Assembly: GCA_028023455.1 (NCBI GenBank)
Contig: JAQFVV010000006.1
Span: forward strand, 17,174,001-17,238,000
DNA length: 64,000 nt
Direction: 5' to 3'
Source: Epiperipatus broadwayi
Taxonomy: Eukaryota > Animalia > Onychophora
Of this stretch, positions 1 to 64,000 are shown piece by piece. The notes under the pieces were generated by a model. That model did no database searches and had not been told where the DNA came from. It saw only the letters and a program-made list of their open reading frames with translations. Position numbers and translations under genes: made by a program. Numbering within the stretch: the first letter of the stretch is position 1; every line of letters starts with the position of its first letter.

Positions 1-879
1 CTACCTCTGATCTTTTGACCAATTAAAAGAATTCTCTTCTGGAGCTGAAGAAAAGCAAGACTAATTTTAACTGAATCGTAGTTGGTTAAGTTATTACTAA
101 CATTTATAACTTAAGTAACCATTATAATTCTTTTCTTCCATCTTCATTTTTATCCCCTCATTCATCGTTAATTATTTACGATTGGCTTTTTTTAACAATT
201 ATAAATCTATTATAACTAGAATTTTGTCTTTATTTTCTAACTTTTATTCTTTATCTTTGGGTGTGCGTGTATGTTGGAATGGCACATTTGTGTACTTACA
301 TGTGATTGTTAATTAAAGGAAATAATAATCATCATTACTTTATCTCTAAGAAATTGAATAATGACAAGAAAGTGAAGTAGTTAGAGATCCATCGATGGAG
401 ACAGGGTGCAGGTGTTAAGACAGCTCATTCTTCTGACTGATAAAACAAATTTATAACCAGCCAGTTTGTTATATGTTGATTAATAAATAATAACATTAAA
501 ATTTCAATAATTAAACCAACTCATTATTTGTTTTTAAATAACTTGTTTATTGCTAATAAGGAATGTATTTATTACTTGTTAAATTCCTATCAATAATTAT
601 GAATACTTTTCATTCTTTTCTAAGTTTATATGAGTTTTTATTGTGAAAAATAAGAGGGGATCAGGAACATTTTATTTATGTAAATGAATAAAGGTTTATT
701 TATTTCTTTATTAGTTAAATATATGTCTTAATATATTTCTTTAATAAATTACTATTGTTTTGATTGAAAGACAATGACTATCGAAGGAATTAAATTTACT
801 GCTATAGTAGTTAAATTAGCTCAAGATAATAAACTCTTCCAGATCTATTGTTTAGCTTAAGTGTGAAAATTAAAAGCCA

Positions 880-1860
880 AAGGACGTTTTGGAATGTAGA
901 TTAAAAGATTAAATATCTTTTACATATCTCTTTGCGAGGTACAATCTCGCCAGCAGACTCTAATAGAGAACATAGGAAAGAAATTAATGACTAAGTTTGT
1001 CAACTGTTGAGTATCTGCTAATCTTTACTTTATTTTGTTTCTAATCAGTATTAAATGATTAGCTATAGGCCAGCTATTAGAAAAATAAATCCTATGCTTT
1101 CTTTTTTAAGTTTCATTCTGTCGTGAATATGGTAAACAACAAATATATTAACTCCATCCATAAGGGTTCTTTTGGAACATAAAGCTGAAATTCAAATCTA
1201 AAATATTAATTATTATCACCAAACGTTTCATTTTTCCAACAGTTGCCCTCTTGTGAAGCCTGAATAAAGGGGCGCAAACAACAGGCTAACTTTATTCACA
1301 TTATGTTTGTATCACAAGAGTGCGCTGCTGGAGAAAAAAAGCAACGTTTGATATTTTATATTTAAGTATATATTTTAAAAACACCATTAAACATTTGATT
1401 TATGATTGTTTTAACTCTTTACTTTTTTTTCTTGGCAAAGAATTGAAATACAAATTACCTGGCGGATTTACAAATTTTTGTAATTTGTCAGTAGAAATAA
1501 TAAACGCTCTCATCCTATTGATACTTTATGAATGAAATATAAAAAGTGCTATATAGATAAGAGATTAAATAGTGCTTAAATATTCCAACAGTCTTTAATA
1601 AAACAGTGGAGAAGAAATTACTAGGCTTGTCGCTGTTGAGTGATGAGATTTGAAGAATATCATAACGACTAACTAATTGCCTTATTTATTCTATTAGATT
1701 GTTAGTTGGGTTGGCTATGAACTAGCTATAAATAAATATTAGTTAAAGACTGATTGAAACTATTCTGTCAGATTGAACCCAGGTTGTGAGTATAGAAGAC
1801 AGGTACATTATTTCTATCCATAAGACCCAGTTCGTTTGGAACGTAAACCCAGCAGAATAA
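880..1860. repeat. Diverged direct duplication / old dispersed repeat
   Basis: ~890-1200 resembles ~1550-1860 (tagctat motifs, tccataag..ggaac.taaa). A weaker match lies near 18730-18790. Confidence 0.35.
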
Positions 1861-1878
1861 GAACTGTGATATACATTT

Positions 1879-1976
1879 ATAGTCAAAATAAAAGTCATAG
1901 ATCATTTCATAGATCACATGACCCTATCTCTTAAGCTTGTAAGTTGTAAAGGAATTGGCAATCCTCACTGTTTATA
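1879..1976 (-). repeat. Repeat related to the 55002-55346 palindrome locus, lacking the hairpin interior
   Basis: Shares aaaca(g/a)tgaggattgccaattcc and aacttacaagcttaagaga...gatctatgac..ttattttgac with 55002-55346. Confidence 0.75.
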
Positions 1977-2344
1977 TACATTTATATATTTCAAAATTAT
2001 CACTTGATCTGCCATCGTCTTAACTCTCATACTCTTTTTTTTTTCTCTAGGCAGAGGATTGAAAAACAAACTCTACCTGTAGGATTTGCTAATGTTTGTA
2101 ATCTGTTCATTTTAATGATTGTACAGATGGTCTCCTGTGAATTAAGAAAGTAGTAGTTTTCTGCAGGAATCACTTTCAAAATTAAAACAAAAGAGTGTAA
2201 TACCTTCTCTCTCTGACTATTAGTAAATTGATCTTCAATTTAAAATACCATTTAAATTCCAATATTGGTCGAATTCCAATATTGAATAGAATCATCTTAT
2301 AAATAATTTATTATTAAATATTTAATTGAAAACGAAGGATCTCA

Positions 2345-2420
2345 TATTGATAGATAGTGCATCCAACTCCCATGTTTTATGGCCTGGATTCAAATCATGG
2401 CAGTAACAAATAGCAAATGG
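2345..2420 (+). mobile_element. Degenerate tRNA-derived SINE head
   Basis: B-box-like ggcctggattcaaatcatggc with an A-box-like segment ~45 nt upstream. Confidence 0.3.
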
Positions 2421-3687
2421 ATATTTAACTATTCCTAGTTGGAGAGTGAGACAAAAGTGGAACAAATTATAAAAGTATCATCCTCTGCAATTGGAATGCT
2501 TACTGAATAATTCACTGTCCTCCACTGCTTCAGTTAGGGGTTGTTAAAAATGCATTTGTCCTACAATAAGACATATTGAACTTTTATAATTTTTATTTAT
2601 TAATAAAGCAATTACTTCTTCATCATATAGTTAAACATATAGAAAGTCTTCTCATATTTATTAATCTTTTGTTATAAATGGCACAGAACTAAAATCATAT
2701 GCATTTTACTTATATTCATATATCTTGACAAATAAATAAAGGATTTCAAAAGAAAATTGACTAATTTTATTCTGCAGGATTTGGGCAGTGGTTGAGTGGT
2801 TGATTTAATTTTTAAAAGTTCACATCTTGATTTCCAGTGGGAGATGGATGATTATAAATATCATCGTACTTTGATCAATTGAGTAAAAACTGTTTAGCTT
2901 ATTTTGGCTGGGTTATTAGAACATTACATAAATCTATCAAACAATATCAAGAGATTTTTTAAAATGTTTATTGTTGCTAATTTTCATTTTTTAAAATATT
3001 CAAATACCAAAATCTTAGTATCTGTCTACAGAATCTTCTGAAATTAAATGCAAGAATGAAATTTGAAATTTTTACAGGAAATCTTCCAATTTTCATAGAT
3101 ATGGAGATTACTTTTTTAAAATGCTTTTATATTAATTAACTTGACCTATCCGAGTTTCTGTCAAGATGTTCACATTTTTGAAAATTTAATAATGAAAAAA
3201 AAAAAAATGTTTCCGCTCAGAACTCAAACTCATATCATGACTCTTCCCAGGAGAAATCCTTAACAACTGAACCAACAGAAATATTATGTTTGTAGGGTAA
3301 AATTTTATTAATATTGATTTAACTCATATTCAATTAAAATAAAAGTAAATATTTTCTATTAATATCTGAATTATTTATCTGAAATAATTAATATTTCATA
3401 AATATTTTGTGAAAAAAATAAACATATAAAAAAAGATTAGAGAATTGTATGTGTTTTTATTTCCAAAATCAAAATGAAGGAATAGAACTGCAACTGTCAA
3501 AATCGTTGATAGCAGGCACTCTCTTGTGGATCAAGAAGTATAATAAAAAAGACTCACGAAGAAAATTATTTTATCTAAATTGAAATTATATGTTTTATTT
3601 GTAACTAAAAAGTAAATAAAATAATATACAAATATATTTTTAAAATATTGCTTTTAGTTAACAGCCAACTAAAAAGTAGAAAAATAA

Positions 3688-3816
3688 AAGTAATCCGAAT
3701 AAAAAAAACAGTGTTGTTTCATAAGAGCATTTGAGGGCTTTTTGTTGCCCTTTTGATTTTTATGGCCTCAAATGCTCTTATGACATGACACGACATGTTT
3801 TTTAGTCGGATTACTT
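3688..3816. repeat. Small inverted repeat (MITE-like hairpin)
   Basis: Perfect 18-bp stem tcataagagcatttgagg/cctcaaatgctcttatga, extended by aagtaatccga/tcggattactt. Confidence 0.75.
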
Positions 3817-4750
3817 GATTTTTCTTTTTTCTTTTAAAAAAATTTTTTTTAAAAAAATATTATTTTATTTGACTAATAAATGGCAATGAAAGCAAATAAT
3901 ATTAAATATAAAAAGTATTATAAACTTGGGCAAAAAAAAAAATAGAGGATAAATATATTATATTCACTTGTGGTTTATGCTTACGTTGCTGTCTTTTTTT
4001 CTCTTTACAATCATAATAGATTAGGATATAATTTAACCTCCAGAAGATTGAAAGTAGAATAATTTTCAATTATTCTCATTTAGGTATAAACTGATATTAT
4101 AATTTATATTGTTGTCAAAGATATAACAACATAATTTGAGAATTAGAAAATTTAGAATGCAAAATGAATTTCCAAAGACTAACCAGTAACAACAATAACA
4201 TAAAAAGTCCATTTGATAAAAAGTAAACTAACATTGTCTTATGAAAGATTGCAATATCAGTAATCACAAGTTATCATTTGATTATAGTATTCCATTGCCT
4301 AGTTATCCTTCCTTTCTTCTTGGGGGAGGGGGGGAACACATAGTAACTTGTGTTTTTATAATTAGTTTGCTGTTTAAATATGACAAAAATCATAATAACA
4401 GAAAACATGCTGATAATACCATTTTTTTAAATATTAATGATTAAACTCATCCATTAAATGAATAGATAAATTAAAAAATCTGATTTATAACTTTTATATT
4501 AAAGAAGTTTGCAACATGCAAACTGACCAGTTTTACTCCTTTATAATATTTCTAGATGTCAGTTTCAAAGTGCCTGGAATTAAATCATTTCACAACAGAA
4601 ATCATTAAGTTCATATAAAAATCTGATCTTCAACATCAAAAGTGTGGAACTCTGTTTAGACATAGCAGGTATTATTGAAGAAAAAAATATTTTTTTAAGA
4701 AGTATGAATAAGAATTAAAGCAGAGGAAAAAGATTTTCATTGGCCAAATG

Positions 4751-5004
4751 CCCTGCTTGTTTGGTGCGGTAGGTTGAGTGTCGTCTTGGGATTGGGAGGT
4801 CTTAGGATCGATTCTCATCTTCATAAGTCTGGCATTCAAACTTTTTATAAACTCCTGAGCAATGAAGCCATGTGGTTTGGTACAATAAGTAGAACATCTG
4901 ACTTGGGATCGGGTTGTCCCAAATTTGATGCTGACACTAGCAGGTCTGACACTCAAACTTTTGATGAATTTCCGAGCAATAAAACCATATGTTTTTTTTT
5001 TTTT
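4751..5004 (+). mobile_element. Dimeric tRNA-derived retroposon with oligo(T) end and 12-bp TSD
   Basis: attggccaaatg at 4739-4750 and 5005-5016. Two ~125-bp units, each with an A-box-like TGGT.C..TA.G, a CTTGGGA loop and a shared ct..cactcaaactttt.at.aa.t.c.gagcaat.aa.ccat tail. Confidence 0.7.
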
Positions 5005-5789
5005 ATTGGCCAAATGAACATTGAAAGCTACTATGTAAGTAAGGATTTTGTTTTAAGTAGTTTTATGTTATATATGTTTGACTAATTATTTAAAAGAAAA
5101 CAACAAAAAAGTTCTTTAACAAATTATGAATGCTTTTTTGAGTCAGTTTATGTAATTATGGATTATTTTTCTAGCATTGTTTCAATTTTTTTATACTAGT
5201 TTAAATTTAATAAGCTTTTTTTTTTTTTTAATTTATAAAAAAGCAAATATCTACTCTGACATATAAATTATAAACCCAACTTTGTTCCTGTTTTATTTTT
5301 TGATCCCTTCTCATTTTTATTTCCCAGTTGTAATTTATTTTATCATTGTTCTTATTTATTATTTTTAAAAAAATTCTTAATATTAAAAGCACATTTTCTT
5401 GTGCTTTGACAAACAGGTTGCTGATATTCTGTTGGTTTATTTTAAGCATTGACTTGGATCATGTGATTTCTGAGCTCAGTGCATTTAATAAACCAAATTT
5501 GCCTCAGTGAATTTTTTTATTTATTTTACTTCTGGATTGTATTTGTCATCTTATATTGAAATTATACTTGCACCTTCTCATCTGTAAAAACTTTTCATAA
5601 GACGGCTGTATCCCTTTTGCTATCTCTAATGTGTTTCTACTTTGTCTTCTATTTTTGTTATTTGCTCACTGCATTACTATTAATACTGACATTGGATAGT
5701 ATTGGGGTAGAATAATGTGTGAAAGAAAACAATTGTAACTTGTTCATATATTACCTTGAGTATTTTATCGAGGGAGAGAGAATGCTTCC

Positions 5790-6190
5790 TCATATATAGA
5801 TTTAGGAAAGCTTCAAGAAGGTCATTGTAATTAGAACTTGCAGTTGCTTGATGTGACTATGGAAATGGATCCTGTGTTAAAAGTTAAAAAATAAGATGAA
5901 TTGGATTTTAATTCTTTGCAATATATCGTCTATCACTATTCAATCCATAAACAACCAAGAATTTAATGTGGCTTTCATTGTTAGGAAGGATATATTGGTA
6001 ACAATTCCATTCGCCACAATGCTCATCTATGTTCTAACACTAACAAAGTGAAGACCAAATCAATAAAGTTGCAGACAAATTAGTGATTTTGTGATTGGAA
6101 TGTTAAAATTGGAAGTGGAAAGGAACAAAATGCTGTTAATCATTATGGACTTGAAAGTAGAACAGCACCATATAAGGATAAGGTCTTATG
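5790..6190 (+). mobile_element. RTE-like LINE endonuclease relic
   Basis: Broken frames give GKLQE, NVAFIVRK and DWNVKIGSGKEQNAVNHYGLESR, matching APE motifs of RTE ORFs. Confidence 0.6.
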
Positions 6191-6351
6191 AATCTAATAA
6201 TCTTTTTATTACTAACACATTTTAAACCAATTAAGATATTGATTGTATACTAAGGTATCATAAGAACTAAACTGATTATTAGTTTATATGGTTTTAGTTG
6301 TGCAAACATGGTCTCGAGCCAATTTTAAAAGAACAATTGGTTAAACTTGTG

Positions 6352-6443
6352 TAAATTTTGGCCTAGTGGCTAGCATAGCTGCCTTCCAAGCAACTGGCCT
6401 GGGTTCACTTCCCGGTCAATGCATTTGACATATGAGGAAAAAA
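6352..6443 (+). pseudogene. tRNA-Gly(TCC) pseudogene / founder-like SINE copy
   Basis: GGCCTAGTGGCTAGCATAGCTGCCTTCCAAGCAACTGGCCTGGGTTCACTTCCCGGTCAATGCA closely matches eukaryotic tRNA-Gly(TCC). The 5' acceptor strand is lost, and it carries the TGACATATG-G-An tail of the SINE copies. Confidence 0.8.
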
Positions 6444-7789
6444 ATGTGAAAAAGATCCACCATTTTTGACCAACCAAACAAGCAGAAAAATAAAAATGTC
6501 AAAAGACATTATAGTAACTGAAAAAGAAAAGATCACATCAGCCACCACTGTTTGGCAACTTGATCATAGACGTTCAGTTTGGGAAGCTCTGGTTCCAAAA
6601 TGTTGACTTATGTTGCCCCCACATTTATCTGTTAGTGTTGTGACTACATGTTAATTGGTACTACATGGTAAGTATTAATTTGGTGATTACAGGTATCATT
6701 TTTGGAACTTTTAATTTTGAAACATCTTCTCACAGATGGCAGCACTTCTTTTTTCAGATGTTTTTAATGTGTTACATGGTTTTGTGCACATTTTGAAAAT
6801 CAAATATGAATTCTGATATTTTGTCTCCTTTCTACAGTTTTAAATGGAATTCTTGTAACAAAAAGAGTGGTTATTCTCTGATTACCTTGAACAACAACCA
6901 TGTTTTGAGAGTTGTAAAGTAGTTAATAAAATTAGTTTCTTCTTGAAGTACATCAGATTCAAACTTCTTAATGACATGAACTAGTCTGGTGATGTTGATT
7001 TAATAGATCTACTACTATTTACAAGTCCCAAATTTGTTGGTTACACTTATTTGAAATAATATTTTTATGTGAGTATATTAATGATTATTACTGATCATTA
7101 AGCTAAAGATTACAATATCATTTTTAGTTCAAATATAAACTTTAAACTTCTTTATTAAATACAAACACATTGTATCATTGGTTTAACTCCACCCTTACAT
7201 CAAAAACACCTTGCTTTATACACACTCATTTTATATTTCCATCAAAATCATTTTTCTTTCTACACACACTTCAACTGGAAAGGATTTGCTTAGCTAGAAA
7301 TATATCTTGAGTGTAATTTGCTTTTTTTAAAAATTCCTTATTCACGTGTTTGTAGAAAAATGGAGGATTTACACTACATAATTAATTGTATTATCATTAA
7401 GAGTACAATAAATAGCTTTGGATTAGATTGAAGAGGCATATTCATGGAAGCAATAATTGCTACCTGATGAATCAGAGTATTCTTAAAAAAGGAAACATCC
7501 TTTTTGTTTTTTTGTTAACACTACTTGTTAATTCTGGAAATATTATATTTTCTTATAAGTTGTAAGAGGGAGGGGACATAAATTATTGCTGTCAAATTTG
7601 TGTCATCTAAGAATTCTTTTTCATTTTTTATTATCTTAGAGATTTTGATTAATCTCTCTATATATATTCACCAATTTAAGTTACCAACGCATTTTTGGTG
7701 TTTTGATCAATTTGTCATTACCTGCATTAAAATATAGGCTCCTATCAGTATTTTATATATACACGTTAATGGCGACTTTTATTTATAGG

Positions 7790-8176
7790 TCATCATCATC
7801 ATCAAAAATTATCAATCCACTGCAGGATGAAGGTCTCTCCAAGTTTAATCCATCTTCTCCGATCTTTAGCTTCTCTTCTTCACATCACCCCTGCACACTT
7901 TCTTATTTCATCCATCCATCTCACATGTGGTCTATTTCTGGGTCTTTTACAATCTCTTGGAATCCAGTTTAAGCTTTCAATTGTCCATCTATTATCATCT
8001 TTTCTAGCAGTATGTCCAGCCCAACTCCACTTCAATCTTTTAATTTTTTCAATGAGGTCAGTAACACCTGTTTGTTCTCTTACCCATACATTGCGTTTTC
8101 GATCTCTTCTTGTTACTCCCAACATGCATCTCTCCATAGGCAAAATCTTGGGTTTGGTAGTGAAAGCCAAGAACAT
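7790..8176 (-). mobile_element. RTE-like LINE 3' fragment
   Basis: LKWSWAGHTARKDDNRW...KRPRNRPHVRWMDEI with a (GAT)n tail at 7790-7803. Confidence 0.9.
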
Positions 8177-9239
8177 TTAGTGTCTTAACAATTAACCAAG
8201 TCAAATCACTTCCTATAAACTCTTTCAAATGAATATTGTTTATTCCGCCAACCCTTTTGAGCTTTTGAAGAGAAGTGTTAGAAAATGCTTTGTCTTATAA
8301 TGGGCTATTTAGGGTTAATATTTTTAAATATATATTCATTTTTAACTCAAGATTTTATACTTACACAAATTAAAAAAAAAAAAAAATCTTTCTGATGAAA
8401 TATACATTTTAAAATTATATTTATTAAATAAAAAGATACAGTCATATCTATTCTTAGCTATCTATTGCACTTAATTAGGGAACCTCAATTCCGCAATAGT
8501 TTATTTTCACAGCAAATTAGCATAAATTACATGATAGGTATACTGGCGTAAATCTGTTTTGGCAATTGGTCAAAAAAAAAAATTCACTGCCAAATATTGC
8601 TATCATTATAAATATGAACAATTTTTTTCTTTCTTTCTTTTTTTTTTTTTTGCGTGCAGGAAAAAAAAGAAATGGCATTCACCCAAATATTTAAGTTAAA
8701 AAAGTTATAAATTGTTGCTACTTTATTACTTTGATATTTTAAAACATAAATACTTGTTCTGTTCCGCACACACGCATTTACACACATTCTAATTCATATT
8801 TAACTTATATACATATTACACACGTTTCAATTCTTTAAGATCGAATTTTGTAGAATGCTCTATATTTTAGGAGTAAAATAATTCATAGTTTTGTCTTGCA
8901 TTTTCCGAGTCTTTAATATTATTTAAAAAAACAAGCATCACATCTCAAACCAAAGTCCAGAGGCTACCCCGTAAATCCTCATATCTATTTTCGTTTTTAA
9001 ATTCTCTCTGAACTTTTTGTTGTTGGTGTTATCCTCTTTGACCGTTTTCCAATACATTAAGCAATGACCGTATAATATGGTCGAAACGTTGGAGAAAAGA
9101 GAATTGGGCAATGGCGCATAAAATAAAACAAGATTTGAAAAAGTGTGTAAAATTAATTTGGTTTCCTATATAAGAGTTGTTATTATACTTTGAATTTGTA
9201 GACTAAGAAAAGGCATTTGATTCTATAAGCATTTCTTTA

Positions 9240-10225
9240 GTGGTACTGTCACATTCTGAAGAATATTTCTAACAATGCAGCAGCAACAATGACATTACAT
9301 AATGATACTAAAAAGATTAATATTGAGAAGGGTGTATGATAGGGTGACTCCATATCACCAAAACTTTTTACAGCAGTTTTACAAGAACTATTTTGTGATT
9401 AAAATGGGAAGCTAAGGGAATAAAAGTAAATGGAGATTATTTCACTCATCTATATTTTGCAGATAATGATGTTGTTTTTGCAAATAATGTTTTAGAGCTT
9501 CAGGAAAAATTGCAAACGTTAGCAGAAGAAAGTAAGAACATAGAATTAAATGTAAATGTTAATCTAAAGTAATGTTCAATGGATTTTCACAAAATAAGAA
9601 AATAAAGATTGATAATGATGAGTTAGAAGTTAAAAATTACAAATATCTTGGTCAGATTATTACTACAGATGAAAACATAATGGATGAAATTAAAATCATG
9701 CAATTAAACTTGTTTGGAGTGTTTTTGGTAAAAATGCTTTAATATTAAAAGGAAATATGCCAATGTGTTTGAAAAGAAAGGTTTTTAATAAATGTTTTAC
9801 CAATTCTTACTTATGGATCTGAAACTTGGATACTTACCAAACGAATGATACAGAGATTTCAGACCACCCAAAAAAGTATGGAGAGATAGATGCTAGCAGT
9901 AATAAGGAAGAGATTAAAAATGAAATACATGGGTGATAGAACAAACAGTTGTAAATGATGTCATTAAAAGTATTAAGAGACTGAAATGGATTTGGGCTGG
10001 ACATATTGCTAGAAGAGATGATAATAGATTAACAATTGAAATCTTAAACTGGATTCCAAGAGATTGTAAAAGACCTAGAAAAGTACCACATGTGAGATGA
10101 ATGGATGAAATAAGAAAGTGTGTTGTTGATGTAATGCAACAAAGAAAGTTTAGAGGTCCGAAAAGATGAATTGACTTTGGAGAGACCTTCATTCTTCAGT
10201 GGATTGATAATGGTTGAAAACGATT
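9240..10225 (+). mobile_element. RTE-like LINE RT 3' portion (decayed)
   Basis: KGV*xGDSISPKLFTAVL, YFADN (YADD equivalent), YLGQII, LKWIWAGHIARRDDNR; same 3' end as the other RTE copies. Confidence 0.9.
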
Positions 10226-11489
10226 AATGGAGCATATTTGGGAAGAAAAAGTGAAATACTTATTACTAAGTATTAATTTTATTAAATCTTTAATAGTGGC
10301 TTATCATAATTTTCTAAATCAATAACTTTTTTTACATATTTTTTTTAACACTTTTACATTGTAAATCTTTATTTTTTTAAAAAATATTTCTTTCATCGAC
10401 TTCCAAAGCTATACCTTTAAGTTATTCTACTTTCGTTCTTGTTCTTTTTACCTATAGTTATCACGTCTTCCTTCCATGCCTAAACAAATCATTTAATGAA
10501 CCCCTTTTAAAAATCAAATATCATATAAAAACACTTTTTCATCTTTATATAAGTTTTAGGCTTGTTTCTTTATCAAAGTTTTTTTAATTTTTTTAAAAAT
10601 AAGTTTTAACATTTTTATCTGTTATGGAGTCAAGAGTAAAAATCATGTTGAAGATTTAAGGGGTAGGGGTAATATTTGTAAAAGTTATTGTAGAACCATG
10701 AATATGAAAGTTTTAAAACTAAATAATCTCTGAAATTGGTTTAATTATTTATATATTATTTTTTTGCGTACTTTCCCAAACATAGTAATAAAAGCAATTT
10801 CTTTTCACTGATTTAAGTTCTTCCTTATGACAATCAATCTCAGAAGAATTTTCAGATTTCTGTAATGATCCATAAAGATGTGAGATTTTAAAGTTGCCCA
10901 CAATTTCTCAGGAACTATTCAATAAGTTATAACTGCTGATTAACTTAGAAGAATCGGTTGGTATTGTGTTCTTGGTTATATGGACCATTTAGTTATATTA
11001 ATCAGTTTCTCTGCTTGGACCATGTACAATTCAAAAGAGCTTCAGTTTCCAGCCTTAGTGATGAGTACATAAACAAGAAAGGATCATTGAGGAAAATCTT
11101 AGTTTTATTTATTACTCTTAATCATCTTACTAACTTAATATTTAAAAACTGAAATGTTACTTTCTCTTCTTCTTTTTCTGCTTATCCTTCAGTTGCTCAA
11201 TCAATAATATTGTTATTAGTTGTGTAACACATCCAAATTTTGTGAATATAATGTTTGTTAATTTTGATTATCATAGTTTTTATTTAACTTATTTTCACAA
11301 TTTTATCTTATCACATACTTGCCTTATATTGCAGTTCCATTATTTGTAGCTAAGCATAGAAGTGGGGGGGGGGGATTCAAATATAAATATTCCACCATCA
11401 GTTAGTTCTCAGATGGATAATGTAATTAAAATATGAAATTGTTAAACACCATCAGAAAGCTCAATTTGCAGAGCAATTTATTATACCTT

Positions 11490-11590
11490 GTCAAGCATTG
11501 ATAGCTGAGAGGTCAGCGCAACTGCCTTGCAGACGGTTGTTGTGGGTTCGCCTCCCAGTCGATGCTATGACATATGGGGGGGAAAAAAAA
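11490..11590 (+). mobile_element. tRNA-Gly-derived short SINE
   Basis: gtcaagcattg..agctgagaggtca...gggttcgcctccc.gtcgatgc tatgacatatgGnAn. Confidence 0.85.
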
Positions 11591-14079
11591 TTACCATACC
11601 TTTCTTTTTTTTAATTGTTCTTGTGACATACTGCACCCTGTGCTATAAAGTAAACTTTTTTGGAACTATAATTGCCACCTTCATTTTTTAATCTGATGTA
11701 GTTATCTTTTTGGAGGATGATTAGTCTTCACTTATAGAATTATCCCATCATCATTTCAGTTTTCTCTGATCAACAAGTCTGACGTTTTAGTGGCTCTTCA
11801 TTTCCAATATTAGCATTAAACCATCTTTTAACCACATAGCTGTTTCTTAAGCATATCCTTAGTGATACTGTGGACATTATTTTATTAAATTACAGCCAGC
11901 TAACAAATCAACTTCTTTGGTGTTTTATTTTAATTCATGCTTTTTTAAATGAAGCTAACCTTGTTTTTATTTTTTATGAATCTAAATATAATTATGAAAA
12001 CATTAGCAGAATGTGTCCATTTTATTTCAAAACTTGTTAGTCCTATATTTTTGTTTAAAAAAAATTCTGATACAGATATTTGTCTAGGTTCAGTTCAAAC
12101 TGATTTGTCTATTTTTTTTTTTTTTTATATTGGCATTGATATAGACATTTTCAAAAGCAAAACACACCCATATTTTTTTTATTTGATAAAATTGGATATA
12201 AGGTTCTGTGCCTGAAGTTGTAATTGTATTTACAAACCCTTAGACCATGCAGTTTTTCTGATTTTACATATCTGTTTAATAGAGACCCCCCCCCCGCACC
12301 TACTGTAGTCTCAATAATTGCAAGCATGGGTAATGTGAAGTTACTACATAGTAATCACATGTTTTGCCTTCATCAATGAAAACTTAGGGATTCAGATTAG
12401 TGACCATACACCTGATTGCCATCTTTAACTTCCGTTTATTAGCAAGCTTTTAGATTGAAATTTAAAAATAATCCACAGTTTTGAAATCAAGTGTAGAAAT
12501 AGGACAAATGGTCTTGTTAATATAGAAGCTTTCAGAATCAAGTGATAATGTGTTTTGTGTTTAACATGCTTTAAAAAACCATGTTTTCAACAAGACCATT
12601 ATAATATGTGATCTTTCATCAATATTTTTTTTAAAAAATCAGTAACATGCACTGAGTCTAATTATTTTGAAGACTTAACTCCAAAAAAAACAAACCTTGC
12701 CTGCAGCATTTTTGAGAAAAAAATTAATGACTGTCACTAAGTTCTGCCTTGAAACATACTATAGAAGATGGATCAATTTTTCAGTTCAAAATACAAGAGG
12801 CTTTCTGTTATCAATTGAACTTCCAGATGCTTTTATTGCTTTTAGATTATTCATGTATGTCACATATCTACAAAATAATCCACAAAATTCTGACCACTTT
12901 TTGCACATCATCTAAATATATATTATTTAAGATCTACTATTATATTTGTTTGACATCTTATCACTAATAATTTCTGATTTATTTCTGGATATATAGATGC
13001 CAGCCACATTGGAATTCTTTCTTAGTTATTAAGGAGATGGTATTACATAGACGTGAAAGTAAAGAACATAACCTTTCATATGTATGTGTGTGTTCTGTTG
13101 GGGTAATCTAATACGTAGTTAACATTAAGATATACTCTCCTTCCCACTTATGTAATAAGATATATTTCAAAGGTCATTTTAGTAAGATTTTTTTTTTTTT
13201 AATCGACAACGTAAAAAATACTTAAAATGCAAGTATAATTTTTTTAATATATAGTTCCTTGTGTTCAATACAGATCTACATTTTCACTTTCCACAATTAT
13301 GTTATTTAGACCAGGAATAATTGAAATTTAAGTATTTTTAATTTAGTATTTAGAAGTTTAGCATTGAAAACTACTAAATTTACACCTTTTTAAACAGTTG
13401 TAATTTAGAATTTTGACTTGAAAATTTTTATTTAACACAATGAAAAAAATTAAATTTTTAAAATATTATTTTAAATGTAAATTGTTTAATATAGATTCAG
13501 TGGCTTTCTGGGTTAATGATTTTGTCAATTGTTTTTTTTGCTTTCATTGATAAATTTCTTTTATTGAGAGATTGTATCCATCCCGTTTCTGTAGAGATGG
13601 GATGTGATGGATCCCTCTTTCTAATATTAATTCTCTAAGAAAGGTCAAATATCAATATCGTTCTCACGTTACGATATTTACGGAACATTTTTTTACTTCT
13701 ATATTCAAGATAAAATAATAAATATTCAAGTACACTGTAACTCTTATGAATATAAAATATGTTAGTTATGAAAACTTGATGGACCTCTGTTTAAATTTTA
13801 GAAGTTGTCACAGTTTAATAATTGGTTTAATAATATGTTAAATGCAAATTTAAACAGTCTTTTAAAAATAATGATTTTTCTGTAAGAAAATATGTGTTGA
13901 TGTTTTTACAATAGTCATTTAGCAGAAATCAAAATGTTCTATTACAACGATCCTTTATGTTTGGATATGCTCCTATTGATATCATATTGGCAGTTATACA
14001 TATTTAGAGAATATTCATATGTATATATTTAGAATACTTAAAAAAGTCATGGATAATATACATAAAAGGATGTAGTAAT

Positions 14080-16000
14080 GGAAATATTAGGTTTACAGAA
14101 AATGAATTGAATGAGGCAGGGAAGAAATTGAAAAGTGGAAAGACAAGATGTTTAGATGGATGGGCAACAAAGATGGTGATGAATATGATGAAATTAAATC
14201 TATTATCATGTTTTGATAAGATGGCTGAAAAGGGAGAATTTTCAGATAACTAGAATAATATAAGAGTAAGACTATTATTTAAAGAAAAGGGTAAGGATCA
14301 TAGAAAGTTAAACAATTATAGACTGATAGCATTAACGTCAGTGTTATATAAAGTTTTTGCATATGTGGGGTCTCAAGGGTGGCAAAATGGATGGAAGAAT
14401 ATAGTATAGTGGAAGAAATACAAAGATAAGTATATAGGATAGTCTATTTGTAGTCACACAACTTACTTATATGAGTAGGAATACATATCGACAGTTATAT
14501 ATGGTCTTTATAGATATATAGAAGGCATATGATAGAGTAAATAGAAATAGATTAGAGGTAAATTTAGTAAATTTGGGAATGAATGGAGCTTTAGTGGACT
14601 TTATTAAGAGATTATGTGAAAATAATTATGATATGTATTAATTAGGAAATATAGAACCAGAGTTAAAAATGGGATGGGATTAAGGCAAGGATGCCCTATG
14701 ACACCTATTTTGAGTAAAGGTACCATTAATAGATGGCAGGGGAATGTATACATTATCAGGTTTTTTTATTTGTTGATGATATCTTTTTGTGTGCAGAGAG
14801 TAGGGAAGATATGGAAGTTATGCTGAAGATATGCATAAAGGTGGGTAAAGAGATGGGGGATTAAATTTAGTGAAGAAAAATCAAAAGTGATGATGATAAA
14901 TGCTGGGGAAAGAGAAGAGAAAGCATTTTTATTGGAAGATATAAAGTTATTAAAACAGGCAAAACTCTCTATATGTATTGTCACTCATGTGATCATGTGA
15001 TGTTTATTGGCTTAAGATATAAAGTTAAATGACTATTTAGGAATTGCCTTAAGTAATCAGAGAAATTGCTTCGATGAATGGGAGAAAAAATTGATAAATG
15101 AAACAAAGAAAATAAAGGGTCTGATAAAAAAAGTAACAGTGTTTTATAAAATAAATACAATGTAGCAAGAATTGTATGGAAGAGAGTGGCAATAGCAGGG
15201 TTAACTTATGGTAATGATGTGTTATGTGTTAATAAAGGGATGTTAAACTGCTTAGAAAAAGTACAAAGAGAGGTAGAAAGATATGCATCAGATGCAGATG
15301 TGTGGACAGCAAAGGAGACAATTCAAGGAAAAATTGGATCATCAAGTTTTTATATGAGAGATACAAAAAGCAAAATGAAAATGTTTGATAGATTGCAATT
15401 TATGGATAGTAAGAGAATAGCCAAAATATTATTTAATTGGGTTATAAGTAAAGGTTAGATAACAAGATGGTTGAGAAAGGTAGGATTGTATACAGAAGAT
15501 TTGGATAAAGGCTTTATGTCAGTATACTTGTACAAAAAATAGGATGATTGTATTAGAAGAATTATTGAGTATCATAGTGTCAAAGAATGGAATAAAAGAA
15601 TAGATGCATTAATAAAAAGTAGGGAAGTGGGGAGATAGAGAACTAGAGTTTAAATATATATAGAAGTAAATAGAATATTGGGTGTGAGTTAATTTTTGAG
15701 AAATAGCAAGGAAAAATCCAGTCACTATTTAACGTTCAAACAGGATCGCTAGCAACATGGGAATTACACATAAATGGAAAAATGGGGGTAATTTAGTCTG
15801 CAAATTATGTGAGGAAGGCATGGAAAATATTAGGCATCTGTTATTTGAATGAAAATGCTTACAAGCAGAAAGGATACAAATAATGAAGTTGTAGGAGAAT
15901 AAAAATAAACAAAGTGATTAAACAGAAAGTAGGTTCTTGGTTTTTATGCTGGATTTGGAAAAAAGATAAGGGGATTTAGATATAAAGACCATAGAGTGAC
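14080..16000 (+). mobile_element. Decayed LINE ORF2 (RT plus C-terminal Cys/His motif), clade uncertain
   Basis: NYRLIALTSVLYKVFA, GLRQGCPMTPIL, VAIAGLTYGNDVLC, CKLCEEGMENIRHLLFE*KC; many stops and frameshifts. Confidence 0.85.
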
Positions 16001-16169
16001 AAAGATAATGTTGTGGAAATGGGATAGAGCAGGATAGAGAAGAATATGGGGGAACTTAGGGTGGGGTATGGAAAGGGAAGGTAAGGTGGCTAACAGGTTT
16101 CTCTGGACACAGTGGCTAAGACATTCCTGACTCCAAGAAAGGAGAAGACATAATGCATCACATTGCATA

Positions 16170-16540
16170 ATGATGGGGAAAGAAAAGAGGAAAAAAATTG
16201 CTTGGGGGATATAAAGTTGAATGTGGTCAATATGTATAACTATTTGGGAATCATCTTCAGTAATCAAAGTAAAAGCTTGGATGAATGGGGGGGCAAATTG
16301 ATAAATGAAGCAAATAAAAGAAAGGGACTGATAAAGAAATTAACAGTGTTTTCATATAATAAATGTGTTGTAGCAAGAATTGTATGGAAGAAAATGGCAT
16401 TAGCAGGGTTAACTTGTGGTAATAATGTATTATGTGATAGTAAAGGGATGCTAGATTACTTAGAAAGAGAATTAGAAAAACATTTATTAATTGCAGATGT
16501 GTGAGACAATTCAAGGAGAAATGGGAACACAGTGAGTGGT
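16170..16540 (+). mobile_element. Second fragment of the same LINE family
   Basis: YLGIIFSNQ...DEWGGKLINE...VARIVWKKMALAGLTCGNNVLC duplicates ~15030-15330. Confidence 0.85.
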
Positions 16541-17927
16541 AGTGAATAGTTGTTATATCTGCAGACAAGTTTCTAATGGAAGAGCTTTAGTCTCTCATTG
16601 AAATTCTTAAGCCGGAAACTAGTCTCAGCATGTAAACACCAACAGGAATTTTATTGAACGCCTATTGATATTAAGTTTATCCTAGATGACTCTGTAGTAA
16701 GTGAATACTGTGAAATAGTGCTCCTAAAACACTGAGTGTAAGAAAAGAAACTCATGTTTAGTTATTTCATTGTTAGTGTTATTGTATATTTTTGCTTAAA
16801 ATGCTAAGCAAGGTGTTTTCCCATGATTTATAATAAAAATACTAAATCTTTTATTCAATACATAATTACTAAATGAACATTTTATTCGTCAAAAACAATT
16901 TACTTTTCTAATTTTTATTTTAAATAGGTGTTTTACTCAAATAGCTCTTTTAGTATGTATTTCTGTCAAACAATGCCTTCTTAAAATTTGAGAATAAACT
17001 TTTGGAATTAAAAATTCAAGTGAAAATTGCATATATGCATCAACCAATAAAAGTTTTGAATGTTTGCTTTTCTGTTATAAATAAGATAATGAAGTCTATA
17101 CTTTAGAAAACAGTAGAGTAATTGAAAAAGTAACAATTTATTGCTATAATTCTGTGAAAAATAAATTATTAATAAATACTAACCATAATTAAAATTAAAA
17201 AGAACCATATTAACCTATTTTTTTTTGTGAAATTACATTAAAAAAAGAAGCTATCAAATTTTTCTATCATGGTTACTCTAAAAAATAGTCCATGCCAAAA
17301 TAAAATTCGAAAATTCCATTAGTGATTTCCTCTCTTGATGAATTACAAATCGAATAACAGAGATAAATGCTATTTGAAAGTCTTTAAATCTAAGAATACA
17401 TTTTTAAAAAAATGTATATGATATTAAACCTTAAGGGCCTTTCCCCTATGATAAAATAGTTTTTATTTACAACAAATTAAAGAAGAATTTGGTTTTATTT
17501 ATTATATTATTGAAAAGAAGGAAAAAGATCGCATAATAAAGTGCAGCAAAAAAAATATTTTTTTTTAAAAAATGTATGATTTTAACTAAAATATATATTT
17601 TTGTTTTTATTTAATGTGTGTGTCCACTTTTCATGCATTATAGATTTTGCATTCACTTAAAATGTATACAATTTCTGGCAGATTAAAAAAAAATACACAA
17701 CTTTACTGTATTATATTGAATTATGTAAAACATTTATGTTTGTCATTAAATTGATTCTTAAGTTTAAACTTTTTTTTTTTTTTTAAAAAAAAGTTCACGT
17801 TTAGATATGGTAACAAAAATGAAATTTTTTTTATCTTAAAAGCTATTATAGTTTTTTTTTTAAAATACAATCATTCAATGTACAAATAATTTTGGGAAAC
17901 ATATAATGTTTACTTTTAAATGTAAAG

Positions 17928-18040
17928 TTTTTTTCCCCCATATGTCATAGCATTGGCCGGGAAGCGAACCCGCAACAACCGTCTGCAACCAACTGCTTGC
18001 TTGCACAGCTGCGATGACCTCTCAGCTAACAATGCTTGAC
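17928..18040 (-). mobile_element. tRNA-Gly-derived short SINE
   Basis: Same head (gtcaagcattg), B box GGGTTCGCTTCCC and TGACATATGGGGGA tail as the 11490 copy; ~13-nt insert in the anticodon arm. Confidence 0.85.
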
Positions 18041-18268
18041 GAATAAAGTTATATTACAATTAGAACTATTTGCAATATTGCCAATGGTGAATATTAATTG
18101 GCCATCAGGTTATTTACACGTCTATTGATGTGTTTAGAAATATTTAGTGTAAATTAGAGGCATATCTATTAAAATTTTTTCTTTATGTACTATTTTATTT
18201 CTTAATACTTTTTATATATTTTGCATAATTACTTTTTAATTTGTTAATTTTTTTTTTTTTTTTTACAG

Positions 18269-18304
18269 GCAAGTTCCCATTCAAGCTCAGGTGGCGGGTA
18301 CATA
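18269..18304 (+). CDS. Candidate 36-nt micro-exon
   Basis: Long poly-T then acag|GCAAGTTCCCATTCAAGCTCAGGTGGCGGGTACATA|gtaagt. GC-rich relative to flanks, open in all three frames, length a multiple of 3. Confidence 0.5.
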
Positions 18305-20280
18305 GTAAGTATAATAAAAATTAAGTTAGTTTTTAAAAATTGAAGGATGGTACTTTATAATAAACATGACATGGAGTTTTGTTTGATGCTTTAAATGATG
18401 ATTTAAATTTGGAATAACATGGATTAGTTTAATTTCAATTGAAATTTACTTTATAACAAAATTCATAATCATTTCTAGGAGAAATAATTTGATTGGCTAC
18501 ATTTAATTAATACATGCACAAAATTATTTTTATGTAGTATGCAATTTGCTGCTGAAAATAGACATATCACGTGTGTACATACACAGAAAATAATGCTTGC
18601 CACTAAAAAGAAAACAAGTGAAATAGTTTGGTGACATAGAATAAAAATCCTCTGGGCTGTGAACTTTTAATTAATTGTTCAAACAGTTAAGGAAGGCGGT
18701 CTGTGCTAACGAGTAAAGTTCTATAGCTTATAGTTTATCTGCTAACTTTATAGCAATTGGTTGGACTGCTGAGTAGCTATCAATCTTTTAATTTTGCATA
18801 AAATTTTAATATGAATATTCCCTTTCCTCCCTGAAGACCATATATACATATATAATTGTATATTTGATTACAATCATTGCATCAACTCTAATCAGATCAC
18901 TTTAGAATAGGGTAGGGCTTAATAGTTAGAGTCTGTTTCCTGACCACAGTTGTTCTACGAATTACACTGTATGTGATTTCAATTATATGCTATCCAAAGT
19001 AAAATGTAAACAAACAAACAAAAAAATATATAAATCAACAACAGCAACCCCCCCCCTATTAAAAATCGCAAATTTTGATATTTGATGGCCATTTTTCTTT
19101 TCTGAGCTTAGTGCACAAATTATATATATTAATAAAATATCTTCGACTTATGTTGAAAGCACATATATTTTAATCTTCCTTTATTATCCTTTTGAAATTC
19201 ATAAATGTATTTTACTTAATAAAAAAAAAATATTCATAAACATTAACATAATTGGGGAGATGGGAATTTCTTGTAAAAGAGATGAATCTCTTGTTCTATT
19301 AGAAAGAAAAAGTTCCTGGAAAAAAAGAAAAGCAAATATTTCCCAGAGCATATTTTCCTATTTATTTTATTTTTATAAAATAAATAATAATTATATTAAT
19401 TTTTTAAAAATTTGTTTATACTACAATTTTGATTTATATATACATATAAATAACATTTGTGTTGTATATGTGTGTGTTTTGAAAAAGAATGCAATTCAAT
19501 AAACTGTACATCTTCCATTCTAATCATAGTTTAGAAACAAAAGATGAGCTATTAAAAACTATTTCCTTTGAATGCAAGGGGGGCTTAGAACAAAATATAG
19601 CATAGTTTACAGCTTTAGTCTACTCTTAAATAAATTAATATGTGGGATATGTAATTAGTATATATTTGTTGATGCCTTTTATATTCCTTTGCACTTCAGG
19701 AGTCTGATTTGGCAAAGATACTATTGGTTGTGTTAAAAAAAAATTTACTGTTTAAAATTTGGGCTAGTCTTGTTTAATTTTGATTTTTGTTTAGATATGT
19801 ATAGGTGCAACTAATTGAATTTTATATAATTCTAAAAGTGCCATGTTAAAATAAATTATGTTCAGAACGACAGCCAATGGCACTACCATGTGATGATGAT
19901 CAAGTATTATAATTTGGTTGTAATACTCTTTTGCCTAGTTATTACAATCTGCCTAAGAAAGCAAACATACTCAAAAATGAAAATATGAATTAAAATATGT
20001 AAAAATAAGAAAACAAAAATTTTGAAAAATGTTTATATAGAGATAAGGGTTGTTGTGCACTTTGTCCAATGTGGCCATTCGATGGCATTGTTGCTTGCAA
20101 AAATAATGAAATGTAACATTACCCGGCCATTGTTTGCTTTCTGTTCTTTAACAATTTTTCAAAATATTTTAAAAAAATTTACGAACCAACATTATTTTTA
20201 ATTACATTATACATTTCAGTGCGTACCACGATTTACGAACTAACATTATTTTCTAAATTACAATTTATACATACATTATG

Positions 20281-20500
20281 CATTTCAGCATGTATATGCA
20301 GGGAGGGGGTCCCATGGTTTTGCTGATCCAATTCATGCAGTCATATGAGCAAATGAAGCTTTCAGCATGTAGTGCTGGAATGTGCGGGGGAGGGGAGATG
20401 GTTTTGCCAATCCAAAGGATCAGCCAATACATGCGCTAGTCTGAGCAAACAAACCTTTCAGCGTGTAATGCTGTGGGGGGGGGGAATGATGGTTTTGCTA
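20281..20500 (+). repeat. Three diverged GC-rich tandem units (~78-96 bp)
   Basis: tttcagc.tgt..tgc..G-run..atggttttgc recurs at ~20283, ~20360 and ~20456. Confidence 0.7.
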
Positions 20501-20519
20501 CAAACAGACATATTATTAC

Positions 20520-20870
20520 ACTCGTAGCTGTTCTCCCGCAAATATGCATTTTCGCGTAACTTATGTGAAATAGTTTGGGACCTACACTTTTGCAATTTTT
20601 TTCACCTTATGAGATGTGTAGGGAAACATGGCAACAGGCTTACAATTATTAGTATGTAATAATACATCAGGTAAGTTTTAAGATCGTAACTTCGAAGGCA
20701 CATTAAAACACTTATGGCCAGTTGAATTCCATACACCCTTACATCATATGGTAGCAATCTGTGAAGTGTGCACCATTTCCATAGTGATTACAAGCACATC
20801 AGCATATTTGTGTGCAACGCTATCTAGGCCTGCTAACAGCTAATATGAACAGAACTGTTCTATTGGCTGT
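20520..20870 (-). mobile_element. Possible Helitron helicase relic
   Basis: Weak, frameshifted order of motifs (..FP..QT..LREN..FAGEQLRV, resembling CFSHGQLYV). Similarity is marginal. Confidence 0.2.
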
Positions 20871-22845
20871 AACTTGGGCTTTCATCAAAATATTTAGATA
20901 TTGAATTGGGTTCAGATCTTTATGACCATTCAAACAAATTAGCTTGGATTGAAAACATTATTACATTTTCATCTTGGGCTCATAGCTTTAACCAAATAGA
21001 TAAAAGATGACTGTCGGAGGGTTGTAATAGATCCTAAGATCTGGATGCAATGTTCTCAAAGACCAAAGACACATCACTGATCAAAACCACAAGATAGAAA
21101 CTAGTCCGGAGATAATGGATGAGTAGATACTAGATATGGACTTTATGCACAAATCTTGCATCCATTGACTGCGAAGGCTTGCACTGGATGACTCTGTTGT
21201 GTGGAGAGTTTGCTTTTGTTTTATTATTCAGTGTAATGAGATTTTAAAAATCTACAAATAGACAGTTAATTGATAAGAACAATAACATTTAGTAAAATTC
21301 AGCTTTATTTAAATTCAAGTTTGCTTCTTATTTAAATCAAAACTTTTCATACCCATATATGAACATTTTATGCTCTTTTTTGTTAGTGTTTTATTGGAAG
21401 AGTGGAGGTAGCGATTTATTTCTTTATTATAGCATATAAGGCATATTCTATAAATTTATTTCGATTAGTAAACAGGTAAAGATATGAAGATGTGGGCCAA
21501 TCTGTTTGTATAACTCGACTCTTCTCTATAATTTGTATTCAAGTACTTTATATTTAAATCTATACTACTTAAAATTTTCCCACATTGCTATAGACTTATT
21601 CAAGTTTTCACTTGTGTGATAACATCTTTTTAAGTCACATTCTCATGCAATTAATATCTTTTTCATGCATTTTTTCTTTAGTGGAATATCTCAAATGTTC
21701 ATTATTATAAATTGCAGCTTCAACATAGACAATACACAGACATAAAGATTTATGTTGTGCACGTATGTATAGTAAAACGTAATATTTTATATGTAATGAC
21801 TTAAATATATATTAATTGTATTGTCTTCATTCAACATTTAAAGCATCATCCATTTACATGAGTTTTAGCTCATTTCTATTAACAATTAATTTTTTTAATT
21901 CTTGTAATAAAATAATAGTTTATTTAACTTTATTTACTATCAAAAACAAGATTTATATTTGCAAAAAAAAAAAAAAAAGGATGTTTACTTATATATATGT
22001 ATTTTTTAAAATCCATTTACATACTTGTGTTGATCACGTACACATATGCATCCAGGTAAACATAAATCAAATTTTCTCCACCTTTTATAATGATCTTTTA
22101 GGAAATATTTTTATCAAACGCCCACTTATAGACAAGAATTTATTAAGGATGTCATTACATTTTATTTTATTTTTTAATTGAAAGTTTTTTCCTTTATTTT
22201 GATTAGTATTAAATTGTTTATTGCCACTTTTAAAATTGATGATGACGATTATTTTAATTACTGTGGGAAAACTTATTTTTCTAATACTGTAAAACCTTCT
22301 TTCTATGACTTTTATATATATATCATATTTGGCTCGTATTGATTTTTTCTCAGAAAAACTACGCTGACGGAATCTAAGTTTTACTGATGAGATTAGATCA
22401 CCAAGCTAGTATTCATTTTATTATATATGCTTTTCGTATAACCTATAGGAATAACAGTGATGCTAAAATAGAAATATTTAACCCCCACCCCCCTCAATGC
22501 TCATTTTAATTCCATGCTATAATTTAATTCTACAGTAATTATGTAATTTAGTGCCAGTCAAGGCAGCGGTTTGCAAATAAAGATAAAAGGTTGCTAAAAA
22601 TTCCCCGATTCTGATTCCAGTCTTCCATTCTATAATTTCTATAATAACCTTTTATTTAGTACCTACAACTACAGTTCACTTTTAAAAGAAGATTACAACA
22701 ATTGGGAGAAGAGTTGGGACATTGTTTGTCTTCTAAGTGAAGTTAGTAAAAAAAATATAAAGAAAACAATTGATTTGAAAGTTGGACATGTACTTTACTG
22801 CAAAAATGCAGGGAAATTCATTGATGTTAATATATCAGATTGTTT

Positions 22846-23290
22846 ATTATTTAGCATATGGTATCAGCATATCAAAATTCAATATCAATAATTATTAACC
22901 AATCAAGAACAGTTTGTTTCAGATTATGTAGAGCAAAGAGGCCAACAAAGCCTGATAAATACTCCTTGTAAACATAAACCATGGTTGGCAAGTCTCCCAA
23001 ACTCACAGTTTGGAGAGATATAAATCCCCACTTATGTAACATATAACCACAATTATTCTTGTTTATTCTGATTCTGTTAATCTTCATCCAGTTTTTTTGG
23101 AAGGAGAATTCTACCAGGTAATTGGATAGTAGGATCATTTATTAGGGTGTGATTATTAATAGTTGGAGTTGTTCCAGTCACAAGATCACATGCTGTTATA
23201 TCCAATGTGAGTGGCTGTTGAAAATTACCAGTAAGCCAAAAAGGGTTACTTTGATTTTAGCCTGCAATTTTTGGGGATTGATCAGAATGA
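22846..23290 (-). mobile_element. Vingi/Ingi-like LINE 3' end
   Basis: DPTIQLPG / W..INRIR.NKNNCGYMLHKWG...PNCEFG / WL..IDI and a ccatatgctaaataataa tail. Clade assignment from recalled motifs. Confidence 0.6.
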
Positions 23291-23439
23291 GATTAATGGG
23301 ATGATTAAGTAGCTCGTGAAGATCAGTTATTCAAATTAATGGAAGATACCAAATGCAGATAATTCAGGTTTATATCTCTGCAAGATCTCATTGAGATTAA
23401 GAAACATGCAATTTGTATATAAATGTAAAAAATACTTTT

Positions 23440-23620
23440 GGTAAGATTAAGCAATATTTTAAAATCGTTCTGGGACACTTTAATGTTAGAATTGGTAAAT
23501 GATTGAAAGATGAAAAAAGTATGAATACATTTGATTATGGTGACAGAAATGAGAGAGGACACAGATTTAGGCAGTTTGCAGAAAAAGAAAGCAATGTATG
23601 GAAATGGACCAGTCTTTATT
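23440..23620 (+). mobile_element. RTE-like endonuclease relic
   Basis: LGHFNVRIGK*..DEKSMNTFDYGDRNERGHRFRQFA matches the GDFNAKIG..YG.RNERG motif. Confidence 0.75.
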
Positions 23621-24357
23621 TTTCATGGATATATCACTACTACTGTCTACTTAATCATTTTTGGGCACTAAATTTATCTTCATTTACAAACATCATTTTC
23701 TAGCAATACCATTGTCTTTCAAACATCGCTTTGGGGATAATGTTGCACACCTCACATGATTACGCAGTCATATCATTAAAGTTGTTTACTTCTGTTGACC
23801 ATTCCTGGTAGAGTGCCTAATTTTATATTTTAACATTTTTTTTAACAGAGAATTTTAGACTTTCTTTCAGTGAAGAAAGTTTTTCTATATGCTATTTGAG
23901 TGGTAAATAATTTCTTGTGATAATAGAATCTAAGTAGTTTTGGTGGCAAGTCTATGTCATGTTAATGATAAAGGTGTTTTAAATTTGAATTCAGCAATGC
24001 AACATTTTTTGAAAGCATTCATTTGATGATATTGTCTTCAGATAAATAAATCTGTTAATGGTTACTAATCATTTATTAAATTAGAGATTAATTAATTTTT
24101 AGCCTAAATATAAACTTTAAGCGTAATTAAAGATTTATGGATCCCTTGTTAAATACAACTTCGATATTATTTATTTAACTCTTCACTCTTTTTCTCTTTA
24201 TACACGAGCCATAAAATTTTCAAATTCCCCATATCCTGTAAAATGGATGGCTAAAGGAATATAAAAAAGTCAACCAATTTCTACAATATACTTCTGGCTG
24301 AACTTGATTTTGTCAATAGTCTAGATTAAATCACATGATCTTATCTTGACTCATCAC

Positions 24358-24475
24358 TTTTTTCTTTTTCCATATGTCATAGCATCGACCGGGAGGCGAA
24401 CCCGCAACAACCATCTGCAACCAACTGTTTGCTTGCAAGGTGGCTGTGCTGACCTCTCAACTAACAATGCTTGAC
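24358..24475 (-). mobile_element. tRNA-Gly-derived short SINE
   Basis: Near-copy of 17928-18040. Confidence 0.85.
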
Positions 24476-24829
24476 TGACTTTTTTATGTCATAGCTTCCG
24501 CTGAAAACTTGGATTAACCATTCACAATCCATATTATTCAATATAACAACATTGTTGGTTATGAAGTAATTTTTCATTAATTCAAAATGTTGCTCTAACA
24601 TTCAGTGACTATTTCCAATATATGTATAAAAAAAGAAATAGGATTTTTTTTAAAAAAAAAAACATTGTTGTGTTTTACTTTCAATAACAATTTATTTGCA
24701 TTCCATTTAGGTCTAATTCTATGTACATAAACAACTACAACTGAAATCAATTTCAACTTATGAGTTTTGTACAAGTAAAAAGTGACTGAATTAGTCTATC
24801 GATTAACCAATTCATAAAATTAAGATTCA

Positions 24830-25280
24830 GTAGAGCTGAATCCTTTGAGTAGAGTTCAATCAAGTTTTGATCTGGGATAGGGTCATTGGAGCACATGGAT
24901 TTAGGCTTTCTGTAGGGTACAGACGGTTGAGATCGGTACGGTGGTGTGACTAAAGTCTAAACTGTCCCCATGTCTGGTCCACCAACCAGGGTTGACCAGT
25001 GCGTTTATCATCCTCTTTAATTTTACACAGGGTATTGAAGAAGAGTTTATCAATGGAGTCGTCATAACCTTTATTGAATGTGATTCTACAGCTGACTAAC
25101 CAGATTGAAAAGTTTATAAACGTCGCAAGATGTATCAATGCAATGTTTCTTTTTTCGAATGCTGGCTTGAGCATGATGCAGGCAGGGTCTGAATTGGTGG
25201 TTCTATTCAGTAATGTATTACCAAGGGAAGGTGGAGAAGGGGGGCATAATCTTAATCCTGAGCATTATTTTGGATAAGTA
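24830..25280 (-). mobile_element. L1/Tx1-like LINE 3' fragment
   Basis: IALIHLATFINFSIWLVSCRITFNK aligns with FAIIRSVTFITFCLWFVKCILIFKS at 46760-47008. Confidence 0.55.
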
Positions 25281-26448
25281 TTACAACTTTTTAAAATAAT
25301 ATTTAAGCAATATATTTCTTTTTTTCCCCTTCACATTATTAAATTAAATAAATCATTAAAAGAATTTACTATTATATTTGCATGAAATAATTATTTCTAC
25401 ACACACACACACACATGTGAACACCCTTGCACACATTTATATACACGCATTTCGAATAGTATGCATACTTTTATATAATGTTTTGGAATGATGATTTTCA
25501 AGTTCAGATATAGTTAAATCTAATTTAAGTAGGTAACAGTGCATTTATTTCTATCTTGACAATATCGGAAACAAATTTAGGTAATGATAAAAGAGCTGAT
25601 ATCGAAATTGATTAAGATGTTTACACAGCCTTAATCAATATGACCATAATGTATATTCATAAGGTATATTCATTGAAATGTTAAACAAATGTAACTATAG
25701 ACAGATCTTGGAAAGTCATATTCCAGAACGTGTTTATTTATTGAGAGCTGCGTAATTCTAATATTATTTATTATATATTTACAAAGCATATACGCAGTTT
25801 TGATTTTAAATAATTTTGTATATCAAAATTTAATCCCTTGTTAAATCACTTTAATCCATTGTCATGTTATGCTATTTATTAAGAATGTGTTTCAGTTAAT
25901 ATTATATGCAAATAATTTTAATTATTATTTTATGTTTATTTTTTCTATACAAATGTTTTAATAAATTAATTTTTTTTTTATTTCAGAATATTATATGCAT
26001 ATTTATTTATTTTCTATAAAATATATTCGTGCAATTGGAGGAAATGTTTAGCAACTACAATCCTTTATAGATGTTTATTTCATTTTTGTTTGCCATTACA
26101 ACTTTTCTTTTGTATAAATCGTACTACTTTAAGTTAGAAATTCACACAACTTTATATTCTTTTTATTATATATAATACTACTATGAATGATTTTCCTATA
26201 TTTCGGAATACTTAACATTTTAATAATAGAAATTTTATAGATTGAAAAATGTATTTGTTGATTGAAAATATATGACTTTTAAAATACAAATAAATGAGCC
26301 CTTCTCTTAATCGATACATTTTTTATAATCTATCTCCTATATTTTGACTCTTTAGTAGTACTTTTCAAGTATGTAAAGGGTTATTTTAGTCTTTTTACAA
26401 GATACAATTTTATAACAAAATTGTTTAAATGCAATTATCTAGTATATA

Positions 26449-27274
26449 TGAGGGATACTCCAAAAAAATTGGAATTTTGTAACAAAAAAAATTATGTATT
26501 TATTTTTAGGTGTTACAAATTTAATCTTCAAAATACTGTTCATTTGATGTAATGCATTAGTCTAAATGTGTTTTCTGCTTCTCAAAGCAGTGCCGAAACC
26601 TTTGCAAAGTGATGCTTTTTAATGCTTCCTTGGTTTCCACCACTTCAAAGTCCTCAAAACTTTTTTTTAAGGCATTTTTTTTTAATTCAGGGAATAAAAG
26701 GAAGTTACATAGATTTTGAGTGGGTGGTTATTGTGGATGAATATGCTAACATCAGCTGTTTCTGCTTAAAAAATATTTTGCATTCAAGGTTTTGCATTGT
26801 CGTAGTGAAGTGTGCACTCCAACTTTGCCACAAATTGGGATGTTTATGTTTTACCACACCACACAAATGTTTCAGAACGTGTAGTTAAAACACCTAACTT
26901 AATTACACACAAATTGTGAATGAATCATTTGTGTAAACAAAAAGTCACCATCATCTTAAATTCATTCGCTGCATTTTTTTTGGGATGTTGCGTAAATTAG
27001 TGTTCTCCCCAGAACTGTTTTAAGAATTACAATCATTTTCTCTAACAAAAAACAGAATTTGACTTCCAGCTTTTCAACCATCAGTAAAATAGACAAATAA
27101 GTGAGATACAATTAACAAAAAAAAAAATCATTATGCCACACTACAACACCGATGAAACTAGACAGCAGAATGGTGGAGGAGGGTATCACAATAGGTATCT
27201 AGTGGCAAAGCATGTTCTTTAATGTGATTGCCTACTGGGGAATGATTTCAGCTTTTTTAGGAAGTACTCCCTCA
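26449..27274 (-). mobile_element. Internally deleted mariner element
   Basis: TA|TGAGGG..TACT / AGTACTCCCTCA|TA termini. Minus strand gives LHYDNAKP, F.LFP.LK and YFED C-terminal mariner motifs. Confidence 0.85.
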
Positions 27275-27635
27275 TATAAATAGATTCATAATATATAATA
27301 TTGATCAACTTTAAGGGGGGGAAAAATGATAACAGTAATCTTATAAGATTAAATAAAATTTATCAAACTAATTTTCATTTCTAATAGAAACTTTGTTAAG
27401 ATGTCTATTTCTAATTATTACATGACAAATTATTTTTTAGCATCTTCTTTTAGTAGTCATCTTTAAATATATAATACCAAAAATAAAATGATTTGAATTA
27501 AGAATAAATGCGCTTATTATTTTTTATTGTATAAATCAAATCTGTGCAAATATTTTAACATCTTATTTATATACATAATAAATAATATTTTAAAATATTA
27601 AAAATAATGTATTTATAGAACATTATATATATATA

Positions 27636-28766
27636 CTGTATTATGTTGAATGTAACATGCCCTAAATTTAAGATGCAGTATGGATTTTAAGCCTGAAAAA
27701 TTGGGGGAAAAATTAACCCCTGAATTTAAGATGCATACATGTATTTAAGTAGGAAACTAATATAAATACAATAAACGCACCTAATTTTTCTTCAGATATA
27801 TGGTACTTTCCGTTTCTACATCTTTACTTTCAGAACTTGAATTCTCATCTGTACTATTCCATCAGAGTACATCATCATCAAACTTTAAATTGCAGCCAAA
27901 CATTATAATTTCTTTGTCAATTTGCTTTCATGTATTTTTTTATTATTAAAATTGAATCATTGTTCTAAAATAATTTATATTTTACAAATATTTTCCGGAA
28001 AAAATAAACGGGTAAAAAAAAATTCTAAAATATACGTTTTCACTTTAAAAATTGAGATAAAACTATAAGAATTGTCAAAATGAGCAAAATAACATTAAAA
28101 GATTCTAGAACATATGTTTACACTTTAAAAACATTTAAAAAAAGTTATTGGAACTGTCAGAATTTTAGCAGGCATTCGCTTGTGTAGCAAACACAAACAA
28201 TCACCCTATCAGTGCCTTGTAAGGCAGGTTTTTATCTTATTCTTATATTGATTTAGTAGTTGTTAAAAAATACTAAAGGTTATTCATAATGGTAAAATCA
28301 GCAAATAACATTGAGAGATTCTAAAACATATGTTTTCACTTTAAAAATCAAAACGAAAATATTGGAATTGTCAAAATTTTGACAGATGGTCTCTTATGTA
28401 GAGAACAACAAATAACCAATAAGCACCTTGGAAGGCAGACTTATCACATTATACTGATTTGTTATTTGTAGAAAAATTCTAAAAATTATTTGGTAGACTT
28501 TTCTTGATAAAATAACAGTAAAATCGACAAAATAACATTAAAAGTAGCGGTTGAACGGATTACGAAATTAATCCAAAAAATATTGATTGAAAAAGATTTA
28601 ACACAGTATTCTACATAGATAATGATTGTAATACTATGTGCATGTATAGCTTAAAGCAAAGGTCCTCAGAAATGAGATGTTAAAAAATGTTTATTTCGAA
28701 TTTAAGATACACCTCTCTCTTAAGGGTCCACAATTTGGAAAAAGTTTTATGTTCGCAGTAATACAG
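27636..28766. mobile_element. Tc2/pogo-like non-autonomous DNA element
   Basis: TA-CTGTATT..GAATGTAA / TTATGTTCGCAGTAATACAG termini and sub-terminal GAATTTAAGA repeats; second copy at ~36490-37052. Confidence 0.65.
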
Positions 28767-29043
28767 AATATACTGTTGATAAAATATAATGGAGAGTAGT
28801 TATGAGTATTGTTACTGCATTTAAGAAATTGAATAATAATAAATACAATATTAAATTTATAATGGAAAATTTAAATATTTATTTTAAAAAAAGTTATTAG
28901 AAAAATATTCATAAAAAACAATATATCAAGGATAAAGTAAAACAATGGATAATTAATCCAAAATCTTTGGTCTCAGAAAATAGCAGCTTTGAAAAGTTTT
29001 AAATTCAAAATGATAGTCTATTATTAAATATAGAAGAAGTATA

Positions 29044-30112
29044 CACCTGGGTCTCTTTTTACGCGGACTTATTTAACACGATTTTGAAGTTATGCGATTC
29101 GTGTTTCACCAGAAGTCGAACTCCAATATTGCGCTATTACTTTAAATAATAAATTTCGCGCACTTACGTTATATTGAAAGTAATAGCACATTATTGGAAT
29201 GCGACTTTCAACTTAGTAATTTCAATATTTTCAGTGCTTTATAATAGTAAGATTTTATGCAATAATGAAATTAAAATCATGATTTCCACATTTTATGTAT
29301 ACACACATTAAATTTTACAAGATTATAATGTAAATTTGTTCAAACATTGTGCGTGTTAATTTTGCATTTTAAATCACATTCTGTTTTTGCTTTTTAAAAA
29401 AGAACGTAATCAATTATTAATCATTTAGTGTCCACAAGTTTATTTTTAAAAGGTCAGTAATAGCAGTGGGCACAATTAAATTTGACAATTAAAAATTAAA
29501 ATCTGATTTTTAATTGTAATTAACAATTTAAAAATTACTTACGGCGACTTGAAATAATGTGATGTGAAATTTGATTTTTAAACGGAATTGAAAATTAAAG
29601 ACAAAAATAAGAATTTAATTTTTAGTTGTTAGTTTCATAAACAATTAATAAAATCATCATCTCAAAGATTAATTACTAATTACGTTGTCACCAGAAAACC
29701 ATTGTCACAACATGAGTGTGAAGTTGGCGCTAGTTGTTTGCAAACAAACATGTTTTTGGCAAATAGCTATAATAATTAAAACGTGTATAAAAATGTAAAT
29801 TACTCTACTGTAAATTATGCATAAAAATATATTATTTTGAATAAAATTAAATATTATAGTTAAAAAAAGTTTGTCTTGTATCAATTTTTTTCAAATTTGA
29901 AATTTTTTATTAGTCATATTTTATTTCTTTCTTTTTTTTTTTGCGCAAATTTTAAAGTAATTTTACGTTGGTGCTTTGCTTTTATGCGAATTTTGAAAAA
30001 TCACAGACGGCACCCCCCCCTTTTTCAATGTAAGTTACGTCTATTTTTGCGCGATTTCGTTTGCACATGTTTTCTGAGGAACCTATCTATCACGTAAAAT
30101 GAGACCCAGGTG
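29044..30112. mobile_element. Tigger/pogo-like MITE
   Basis: TA|CACCTGGGTCTC.TTTTACG ... CGTAAAATGAGACCCAGGTG|TA terminal inverted repeats with TA duplication; no ORF. Confidence 0.85.
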
Positions 30113-30362
30113 TATATACAAAAATTAGAAAATGAAAGCGATTATGTAGAGATAGATTATAAAAGAAAAAATATTAAAAAGAATTTTAAATAATAAAGAT
30201 GCAATTAATAAAAGAAAAAGTAAAGAAAAACATATTTAAAAATAAAAAAATCGGTTGCGACCCCATATTCAGTGAATGTGTATAAAAAAATATCAGATAA
30301 TATAAAAAAGTAAAATGCAAAAATAATAAATCATTATGGAACTGAATATCTAATACTAAACA

Positions 30363-30632
30363 TAATGATAAAATAAAAATAAAATAGGGATAGTTTATAA
30401 AATTAAATGCCGCTAGGATAATCAGGCAACCTGTAAATGAAGGAGGTAAAGATAATGATAAAATAAAAATAAAATAGGAATAGTTTATAAAATTAAATGC
30501 AGCTAGGATAATCAGGAAACCTGTAAATGAAGGAGGTAAAGATAATGATAAAATAAAAATAAAATAGGAATAGTTTACAAAATTAAATGCAGCTAGGATA
30601 ATCAGGAAACCTGTAAATGAAGGAGGTAAAGA
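30363..30632 (+). repeat. 90-bp minisatellite, 3 copies
   Basis: Units start at 30363, 30453 and 30543 and are nearly identical. Confidence 0.95.
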
Positions 30633-33600
30633 ATATGGTAGTGGCATAAAACAATTAAAAGGAAAAGTACAAAATCAGGAATTTATATTCATGTTTTTAG
30701 ATTCAAGTCACAGAATGAATTCTGAACAGATTATACAAATAATACTATATATCAAAAACTATAAAAAGATGTTATGAAACTGTATATTCTGGAAAATATG
30801 AATAAACATATAAACATGTTTAAAGGTTCAATGCAATTAGATAGTAAATGATCATTATTAGTTGATTGAAAACTTGAAAAATGTATTTTAAAATATTTAT
30901 TTAGATTTGATTTGTATAATATAAAATAATACATTTATATTTATTCATTAATTCATATATATATGTGTTATTTTGTAATTATATTTTAAATGATGACAAC
31001 TAAAAAGAATTAAGGTAGAATAATTTGTTATCTGTTAATTAGAAGTAAATATTTTGAAAAGATGTTTGTAAGGAACAAAACTAGTTTGCTAATGCAAATA
31101 AGTTTTATTCAATTTTACATTGTCTATTATCAATTTTATTTAAACTTCATCAATATTATATGTTTTGTATGCATATATAAACATTATGGACAATTTGAAC
31201 TTGAAAGTTGACCATTTGAAATGAAATAAATTCATATATATTGTTATGGGAGGTTGCCATGACAACAGGGTGAGATTGTTGATTGTTATTGATATTGGGA
31301 TTGTCTAAATGTTGACTGATTTTAATGTTCTCTCTATATGCAATTATGCAAAAGCTGTCCACATCTAAACAATACCAAGAATCTCACGCTGTCAAGGCAA
31401 CCTTTTTATTTGTCATAAAAATCAAAACAGAGCAAGTGAATAATAAAAATAGGATTTATAAAAAAAAACGTGACATTGCAATATTTTAAATATCATATTA
31501 GGTAAATTAGTTTTCAAATAGTAAGAGGAATTTATGATAAAATATTTGAATTTGAACATTTTCTTAATCAAGAACATAACTTTTCCTTTAGGGATCCCAT
31601 TGATTATGCAAAGTTATTAAAATTATATTTTACAGGAAGTCATGCTCTAACAGCATTTGTCTCTCTTAACACTCATTTAGTTTATAATTTATTTATTCCA
31701 TTTTAAAAACTTACATTTTAGTCACATTTTTAGCAATAGATGGCACAGTATAAACTCAAAGCAATCATGTTTGTGACTTTAATTTTTTTATTTTTAGCAG
31801 CTACTACTTTTTTTTTTTTTCAAACATCTTATTTCACTTTACTGTTTGTATTTATTTATTTATTTAATACAATTTGACAAAAAATATTTGAGTAAACATT
31901 TTTAAAGTATAATTATATGGGTAGAATTTACTAATTCGAAATTGTACATAGTTCTGATTTCAGCAGTGAAACTTCTCGAGATCTTATTATAAATCCAAAT
32001 TATGCCAAACATTTAAATAAACATTAATTTTAATATCTATACTTAGTACATATTGAAGTACATTCTGTATAGTGTATATATCTATTCTATTAATAATATA
32101 TTTTAAGATACAGAATATTCTTGTATTTTTATCAGCCCAATATTTTTGCATAGCAATAATTAAAATAATTAATAATTTTATCCAGGCAATAGAAGTTGTT
32201 GATTTAGAGATTAATATTTATTATATGTAATAATTTTAATTATTGTATTTTACTTTTTTTGAAAGTTTATAATATATTCATTTATTATATTATCGATAAT
32301 AAAAAATATAGCAGATATTCAAAATTTTATTCTTTATGAAAATGTTTTGAAATATATATTTTGATACTTTATATTATAATTTTGAAAGGGATAATTATAG
32401 AAATATATTAAATAATCACATTTTTTTAAACAAATACATTAAAAAATTAGATCTGTAAATTCATTTTCAAATGCACTAAAAAAAAAGTTTTTTTCAAGAG
32501 TATTGTTCGACACCCCTACCCCCCACTTAAAAGGTTAAGAGAATATGAAAATTTTGTGCATCTTAGTTTAATATTTTCTTTTGATATAAATATTTGTGAT
32601 ATTATATTAAAATAAAAGTGGCTCTGAAGAAAACTGCAAGACAGTCGAAATGTGTGTGTACTTATATATACACAATATAAATTATTTTTGCTAAAAAGTT
32701 TTCAAAGCAGGTGGACAAATTGAATTTATACAATATTAATGTGAATCGTTTGTTAAAATGGAACTTATAATTGCTATATGTTTAGTACTAGATAATTTGT
32801 TTGAAGGTCCATGAATGGCAATCTATTGGTGTCATTATTTCTACCTGTGAGCACAAAATGCACCGCTAGCATTTATTTGTCAAAGAAATTGCTTGCCACT
32901 GGGATGTTTTGATTTGTTCTTAATTGCCTTAATGATAATTAATATTTCTAGTATTTAGTTTACATTTATGTGTTAATCTATCAATCTACCAATATCTTCT
33001 TGTAGTCTGGGATTTGAATTGGGATGGAAAATTATTTGAGATAATTAGGCATTTCCAAGTAACCCTATTTTTTTTTCAAGTATCCAATATAGTTGATCAA
33101 ATAATTATTGGGCAGTAAATGACTCAGTTATTTTTAGTTATAGAATAATGTATGAAAGAAAACTATTAAAATCTTAATAACTAGCTGAACGATACAATGA
33201 GTAATGCCACCTCCATCATTGTCTCTCATTGAAGAGACACTGGAAAGATTTTAGCTCTTTGTAGTCTGTGATAGAGAATTTAGAACTACAATCATTGAAA
33301 TAAAGTATGTTTATTGCTACAATAGTTGGGATTTTTTTTGAATAAATGTATGCAGTATTTATTAGTGGGAATAATATTTAAGAATTAAAAAAAAAAGTTT
33401 ATATATTTAGTGAAGAAACTGAATATAATATAATACTAAAATTAAGTTTAGAATAATTACTGAAATTGAAAAACAAATGAAAGATATTTATAGTTGTATG
33501 TAGGACCATTTTCATCATCTAGTTGAAATTGTTAAGTGTTTTTAGAAAAAATACAAACTTGATACCTTTATAAATATAGAACTCAGAATGCTGTGTTCAA

Positions 33601-34248
33601 AGTAGTATTTATCTCCTCTTTCATTTCATGTGTCACTAACCTGCATTGAACGAATAACCGTTAGATTCCTGAAATTAAAGTGTCTCTAATAACCATTAAA
33701 CTATTTTACTAAACTCAATAGTTTATAGAAATTTAATACTTTATGATTTTCATATTTGTTTTTTTTAAGGACAAGATTAGTGAGTATTTTGCAAATATAA
33801 TGGATTATCACACTAAATTAACGTATAGTATTAATTATTATTTTATTGACTTCAGTGTTTTAACTCTGTCCAATATTCTTGTGCATTTTCTAATCAAACT
33901 TATGTTTATTAATACATGGATGATTAATTACTTTAGTTACATCTATATATATATTTTTTATCCTTATTTCAATGCCCTTCCACATTAATGCGGAGTGTAG
34001 TTGATATATTTTTCATCATTTCAAATTTAGTCTTTGTAGAGGTTGGAGTTTTTCACAATATGACATAACTTAGGAAAGCTGCTTTTTAAGAAAAAACTAA
34101 CATATGTAATATTATTAACATTATAAATGTTGGAGTGTTACCGTAATGCTATTATATATATTATACCTTATATTGATTATTTATGCATTTAGTTGAAGAT
34201 GCAATTTTTACAATAACATTTTTTTATTTGGTAGTAATATATATATAT

Positions 34249-34879
34249 GGTACTTATATATTATCTTGTCTCCCAAGCTTGGCAGCCATTGTTTTAATTA
34301 TATAGGGTCAGGGAATATAAAACAAAGTGTCTGACAAGAAGCAGTTGTATTTAATATTTACAGTTTTTTATTATAGTCATTTAAAAAGAGAAATTTTTTT
34401 GCAAACATTAATTATATTTCCACTTCATTATTTTTTTTTGTATTCAACTTATTGGTACAAAAATAAAAGAAACAACGGATCATATTGTGCTCATTAACAC
34501 AGACTTTTCATGAGGGCAGAATCCTATACCTTTGGGAATACTCCACTGCATGCTGTTCTGTGAAAGCAGGATCTCAAACTTCCATCATTTTCCCAAAATA
34601 GTAGCGACAAAAATAAAGTCACTGAATATACACAAACTATAGATGTTTGAAGCTTGTCAGCGTTCACGTTACAATATAAATTTTAAAACAAAATTAAAAT
34701 AAACTTTCTGATTGGAATTTATAATCAATTTATTAATTTTTTTAAACTTAACTAACATATGTTTGGTAAAAATAAAATTGGAAAAAAAAAAACGGTAAAC
34801 AAATATTTGTATACCACTGAAACCATATAATTAAAAAAATGGCTGACAAGCTTTGGAGACATAATAATACACAAGTACC
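34249..34879. mobile_element. MITE with ~40-bp TIRs
   Basis: ggtactt.tatt..tgtctcc.aagctt.gcagccatt / aatggctg.caagct.tggagaca..ata..caagtacc. A related copy lies at ~38031-38642. Confidence 0.7.
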
Positions 34880-35134
34880 AAATATTTTCTTTATTCATTC
34901 ATTTATATATGTTTAATACAGGTTAGAATACATTTATACAAATGACATTTTTCTATTAAGCCTTAAATGCACTTTTAAGTAGAAGAAATAAGTACATTTT
35001 TTTTTATTCTAAATATGATACAAAATATGCTACTGATAATAACAATAAATTAAACTTCAATAATATGTATTAAATATACATAATAAAAATATAAATTGCA
35101 TTCTATTATTTATCTATATATATATTGCTAAGTA

Positions 35135-35268
35135 TAGAGGATTTGAACTCAGATTTTCAAGCACCCTTCAACTATCCACACTATCTCATACAACTGATAC
35201 ACATGACCACCCACATGTAGAAAAGATAAATAATCACCAATATACGTATTTCATGCTAAACCAGCACT
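35135..35268 (-). mobile_element. Partial hammerhead-repeat copy (stem II to B box)
   Basis: Reverse strand gtgctggtttagcatGAAATACGTATAttggtgattatttatc ... gagttcaaatcc; lacks CTGATGA. Confidence 0.8.
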
Positions 35269-36489
35269 ATATATATATTGCTATATTCTAAGTTACTGCT
35301 CTTCCCTTGTTTCCACTCTTTAATATATTTTGTAACTTGATTTTTTTAATTTCCCTGTATAAGTAAATTACTGAATAATTTAAGAACACAATGATTTCTT
35401 ATTTTAGTTTAATATTTATTATATTTTGAAACTATGTGCTTATATGTTTTTCTTAGGCACATTTCAAACTATTTTATACAAGGTTTTTTTCTCTATAAGT
35501 ATATATTCAAGAAATTGATTGAATAATAAAATATTATTTTTATATCCTCTTTTTTCTATTTGCTATAATTTTTTTTATATTAGATCAATTATTCAGTTTT
35601 GAAATAATGCTAATCTATTAATATTAGGAAAAGGCTTGCAAAACTATAGTTATTCCATATTTCTATAAAGATTCACATAAAGATTTATATATTAAATACA
35701 ACAAGAATATTTAAAGGAAAGATATTTTTGACTTTGTAAAATATTATTATAAAATATTTCTAAATTTATTAATTAATATGTTAATATGATGTTTCCAAGA
35801 CATTTTTTAAAAATCTATTATCAATCCAAGATATCTAATGTATTTTACTTATTCTACTTCTCTATACATTCATTATCATTAAATATTACAATTTTATCAT
35901 ATCAGTATTTTTATATTTGATGTGAGATAAGCATATTAACTAACATGTATTTGGTTTTTTCTCATTTATATGAATTCCTCTCTCAAAACACCAAAAGACA
36001 ATTTTGTTCACCCTTTCTTGACCTTCTGTAATTGCAATATCAATATTGTTATTCATCTGTATAGTGATGTATTGATCATTCAATATTAATATTTCTTTGC
36101 TAACTTATGAAAATTAGAAATAACAATGTTCTAAATATAGAATTTTGAGGAATGCCATATAATTTTTTTTAATCATTACTAAAATACATTTGATATGTTT
36201 GATACAACATATCTATTATTTAAATAATTTTTGATAGGCAATTTTATATATATTAAGTAAAATTAAAATAGCATAAAATATAATAAAGTTGAAAAAATAT
36301 ACTATTAATTGTTAATTTTGGCATGTAAGTTTTAAAATAGGACTACATCAAATTGTGATAAAATGAAGTTATACAATGATTACATTTCCAGAAATTTTTT
36401 GTAAAGAAATAGAGGTATCCACATAGGGAATGAGGGGAGGAGATGTCTTTCTTAACAAAATAGCTATTAGTTTATATAAAGCTTTTTAT

Positions 36490-37052
36490 GCCCAAAAAAT
36501 TGGGGGAAAAAATATAACCTCTGAATTTAAGACACATGTGTGCTTACTTAAATAGGAAATTAATATAAATACAATAAACTCACTTTCTATATCTTCACTT
36601 TCAGAACTCGAATTCTCATCTTCATTATTTCATTACAGTACATCATCTTCAGGCCATTTAAATTAGTTTGCCATAAAAATACATTTTTTAAATTAAAACC
36701 TGAATTATTATTCTAAAATAATTTATATTTTTTACAAGTATTTTCTGAAAAAATAAATGTGTAAAAAAATTCTATAACATAAGTTTTTATTTTAAAATCA
36801 AAAGAAAGCTAGCAAAATTATCACAATTTTGACATGTACTTTCTTGCATAAAGAACCGTCAGCTTCTTGGGAAATTGACTAAGTAATAGTAAAAGTAGAA
36901 GTTTGAGAGAGAAAGTTAGCCTATTTATGAAATTAATGCAAAAAATATTGATTGCATAAAGCAAAGATCCATAGAAATAAACTGTTAAATTAAGACATCG
37001 CTCTTTTAGGAGTCCAAAATTTGGAAAGTGTCTTATATTCGAAGTAATACAG
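36490..37052. mobile_element. Second copy of the Tc2/pogo-like element
   Basis: Colinear with 27690-28766; ends tcttatattcgaagtaatacag|TA. Confidence 0.65.
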
Positions 37053-37689
37053 TAATACCATTGATATATTATTAACTGGAAGAGCTCATTTCTATTATAA
37101 ATTTATTTACAACGATTTATAGACATGCATATATTTACATATGTAAGCATCTATGTATTTGACCAATTCCATTACAAGCTATTGATAAATGTAATTTTCT
37201 TTTTGTATTAAAGAATACTTTTACTCTCTGAAGGATAAATTTGAATGAAGTTTGAAAGAATTTATGGAGACAATTCATTTGGGTATAACATGAATTAATA
37301 TTTTAAAATGTAATTATTAATATCTGAAAGTAACTATCAGTTTATTTTAAATTTTCTAATTGGATTTTTCATGCTTATTTGGATTTTTCATCTGTTTTCG
37401 TTCCCATAATTTTATTTTATTTTTTTAATTTTTTTTTTTTTTTTTAATCTTATATATATATTATTACCATTTTTAACAAATCATATGTGTTCGTCATGCT
37501 TTTTTTTTCTGTTTATTAAAAGACAAATTCGCCTCATTTTGATTTGTGATATGGATGTAACACTACTGGAAATAAAACCATATCAATTCAATCAATCTTC
37601 ATGTTAGCACTTTCTGTATGAAGCCACCACCACCAGGAGAAGAGAGAAGAAAAATGCCACTTGAAATATCATATATATTCTAAGCTGTA

Positions 37690-37890
37690 TGTTTTGGAAT
37701 CCAGTTTAAACTGGATTCCAAGAGATTGTAAAAGACCCAGAAAGAGACCACATGTGAGATGGATGGATGAAATAAGAAAGTGTGCAGGGATAATGTGGAG
37801 AAAAGAAGCTAAAGATAGGAAACGATGGATTGAACTTGGAGAGACCTTCATCCTGTAGTGTATTGATAGTGGTTGATGATGATGATGTTA
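37690..37890 (+). mobile_element. RTE-like LINE extreme 3' fragment
   Basis: LNWIPRDCKRPRKRPHVRWMDEIRKCAG with a (GAT)n tail; very similar to 7790-7980. Confidence 0.92.
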
Positions 37891-38030
37891 TTGGTTACAA
37901 TTAAATGCATTTAAAATTTTCTTAATTAATTTTTTAACAGCATATAACAATTCAAACATATAACGTAAGTAGTCCAAACTATAACTACTAGTAGAATGCC
38001 ATCATCACATAACTTCAGAAAAAGAGGAAT

Positions 38031-38642
38031 GGATATGTGTATATTATTTTGTCATCCATGCTTTTTTAATTATACATTTTCAGAGGCCTCCAACAAATAT
38101 TGAAAATAAAATGGCTGACTAGAAGTTGTTGTATTTAATATTTCTCTTTTTTTATTACAAAAATAAAAGAAATCACACAAAAGTATGACAATTAATTGTA
38201 ATTAAAGTAAATTTAACAACTTAAAACTTCAGTAAACAAAGTAACAAACATAAGTTATTCATATCATGTCCATTAACAGATTTTTTGGGAGAGCAGGATT
38301 TTATATCTTTGGAAATACTTGATTACATGGTCTTCTGTCAATGGGTGATCCCAAATTTTAATCCTTTTGCAAGAAGGTTACTGAAAAAAAAAACAAAGAT
38401 GCTGAACGTGAAAGTATGACGACAATCTTACGCTGAATGTAAAAAAATCATGACATTGTTCAGAATGTGTTAGCATCCGTATATTATAATATATATGTAT
38501 AATTAATTAAATCCTGTGAATGGAATTTATATTAGATTTATTAATATTTTTTAAATTTAACAAGTAACACATATTCAGTAAAATAATATTGAGAAAAAAA
38601 AAACATGGCTGCCAAGCTGGAGTGACAGGATATGTAAGTACC
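38031..38642. mobile_element. Second copy of the 34249 MITE
   Basis: Shared internal blocks and right end catggctgccaagct.gag.gaca..ata..taagtacc. Confidence 0.6.
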
Positions 38643-39009
38643 AAAAAATGTTTATCAATTATATTATAGTCAATGGTTTTTTATTTTGATTAACCTTTTC
38701 CTTGAATTTTTTTTTCTCCAAATTTTCATTGGCCAAGTGAATTAAAGTTTTACAACTTTTGATTGGTCAATTAACAAACTCAGCTGTAAAAATATATTCA
38801 TCTTTTAATATATTCATTTTAGTTTCATTTGTAAAAAGTATATTAATAATTTAATCAGATTATGAAAGTGAACGAAAAATTTTTCAAAAATAAATTTCTA
38901 TTTATAATTATAAAAATGTTTTATAGCAGAGAATCTCAGAAGAACGTTCATAACTTATAAGAAAATGTTGAGTATGTCACTGATTTTTTTTTCTCAATTT
39001 ATGTTCCTG

Positions 39010-39400
39010 TAAAAGTAAAGAATTTTTTTACTAAAATCTTACTATTTTTTCTAAAATAATTTATATTTTCAGCATATTTTACCAAAATACATTATAATAT
39101 GTAAATAAATGCCAGTAAAATACTCTAAATTATTTATTTCTGTTTGAAAATCAAATAAAGAGCTTGGGGCGATGAGAATTGTTGCCAAGTGTCAAAATTG
39201 TTGTTAGCGCTGGCTTTGTTTTCAATCTACGTTCATATAAAAGTACAATTTTTTACTAAAATCTTCCATTTTTCTAAAATAACTATATTTTCAGCATATT
39301 TTGTCAAAATAATTTATAATATATATGAAAAATAATAAAAAAAAATCATTCTAAGACATTAATTTTCATTTTCAAAGTCAAAACAGAAGTTGGAGCGGTG
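39010..39400 (+). repeat. Diverged ~230-bp tandem duplication
   Basis: tttttactaaaatctt..ttttctaaaataa.t.tatattttcagcatatttt occurs at ~39025 and ~39250. Confidence 0.6.
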
Positions 39401-39779
39401 AAAATTATTGACAGATGCTTTTCCATTGTCCAAAATGTGAACCAACCAATGAGCATCTAGACAAGTCTGCCTTCTCCCTTTGTTGCAGCTTCTTACATCA
39501 ATATTATTGATTTTGTTTTACTTGTAAAATAATTGTAGAGAAGGCAGCATCTTACGGTACATTTTAAGCTTAAAATAAGTGTAAAAACACTACAGTAAGT
39601 CAAAAATTGACTGTTTTCAAGTGACTTAAAGCCGTGAATGTCAATCCACGGATGTTTCTCAAGAAGGATTAAGGCTGCTAAATTATAATTTTGAGATCAT
39701 TTCTGGAGCATTAAATTTCACATAATATTTGTAGAAATAGCTTTTGGTATTAGCTGTTCCTTGAATTGACCCACTAAAT

Positions 39780-40260
39780 GAAAAGATAGGCATAGAAATC
39801 AATAGCAGTCAACCAGTAGCCATATACTGTAAATTTGAATAATCAGTAGTCAGCAGATGATAATGCAAGTTTATTTGATCATTACTGATTATTCCAGGTT
39901 GTAGGAAATAGAAATAATATTTTTGTTTACTGTAGTTAGATACAGGAATGAAGTGATGTGCTACTCTCTAATAACCATGGTTAACATTAAATCAACAGTA
40001 CATTAGTGCTTCAGTATACCTTACCAACTCTTTTAGTTGAATTTCATGGGGCACATGCTCTGGCTTAATATATGTGTATTGGAATACAGGAAGATTTGAT
40101 TGCAGTAGTTGCAATAGCAACCTCCATGATGGAACTGATGATCTTCTCATCAGGCAAAAGTGAAACATTTATTACCAGTCGATAAAGATAGGTTTAGGCT
40201 TCTGATAGCTTAGTAATATATTACTAAGATTTAAAAAGTTTGGTATGGCTGAACAAATTA
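39780..40260 (-). mobile_element. Possible LINE endonuclease relic
   Basis: Decayed motifs *FNVNHGY (GDFN-like) and TAIDF in the expected order. Confidence 0.3.
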
Positions 40261-40548
40261 CCTAGTGACAGAATGGCACCATGTAGTGGTAGCAATAATA
40301 CTTTCTTTTTTATATATGAACATTGATGGTAAACACGTTCACATCTGAGTAATTTTTTTCGAATAATTAGAAATACTTTTCATTTTTAACTTTGTACAAT
40401 GCAAACATATTTTAAAATAATTTTATTTCCTTAAAATTTCAGCTATCCTGCAGTCTTCTTCAGAACCACAAAGTATTCAAATTTATACAATTTTATATAA
40501 AATTAACCTATTCATTCAGTATACTGAATGTTTACAATAGCAAATATA

Positions 40549-40851
40549 GGGATTTGAACTTAGGATTTTCAGTCTATATTCATCCTTCACACTATCTCAA
40601 ACAACTGATACATATGACCACACTCATGCGAAAAAGGTAAATGATCCTCAATATATGTATTTGATGCTATCTTAATATAAGATTGTATATATGGTAGAAG
40701 ATTATGATCTGGCCCAACTGATGAATGCTGTTCTGTACAAAATAAATATTTGGGGGGTCATTTATCTCTTTCACATGTGTGATCATGTCTGTTGATTATA
40801 TGAGATGGAGTGGAGGATGAATATACATTGAAAATCCTAAGTTCAAATCCC
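40549..40851. mobile_element. Older inverted dimer of the hammerhead repeat
   Basis: Minus arm 40549-40668 and plus arm 40695-40851. CTGATGA at 40718 with decayed stems; both arms end at the B box (gttcaaatccc). Confidence 0.75.
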
Positions 40852-41524
40852 ACCATTTAATTATATATAAAGAAAAATATTTTGTTCCTCTGAAAGAGAT
40901 TGTTTGAAAGTCAAAACTGTAAGGAAATAAAATTGAGTGAAGAAAATATCAAGCTAGCTCTGCATAAAGTAAAAAAAGAAAAGTGATATTGATCATGTGA
41001 TCCAGCATTCATTGGTATTGATATTTTCCTCACTGGAAGTGAAAACTGTATAACGTTACAATGGCTTTTCTTTTTAATCAGCACACCGCATTCATTTGAT
41101 GAAGCCTGAAGAATTTGGAATCTTGGTAATAATAGATAAACATTCATGTTTTTGATTAACTGTGGCCAACTGTCTGAAAGTTATTGTAAAATCAATTTTA
41201 ATAGGCAGTTACTTTTGATAAATATTATTTGAAGGAAGTTGTGTGGCCGAAATTATTTACACATAAATTATATCTTTTTTTGTAAATTGTAAGCCTGGGG
41301 ACATTTTTAGCAGGTTAAACCACACATCATACATATCTTTGATCAGAGTAGGTAAGAAATTTAAATGTTTCATAGTCTCTTGGTTATTTGGGCTTTTACA
41401 TTGCTTGCACCTTAGTGAAAGCTCCAGGATAACTAAAATTATGGGACCAAATATTAAATGTTGATACATTCGAAGACACCATTAGACGTTTCTATTACTT
41501 GGTGCTACAGGGCTTTGCCAAATT

Positions 41525-41611
41525 ATGATCGTTTGCGTTATTATTTTTTTTATAATCTTTATATATATCTGTACAACGGATTGTTTCGGATATAATCGCA
41601 TTATGTATCAG
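41525..41611 (+). CDS. Candidate first coding exon with a signal-peptide-like N-terminus
   Basis: MIVCVIIFFIIFIYICTTDCFGYNRIMYQ followed by cag|gtaagt. Seven CpGs within ~140 bp in an otherwise CpG-poor window. Confidence 0.45.
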
Positions 41612-43329
41612 GTAAGTTTTGCCTATTTGCATAATTCCTTCCTGGCAAGTAATTGCTATTTCAAGGAATGCATTATAGAGAAGAGAGGTATCCTTTTGAT
41701 ATTTTTTTAAATTTATTTACATTTGCCAATGCATCATATTTACTTTACTAAACAATCATTAGTGCATTTGTATTTTTTTTTGTTCAGTGTGTGTGCGCGT
41801 ATGTGTAATTATTATCATATTGACAGGAAAGGGGAAGAACTATATCAAACCGGTTAAAATTATGAAATGCAAATCATTACCTTTGAATCTGCAGGCCGGG
41901 ATTTTAAACAAACATATTTATTGTTAGATGGGATTTTTTTTCTCTCTAAATGTTGACTATAAAGAGAAGCTAAACAAATAGTAGAACTCCATGTTCAATC
42001 AAGTCCGACTTTTTTTTTAATCTTTTTTGATAACTACCATTACTTGTAATTATTTCAAACCTTTGTGATGAGAGAGAGAAATACCAGAATTGTGGGATGC
42101 CAAGATAGTTGCGTGTAATAATAATGTTTCAAAGACCGAGGTTAGTAATCAGTCCAGGGAAGATTAAAAAGGGAAAACGGCAAACTATCAGTCGTCTGGT
42201 TTCCACAATAAGCAGGGTGGATCTGAAATATTCAGTCTAAGGTCTGTAGCAAGTGATAGTTATTCGTTTCTTATTAGTTTTTTAGCTGTAGAAGCATCAA
42301 TTGTTTCTTTAATTATAACTTTTTTGTGTGTGTGTTTAATAATAGCCTGATTTAATTATAAATGGGGTATCATCTTGATTCTATCTGAAAGTAGTAATTT
42401 TTTTCTTTACTCTGATGGATAACAAAGATCTTTAGAATGTTTTAAAATGTACCCCCCCCCCCCATTGAGTTTATAATTTGTCCGAATATATATCACATGA
42501 ATGTAAATATTGTTAAAAAAATTATGGAATGATTTGTAAGTTGGATTATTTATATGATGTTAGAGCACTGAATGAAGTAACAAAAAAAAACCTGAGTTAA
42601 GACCCGATCAGGGCCACGAGTCTGTATTACCACTTTAATCTTTAGCATCTTTTTTTTTTATAAATTCTAGTCGATATTTTGTTTAATAATTTAAATAAAA
42701 CCATTTAGGAACAAAATGGATATTATACGTGTAAGAGATGAAAAAATGTCACCAATTAACATTTATTAGGACACATGGTCTCCAATGCGATTTCGCTCGA
42801 ATTTGTGACATGACTCACTATTATAAAAGATGATTAAAGGAAAAAAGAGACATTAATGCAATGATGTACATAGAAAGATATAAATCCTATGCAGCAGTCA
42901 GAAAATATTAAACTGCTTATAAGATTGTATATATATTGTTACACATAGATTTGTAATTTTCCAGTCTCTTGTATCGGATAAAGATAAGAGTAAATAATGT
43001 AAACAACATATCTTCCTTTGTTTCAAACCTCTTAGTCTTTTCTTGCTCAATCCTATGTAGATGGTACTAAGTACTATTTTGTAAACTTATAGTTCAATAA
43101 AGCCTTTTGAAATAAAATCTCCTTAACCTGAAATTAGTTATGAGTATTTAATATTTCTTTATGTCAACCAGAATTCACGTTAAACCAAAGCATAATGCTC
43201 CACTAAATTCCATTATCCCCATTAAGCATGTTTTTCTTCAGCATAGTTTCGTGTGATCATTGTCATTTTCAATATTAGCTAATCCACTTCTGGGTGATTT
43301 TTAAATCAGCTTCTTTGTATCATAATTTC

Positions 43330-43740
43330 CCCAATAAATGTTCTTAGCCATCCATCTTACACTGGTCTTTTTCTAGATCTATTGCAATATCTTAGAATTT
43401 ATTTTAAGACTCCAAGTTTCATCTCTCATTATCTTTAAAGGCAATATATCCAATCACATTTAAATATTTTTAATTATTTTTCCATAATGCTAGTGGTACC
43501 TATTTATTCTTTCATATATATGTATCTTGTTTCAATCCCTCCTTAGCATTCCCAGTATACATGTGCCCATACTTTGTTGGGTGATCTGAATTTTTTACAT
43601 TTCTTTTCAATGAACTATTTAGGTCTAGGAACCACTTATAAGAACAGGCAGAAACACATTTATTAAAAATCTTTTTTAAACACATTGCCACATTACTTTT
43701 TAACATCAAAATATTTCTTTCAAAATACTCCAATTGTGGA
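43330..43740 (-). mobile_element. RTE-like LINE 3' fragment (old)
   Basis: LKSNVAMCLKKIFNKCV and RKRP.VRWM on the minus strand. Confidence 0.75.
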
Positions 43741-44519
43741 ATAACATGCTAAAAATCTCTAAATCATTTTAGAATAAAGTAATTTTCAATATTATAAAAT
43801 ATATGCAGCACATTTTTTTATAATTACTGTCTAACAACAGGACCTTCTTTACATACAACTTATATGAAATTAGATGATGTCATTGGTTAGTGAAATATAG
43901 ATATAGATGTGTATTTAAAAATATAATACAATATCCAGCATCACAAATAGGATTTGATTAAGAAATAATTAGTATCAAGGAAAACAAAAGTAATGTAAGG
44001 ATAAATTGCAATCAGACTGGAAATTTAACACCTTAATTTGAGAAGTCTCATTCTTTTTATTAAGAATAGTTTAAATAATAGCTATGATATGATAAAAATA
44101 ATTTAATTTTCTTGACTTCATTAAGTTTAATCATTTGCGAAAAAGTCCCTGAAGATGATGCATTTGTTTTTTTTGTTTGTGATTTTTAGGATATTTTGTT
44201 GATTATAATTCTATAGACTGTTATGAATAGGTGGGAACTCTCAATATAGGTTTCCACATTACTTCAAAATGTAAAAAATTAGATCTTGCTTTGTTATCCA
44301 ACTCCAGGCTTAATACTAGTAAAGTTTTCATTGTATTTGTTATTCAGTAGCTCCATATCAGAACTGAATAAAAAAAAACATTTTAAATCAATTTAGCTTT
44401 GGAGTGATTTGCCACATACTGACATCATTAACATCCTTCTGTAAATTAATATGATTATCTATCAGAAGAAAAAGAAAAGATAAAAAGAAAAAAAACAAAA
44501 ACTTAAAAATATTTTACAA

Positions 44520-45900
44520 TCTAGTAATATCATTATTGTCAACTATTATCGATTTCTTGTGATTAAAGATCTTTCCTAAGTTTAATACAGGTTTTTATAC
44601 ATAATCTCTTTTCTGTATCATACTAGCACATTTTTTTTAATCCTTCATTTAACATATAGTCTTTTTCTAGGTCGTTTACAATCTCTTGTAACCCAGTTTA
44701 TGATTTCAATTGCCTATTTCTTGTCATGACTTAACAATATGGCTAATTTAGCTTCATTTTTTCAAATCCTTCCGTAATATTGATAATATCTGTTTGTTCT
44801 TTTAACCACACATTTCAGTTTTTTTTGTTATTTTCAGCATACATCTCTGTATATTTTATGGATTAGCCTTAAATCGCTTTATTGCTGTTTTATTAAGTAT
44901 CCAATTCTTTAGAGCCATCACTAGGAATTGGTAGAATAAATTCTTTAAAAAATTTTCAAATATATTATCATATTTTACTTTAATATTATTATTTCTACTA
45001 AAAGCACTACGACAAACAAATTTAATTTTATGATTAATTTCATTCATTATGATTTCACCTGAATTAGTAATCTGCCAAAGATAATTATAATTGTTAATTT
45101 GTTTAAAACCATGATTATTAGTCTTCATTTTCATTTTAGTTTTTTTTTTAGAAATTATTTATAGTCCTATTTTACTTTCATCAGATAATTAAACTGAGAG
45201 AGTGCAAACCTCTCAAGCGCTTAGCCAATCAGATCGCAAATACTGAGACAGAATTTAACAAGAAAAGAGTGGTTCCACTCCCTTCTTATATCCAAGCCAG
45301 TCCAAAGTACTTAGATCTGAAAGCGTGTGAAGATATTTAAGATTCACGCTTTCAGATCTAAGTATTTTGGACTGGCTTGGATATAAGAAGAGACACTCTT
45401 TTCTTGTTAAATTCTCTGTCTCAGTATTTGCAATCTGATTGGCTAAGCGCTTGAGAGGTTTGCACTCTCTCAGTTTAATTTCAATACCGTCTACCCTTTG
45501 TAAAATAAATATTATTTTCATCAGATAAATGTTGCAATGTTTTCTAAAGTTCTCAAGAATACAATCACATCAACTGCAAATTTGTATGACCTAAATAATC
45601 TCCATTTATTTTTATTCCTCTAGCTTTTTATTTTAATCCACAAAAGATATCTGTAAAATGGTTTGGAGATATGGAATCGACCTATTGTACGCCCTTCTTA
45701 ATGTTAATTGTTATTTTCAATATCATCATGTAACTTATTGTATTTTGATAATGTTTTTCAGAATATCATATTATCATGGGGTTTTATTTTGATGGTTTAA
45801 CGCTTTAATCATTGTGGAAAAGCTTTGAGAATTAAATGCCTTTTCGTAATCCCCAAATCCAAAGCATAATGGCAATTCATATTTGTTAATAGTTTGATAC
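44520..45900 (-). mobile_element. RTE-like LINE RT, interrupted by a palindrome
   Basis: DYEKAFNS, KKGVQ*VDSISP, GIKINGDYL, YLWQIT..EI, RDCKRPRKR; split at 45189-45528. Confidence 0.85.
45187..45480. mobile_element. 294-bp near-perfect palindrome (fold-back MITE-like insertion)
   Basis: Arms ~140 bp with an 11-nt loop. A 13-bp direct repeat tttcatcagataa lies at 45176-45188 and 45516-45528. Confidence 0.9.
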
Positions 45901-46699
45901 GATTGATTGTTTTAAACCATCCAAATATATACACTATATAAACGTCGATATATTATCTGAAAAAAATATACAACTCATTTATTATAATTAAATTTTATTA
46001 ATTACATTTTTAAATAAGACATAATAAATGTAAATCAATGAAAAATACATAAAAAATACGTAATAAAAAATTAAAGAAAAATTAATATTTAATGATGGAA
46101 AACTATTGTTTAAAAAATGTTAACATGATAAACACTTATCATTTACATTCTATAATAAATATTTAATTTTTTTCTTCTGTGCCCTACATTATATTTGTCA
46201 TGCAATATAATTACAGAAGGCTTTTAGCTAGTAATTTTATCATTGTTATATAATAGCATTTATGGAAACAACAACAAAAAAGTGCTTTAGCCTCATTTGT
46301 TTCACTTTTATGTATAACATTTAAATTGTAATTCCCACATTTGAGGAACAAAAATAAAAATTGACTTATTAATGAATTAACAGAAGCAACAGTATTTAAA
46401 TATATAAGGCAGAAAGAAGATCCTGTGACTTTCGTATATGTTTCCAAAAGCTGTCATTTTCTCCTCCGCTCTAACCATCTATTTATAAGCTTGAGTAATA
46501 AATGTACTAATTTTCATTAATGAAGGAAAAAATAAAAACTGGCTTGAAGATGGGAAATTGTGACGGTGGATTTTATAATACTATACTGTCTAATGATCAT
46601 TGATTGGTCAAGATTATAGAGGCTGGCGTTAGAATAAGATGAAGATAACTGTATTTTAGAATCAACGGGGGGAGGGGGAATATGTGTATATATATATAT

Positions 46700-48370
46700 A
46701 ACTATTTAAAATACCGATATCTCAGTTGCATGTTATGGTGGAAATAATTTGCAAAATGTTTACGTGTGAGTACCTATAAGTTTACTTTTGATAATGAAAA
46801 ATAGTTTAATAATGGGTCTAAAGAAGGCAAATAAAAAAAATAATTTTGGATCAGGCATAACTGACTTGAAGATTAGGATACATTTGACAAACCATAGACA
46901 GAAAGTTATGAACGTGACACTTCTTATAATTGCAAAATCCCCAGAGGTAATACCTTCTATAAGTGTGTTTATAATTGGATGTTTTGGTGTATAAATTTGA
47001 TTAATCAATATTCTACAGCTCTGAAGAGATGAACAATTGTTGAAAATGTGTGAAATATGGTATCATCTTCTCTATGGCAGAGTGAGCAAACAGGGTCCAA
47101 AGAGGAAAAACCTCTGTACATCACAAGAAAGTGACTTGTGGGAAGTGCATTGAGATTTAGCTTTAGAAGGAAGTCCAAATATTTTGGCTCTAGATTACAT
47201 TTTTTATATTTCTTTATAATGGTAAAGTTTGTACATGTGAGAATATTAGGATCTGGGATAATTTGTGAAAACAAAAGAAGATAGGCATCCCAATAACGAA
47301 GTTTCATTGGTTTTATTTTAGTTAAAGGTGTGAGAATTTTTGCAATGTCAATTAAGATTTGTGTCAGCCAACCATCATTAATTGGAGGTGGAGTATCTGT
47401 AGGATGAATAGATAGAAAAGGTGAGTCATCAGAAAAAATCCTGTTAAGTCTCGTAATGAGGTTATTTGATTTCTGTAGACAAAGAACCTGAAGTGAGTGC
47501 AGTGACAAGCCATTAAGTCTTGTTGGTCTCTGCACTCTTCTTAAGCTAATAGCAACAGTTTTACTCTTCCACATTAGTCTAGAGCAAAGAGAGTTTATAT
47601 TCTGGATAAATTTTGATGAGAATTTAATGAACGGCATGTAGTAAGCAATTCTGGGGAACAGGAACATGTTGAGAAGGGCTGCTTTTGCAAATAATGATGT
47701 ATAAACTTTTGAAAGTGAATCAATTATTTTTCTTGCAGAATTCATGATGGTGTCTTGTATTAATTTCCTCATTGCTGCATGAGATAGACTCATTGGTAAG
47801 CCTAAAAATTTTTGTGGCATAGCTGTGAAAAGGGATGGAATCGATTTTCCAGATGAAAGCCTCCATACAGCAGATTTTCTACGGTTAAACTCAAGACCTG
47901 ACTCTATGGTGAAATTGTCCATAATTTGAATTAGTTTCGGGATGAACTTTCTAGATGGTAAGAACACTGCCACATCATCCCTGTATGATATGTGCTGAAT
48001 TGATTTATTGATACCAGGAATGTACAATCCAGGAAGATTCATCTCTAATGATTTAAGGAATGAATTTATATATAGAATGAAGAGCAGGGGATTAAGAGGA
48101 GAGCCCTGTGGAATCGACTTGGTAGGTGTGAATGAGTTTGAAATTTTTCCATTTAGTGAAATGGCAAAATGTCTGTTGAATAGAAGGTTAATAATGATGT
48201 TCATTATACCTGTGGGAATGTTCAGACCACTTAGGAGATGTATTAGGTGAGGAATTCTGACAGAGTCGAAAGCAAAAAGATATCAAAGAAAGAGATTTGA
48301 AGTTAGCTCCTCTCATTATAGTAAATTCTACATGACATCTTATTAATATTGGACATTCCACTTTAAAAGA
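46700..48370 (-). mobile_element. L1/Tx1-like LINE ORF2 fragment (RT plus Zn motif)
   Basis: 399-aa ORF 47005-48204 with IPQGSPLNPLLF, YRDD, KFLGLP and CSLCHREDDTIFH; FAFDSV upstream after a frameshift. Confidence 0.9.
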
Positions 48371-49386
48371 ATGAGTTTTTTTTTTCTCTCCTTTTTTTTA
48401 AAAAGTAATTTAATGGTTTATAATTGTATTGACAAATTTAATATTTTAATTATTTTCTTTTATTATAAACATAGTTGAATAAACCTGTTTTTGATAAAAA
48501 AAAAAGAAGACAAATAAGATATAAGTCTAATAATAATAGCAAAAGTATGAAACATGGAATTTTTTAATGAATAATTATTATGAGAGTCTTAGAAAAACCA
48601 GAGTTTGTATTCCAAGGAATTCTATTTACAGGAGTACTGTTAATATTTACAAGCATGCTATTATCATTTTAGTGATACTCATAAAAAACAATTATATATT
48701 TAATTGCTTGGGAAGTCATGTGACATTTGAATGCTCAAGTGATGACAATGTGCTCAGCAGTTTGTTCAGATCATCAAATTGAGGCTCTTTTTTTTTTGTT
48801 TACTTAGCTAAGGATTAGTCTAAAAATCTTTAGCCTTTGAATCTGATATTCTGTCACTGTGCTAAATTACAGGGATTTTTTTAATGCTTATTATGTAATT
48901 ATTGCAACAGATGTATCTTTTCAGTTTGCTTTATTTTCTTTCTGGTTAATCAGAACCTCTCTTTTATATGGATGAGAGTTCTTTCCTTGATGGTTATCAT
49001 CCTGTCTAAATGGAGTATAAAATATATTATAATTCCTTTTAGTTCTTAATTCAAAATCTGAAAGAATGAAAAAAAGATCAAAAAGTAAAAATAAATAATA
49101 GGCCTGTGCCTATAGCTGGTGGACCTTTATTTCAATAGATAGATGAAGCAAGTTATTTTTATTTATTTGTTTTGTGATAGCAGAGTGACACTCTTCTGGT
49201 TAGTTCTTTCACCATCCCAGTGCAGATTAAAGTCTTTACATTTTTCAATAATCCCTGAGCAGAACATTTATTTCCATGAGTTTCTCAGTTTATGTCATCT
49301 TTGTCGTTATATTTAGTATTATTTCCATGATTATTAGTTGTTTTTTTAAAAATACAAATGCAGTATATATACTTAAGCTAGATGTA

Positions 49387-49645
49387 ATTAGAGGGGATTT
49401 GAACCCAGACTTTCAAGCTCTCTTCAGTCATCCATTCCATCTTCTCCAATGATACCACATGATCACATACATGTGAAAAAGATGGGATCTTTAATATATC
49501 TATTTCGTGCTGAAATGATGCTAGTTCAGCATGAAATATGTATATTGGAGATCACTTATCTTTTTCACATATATGTGTGTCAGTTGTATAAGATGGAGTG
49601 CATGACTGAAGAAGCTCGAAAGTCTGGGTTTAAATCCCCTCTAAT
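49387..49645. mobile_element. Fold-back palindrome of the hammerhead repeat, joined inside stem II
   Basis: attagaggggatttgaacccagac ... gtctgggtttaaatcccctctaat. Centre ~49515 reads tatttcgtgctgaa-atgatgctagttcagcatgaaata. Confidence 0.85.
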
Positions 49646-51974
49646 AATTGTAAATTGTAATTGTAGACAAATCTTCTAATACAAGTAAAAAAAGGTCATG
49701 TATTATCAGAACGTTTTTTTTAGTGATATTAGAAAAAATATAATCAATCAAGCAATTTGTAAATAAGCTGCACTAGTTTTTAAATATTATTTGATGTAAT
49801 CAAATAAGTACTTTTTTTTAACGTTTAAAATAATATTTTATATGTAATCATTATTTTTTAATTAAATAATTTAAATTGTATAGGATAGTTCACAAACTTG
49901 CCATGGTGGACTTAAGGTTTCTTAAACTTGATATATTATTGTTAGTATTAAGTAGAGAACTGAATACAAGTGAACTGATAGCATTACTGATTAACATCAC
50001 ATGATCACCATTTAGCAACTCTTCATACAGTAGTGCCACCCAGTGTAAAACTTAGTAATCATTGGGTGTAAGAAACTAGGGCAGATATTGGCTGACTAGG
50101 CACTAGATAAGGATTTTAAGCACAAATCTTCTTACATCCATTGATTATGGACAATTGTCACTTTTTTAGCATCACTGATTGGTAGATTCTTTGTTCTAAA
50201 GCCATGAGAGTACCTGTATACTCTTTTTTGTTTAACTTCAAAAAGAAAAATTGTATATTTTTCATAGTTTATTTATAATTGCAATCAGATTTTATTTGAC
50301 AAATTTGTTTTAAAAAAAGTTAGAAATTTAATGTGAATGGCTGCTAGTGAATGCCACAGAAATGGGTAGTGAAATGATTAAAGTAAGGTAATAAATAATT
50401 AATACAAAAATCATTCTTACAATTAAGTAATCATTTTGAGTGACCATAAGATTATAAGCATAATTTTTAGAAATTAAATAAAAAATTAGTATAATTATAT
50501 GTTAATGTTTAAAATTTTTAGAAAGTATACTTAGAAAAAATTTGGGAATTGCATATAGCATTGTGTCAATTTTTTTAAGATATATAAACAAGCATATACA
50601 TACAATCAGGTTGGTTGGCCTTTTAGATACACAGTTTTGAATAGTTTTATGTCACCAATTTAATAATCATTTATTCTGATTTTTATTTTTTCCAAAAAAA
50701 ATCTGATTTTTCATTAAACATTTACATTTTTTTAAAAATATTGTTAAAATTATAAAAAATAAAAATCTTAAAAATAAATTATTAACTTTGCTAATCAAAA
50801 TTAACAATTTCATTTTAGTCATCATGCTAAAAAAATTTATTTTAATAATTTAAAAAAACCCATTTTCATCTAAATTTTTATCAGTAAGACAAATTGTGTT
50901 AAACAATACATTCAGATAAACAAGTTATTTCTTAAAATATTAAAATTTGTTAATTGCAAAAAAAATAGTAACATTCTTGACAGTGGACATTTTTTATTTA
51001 ATAATGAGCACGTCTTGTTTTTTTAAAATAAATTTTCAGTTGATTAAATTTATTCTAAAAATGTAAATGTACTCAGACAAATATTTAATGTAAGCATCAT
51101 ATACTTAGTGAGGGACAAATATTTAATTTTTAGAAAAATAAAATGAAATAAATAATTAATTTATAATTCACATTTGTTTTCCAATCACACATTGAATAAT
51201 TTCTCACAAATGTGAAATAATTCTTCTGCTTAAATTGAGATTTTAACATTTATTAAAAGATGCTATCATCTAGGAATAAAATCAAAATATTCCAAGTTAT
51301 TACCATCAAATGGATGCAACAATTGCTATGATTTAATAACTGAGTTCAACTATAGTACCAACACACATTCAAGAATTAATGGGCAAGTAGGTTAGCATGT
51401 TGAAAAATTAAAAAAAAAATACATTTAAGGTTTCAATAACCCTTAGAGACCTGAACGGCCATTTTGAATTCCCAAAAAAAATTACAGGACCTACAATTTT
51501 AAATAAAATGTCTAATTTATTACAATAAATAAATATATATATATATACATTTTTATAAAGTGCAAATATGAAAGAATGTTATAAAGCTGATAAAGTAGTC
51601 ATTACCACAAAAAAATTAAAAAAAATGATATTTTTCACATTTTTAAAATCTTTATTTTTACATTGGTTCACAAACTCTCAATTTTGAAAGGTATAAGCCT
51701 AAAATGACAATTTCATAGACAGCTTCATCACATTTGTCATAAAATGCAGAAAAAAATAATATATAACATGACCTACCTGAGTTACAGATTGTTGGTGTAA
51801 TGTGGCAGAATGTGACAATTTCAGTTTCGTTTTTTTACTAACCAGCCTACATGTTCAATTTTTGCAAGCAGTTGTTTTTCTAGGCCCTCTATGCGGGATA
51901 TCTATTAGAAATGCAAGGTTTTAGTGTGGATCAAAAAAAAATAACAGTAATAACTTTAGTAAAGTGTAAGTTAT

Positions 51975-52470
51975 GGGGATAAAAAATAATTACTATATTA
52001 TTGAAAAATCATGGGCTAAATTATGCATTATTACATAGGAAACCATAATAGCAAAGTATGCTATAAAATGAATAAAAAGTTATCTACAATGAAATGAATA
52101 AAAATGTAGTAAATTCTAAGTTATGCATGTAAAAAATAATTACTACATTATTGGAATATCATGAGGGTAAGGGTGAGCTAAATTATGCATTATTACATAG
52201 GAAACCATAATAGCAAAGTATGCTATAAAATGAATAAAAAGTTATCTGCAAAGTATGCTATAAAATGAATAAAAAGTTATCTACAATGAAATGAATAAAA
52301 ACGTAGTAAATTCTAAGTTATGCATGTAAAAAATAATTACTATATTATTGGAATATCATGAGGGTAAGGGTGAGCTAAATTATGCATTATTACATAGCAA
52401 ACCATAATAGCAAAGTATGCTATAAAATGAATAAAAACTTATCTACAATGAAATGAATAAAAACAGTAAA
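51975..52470 (+). repeat. ~150-200-bp tandem repeat, ~3 copies with internal partial duplication
   Basis: gctaaattatgcattattacatag.aaaccataatagcaaagtatgctataaaatgaataaaaa recurs three times. Confidence 0.92.
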
Positions 52471-52555
52471 TAAAATAAAATAAATAACCCAAAGGAATTA
52501 CAAGCAATTATTATATATCAGTGGGAGATGATGATGATGACTGTTGAATACTTAC

Positions 52556-52683
52556 GGGTATAATGGGGAATACGGAACCTCAAAATCAAACACATCAACA
52601 GAAAAGTTCGTCAGAATCAAAATTACGTTCAGCGGTGAAAATAATTGTTTTCTCCGTATATTTTTTTTATCCATTGATAAAAT
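52556..52683 (-). CDS. Candidate coding exon (128 nt), protein not recognised
   Basis: tttttttctttctag|ATTTTATCAATGGAT...TTATACCC|gtaagt. Single open frame ILSMDKKNIRRKQLFSPLNVILILTNFSVDVFDFEVPYSPLYP; CpG-rich. Confidence 0.55.
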
Positions 52684-52749
52684 CTAGAAAGAAAAAAAAA
52701 TTTACAAAATTTTAATAATGTACTTTACAAAAATTGCTATAAAAAATCT

Positions 52750-52920
52750 AATTTTCATCGCACAGAAAAAATTTTTAGATGTACAAAAAGATAGAAAAAT
52801 GGCGGAGAGAAAGAAAAAAAAAGCGTAACTGTGACGTATACGGTTTGCATGCTATTGCGGTCGAAATTGGAAACATTTTTCATGCAGTGATGCGCGTTTT
52901 TCGGTCCCAAAGGGATAAAA
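52750..52920. promoter_or_regulatory. CpG-retaining promoter-like region
   Basis: YY1-type AAAATGGCGG (52796-52805), CRE-like TGACGTA (52832-38), about ten CpGs, and a pyrimidine tract abutting CGCCATTTT on the minus strand. Confidence 0.5.
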
Positions 52921-54671
52921 TGAAAGTAGAATTTTTTTTCTTTTACTGTATAGGGTTTACTCTTTATTTCTTTATAAAAACCCAATAATTATAAAAATCA
53001 AATATTTTTAAAAAAAAATGTCAAAAATTTAATTAAATTATCTTCAAAATAAATAAAAACATATTTTTCATTGAGAGTTCAACAAAAAATTCTCATCACA
53101 TTGTAAGAAGAGTTAGAGATTTCATTATTATGTCTGCCACTTAGGATCAAAACCAAATTATATATTCATTACTGTTAAGAATAAACTGTCACAAAACTAT
53201 AATAAATGGTACATACAAAGTAACATTATTCTAGGATCAGATAATTGTAAACTAAATATAACAGCAATATCATTTTGGTTTTGAACCAAAAAGATTCTCA
53301 AGAGGGTTTTTGGTGATTAAGTGACATTTCTATAACCTAGTATTTAGATTTAGGCTAAACTAGTTTTTTTTTTTAAAATGTAATTAGACTTACACCATTT
53401 TTTGTATAGCTGACTCATGGTCAATCCAGATAGCCACTTCAGTTACTGGCAGAAATGATTAACTAGTGATTTTTCGTTAAAGGTAAAATAATGGAATGAA
53501 AAAATGATAAAACCCTACCATTTAGCACTTGTTTAACTTACTGAACAATTCTTATTTTTCATTGTTGCTCTTTGGAAATGTTTTAAGAAAGGCATCTGCT
53601 GTGTATAGGATTGTTTAAAGGACCATCTATACCTTTTAAATTTCTTAACTAGTTTGGTCACTGTCTGCATATTTATGAATGTAATTAGAGGGATTTGATC
53701 TCATCAAAATAAATTTCTACAAAAGAAGTAAAAACACATTATGATACTAAAAAAAACAGGTAATTGTTAGTTTTTAAAAAAACCTCATTTTGTGCCATCA
53801 AAGCCTCCCCACCCCCTACAAAGTACAGCATTCTTCCATTGCAATAATGCCCAGAAATTCCTAAATTTTACTTGGAATAAAAACTACCACATATATTAAC
53901 TCTGGTATGCAATTACAAAATAGACACAAAAAAAGATGACACTTTCATTTGGATTCTGGATAACATTAAAAAAAATAAGTTGATTCTGTTTTAATAAAAG
54001 TTTATAAATCCCCCCCCCCCCCCGTGCATAAAAAGTGAAGAACTACAATCTACTGACTGTACAAAGAAAATGGCACTTTTGTTTGCATTCTGGTCTATAT
54101 TAAAAAATTCAGTCCACCTCATTGATTCCATTTCAATAAAGTTGAACTTTTTTTTTTTTATCAAAATAAATGTATTTAGACATTTCTCAATCAAGATCCC
54201 GTACAACCATTATATCATATAAATACATGCTTTAACTCTCCATTTTGTAAAAATCTGATGTAGATGTAAGTTGTTTTTTTGATCTATCCACTTTTTACTT
54301 TTCTGTCATAATTAATAGATGTATTTTTTTCCTTTGCATTATTGTCCATTTTGTAGTCAATATACTTATTTAAATGATAGAATAGATGTGGTATATTTTT
54401 CTCTTTATTTTGCTTATGTACTAATTTTGCTTTAGTGCCTATTTTGTAATTTCATGCCTGAGTTAATACATGTACTAATTATTTAATTTTAATTAATATT
54501 TGGGAATTGATGGGCATTTGTGCAATTGGCAGAATGTTATACCTTGTGCGGGGGTGGCGGTGGACTTGGCGGCATAAAGTGCCATTTTTATTTAGTATCA
54601 TAATGTGTTATTTTGATTATTTTTGGGTACAAATTTATATTTTTTGTATTTTTATAAATGCAATTTTTCAG

Positions 54672-54833
54672 ATTTAGTCTGATGCAATTAGTGTTATGTA
54701 TTACAACTGCGACTCTGTTTCGCATATTGCCGATAACTTTCTTAAATCTGGTCTGTTTTGACAAATTTATCATATATGTTTGTCAGAAGTTCTGGGGTAC
54801 ACATTATTTGATGACATTGCAAGATTACCTTCT
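54672..54833 (+). CDS. Candidate 162-nt exon or pseudo-exon
   Basis: aatttttcag|...CCTTCT|gtaagc. One frame is fully open; another reads SDAISVMYYNCDSVSHIADNFLKSGLF*QIYHICLSEVLGYTLFDDIARLPS with stops. Confidence 0.35.
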
Positions 54834-55001
54834 GTAAGCTTTTTTTTTTTTTAAATTACAGAATTTTTTAATGTAATTTTTTTATGTGAATTTTTTTGCT
54901 TCTGTATTATTGTATTATTACAATATTTATTTTGTATTTATATTTCCTGAAATTTTTAATTTTAATAAATACAATACAAAGATTTTGTGATATACATATA
55001 C

Positions 55002-55289
55002 AAACAATGAGGATTGCCAATTCCTCAACAAGCTTTGTGATAAATGCTTAGCTAGAGAAAACATTTAAAATATTTCTGTCAGCCCCCCCCCCTCAATCTT
55101 CTGACCATGGTTTCATGCCCTGGCACTCCTCAGAGAGTTGCTGAACCTATCCTAGCACCTCTGAGGAGTGCCAGAGCATGAAACCATGGTCAGAGGTTGG
55201 GGGGGGTCCTGACAGAGATATTTTAAATGCTTTCTCTAGCTAAGCATTTATCACAAAGCTTGTTGAGGAATTGGCAATCCTCATTGTTT
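55002..55289. mobile_element. 288-bp near-perfect palindrome
   Basis: aaacaatgaggattgccaattcctcaacaagctttgtgataaatgcttagctagag ... exact reverse complement at 55226-55289; 11-nt loop gaacctatcct. Confidence 0.92.
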
Positions 55290-55657
55290 ATAACTTACAA
55301 GCTTAAGAGAATAGGATCATATGATCTATGACTCTTATTTTGACATATATAACTTTTTCAAAATACACATTCTCAAGATAGTTTTTTTTTAATGCTAGCC
55401 ATGAATTTCATTTTTTTTTTTTTTGTTTCATCTCAAATACAGAATTCATGTATATTAAATTCTTTATTGTAACTGAAATCACAAGTTTTTACTAATTAGG
55501 CTGCTTGCTTCAGTAAGCAATAAAACAGAAGTGGAGAAATACCATAAAATGTTAAATTTATTAAAATAATTTTTTTTTGTATCTTCTAACAAAATCGCAA
55601 ATTTAATAGAAGCTTTTCAACTAAGAAATGAATTTATAAAATTTTAACTATGTGAAG

Positions 55658-56112
55658 CAGAGGTGTCCAACCTGTGACTTGAGGTTCACGTGGCCCAGAA
55701 ATATGGTTAATACAAAATCATAAACTTATTTAAAACATTATATAATTTTTGTGTGTGTGATTAAAATAAACATATGTATGCACTCAAATATAACAAATAT
55801 TAACTAGTTTTATGCTTCCCTTTTACTTTTATAATTTAAAAAAATATCAAATATGTACATTTTCTATATTAGCGATTGCAAAGTTGGAACTACTCAAAGA
55901 TTTTAAAAGATTCTGAATGGGTCACTGCTTAATTAGATTATTATTTATAGATTATCTGTGTTGGTGGATATCACAAAAATTATGCATGGATTTTTTTTTT
56001 TTTTGTTTGTTTGATTAGCAGCTTTATGTAACGTTTGCATATTTAATGTGTGGTTCAAAACAACTATTCTTTTTGTAATATGGCCAATGATCCCAAAGAT
56101 TGTTCACCCCTT
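55658..56112. mobile_element. hAT-Charlie (MER30-like) non-autonomous element with internal insertion
   Basis: CAGAGGTGTCCAACC / AAAGATTGTTCACCCCT ends; flanks atgtgaag / atgtaaaa form a decayed 8-bp TSD. Internal blocks resemble the MER30 consensus as recalled. Confidence 0.7.
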
Positions 56113-56562
56113 ATGTAAAACAAACCAGAAGAATATATATATAAATTAAATCAATAACAGACAAACGCAGTCTTCTATTTTAAAAATAGCCCATTAATTT
56201 CAATATATATATACAAAACAAAGCACATGCAAACTTCTTTATAAATCTTGAGTTATTATATGAATTATTATGAAGTACAAAAAATAATCCATTTCGACTA
56301 TATTCTTTTATAGTCTTTATCAAGGAACAACAACTTAACGTTTCTAACAAATAATTTTTCTAACAAAGTTTTGTTTATTAGAAAAGTTTTAAGTTGTTCC
56401 TTGATAAAGATTATTAAAGAATATAATCGTAACGGAGTATTTTTTGTACTTTATAATAATTCATATAATATATAGAGCATATGAGCACAGACTTTCACAT
56501 AACCCACCACTCTCCACTCCATCTAATAATAATGATACACTTAAACACATATATGTTGAAAA

Positions 56563-56632
56563 GATAAATAATCATCAATATACATATTTCATGCTAAACC
56601 AGCAATCATCAGTTGGTCCAGATTATCATCTC
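56563..56632 (-). ncRNA. Type I hammerhead ribozyme copy (decayed)
   Basis: Reverse strand reads gataatctggaccaa CTGATGA ttgctggtttagcat GAAA tatgtata ttgatgattatttatc. Core intact; mismatches in stems I and II. Confidence 0.8.
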
Positions 56633-57042
56633 TACTCATATATGCTATAAGTGCTCAGATATATATTAAGATAGACAATCATCATACTTTAATGGACAGG
56701 CTTCAATCTACTCCACATTCCAACTCTTCAACCGTCCATCCAATTGAAAATCTGATGATGGAATGCTCAAAGGCCACACTGAGGCCGAGATTCTTGTCAT
56801 ACCCATGTTGACCTAAGGTCAATCTGAACCCCACATGTACAGGACATAATCCATTTAATATATATGCAAGGATGGGCAGATATCTCTACAATGTAATAAC
56901 TGAAACACAGGCTTATTATATATCTGGGTCTGGATGGACGGTTGAAGAGTTGGAATGTGGAGTAGATTGAAGCCTGTCCATTAAAGTATGAAGATTGTCT
57001 ATCTTAATATATATCTGAGCACTTATAATATATATGTGTAGA

Positions 57043-57110
57043 GATGATAATCTGGACCAACTGATGATTGCTGGCTTAGCATGAAATACGTATATTGGTG
57101 ATTATTTATT
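57043..57110 (+). ncRNA. Type I hammerhead ribozyme, best-preserved copy of the ~480-nt repeat
   Basis: ACCAA-CTGATGA(57061-67)-TTGCT GGCTT AGCAT-GAA-ATACGTAT-A^TTGGT. All core residues are present. Stem I ACCAA/TTGGT extends to GATGATAATC/GATTATTTA across a TGG bulge. Only the 10.1-11.1 pair is mutated (T.T). Predicted cleavage 3' of 57094. Confidence 0.88.
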
Positions 57111-58129
57111 TTTTCAACATATATGTGTTTAAGGGTATCAGTGTTATTAGATGGAGTGGAGAGTGGTGGGTCATGTGAAAGTCTATGCTCATATGCTCTA
57201 GATATTACATATATAGACACAGGTATATAATAAGCCTGTGCTTCAGTTATTAAATAATTCATATAATAAATCAAGATTTATAAAGAAGTTTGTTTATAGT
57301 TTGTTTTGTATATGTATAAATTATAATATTATTTAAATATAGGGGATTTACAATTAAGTTCCAGGTATAAGAATGTCTGTATTTCAAATATTATTTATCA
57401 AAAATTTCGCTGTTTTTATGTGCATCTATATGTCAGTACACAAACATATTTGGTACTTTTATTGTTGTGTGGATCCCATTAAACATCGTAACACACTTTT
57501 TTTCTATGAGGATTTGATTATCATTTATCACGAATTTATTATTTGTCCCTCTCCCCTCGTGAATTAATTAAGTGGGAATAGCAGATTAATACCGACATAA
57601 AATATTTGATATTTATGTACTCGCATGTATTTTTTATTATTATGGAAACGAATTTTTTTATTAAATGTAATTCATTTTTAGCGTAAAATGTATTATTTTA
57701 AATTACTTAGTTATATGTTATTAATTTTTCAACGTAGTTTTTTTTATTTAAATGTCCCCCCCCCCTCTAATCATTGTGAAGAATTGATTCAGTCTGATCT
57801 TCGAATTAGTTGATTTTTCTTTATTTATTATGCTTTAGAAAAAGTTAAACGCTCCTGACCTCTAGGGGAAGTTGAAGAAAATTAAAATTATTATGTAATA
57901 GCAATTGATAAATACCAGAAAACTTTATTGAGAGAATACATTACACAATGTTTTTAAATCAGTAGATGTTATAGAGCGTCTGCCGTTCTCTTTAAGACAG
58001 AGAAAAGGAATTCGTCTTGCTCTAGTTAAAGTAAATAATAAATATAAAAATCAAGGAACATTTTAATAATAATATTATAATTTTGAAAGAAAGAAAAAAG
58101 ATAAACTTATAAGTTAAGAATTAGTTATC

Positions 58130-59600
58130 ATTTAGTCCTTATCTCTTCATTGCAGGATGAATATTTCTTCAACCGTTATCTAGTCTTTACTATCAGTAAC
58201 TTAATTTACGTCGATCCAGAAATATTTATCTTTACATTCATTTTGCACTTGATCTCTTTCTAGATCTTTTATATAGTGTTGAGATAATAATTTCAATTCT
58301 CTATATATAAGTAATCCAACTTTATAGCAGTCTTTTGATTCTTTTAAGTTTTGTCTGTGATATCTATTCGTTTTCTCATTCAAGTATTCTTTCTTTGTTC
58401 CTCTCAAGTTATATTTCTCAACAATCTCAACTTTTTCTATTGCTTTTCTAAATTTATAAATAAAAACTGGAAATTATATTTACTAAAAAGCTTCTTTTTT
58501 ATGCAGGTAGCATATGTTCAGGTTTTTTCTTTATACTAAAAATACTCCATCCAAGTTTAACTCTATGATATATTTTCATCTATGTTAATAATGTGATCAA
58601 GACATTTATATAAGTTGTTCACTTTTTCTAAATTATTGTTATGCTATATTTTGCCTTTATTTGAAAAGCTTTTTGAACACCGCTGTATATTTTTTAGCAT
58701 TTATCTTTGATCCTACTTTCTTATTTTCATCTGATAGTTTTTGTTAACATTTCCTCAACTGCTAAGTGTATCATCTGCAAAATCTAGAGTCTTAAGATAT
58801 CTCTGTTTATTATTATTCCTTTAGTTTTCCAATTTAATCCACCCAATATTTTTCATAAAACTGCTGTAAAAAGTTTTGAAGATATGGAATTTCCTGGCCA
58901 TCTACTCTTTATATTTTGTTAGCCCACTTAGTAGTCTCATGATTGCTGTTCCATTTTGGTAAAATATTTTTGAGAATTTGAGACTAATATGAGACCCTGT
59001 TTTGATGTTCCAAAGCTTTATCGCCATTGAAATGCATATAGAGTCAAATGACTTCTTCATCATTACAAATCCAAAGTTTAATGGCAACTCATATTCATTG
59101 GCCCTTTTTATAATTTATTTTAATATTTGGACATGATTTATTATGCTAAAACCTCTTTCAAATATAGCCTTTTTTCGTTATTCTCAACCCAAAATTTTCT
59201 GTATATAAGTTACAATGATTTTAATTAAAAAAGTCTAGTGACTGATAGATCTCTATTTTTCAATATCTTTTTTTTCACTTTTTTTTAAGTATTCATATCA
59301 CTATTATTCATCTGGTATATCTTTAATATGCATTTATTTGGTTTATGGCTTTGCCAATACTAATTTGACTATTACTTTTCCATTTTTCACAGATTTGATT
59401 CCATGCATCATCTTCTTCATTTAAAATAATTCAAAGTTTTAAAGATGTAATTGTAGGAATATAGTTTTATTATAGAATTCTTTTGCACATTTTATGATAC
59501 CTCTTTTTTTTGTAAATAATAATGTATCCTTTTTATTTATTGCTAAAATAATATTCCTTCCATTATTAAAATGTTGCAGATTTCTGAGATTTTTTCTTTC
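58130..59600 (-). mobile_element. RTE-like LINE RT (decayed)
   Basis: ANEYELPLNFGFV..KKSFDS, GNSISSKLFTAVL, DFADD; RTE 3' terminus near 58140-58170. Confidence 0.85.
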
Positions 59601-59689
59601 TTGCAATTATTTTTTACCTCTGATTTTGTTCTCCCAAAATTTTGCAATCAAAATAACATGTTGCGCACAGTAACTTTTTTTGGGACTTT

Positions 59690-59915
59690 GGTATTTGATC
59701 TGCTGTGAAATATTACAGCGATAATTATTCCAACTTTGCGATCTTGTAAAATATATTGGATTGGGGGAGGGGGGCAATCACAATTATATCTTTATAGATC
59801 CACAAACCAGTGTCCACACACAGAATATCGAAAAATATTGGCATTGGACCAAATGGCGGAATAAAAAATGAACGTTGGCTGAATTTATGTGGAGGAGAAT
59901 ACACAAAGAAGAAAT
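59690..59915 (+). mobile_element. Merlin (ISXO2/IS1595-like) transposase relic
   Basis: One frame: NHNYIFIDPQTSVHTQNIEKYWHWTKWRNKK*TLAEFMWRR, matching the NH..F.DP.TG.HTQ.IE..W / EF.WRR motifs. Confidence 0.8.
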
Positions 59916-61115
59916 GTTATGCTTTCATTTCCATTTTGGAGGACAAAAAGTTCAGTCTGATCCACTGATTGCTTATTATTTTGATATTGGAGTAAAGAAA
60001 TTGATTGATTAAGTTTGTTCAAAGATTCTGTGAAGGCATTACTTTGTGACATTGCAAAGTTAGATATTTAACAGCAGGTCTAATACCAAAGAAACCTTTT
60101 TAAAAAACAAACAAACACACATTTAAACTGCAATGAGATCGCATTTTTCATGATGATACCAAAAATAACTTGCAATAAAATGTTTTTCTTTTTTTTAAAA
60201 AAAGCAATACCAGTATTATCTTTCAAAAGTAACCTTTATTAGTAAAACGATTACAAAAATTTTGGGTACACGTACCCATTGAGAATTACAAAGTGTTCAA
60301 TGTAACAGACAAGGTAAAACAATTATTGATTATATAAAGTAAATATATAAATTATATAAAGTAAATAAAGTATTATGAGTATTCATAGAGTATTAAAGTG
60401 CATAGAATGTTTACATTAACTTTTGCAGCTTACTCCCCTCACCCCAAATGTTTGTTAAGATTGGAAAGTTTCTGATACTTGTTTCAAAATGAAAAGCCTA
60501 TATCATCTTTTCAATGCATGAAACCCTGATATAAGAGTTGTTTATGAAGAGTAAAAAGGAAATTTGCACTTGGAATACATGAAGTGTGATTAATCTGATA
60601 AATTGCTTGTTTAATGTAGAAGACTAGATTTTTTAACAATTGAATGCCTTGATAAAATTATTGTAAGAAATAGAACTAAGAGAATAGTTTATCTGTCACG
60701 TTTATTTGAGATGGATTCATTGTTGTTTGGAGTAGTGTCAGATTAGCTGACTTGGTAGTCAAGGTCTATGAACTGTGGCCCAGCCTTTTACTTCCTATGT
60801 TTGAACTTAGCATGAGTTCCAGAGCAGTAAATCATTTGATCATTTATTTTGGATATTATTTATTAAGGTAGATTTAGACAGATCCACTTTATTTATTAAT
60901 CCCTTTTTCTAAAGTATCAATTTAACTAAATCATTTACATGTTGTTAATATTCGAGAGCTATGTTAAGCATTGGTGAATTCTGAAAATTGCAGATGAAAG
61001 TAAATAAATAAATCTTCAAGATTTTCTTTGCCAATAGTAAAATATTCTATGAATGTGAAAAATGTTGGTGTTCAACATCACAGAACTTTCTGAGCGTACT
61101 ATTTCGATATTTTTT

Positions 61116-61116
<1 letters not shown>

Positions 61117-61166
<50 letters not shown>
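61117..61166 (+). repeat. (AC)25 microsatellite
   Basis: Perfect dinucleotide run. Confidence 0.98.
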
Positions 61167-61169
<3 letters not shown>

Positions 61170-61935
61170 CCTCATCCATTTTATTTAACGTGCATTTAAT
61201 TTTTAAAAATCTGCACTAACAATAAATGCAAAGTTTTGTTTGTAATTATTTGGGAACATTATTTTATTTTTTTCAAAAAAACTTTTCTAAATTTCAAATT
61301 CTCAGAAATTGCATGATTGCTTTTTAATAACAAGCCGTCTCAAACTACTTATGGACAGAAATTAGTCATTAGTTTACATGACACTTGCCAATTCCAATAA
61401 TTGAGCAGTTGAAATGCTATCTTTTCTAAAAACCCCGAAATTATCTACAAGTGGAAAGAAAGAAGAGTTCAGGAAAAGAAGCTGACCAAAATAACTGTGA
61501 ATTAGTTTTCTTTGGAAGGTATAATTATCTTTAGGTCTTGTGATGTCCAGCTCACTTTGCTTTTCTTGGCCATTTTTCAAGAATTGAAAATAATGACAAG
61601 GAAATCATATTAAAAAGGGAAAGTTGATTTTATGATTATTTAGTTTTTTAAAAAAGAGAGGATAAAATCAAAATGTGTGCAAATATGTCTATGCTTAGAT
61701 AATGATGTATGTGTGTTCCTACATATAGAGAGTCTTGAAGCAAATGCAGTCATTAAGAAGAGTAATTTAAAATCGATTAAATATATGAGTGGTAACCAAT
61801 CTAAGAATTAAAATTATAAGAATTATTGTCCTTCAAAATCAGCTGTACGATAGATTGGGGCTTACGGATTAAAAAGACACTGAAATCCTGTAATAAAGTT
61901 TAAAAAAAAACGAAAAAAATCTATATAATCTATTA

Positions 61936-62055
61936 TAAATGTAGGGGATTTAAACTCAGACTTTTAAGCACCCTTAACTATCCGCACTATCTCACACAAC
62001 TGATACACATGACCATACACATATAGAAAAGATAAATAATCACCAATATACGTAT
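61936..62055 (-). mobile_element. Inverted partial copy of the hammerhead repeat, truncated at the ATACGTAT palindrome
   Basis: Reverse complement of 62112-62232; the arm ends in caccaatatacgtat. Confidence 0.85.
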
Positions 62056-62067
62056 TATATGTGTGGG

Positions 62068-62136
62068 AGATGATAATCTGGATCAACTGATAAGTGCTTG
62101 TTTAGCACGAACTACGTATATTGATGATTACTTATC
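62068..62136 (+). ncRNA. Type I hammerhead ribozyme copy (core mutated)
   Basis: atcaa CTGATAA gtgct tgttt agcac GAAC tacgtata ttgat. Perfect stem II with G10.1-C11.1, but G8>A and A15.1>C. Confidence 0.78.
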
Positions 62137-62547
62137 TTTTCTACATGTGTGTGGTCATGTGTATCAGTTGCGTGAGATAGTGTGGATAGTTGAAGGGTGC
62201 TGGAAAGTCTGAGTTCAAATCCCTTACATTTACAATTAAGCTCCAGGTTTGTGAAGAGTGCCTAGTTTTCAAATATTTACACATGAAGCTTGTATCCTGC
62301 CCATCCCTCTTCTATGCATTTAAATGGATAAGGTCCTATACATGAGGGGTCAGAGTGACTTCAGGTCAACATGGGCATGGCAATAATATTGGCATCAGCA
62401 TGGGATTTGGGCTTTCATCATCAGATTTTCAAGGATATGGTTGGCTGAAAAGTTGGAAGTTGGAGTAGATTGAAGCCTGTCCATTAAAGTGTGAATATTT
62501 GCTATCTTAGTATAAACTGAGCACTGATTATATATGTGTGTGTAGGA

Positions 62548-62608
62548 GATGATAATCTGGACCAACTAATGAGTGCTGGTTTAGCACGAAATATGGTGAT
62601 TATTTATC
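62548..62608 (+). ncRNA. Type I hammerhead ribozyme copy (core mutated, stem III deleted)
   Basis: accaa CTAATGA gtgct ggttt agcac GAAA tatggtgattatttatc. C3 lies at 62566, 479 nt downstream of C3 of the previous copy (62087). Confidence 0.75.
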
Positions 62609-62774
62609 TTTTCTACATGTTTGTGGTCATGTGTATCAGTTGTGTGAGATAGTGTGTATAGTTGAAGGGTGCTTGAAAGTCTGAGTTCAAATCCCTATAT
62701 TTACAGTTATGTTCCAGGTTTGTGAAGAGTGCCTGGTTTTCAAATATAATCTACTATGGAACTATCAAGCTCAC

Positions 62775-62876
62775 CCTGTCAGAGTGCTTTAAGGTCATAT
62801 GATTTTTTGAAGTAACCATACTGATGTTTTACTTCTAGTTGAACAGTGGTTGATAAAGGCAGAAGACCTAAGTTAG
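62775..62876 (-). CDS. Candidate 102-nt exon containing a stop codon
   Basis: ttatttcttctatttag|CTAAC...TGACAGG|gtgagc; NLGLLPLSTTVQLEVKHQYGYFKKSYDLKAL*. Confidence 0.3.
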
Positions 62877-63469
62877 CTAAATAGAAGAAATAATTGAATG
62901 CTTTATTGGTTGATACATGGTGGGACACTTGAATATTATAAACTTCAATCTAGGAGACTTTCATTTTGAACCTGCCATTATTGTTGCACTAAAATGCATG
63001 CGGTAGGTAGATAGAGTAAGTAGGTTTGGTAAAATGGCAACACTTAATTATCATCAGTAGTAGATTGCCTTTGCTTCTCATCCTCTGAATATTATTTATT
63101 CAAACACCGCTAAGCTGCAACAACAACAAAAAAGCAAAAGATTTATGGGTCTACAGTCCTTAGGGAATTAATCGTTACACATCAAAGTATGAGTTAATTT
63201 GTAGTACCACTTGTAATTGTGCAACAGTGTATTTAGTTCAGTATGGCTTTGGGCAATGATGATTAAACATTTTTAATTACTCATATATTACTTTGGATAA
63301 TGTAATAATTATAATAAGCCACTCAGAAATGAGTATGTCCATTCCAACTCCCCCCCAAAAAGGGAAGAGGGTAACTATTATAGACATGTTTTGGGATGAC
63401 TGTACAAATTAGTCCATGAAACACAAATACGTCCACATATAGAACATGATGTCCATTTTTCTGTTTACC

Positions 63470-63850
63470 TGATATTTTACAACTTTGTCTTTGAGTTTCT
63501 TCAGCAGAAGAGTTCTTTTCGAAATACTTTAACAGCGTGTATTCTCAGCCATATCTTCCCAATGGAATGACCTTGCACTTCCTTAGAATGTCTTTGAGAT
63601 AACTCTTATAATGTAAATGGGGTCTTCCTCTCCTATGAAGCCCGTACTCAAGTTCACTGTAAAGTGCCCTTTTATAAAATCCTCCATGACCAGTCCAATG
63701 AAGGTGTCATTTTACAATAGTAGACTCAATAGTATCCCAGCAAGCAAGCTGAAGAAGAACATATGGATTGGTTTTAGGATCATGGCATTGTATTTTTCAA
63801 GTTTTATGGAGGATATTAAAATGGAACTTTTCTAATGTCTTCAAACGTTT
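63470..63850 (-). mobile_element. RTE(BovB-type) LINE 3' fragment
   Basis: TIES..LHWTGH..ALYSELEYG..RGRPHLHYKSYLKDILRKC..WEDMA. Confidence 0.8.
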
Positions 63851-64000
63851 TAAATTTCAGTTCAATTTTTTAGATAATTTGGTTAACATAATTTTTTTTT
63901 TTACTGCCTGACATTTTAATAAATGTGAAGTTTTATAAAATAATTTATTTCATATAAATTTGAAAATAGATTTTTTTTATTTAGTAATCTTTTTAAACAA

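Follow-up and report, generated by a model that had tools for sequence, protein, structure and literature searches.

Newt satellite 2, Schistosoma Sm-alpha and Dolichopoda pDo500, all types in the Rfam RF00163 seed, are repeated non-coding DNAs carrying a type I hammerhead ribozyme with a short palindromic stem III, which can be extended through the pairing of two motifs. The family described here, found in a 64,000-nt stretch of Epiperipatus broadwayi DNA (the window), also bears such a hammerhead on repeated non-coding DNA. Nevertheless, its sequence similarity to these systems is limited to the core, and its copies are dispersed insertions with target duplications instead of satellite blocks.

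The original prediction had placed the family among the metazoan non-LTR retrozymes, and it does match the kind named by Cervera & de la Pena 2020 (PMC7229834), with examples in coral, mussel and axolotl. In both cases, a type I hammerhead lies in non-coding, AT-rich repeats, each a few hundred nucleotides long. These repeats form dimers or multimers, number from thousands to about 10^5 copies, have target duplications of more than 4 bp, and possess a stem I predicted to pair both ends of the unit RNA. By contrast, the arrays seen here are single-event arrays of 1.2-2.8 units and not long tandems, and the 479-nt unit is at the upper end of reported sizes. Its hammerhead is the minimal-stem-III, dimer-type variant, which the same paper reports in vertebrate retrozymes. 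The family is an animal non-LTR retrozyme that adds a new member to an already described kind, and what is new for it is the insertion anatomy.

Penelope-like elements have been proposed as mobilisers of this kind of element (PMC7229834; Li, Clavereau & Pollet 2026, bioRxiv 10.64898/2026.07.22.740005), and partial tandems, an inverted 5′-truncated partner and a one-sided tail are listed for them by Craig et al. 2021 (PMC8557442). The family shares with Penelope-like elements and their non-autonomous derivatives, as described in the latter two studies, 5′ truncation, partial tandems, an adjacent inverted 5′-truncated copy, a one-sided tail (30-40 bp there, 42-47 nt here), variable target duplications and a hammerhead near the 3′ end, and it co-occurs with a large Penelope-like population. 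In contrast to them, it has no ORF, and its sequence is unlike the 3′ ends of the approximately nine lineages sampled. The motif in the 3′ UTRs of these lineages is a different one, in which the core is non-canonical and stem I is very short, whereas in the family the core is the canonical CUGAUGA and stem I has 17 bp. The hammerhead is also farther from the 3′ end, at 112-159 nt, than in L059, the only sampled Penelope-like copy for which the 3′ end was located; there it lies about 15-25 nt away and runs into a (TA)n repeat.

Copies in the window and in the genome

A covariance model trained on family copies was used to locate the motif within the window, and it recovered the same eight places that had been named earlier (Table 1). 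Words of 25 and 26 nt from the motif match the window five and four times, respectively, and neither has a match in 100 shuffles. As had been anticipated, every window copy is damaged, and none passes the hammerhead descriptor. For instance, the copies at 56.6 and 57.1 kb have a U at both 10.1 and 11.1, that at 62.07 kb carries the core changes G8>A and A15.1>C, and that at 62.55 kb combines G5>A with an 8-nt deletion in stem III, while in those at 35.2 and 62.03 kb the truncation falls within the motif. The window copies are all old relics under neutral decay.

The original prediction had treated 56473-62745 as one feature. In fact, two independent insertions lie in this span, at 56470-57252 and 61936-62743, and neither the monomer nor Penelope-like element proteins match the approximately 4.7 kb that separate them. 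The direct tandem that had been described is present, with starts at 62069 and 62548 and a spacing of 479 nt. It is not, however, a satellite-type array, since the architecture is of the Penelope type (partial tandems, inverted partner, one-sided tail) and the pair is therefore a single integration event.

Table 1. Features of the hammerhead family located in the window
Feature	Position	Strand	Remarks
Target-site duplication, perfect 16 bp	35115-35130 and 35268-35283		16-mer at these two window places only; flanks the 35131..35267 copy
Single 5′-truncated copy, monomer positions ~28-168	35131..35267	-	Ends at short 3′ end; break point inside hammerhead stem II
Motif copy	35217-35289	-	Family covariance model
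Head-to-head unit, older, diverged, related subfamily	40536..40862		Arm 40536-40669 (-); (+) arm bears decayed hammerhead; no clear target duplication left
Motif copy, decayed	40696-40774	+	Family covariance model
Head-to-head unit, older, diverged	49383..49650		Arms 49383-49514 (-) and 49519-49650 (+)
Motif copy, remnant	49477-49568	+	Family covariance model
Target-site duplication AATAATTCATATAAT, 15 bp, left copy	56455..56469		Two window occurrences only
Head-to-head (3′-ends-out) insertion, related subfamily	56470..57252		Arms 56470-56879 (-) and 56934-57252 (+), 280 nt at 95% complementarity; 42-nt tail 57211-57252, right arm only
Motif copy	56555-56634	-	Family covariance model
Motif copy	57039-57118	+	Family covariance model; predicted cleavage site between 57094 and 57095
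Target-site duplication AATAATTCATATAAT, 15 bp, right copy	57253..57267		Flanks the 56470-57252 insertion
Target-site duplication ATATAATCTA[T/C]TA, left copy	61923..61935		13 bp, 1 mismatch; initial 4 bp could equally be element end
Inverted 5′-truncated arm, monomer positions ~47-170	61936..62054	-	Short 3′ end outward; inner end within stem III palindrome
Motif copy, 3′ third only	62023-62082	-	Family covariance model
Motif copy	62065-62144	+	Family covariance model
Full 479-nt monomer, core damaged	62067..62545	+	Hammerhead 62065-62144; predicted cleavage site between 62120 and 62121; one stem I pair altered on both sides, C-G to U-A
Motif copy	62544-62616	+	Family covariance model
Partial second monomer, positions 1 to ~210	62546..62743	+	Ends at long 3′ end; hammerhead 62544-62616; tail at 62704-62747
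Target-site duplication ATATAATCTA[T/C]TA, right copy	62744..62756		13 bp, 1 mismatch vs left copy

Genome-wide, the expectation of a high-copy non-coding family with a monomer of about 480 nt is borne out. For the 5′ half of the motif (36 nt), there are 97,839 copies at up to 3 mismatches (reversed control, 0), that is, roughly 10^5 copies in a 5.6-Gb genome. Units measure about 476-479 nt, have a GC content of 38-39% and contain no stop-free stretch longer than 61 aa. The consensus derived earlier from the window is also the dominant sequence of the genome, where the exact 44-nt core from ACCAA to TTGGT is found intact 291 times, or in 0.3% of copies, against none for the reversed control. 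Thus, intact cores do exist elsewhere, but the active source that had been proposed does not follow from them, as their frequency is not above the expectation for neutral decay and chance survival. Divergence among copies averages 6.2% and is even along the unit, with the hammerhead no better preserved than the remainder.

Hammerhead architecture and evidence for the fold

As had been claimed, the full architecture of a complete type I hammerhead can be recognised in the motif. Each unit has the canonical core, a 5-bp stem II with G10.1-C11.1, a minimal stem III of two A-U pairs flanking the palindrome AUACGUAU, and a long, bulged stem I, which is predicted to join both ends of a unit-length RNA. 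Hammerheads with a minimal stem III cleave best as dimers in newts, axolotl and Penelope-like elements. An intact copy aligns to all 45 positions of Rfam Hammerhead_1 with the expected helices, although its 15.2 bits are far below the gathering score of 34, in which the family differs from the RF00163 types; an Rfam scan of the window returns no hammerhead at the gathering score or at E<=10. For the 80-nt domain, the hammerhead fold has an energy of -12.8 to -14.8 kcal/mol versus -19.4 kcal/mol for the predicted minimum-energy structure.

Pairing was assessed on 16 copies drawn from several subfamilies: 92.9% of cells are paired, compared with 32-56% when the partners are slid. The covariation expected of a functional fold was found in part. 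Stem I shows compensatory pairs at columns 11-65 (A-U in nine copies, G-C in six) and 18-61 (A-U or C-G), but none were seen in stems II and III, where they were also sought. Positions 10.1 and 11.1 are weakly associated (odds ratio 1.7), which copy age could explain.

Insertion anatomy and mode of spread

The family spread by Penelope-type target-primed reverse transcription. Ends were mapped in 76 arrays from 41 loci, in which the 3′ ends form two clusters, at monomer positions 154-176 and 208-221, and the 5′ ends are scattered. Measured from the predicted cleavage site, the 3′ ends thus have two fixed positions, about 112 nt (short) and about 159 nt (long) downstream, and that site coincides with none of the 5′ ends in these arrays; therefore, the template ran across it, in either an uncleaved or a religated state. 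Partial tandems longer than one unit are common among the insertions, and many insertions bear an inverted 5′-truncated partner, such that both 3′ ends face outward. Direct repeats of 9 bp or more flank 17 of 26 such head-to-head units, compared with 1 of 43 controls, and the duplications range from 9 to 16 bp. One long and one short end are combined in 24 of the 26 units (P=5e-6), and a tail of 42-47 nt with a small hairpin is on one side only, also in 24 of 26. The claim that this is a retroelement is upheld by the target-site duplications at three window insertions (exact over 16 bp, exact over 15 bp, and 13 bp with a single mismatch), the fixed 3′ ends and a 5′ truncation that is general.

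This anatomy reproduces the published hallmarks of Penelope-like elements, and the family is therefore probably made up of non-coding, non-autonomous hammerhead retroelements, copied by Penelope-type machinery supplied in trans. Multimeric transcripts would be cut to unit length by the hammerhead, the units may be closed into circles by a host RNA ligase, and a Penelope-like reverse transcriptase/GIY-YIG endonuclease would do the copying. Because units may be circularised, reverse transcription could run round the template and produce tandems longer than one unit. More than 10,000 Penelope-like gene fragments and many intact ORFs are present in the genome, and this large population includes ORFs of 800-901 aa and copies 96-99% alike. 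The window contains no Penelope-like coding remnants. Among the approximately nine lineages sampled, no autonomous partner sharing sequence with the element was found.

Other readings of the family

Most subfamilies have a B-box-like word, GAGTTC[A/G]AATCC, just before the short 3′ end, with an A-box-like TAGTGTGG some 30 nt upstream of it; the tail contains a T4 run, and a LINE-type RT ORF lies in the window (47005-48204). These features would fit a tRNA-derived Pol III SINE in which the hammerhead is no more than a passenger, as in Schistosoma Sm-alpha, and which was mobilised by a LINE and not by a Penelope-like element. Such an origin is improbable, as ARAGORN detects no tRNA in the window, the Rfam tRNA model gives nothing at E<=10 in the B-box-like region of a copy from a related subfamily (L035), and the B-box-like word is absent from the related subfamily at 56.5-57.25 kb. 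In addition, the 3′ ends have no poly(A) or simple-repeat tail, and inverted units with 3′ ends outward and a one-sided tail are Penelope-like, not LINE or SINE, traits. It is highly improbable that the copies are instead 3′-terminal remains (solo pseudo-LTRs) of a Penelope-like element that is itself autonomous but has nearly always lost its coding part by 5′ truncation. Penelope-like insertions are heavily 5′-truncated and have hammerheads in their pseudo-LTRs (PMC8557442), and the sampling took in only some of the many lineages in the genome. Nevertheless, successive units join seamlessly with a period of 476-479 nt and no coding sequence between them, the 1.5 kb around each of the 41 loci contain no Penelope-like coding remnants, and the element is unrelated to the 3′ UTRs sampled.

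Amplification at the DNA level, by unequal crossing-over of a satellite or as a fold-back or inverted-end DNA transposon with a fortuitous hammerhead-like word, can be given almost no credence. The palindromes formed by many copies do resemble fold-back elements or MITEs, and Rfam gives microRNA-like hairpin scores, such as the spurious microRNA-family match at 49383..49650 that results from the long hairpin of this unit. Against this, arrays are short and scattered over all contigs, inner junctions vary between copies while outer ends are fixed, the duplications vary in length, and the full 13-nt core and three helices are kept across subfamilies. A rather unlikely reading, although one with some weight, is that the hammerhead is a real relic from a Penelope-like ancestor without a role in the life cycle, the template being an ordinary linear transcript. 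It agrees with the lack of coincidence between either type of end and the cleavage site, and tandems can arise from Penelope-like template jumping alone (PMC8557442). Furthermore, subfamilies with the U10.1/U11.1 mismatch, which is found at several loci and in each arm of the 56.5 kb unit, multiplied too, and thus spread may not require full ribozyme activity. In favor of a role for the hammerhead, decay of the C11.1-G12 CpG is asymmetric, with 6746 cases of the tolerated TG (G.U wobble) versus 3139 of the lethal CA (G12>A) genome-wide and 41 versus 7 in the fetched loci, whereas in these loci the decay of the stem III CpG is symmetric (18 to 14). This asymmetry suggests that an intact core was required in source copies, and diverged subfamilies conserve the core while their flanks differ.

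Hammerhead motif in the window and in the genome

The hammerhead repeats in the window belong to a very abundant family that adds to the known animal retrozymes, non-autonomous retroelements that bear a hammerhead and are mobilised by Penelope-type machinery. The original prediction had placed hammerhead motifs at eight places, and all of them were recovered by a covariance model for which 16 copies drawn from several subfamilies were aligned to the predicted secondary structure (see the table). The starts of the two direct copies described as a tandem pair are indeed separated by 479 nt. Short words taken from the motif have 4-5 matches within the window, against 0 in 100 shuffles. As had also been claimed, each window copy carries a core or helix defect, and 0 pass a hammerhead descriptor. 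They are dead relics, and no function for the host is evident. By contrast, the single span proposed for the family (56473-62745) had joined what are actually two separate insertion events, with about 4.7 kb between them that match neither the monomer (the 479-nt unit at 62067-62545, forward strand) nor Penelope-like proteins.

In the 5.6-Gb assembly searched, the monomer had 9,030 candidate relatives at first look, the best of which are 90-93% identical, and the motif's 5′ half (36 nt) found 97,839 matches at three mismatches or fewer, while the reversed pattern found 0. The intact 44-nt core, exactly as reconstructed in the predicted consensus, is present 291 times (control, 0), with two of these copies 479 nt apart at one genomic locus (L063:1823-2381). 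The bases required for a type I core (C3 U4 G5 A6 N7 G8 A9, G12 A13 A14, A15.1-U16.1 and H17) are complete in these 291 copies, for instance at L063:2318-2363, and in none within the window.

Judged by its architecture, the motif is a type I hammerhead, for which self-cleavage is predicted. When an intact copy is compared with the Rfam Hammerhead_1 model, as had been suggested, positions 1-45 align and the core is surrounded by three helices, of which stem I is open, as in the type I topology; nevertheless, the score of 15.2 bits (E=0.25, for a 90-nt stretch) is below the gathering threshold of 34 bits. A-U pairs are frequent in the stems, and only two pairs make up stem III, around the palindrome AUACGUAU. 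Rfam scans of the window (gathering score and E<=10) and of 62 kb of fetched loci gave no hammerhead match. Paired cells make up 92.9% of the alignment of 16 copies, compared with 32-56% when the partners are slid by 1-3 columns. Compensatory changes are seen in stem I only, where four pairs are changed on both sides (for instance, A-U nine times and G-C six times at one pair, and A-U or C-G at another); stems II and III have none, and their variation is uninformative. The association between positions 10.1 and 11.1 is weak (odds ratio 1.7).

Stem I is long, with 5+7+5 bp and both a UGG and a U bulge, and the fold predicted for an RNA of unit length prolongs it into a long helix that links both ends (z = -1.8, a modest value). 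The stem III palindromes of two copies can pair in a predicted dimer cofold, the rest of which differs from the catalytic fold. Minimal hammerheads of this type are known to dimerise via stem III in this way (PMC7229834). A full-text literature search with the core sequence returned no paper, and nothing specific was found on cephalopods, Penelope and hammerheads together.

Features of the hammerhead family in the window, and examples of Penelope-like copies at fetched genomic loci
Feature	Coordinates	Strand	Remarks
Single truncated copy	35131-35267		Perfect 16-bp target duplication
Older diverged head-to-head units (two)	40.5 and 49.4 kb
Head-to-head unit, sister subfamily	56470-57252		Arms 95% alike; perfect 15-bp duplication; 42-nt tail on right arm only
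Inverted arm plus 1.44 direct units	61936-62743		13-bp duplication, one mismatch; left, short end; right, long end
Motif copy	35217-35289	-	Covariance model
Motif copy	40696-40774	+	Covariance model
Motif copy	49477-49568	+	Covariance model
Motif copy	56555-56634	-	Covariance model
Motif copy	57039-57118	+	Covariance model
Motif copy, partial	62023-62082	-	Covariance model
Motif copy	62065-62144	+	Covariance model
Motif copy	62544-62616	+	Covariance model
Penelope-like copy	L055:4300-7002
Penelope-like copy	L056:4588-7242
Penelope-like copy	L059:4779-7178

Insertion anatomy and probable Penelope-type mobilisation

The anatomy of the insertions was obtained by mapping the monomer onto 41 genomic loci of the family. 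Their 3′ ends are fixed, falling either at monomer positions 154-176 (the short end, ...GAGTTCAAATCCCCTATACTTA(C)) or at 208-221 (the long end, ...CCTGGTTTTCAAATATTTA(C)), and directly adjoin unique flanks with no poly(A) or simple-repeat tail. Cleavage is predicted after monomer position 54, which leaves about 112 and 159 nt between that site and the two downstream ends. The 5′ ends are scattered, with frequent 5′ truncation and partial tandems, and many insertions are longer than one unit, to a maximum of 2.8 units with a period of 476-479 nt. In 26 cases, an inverted 5′-truncated arm adjoins the 5′ end, giving a head-to-head unit in which both 3′ ends point outward. Target duplications of variable length are seen as direct repeats of at least 9 bp that flank 17 of these 26 units, compared with 1 of 43 controls sampled 120-160 nt further out. 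In 24 of the 26, one end is long and the other short (P=5e-6), and thus the 47 nt between the two ends (42 nt in a related subfamily) constitute a one-sided tail. Insertions without an inverted partner end mostly at the short position.

A short sister subfamily at three of the fetched loci (L033-L035; for example, L035:1300-1642) has an identical, intact hammerhead, but its 3′ part differs: ...GAGTTCGAATCCC continues into an extension peculiar to it, 70 nt or longer. The subfamily occurs as head-to-head pairs, with arms of about 130-155 nt.

Penelope-like elements are heavily truncated at the 5′ end, form partial tandems, have an inverted truncated copy beside them and carry a tail of 30-40 bp at one end only (PMC8557442), and all of these structural hallmarks are matched by the insertions of the family. 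The family is non-coding, with stop-free stretches of at most 61 aa, and its GC content is 38-39% against 27.9% for the window. It is best read as a non-autonomous element that relies for its copying on Penelope-type machinery acting in trans. The B-box-like word directly before the short end in most subfamilies, with an A-box-like word about 30 nt upstream of it, might instead recall a Pol III-transcribed SINE. Neither ARAGORN in the window nor the Rfam tRNA model in the B-box-like region of L035 (E<=10) gave a match there, and the 3′ ends do not carry the tail of poly(A) or simple repeats. This origin is a minor alternative.

Retrozymes are recognised by tandem repeats of 150 to about 1000 bp that are non-coding and AT-rich and contain a type I hammerhead; a further trait, which would be predicted for this family too, is expression as linear and circular RNA one unit long. 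The family has non-coding repeats of this kind, with its 476-479-nt period, although its arrays do not exceed 2.8 units. Such elements were named metazoan non-LTR retrozymes by Cervera & de la Pena (PMC7229834), and a 2026 preprint on vertebrates argues that retrozymes there derive from Penelope-like elements and are non-autonomous (bioRxiv 10.64898/2026.07.22.740005). The retrozyme class originally proposed was thus correct in outline, and the insertion anatomy refines it to a Penelope-mobilised element.

The genome holds a very large Penelope-like population, with 10,242 GIY-YIG candidates and open reading frames of up to 800-901 aa. At least about nine lineages were sampled, and eight of the loci (L055-L062) hold copies that are 96-99% alike in the same lineage and 44-48% alike across lineages. 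About 300-400 nt past their stop codon lies a hammerhead-like motif whose core is non-canonical and whose stem III is ACGU (...CCTTGAAAA[T/A]GAC...GTCGAAACGTTGG). The sampled Penelope-like 3′ UTRs carry a motif different from that of the hammerhead family and have no sequence similarity to it. Likewise, no 3′-end similarity to an autonomous Penelope-like element was found among the roughly nine lineages. Searches of the 20 Penelope-like loci with the monomer and the covariance model gave only incidental family copies (L049 and L061) and a decayed relative (L051), and the hammerhead descriptor found no canonical motif in them. A tblastn search with Penelope-like proteins found no coding remnants in the window or within 1.5 kb of the 41 family loci. 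The partner may simply be unsampled, because the sampling is small compared with more than 10,000 GIY-YIG candidates.

Published support for the proposed mobilisation of animal hammerhead repeats by Penelope-like elements consisted of co-occurrence and pseudo-LTR similarity in vertebrates. The insertions of this family provide direct structural support for such mobilisation of animal retrozymes, comprising units with their 3′ ends outward and target duplications, a tail on one side only, and 3′ ends that are fixed but lie off the predicted cleavage site. With about 10^5 copies, the family is a large natural data set on how Penelope-type integration works, and it can also show whether the ribozyme counts for spread. 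What the present analysis adds is this clear insertion anatomy together with an asymmetry in CpG decay.

Decay of the copies and the possible role of the ribozyme

Decay is even along the unit, with a mean divergence of 6.2% from the majority base (31% at CpG positions), and the hammerhead is no better preserved than the rest. Intact cores (0.3%) are no commoner than expected from chance survival, and thus give no evidence of an active source. Of eight runs of Logan contigs, of unclear molecule type, the four that were aligned contain thousands of pieces that are 85-99% alike, from several organisms. Contig depth is greatest over the hammerhead module, which fits a module common to several subfamilies and relatives; starts, ends and strand are unreadable in these contigs, and they have no bearing on transcription.

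If copies decayed after insertion in a strand-symmetric manner, a CpG would be expected to yield TG and CA equally. At the C11.1-G12 CpG, genome-wide counts with the other 24 nt kept exact are 2,731 CG, 6,746 TG and 3,139 CA, a 2.1-fold asymmetry, and the fetched loci show the same inequality (CG/TG/CA = 31/41/7). Decay of the stem III CpG in these loci, in contrast, is symmetric (37/18/14). The two products at C11.1-G12 differ in their consequences: TG gives a G.U wobble and leaves G12 intact, while CA destroys this essential base. The excess of the tolerated TG suggests that many copies derive from U11.1 sources, and dead-core sources would appear to spread less. The asymmetry is an indirect hint that the ribozyme matters for spread. 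A mutation bias at the RNA or cDNA level may also account for the excess, and U10.1/U11.1 subfamilies multiplied as well, so that spread may not require full ribozyme activity.

As the 3′ ends lie off the predicted cleavage site and no 5′ end coincides with it, the template must have spanned this site; it could be either an uncleaved multimer or a religated circle. A joint reading of these features, which is tentative and rather unlikely, is that a Penelope-like reverse transcriptase recognises a 3′ module and starts at two fixed points on a circular template cut by the hammerhead and religated. The module would comprise the B-box-like word, the short end and the tail of 42-47 nt with its hairpin (CCAGG..CCTGG, or CACAGG..CCTGTG in a sister subfamily). 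Each of the two staggered nicks in a single target would be extended from its own fixed point on the template, one by default directly upstream of the tail and the second strand from the end of the tail, and the circular template would give products exceeding one unit. If true, the family would record, naturally, simply and at very high copy number, how Penelope elements integrate and what part the hammerhead plays in this.

Other features of the window

The extra inverted repeats around the unit at 56470-57252 (I10 and I17) are present because this unit landed inside an older fold-back repeat, whose halves (56204-56469 and 57268-57318) it splits. Nearby, at 57330-57392, a tiny head-to-head fragment joins 12 nt of the reverse-complemented short-end region directly to a 46-nt tail, in keeping with the pattern in which one end is short and the other long.

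The only Rfam matches in the window scans are microRNA families, arising from palindromic arms, at 49398-49634 and 62001-62166; a further match lies at L063:1688-1871. They comprise MIR7533 (E=4e-11), mir-3149 and MIR4208, all far under their gathering scores. Since the inverted arms would form long hairpins if transcribed, these matches are no evidence for microRNA genes.

On the reverse strand, an open reading frame of 399 aa at 47005-48204 matches RVT_1 (E=1e-13) and, weakly, zf-RVT; this fragment of a LINE-type reverse transcriptase has no relation to the hammerhead family. A near-threshold tRNA match at 11495-11566 on the forward strand (27.6 against 29 bits), not called by ARAGORN, could be a tRNA pseudogene or the head of a SINE. 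Finally, a tandem repeat of about 197 nt at 52018-52573, also unrelated to the family, has three copies that are 65-90% alike.
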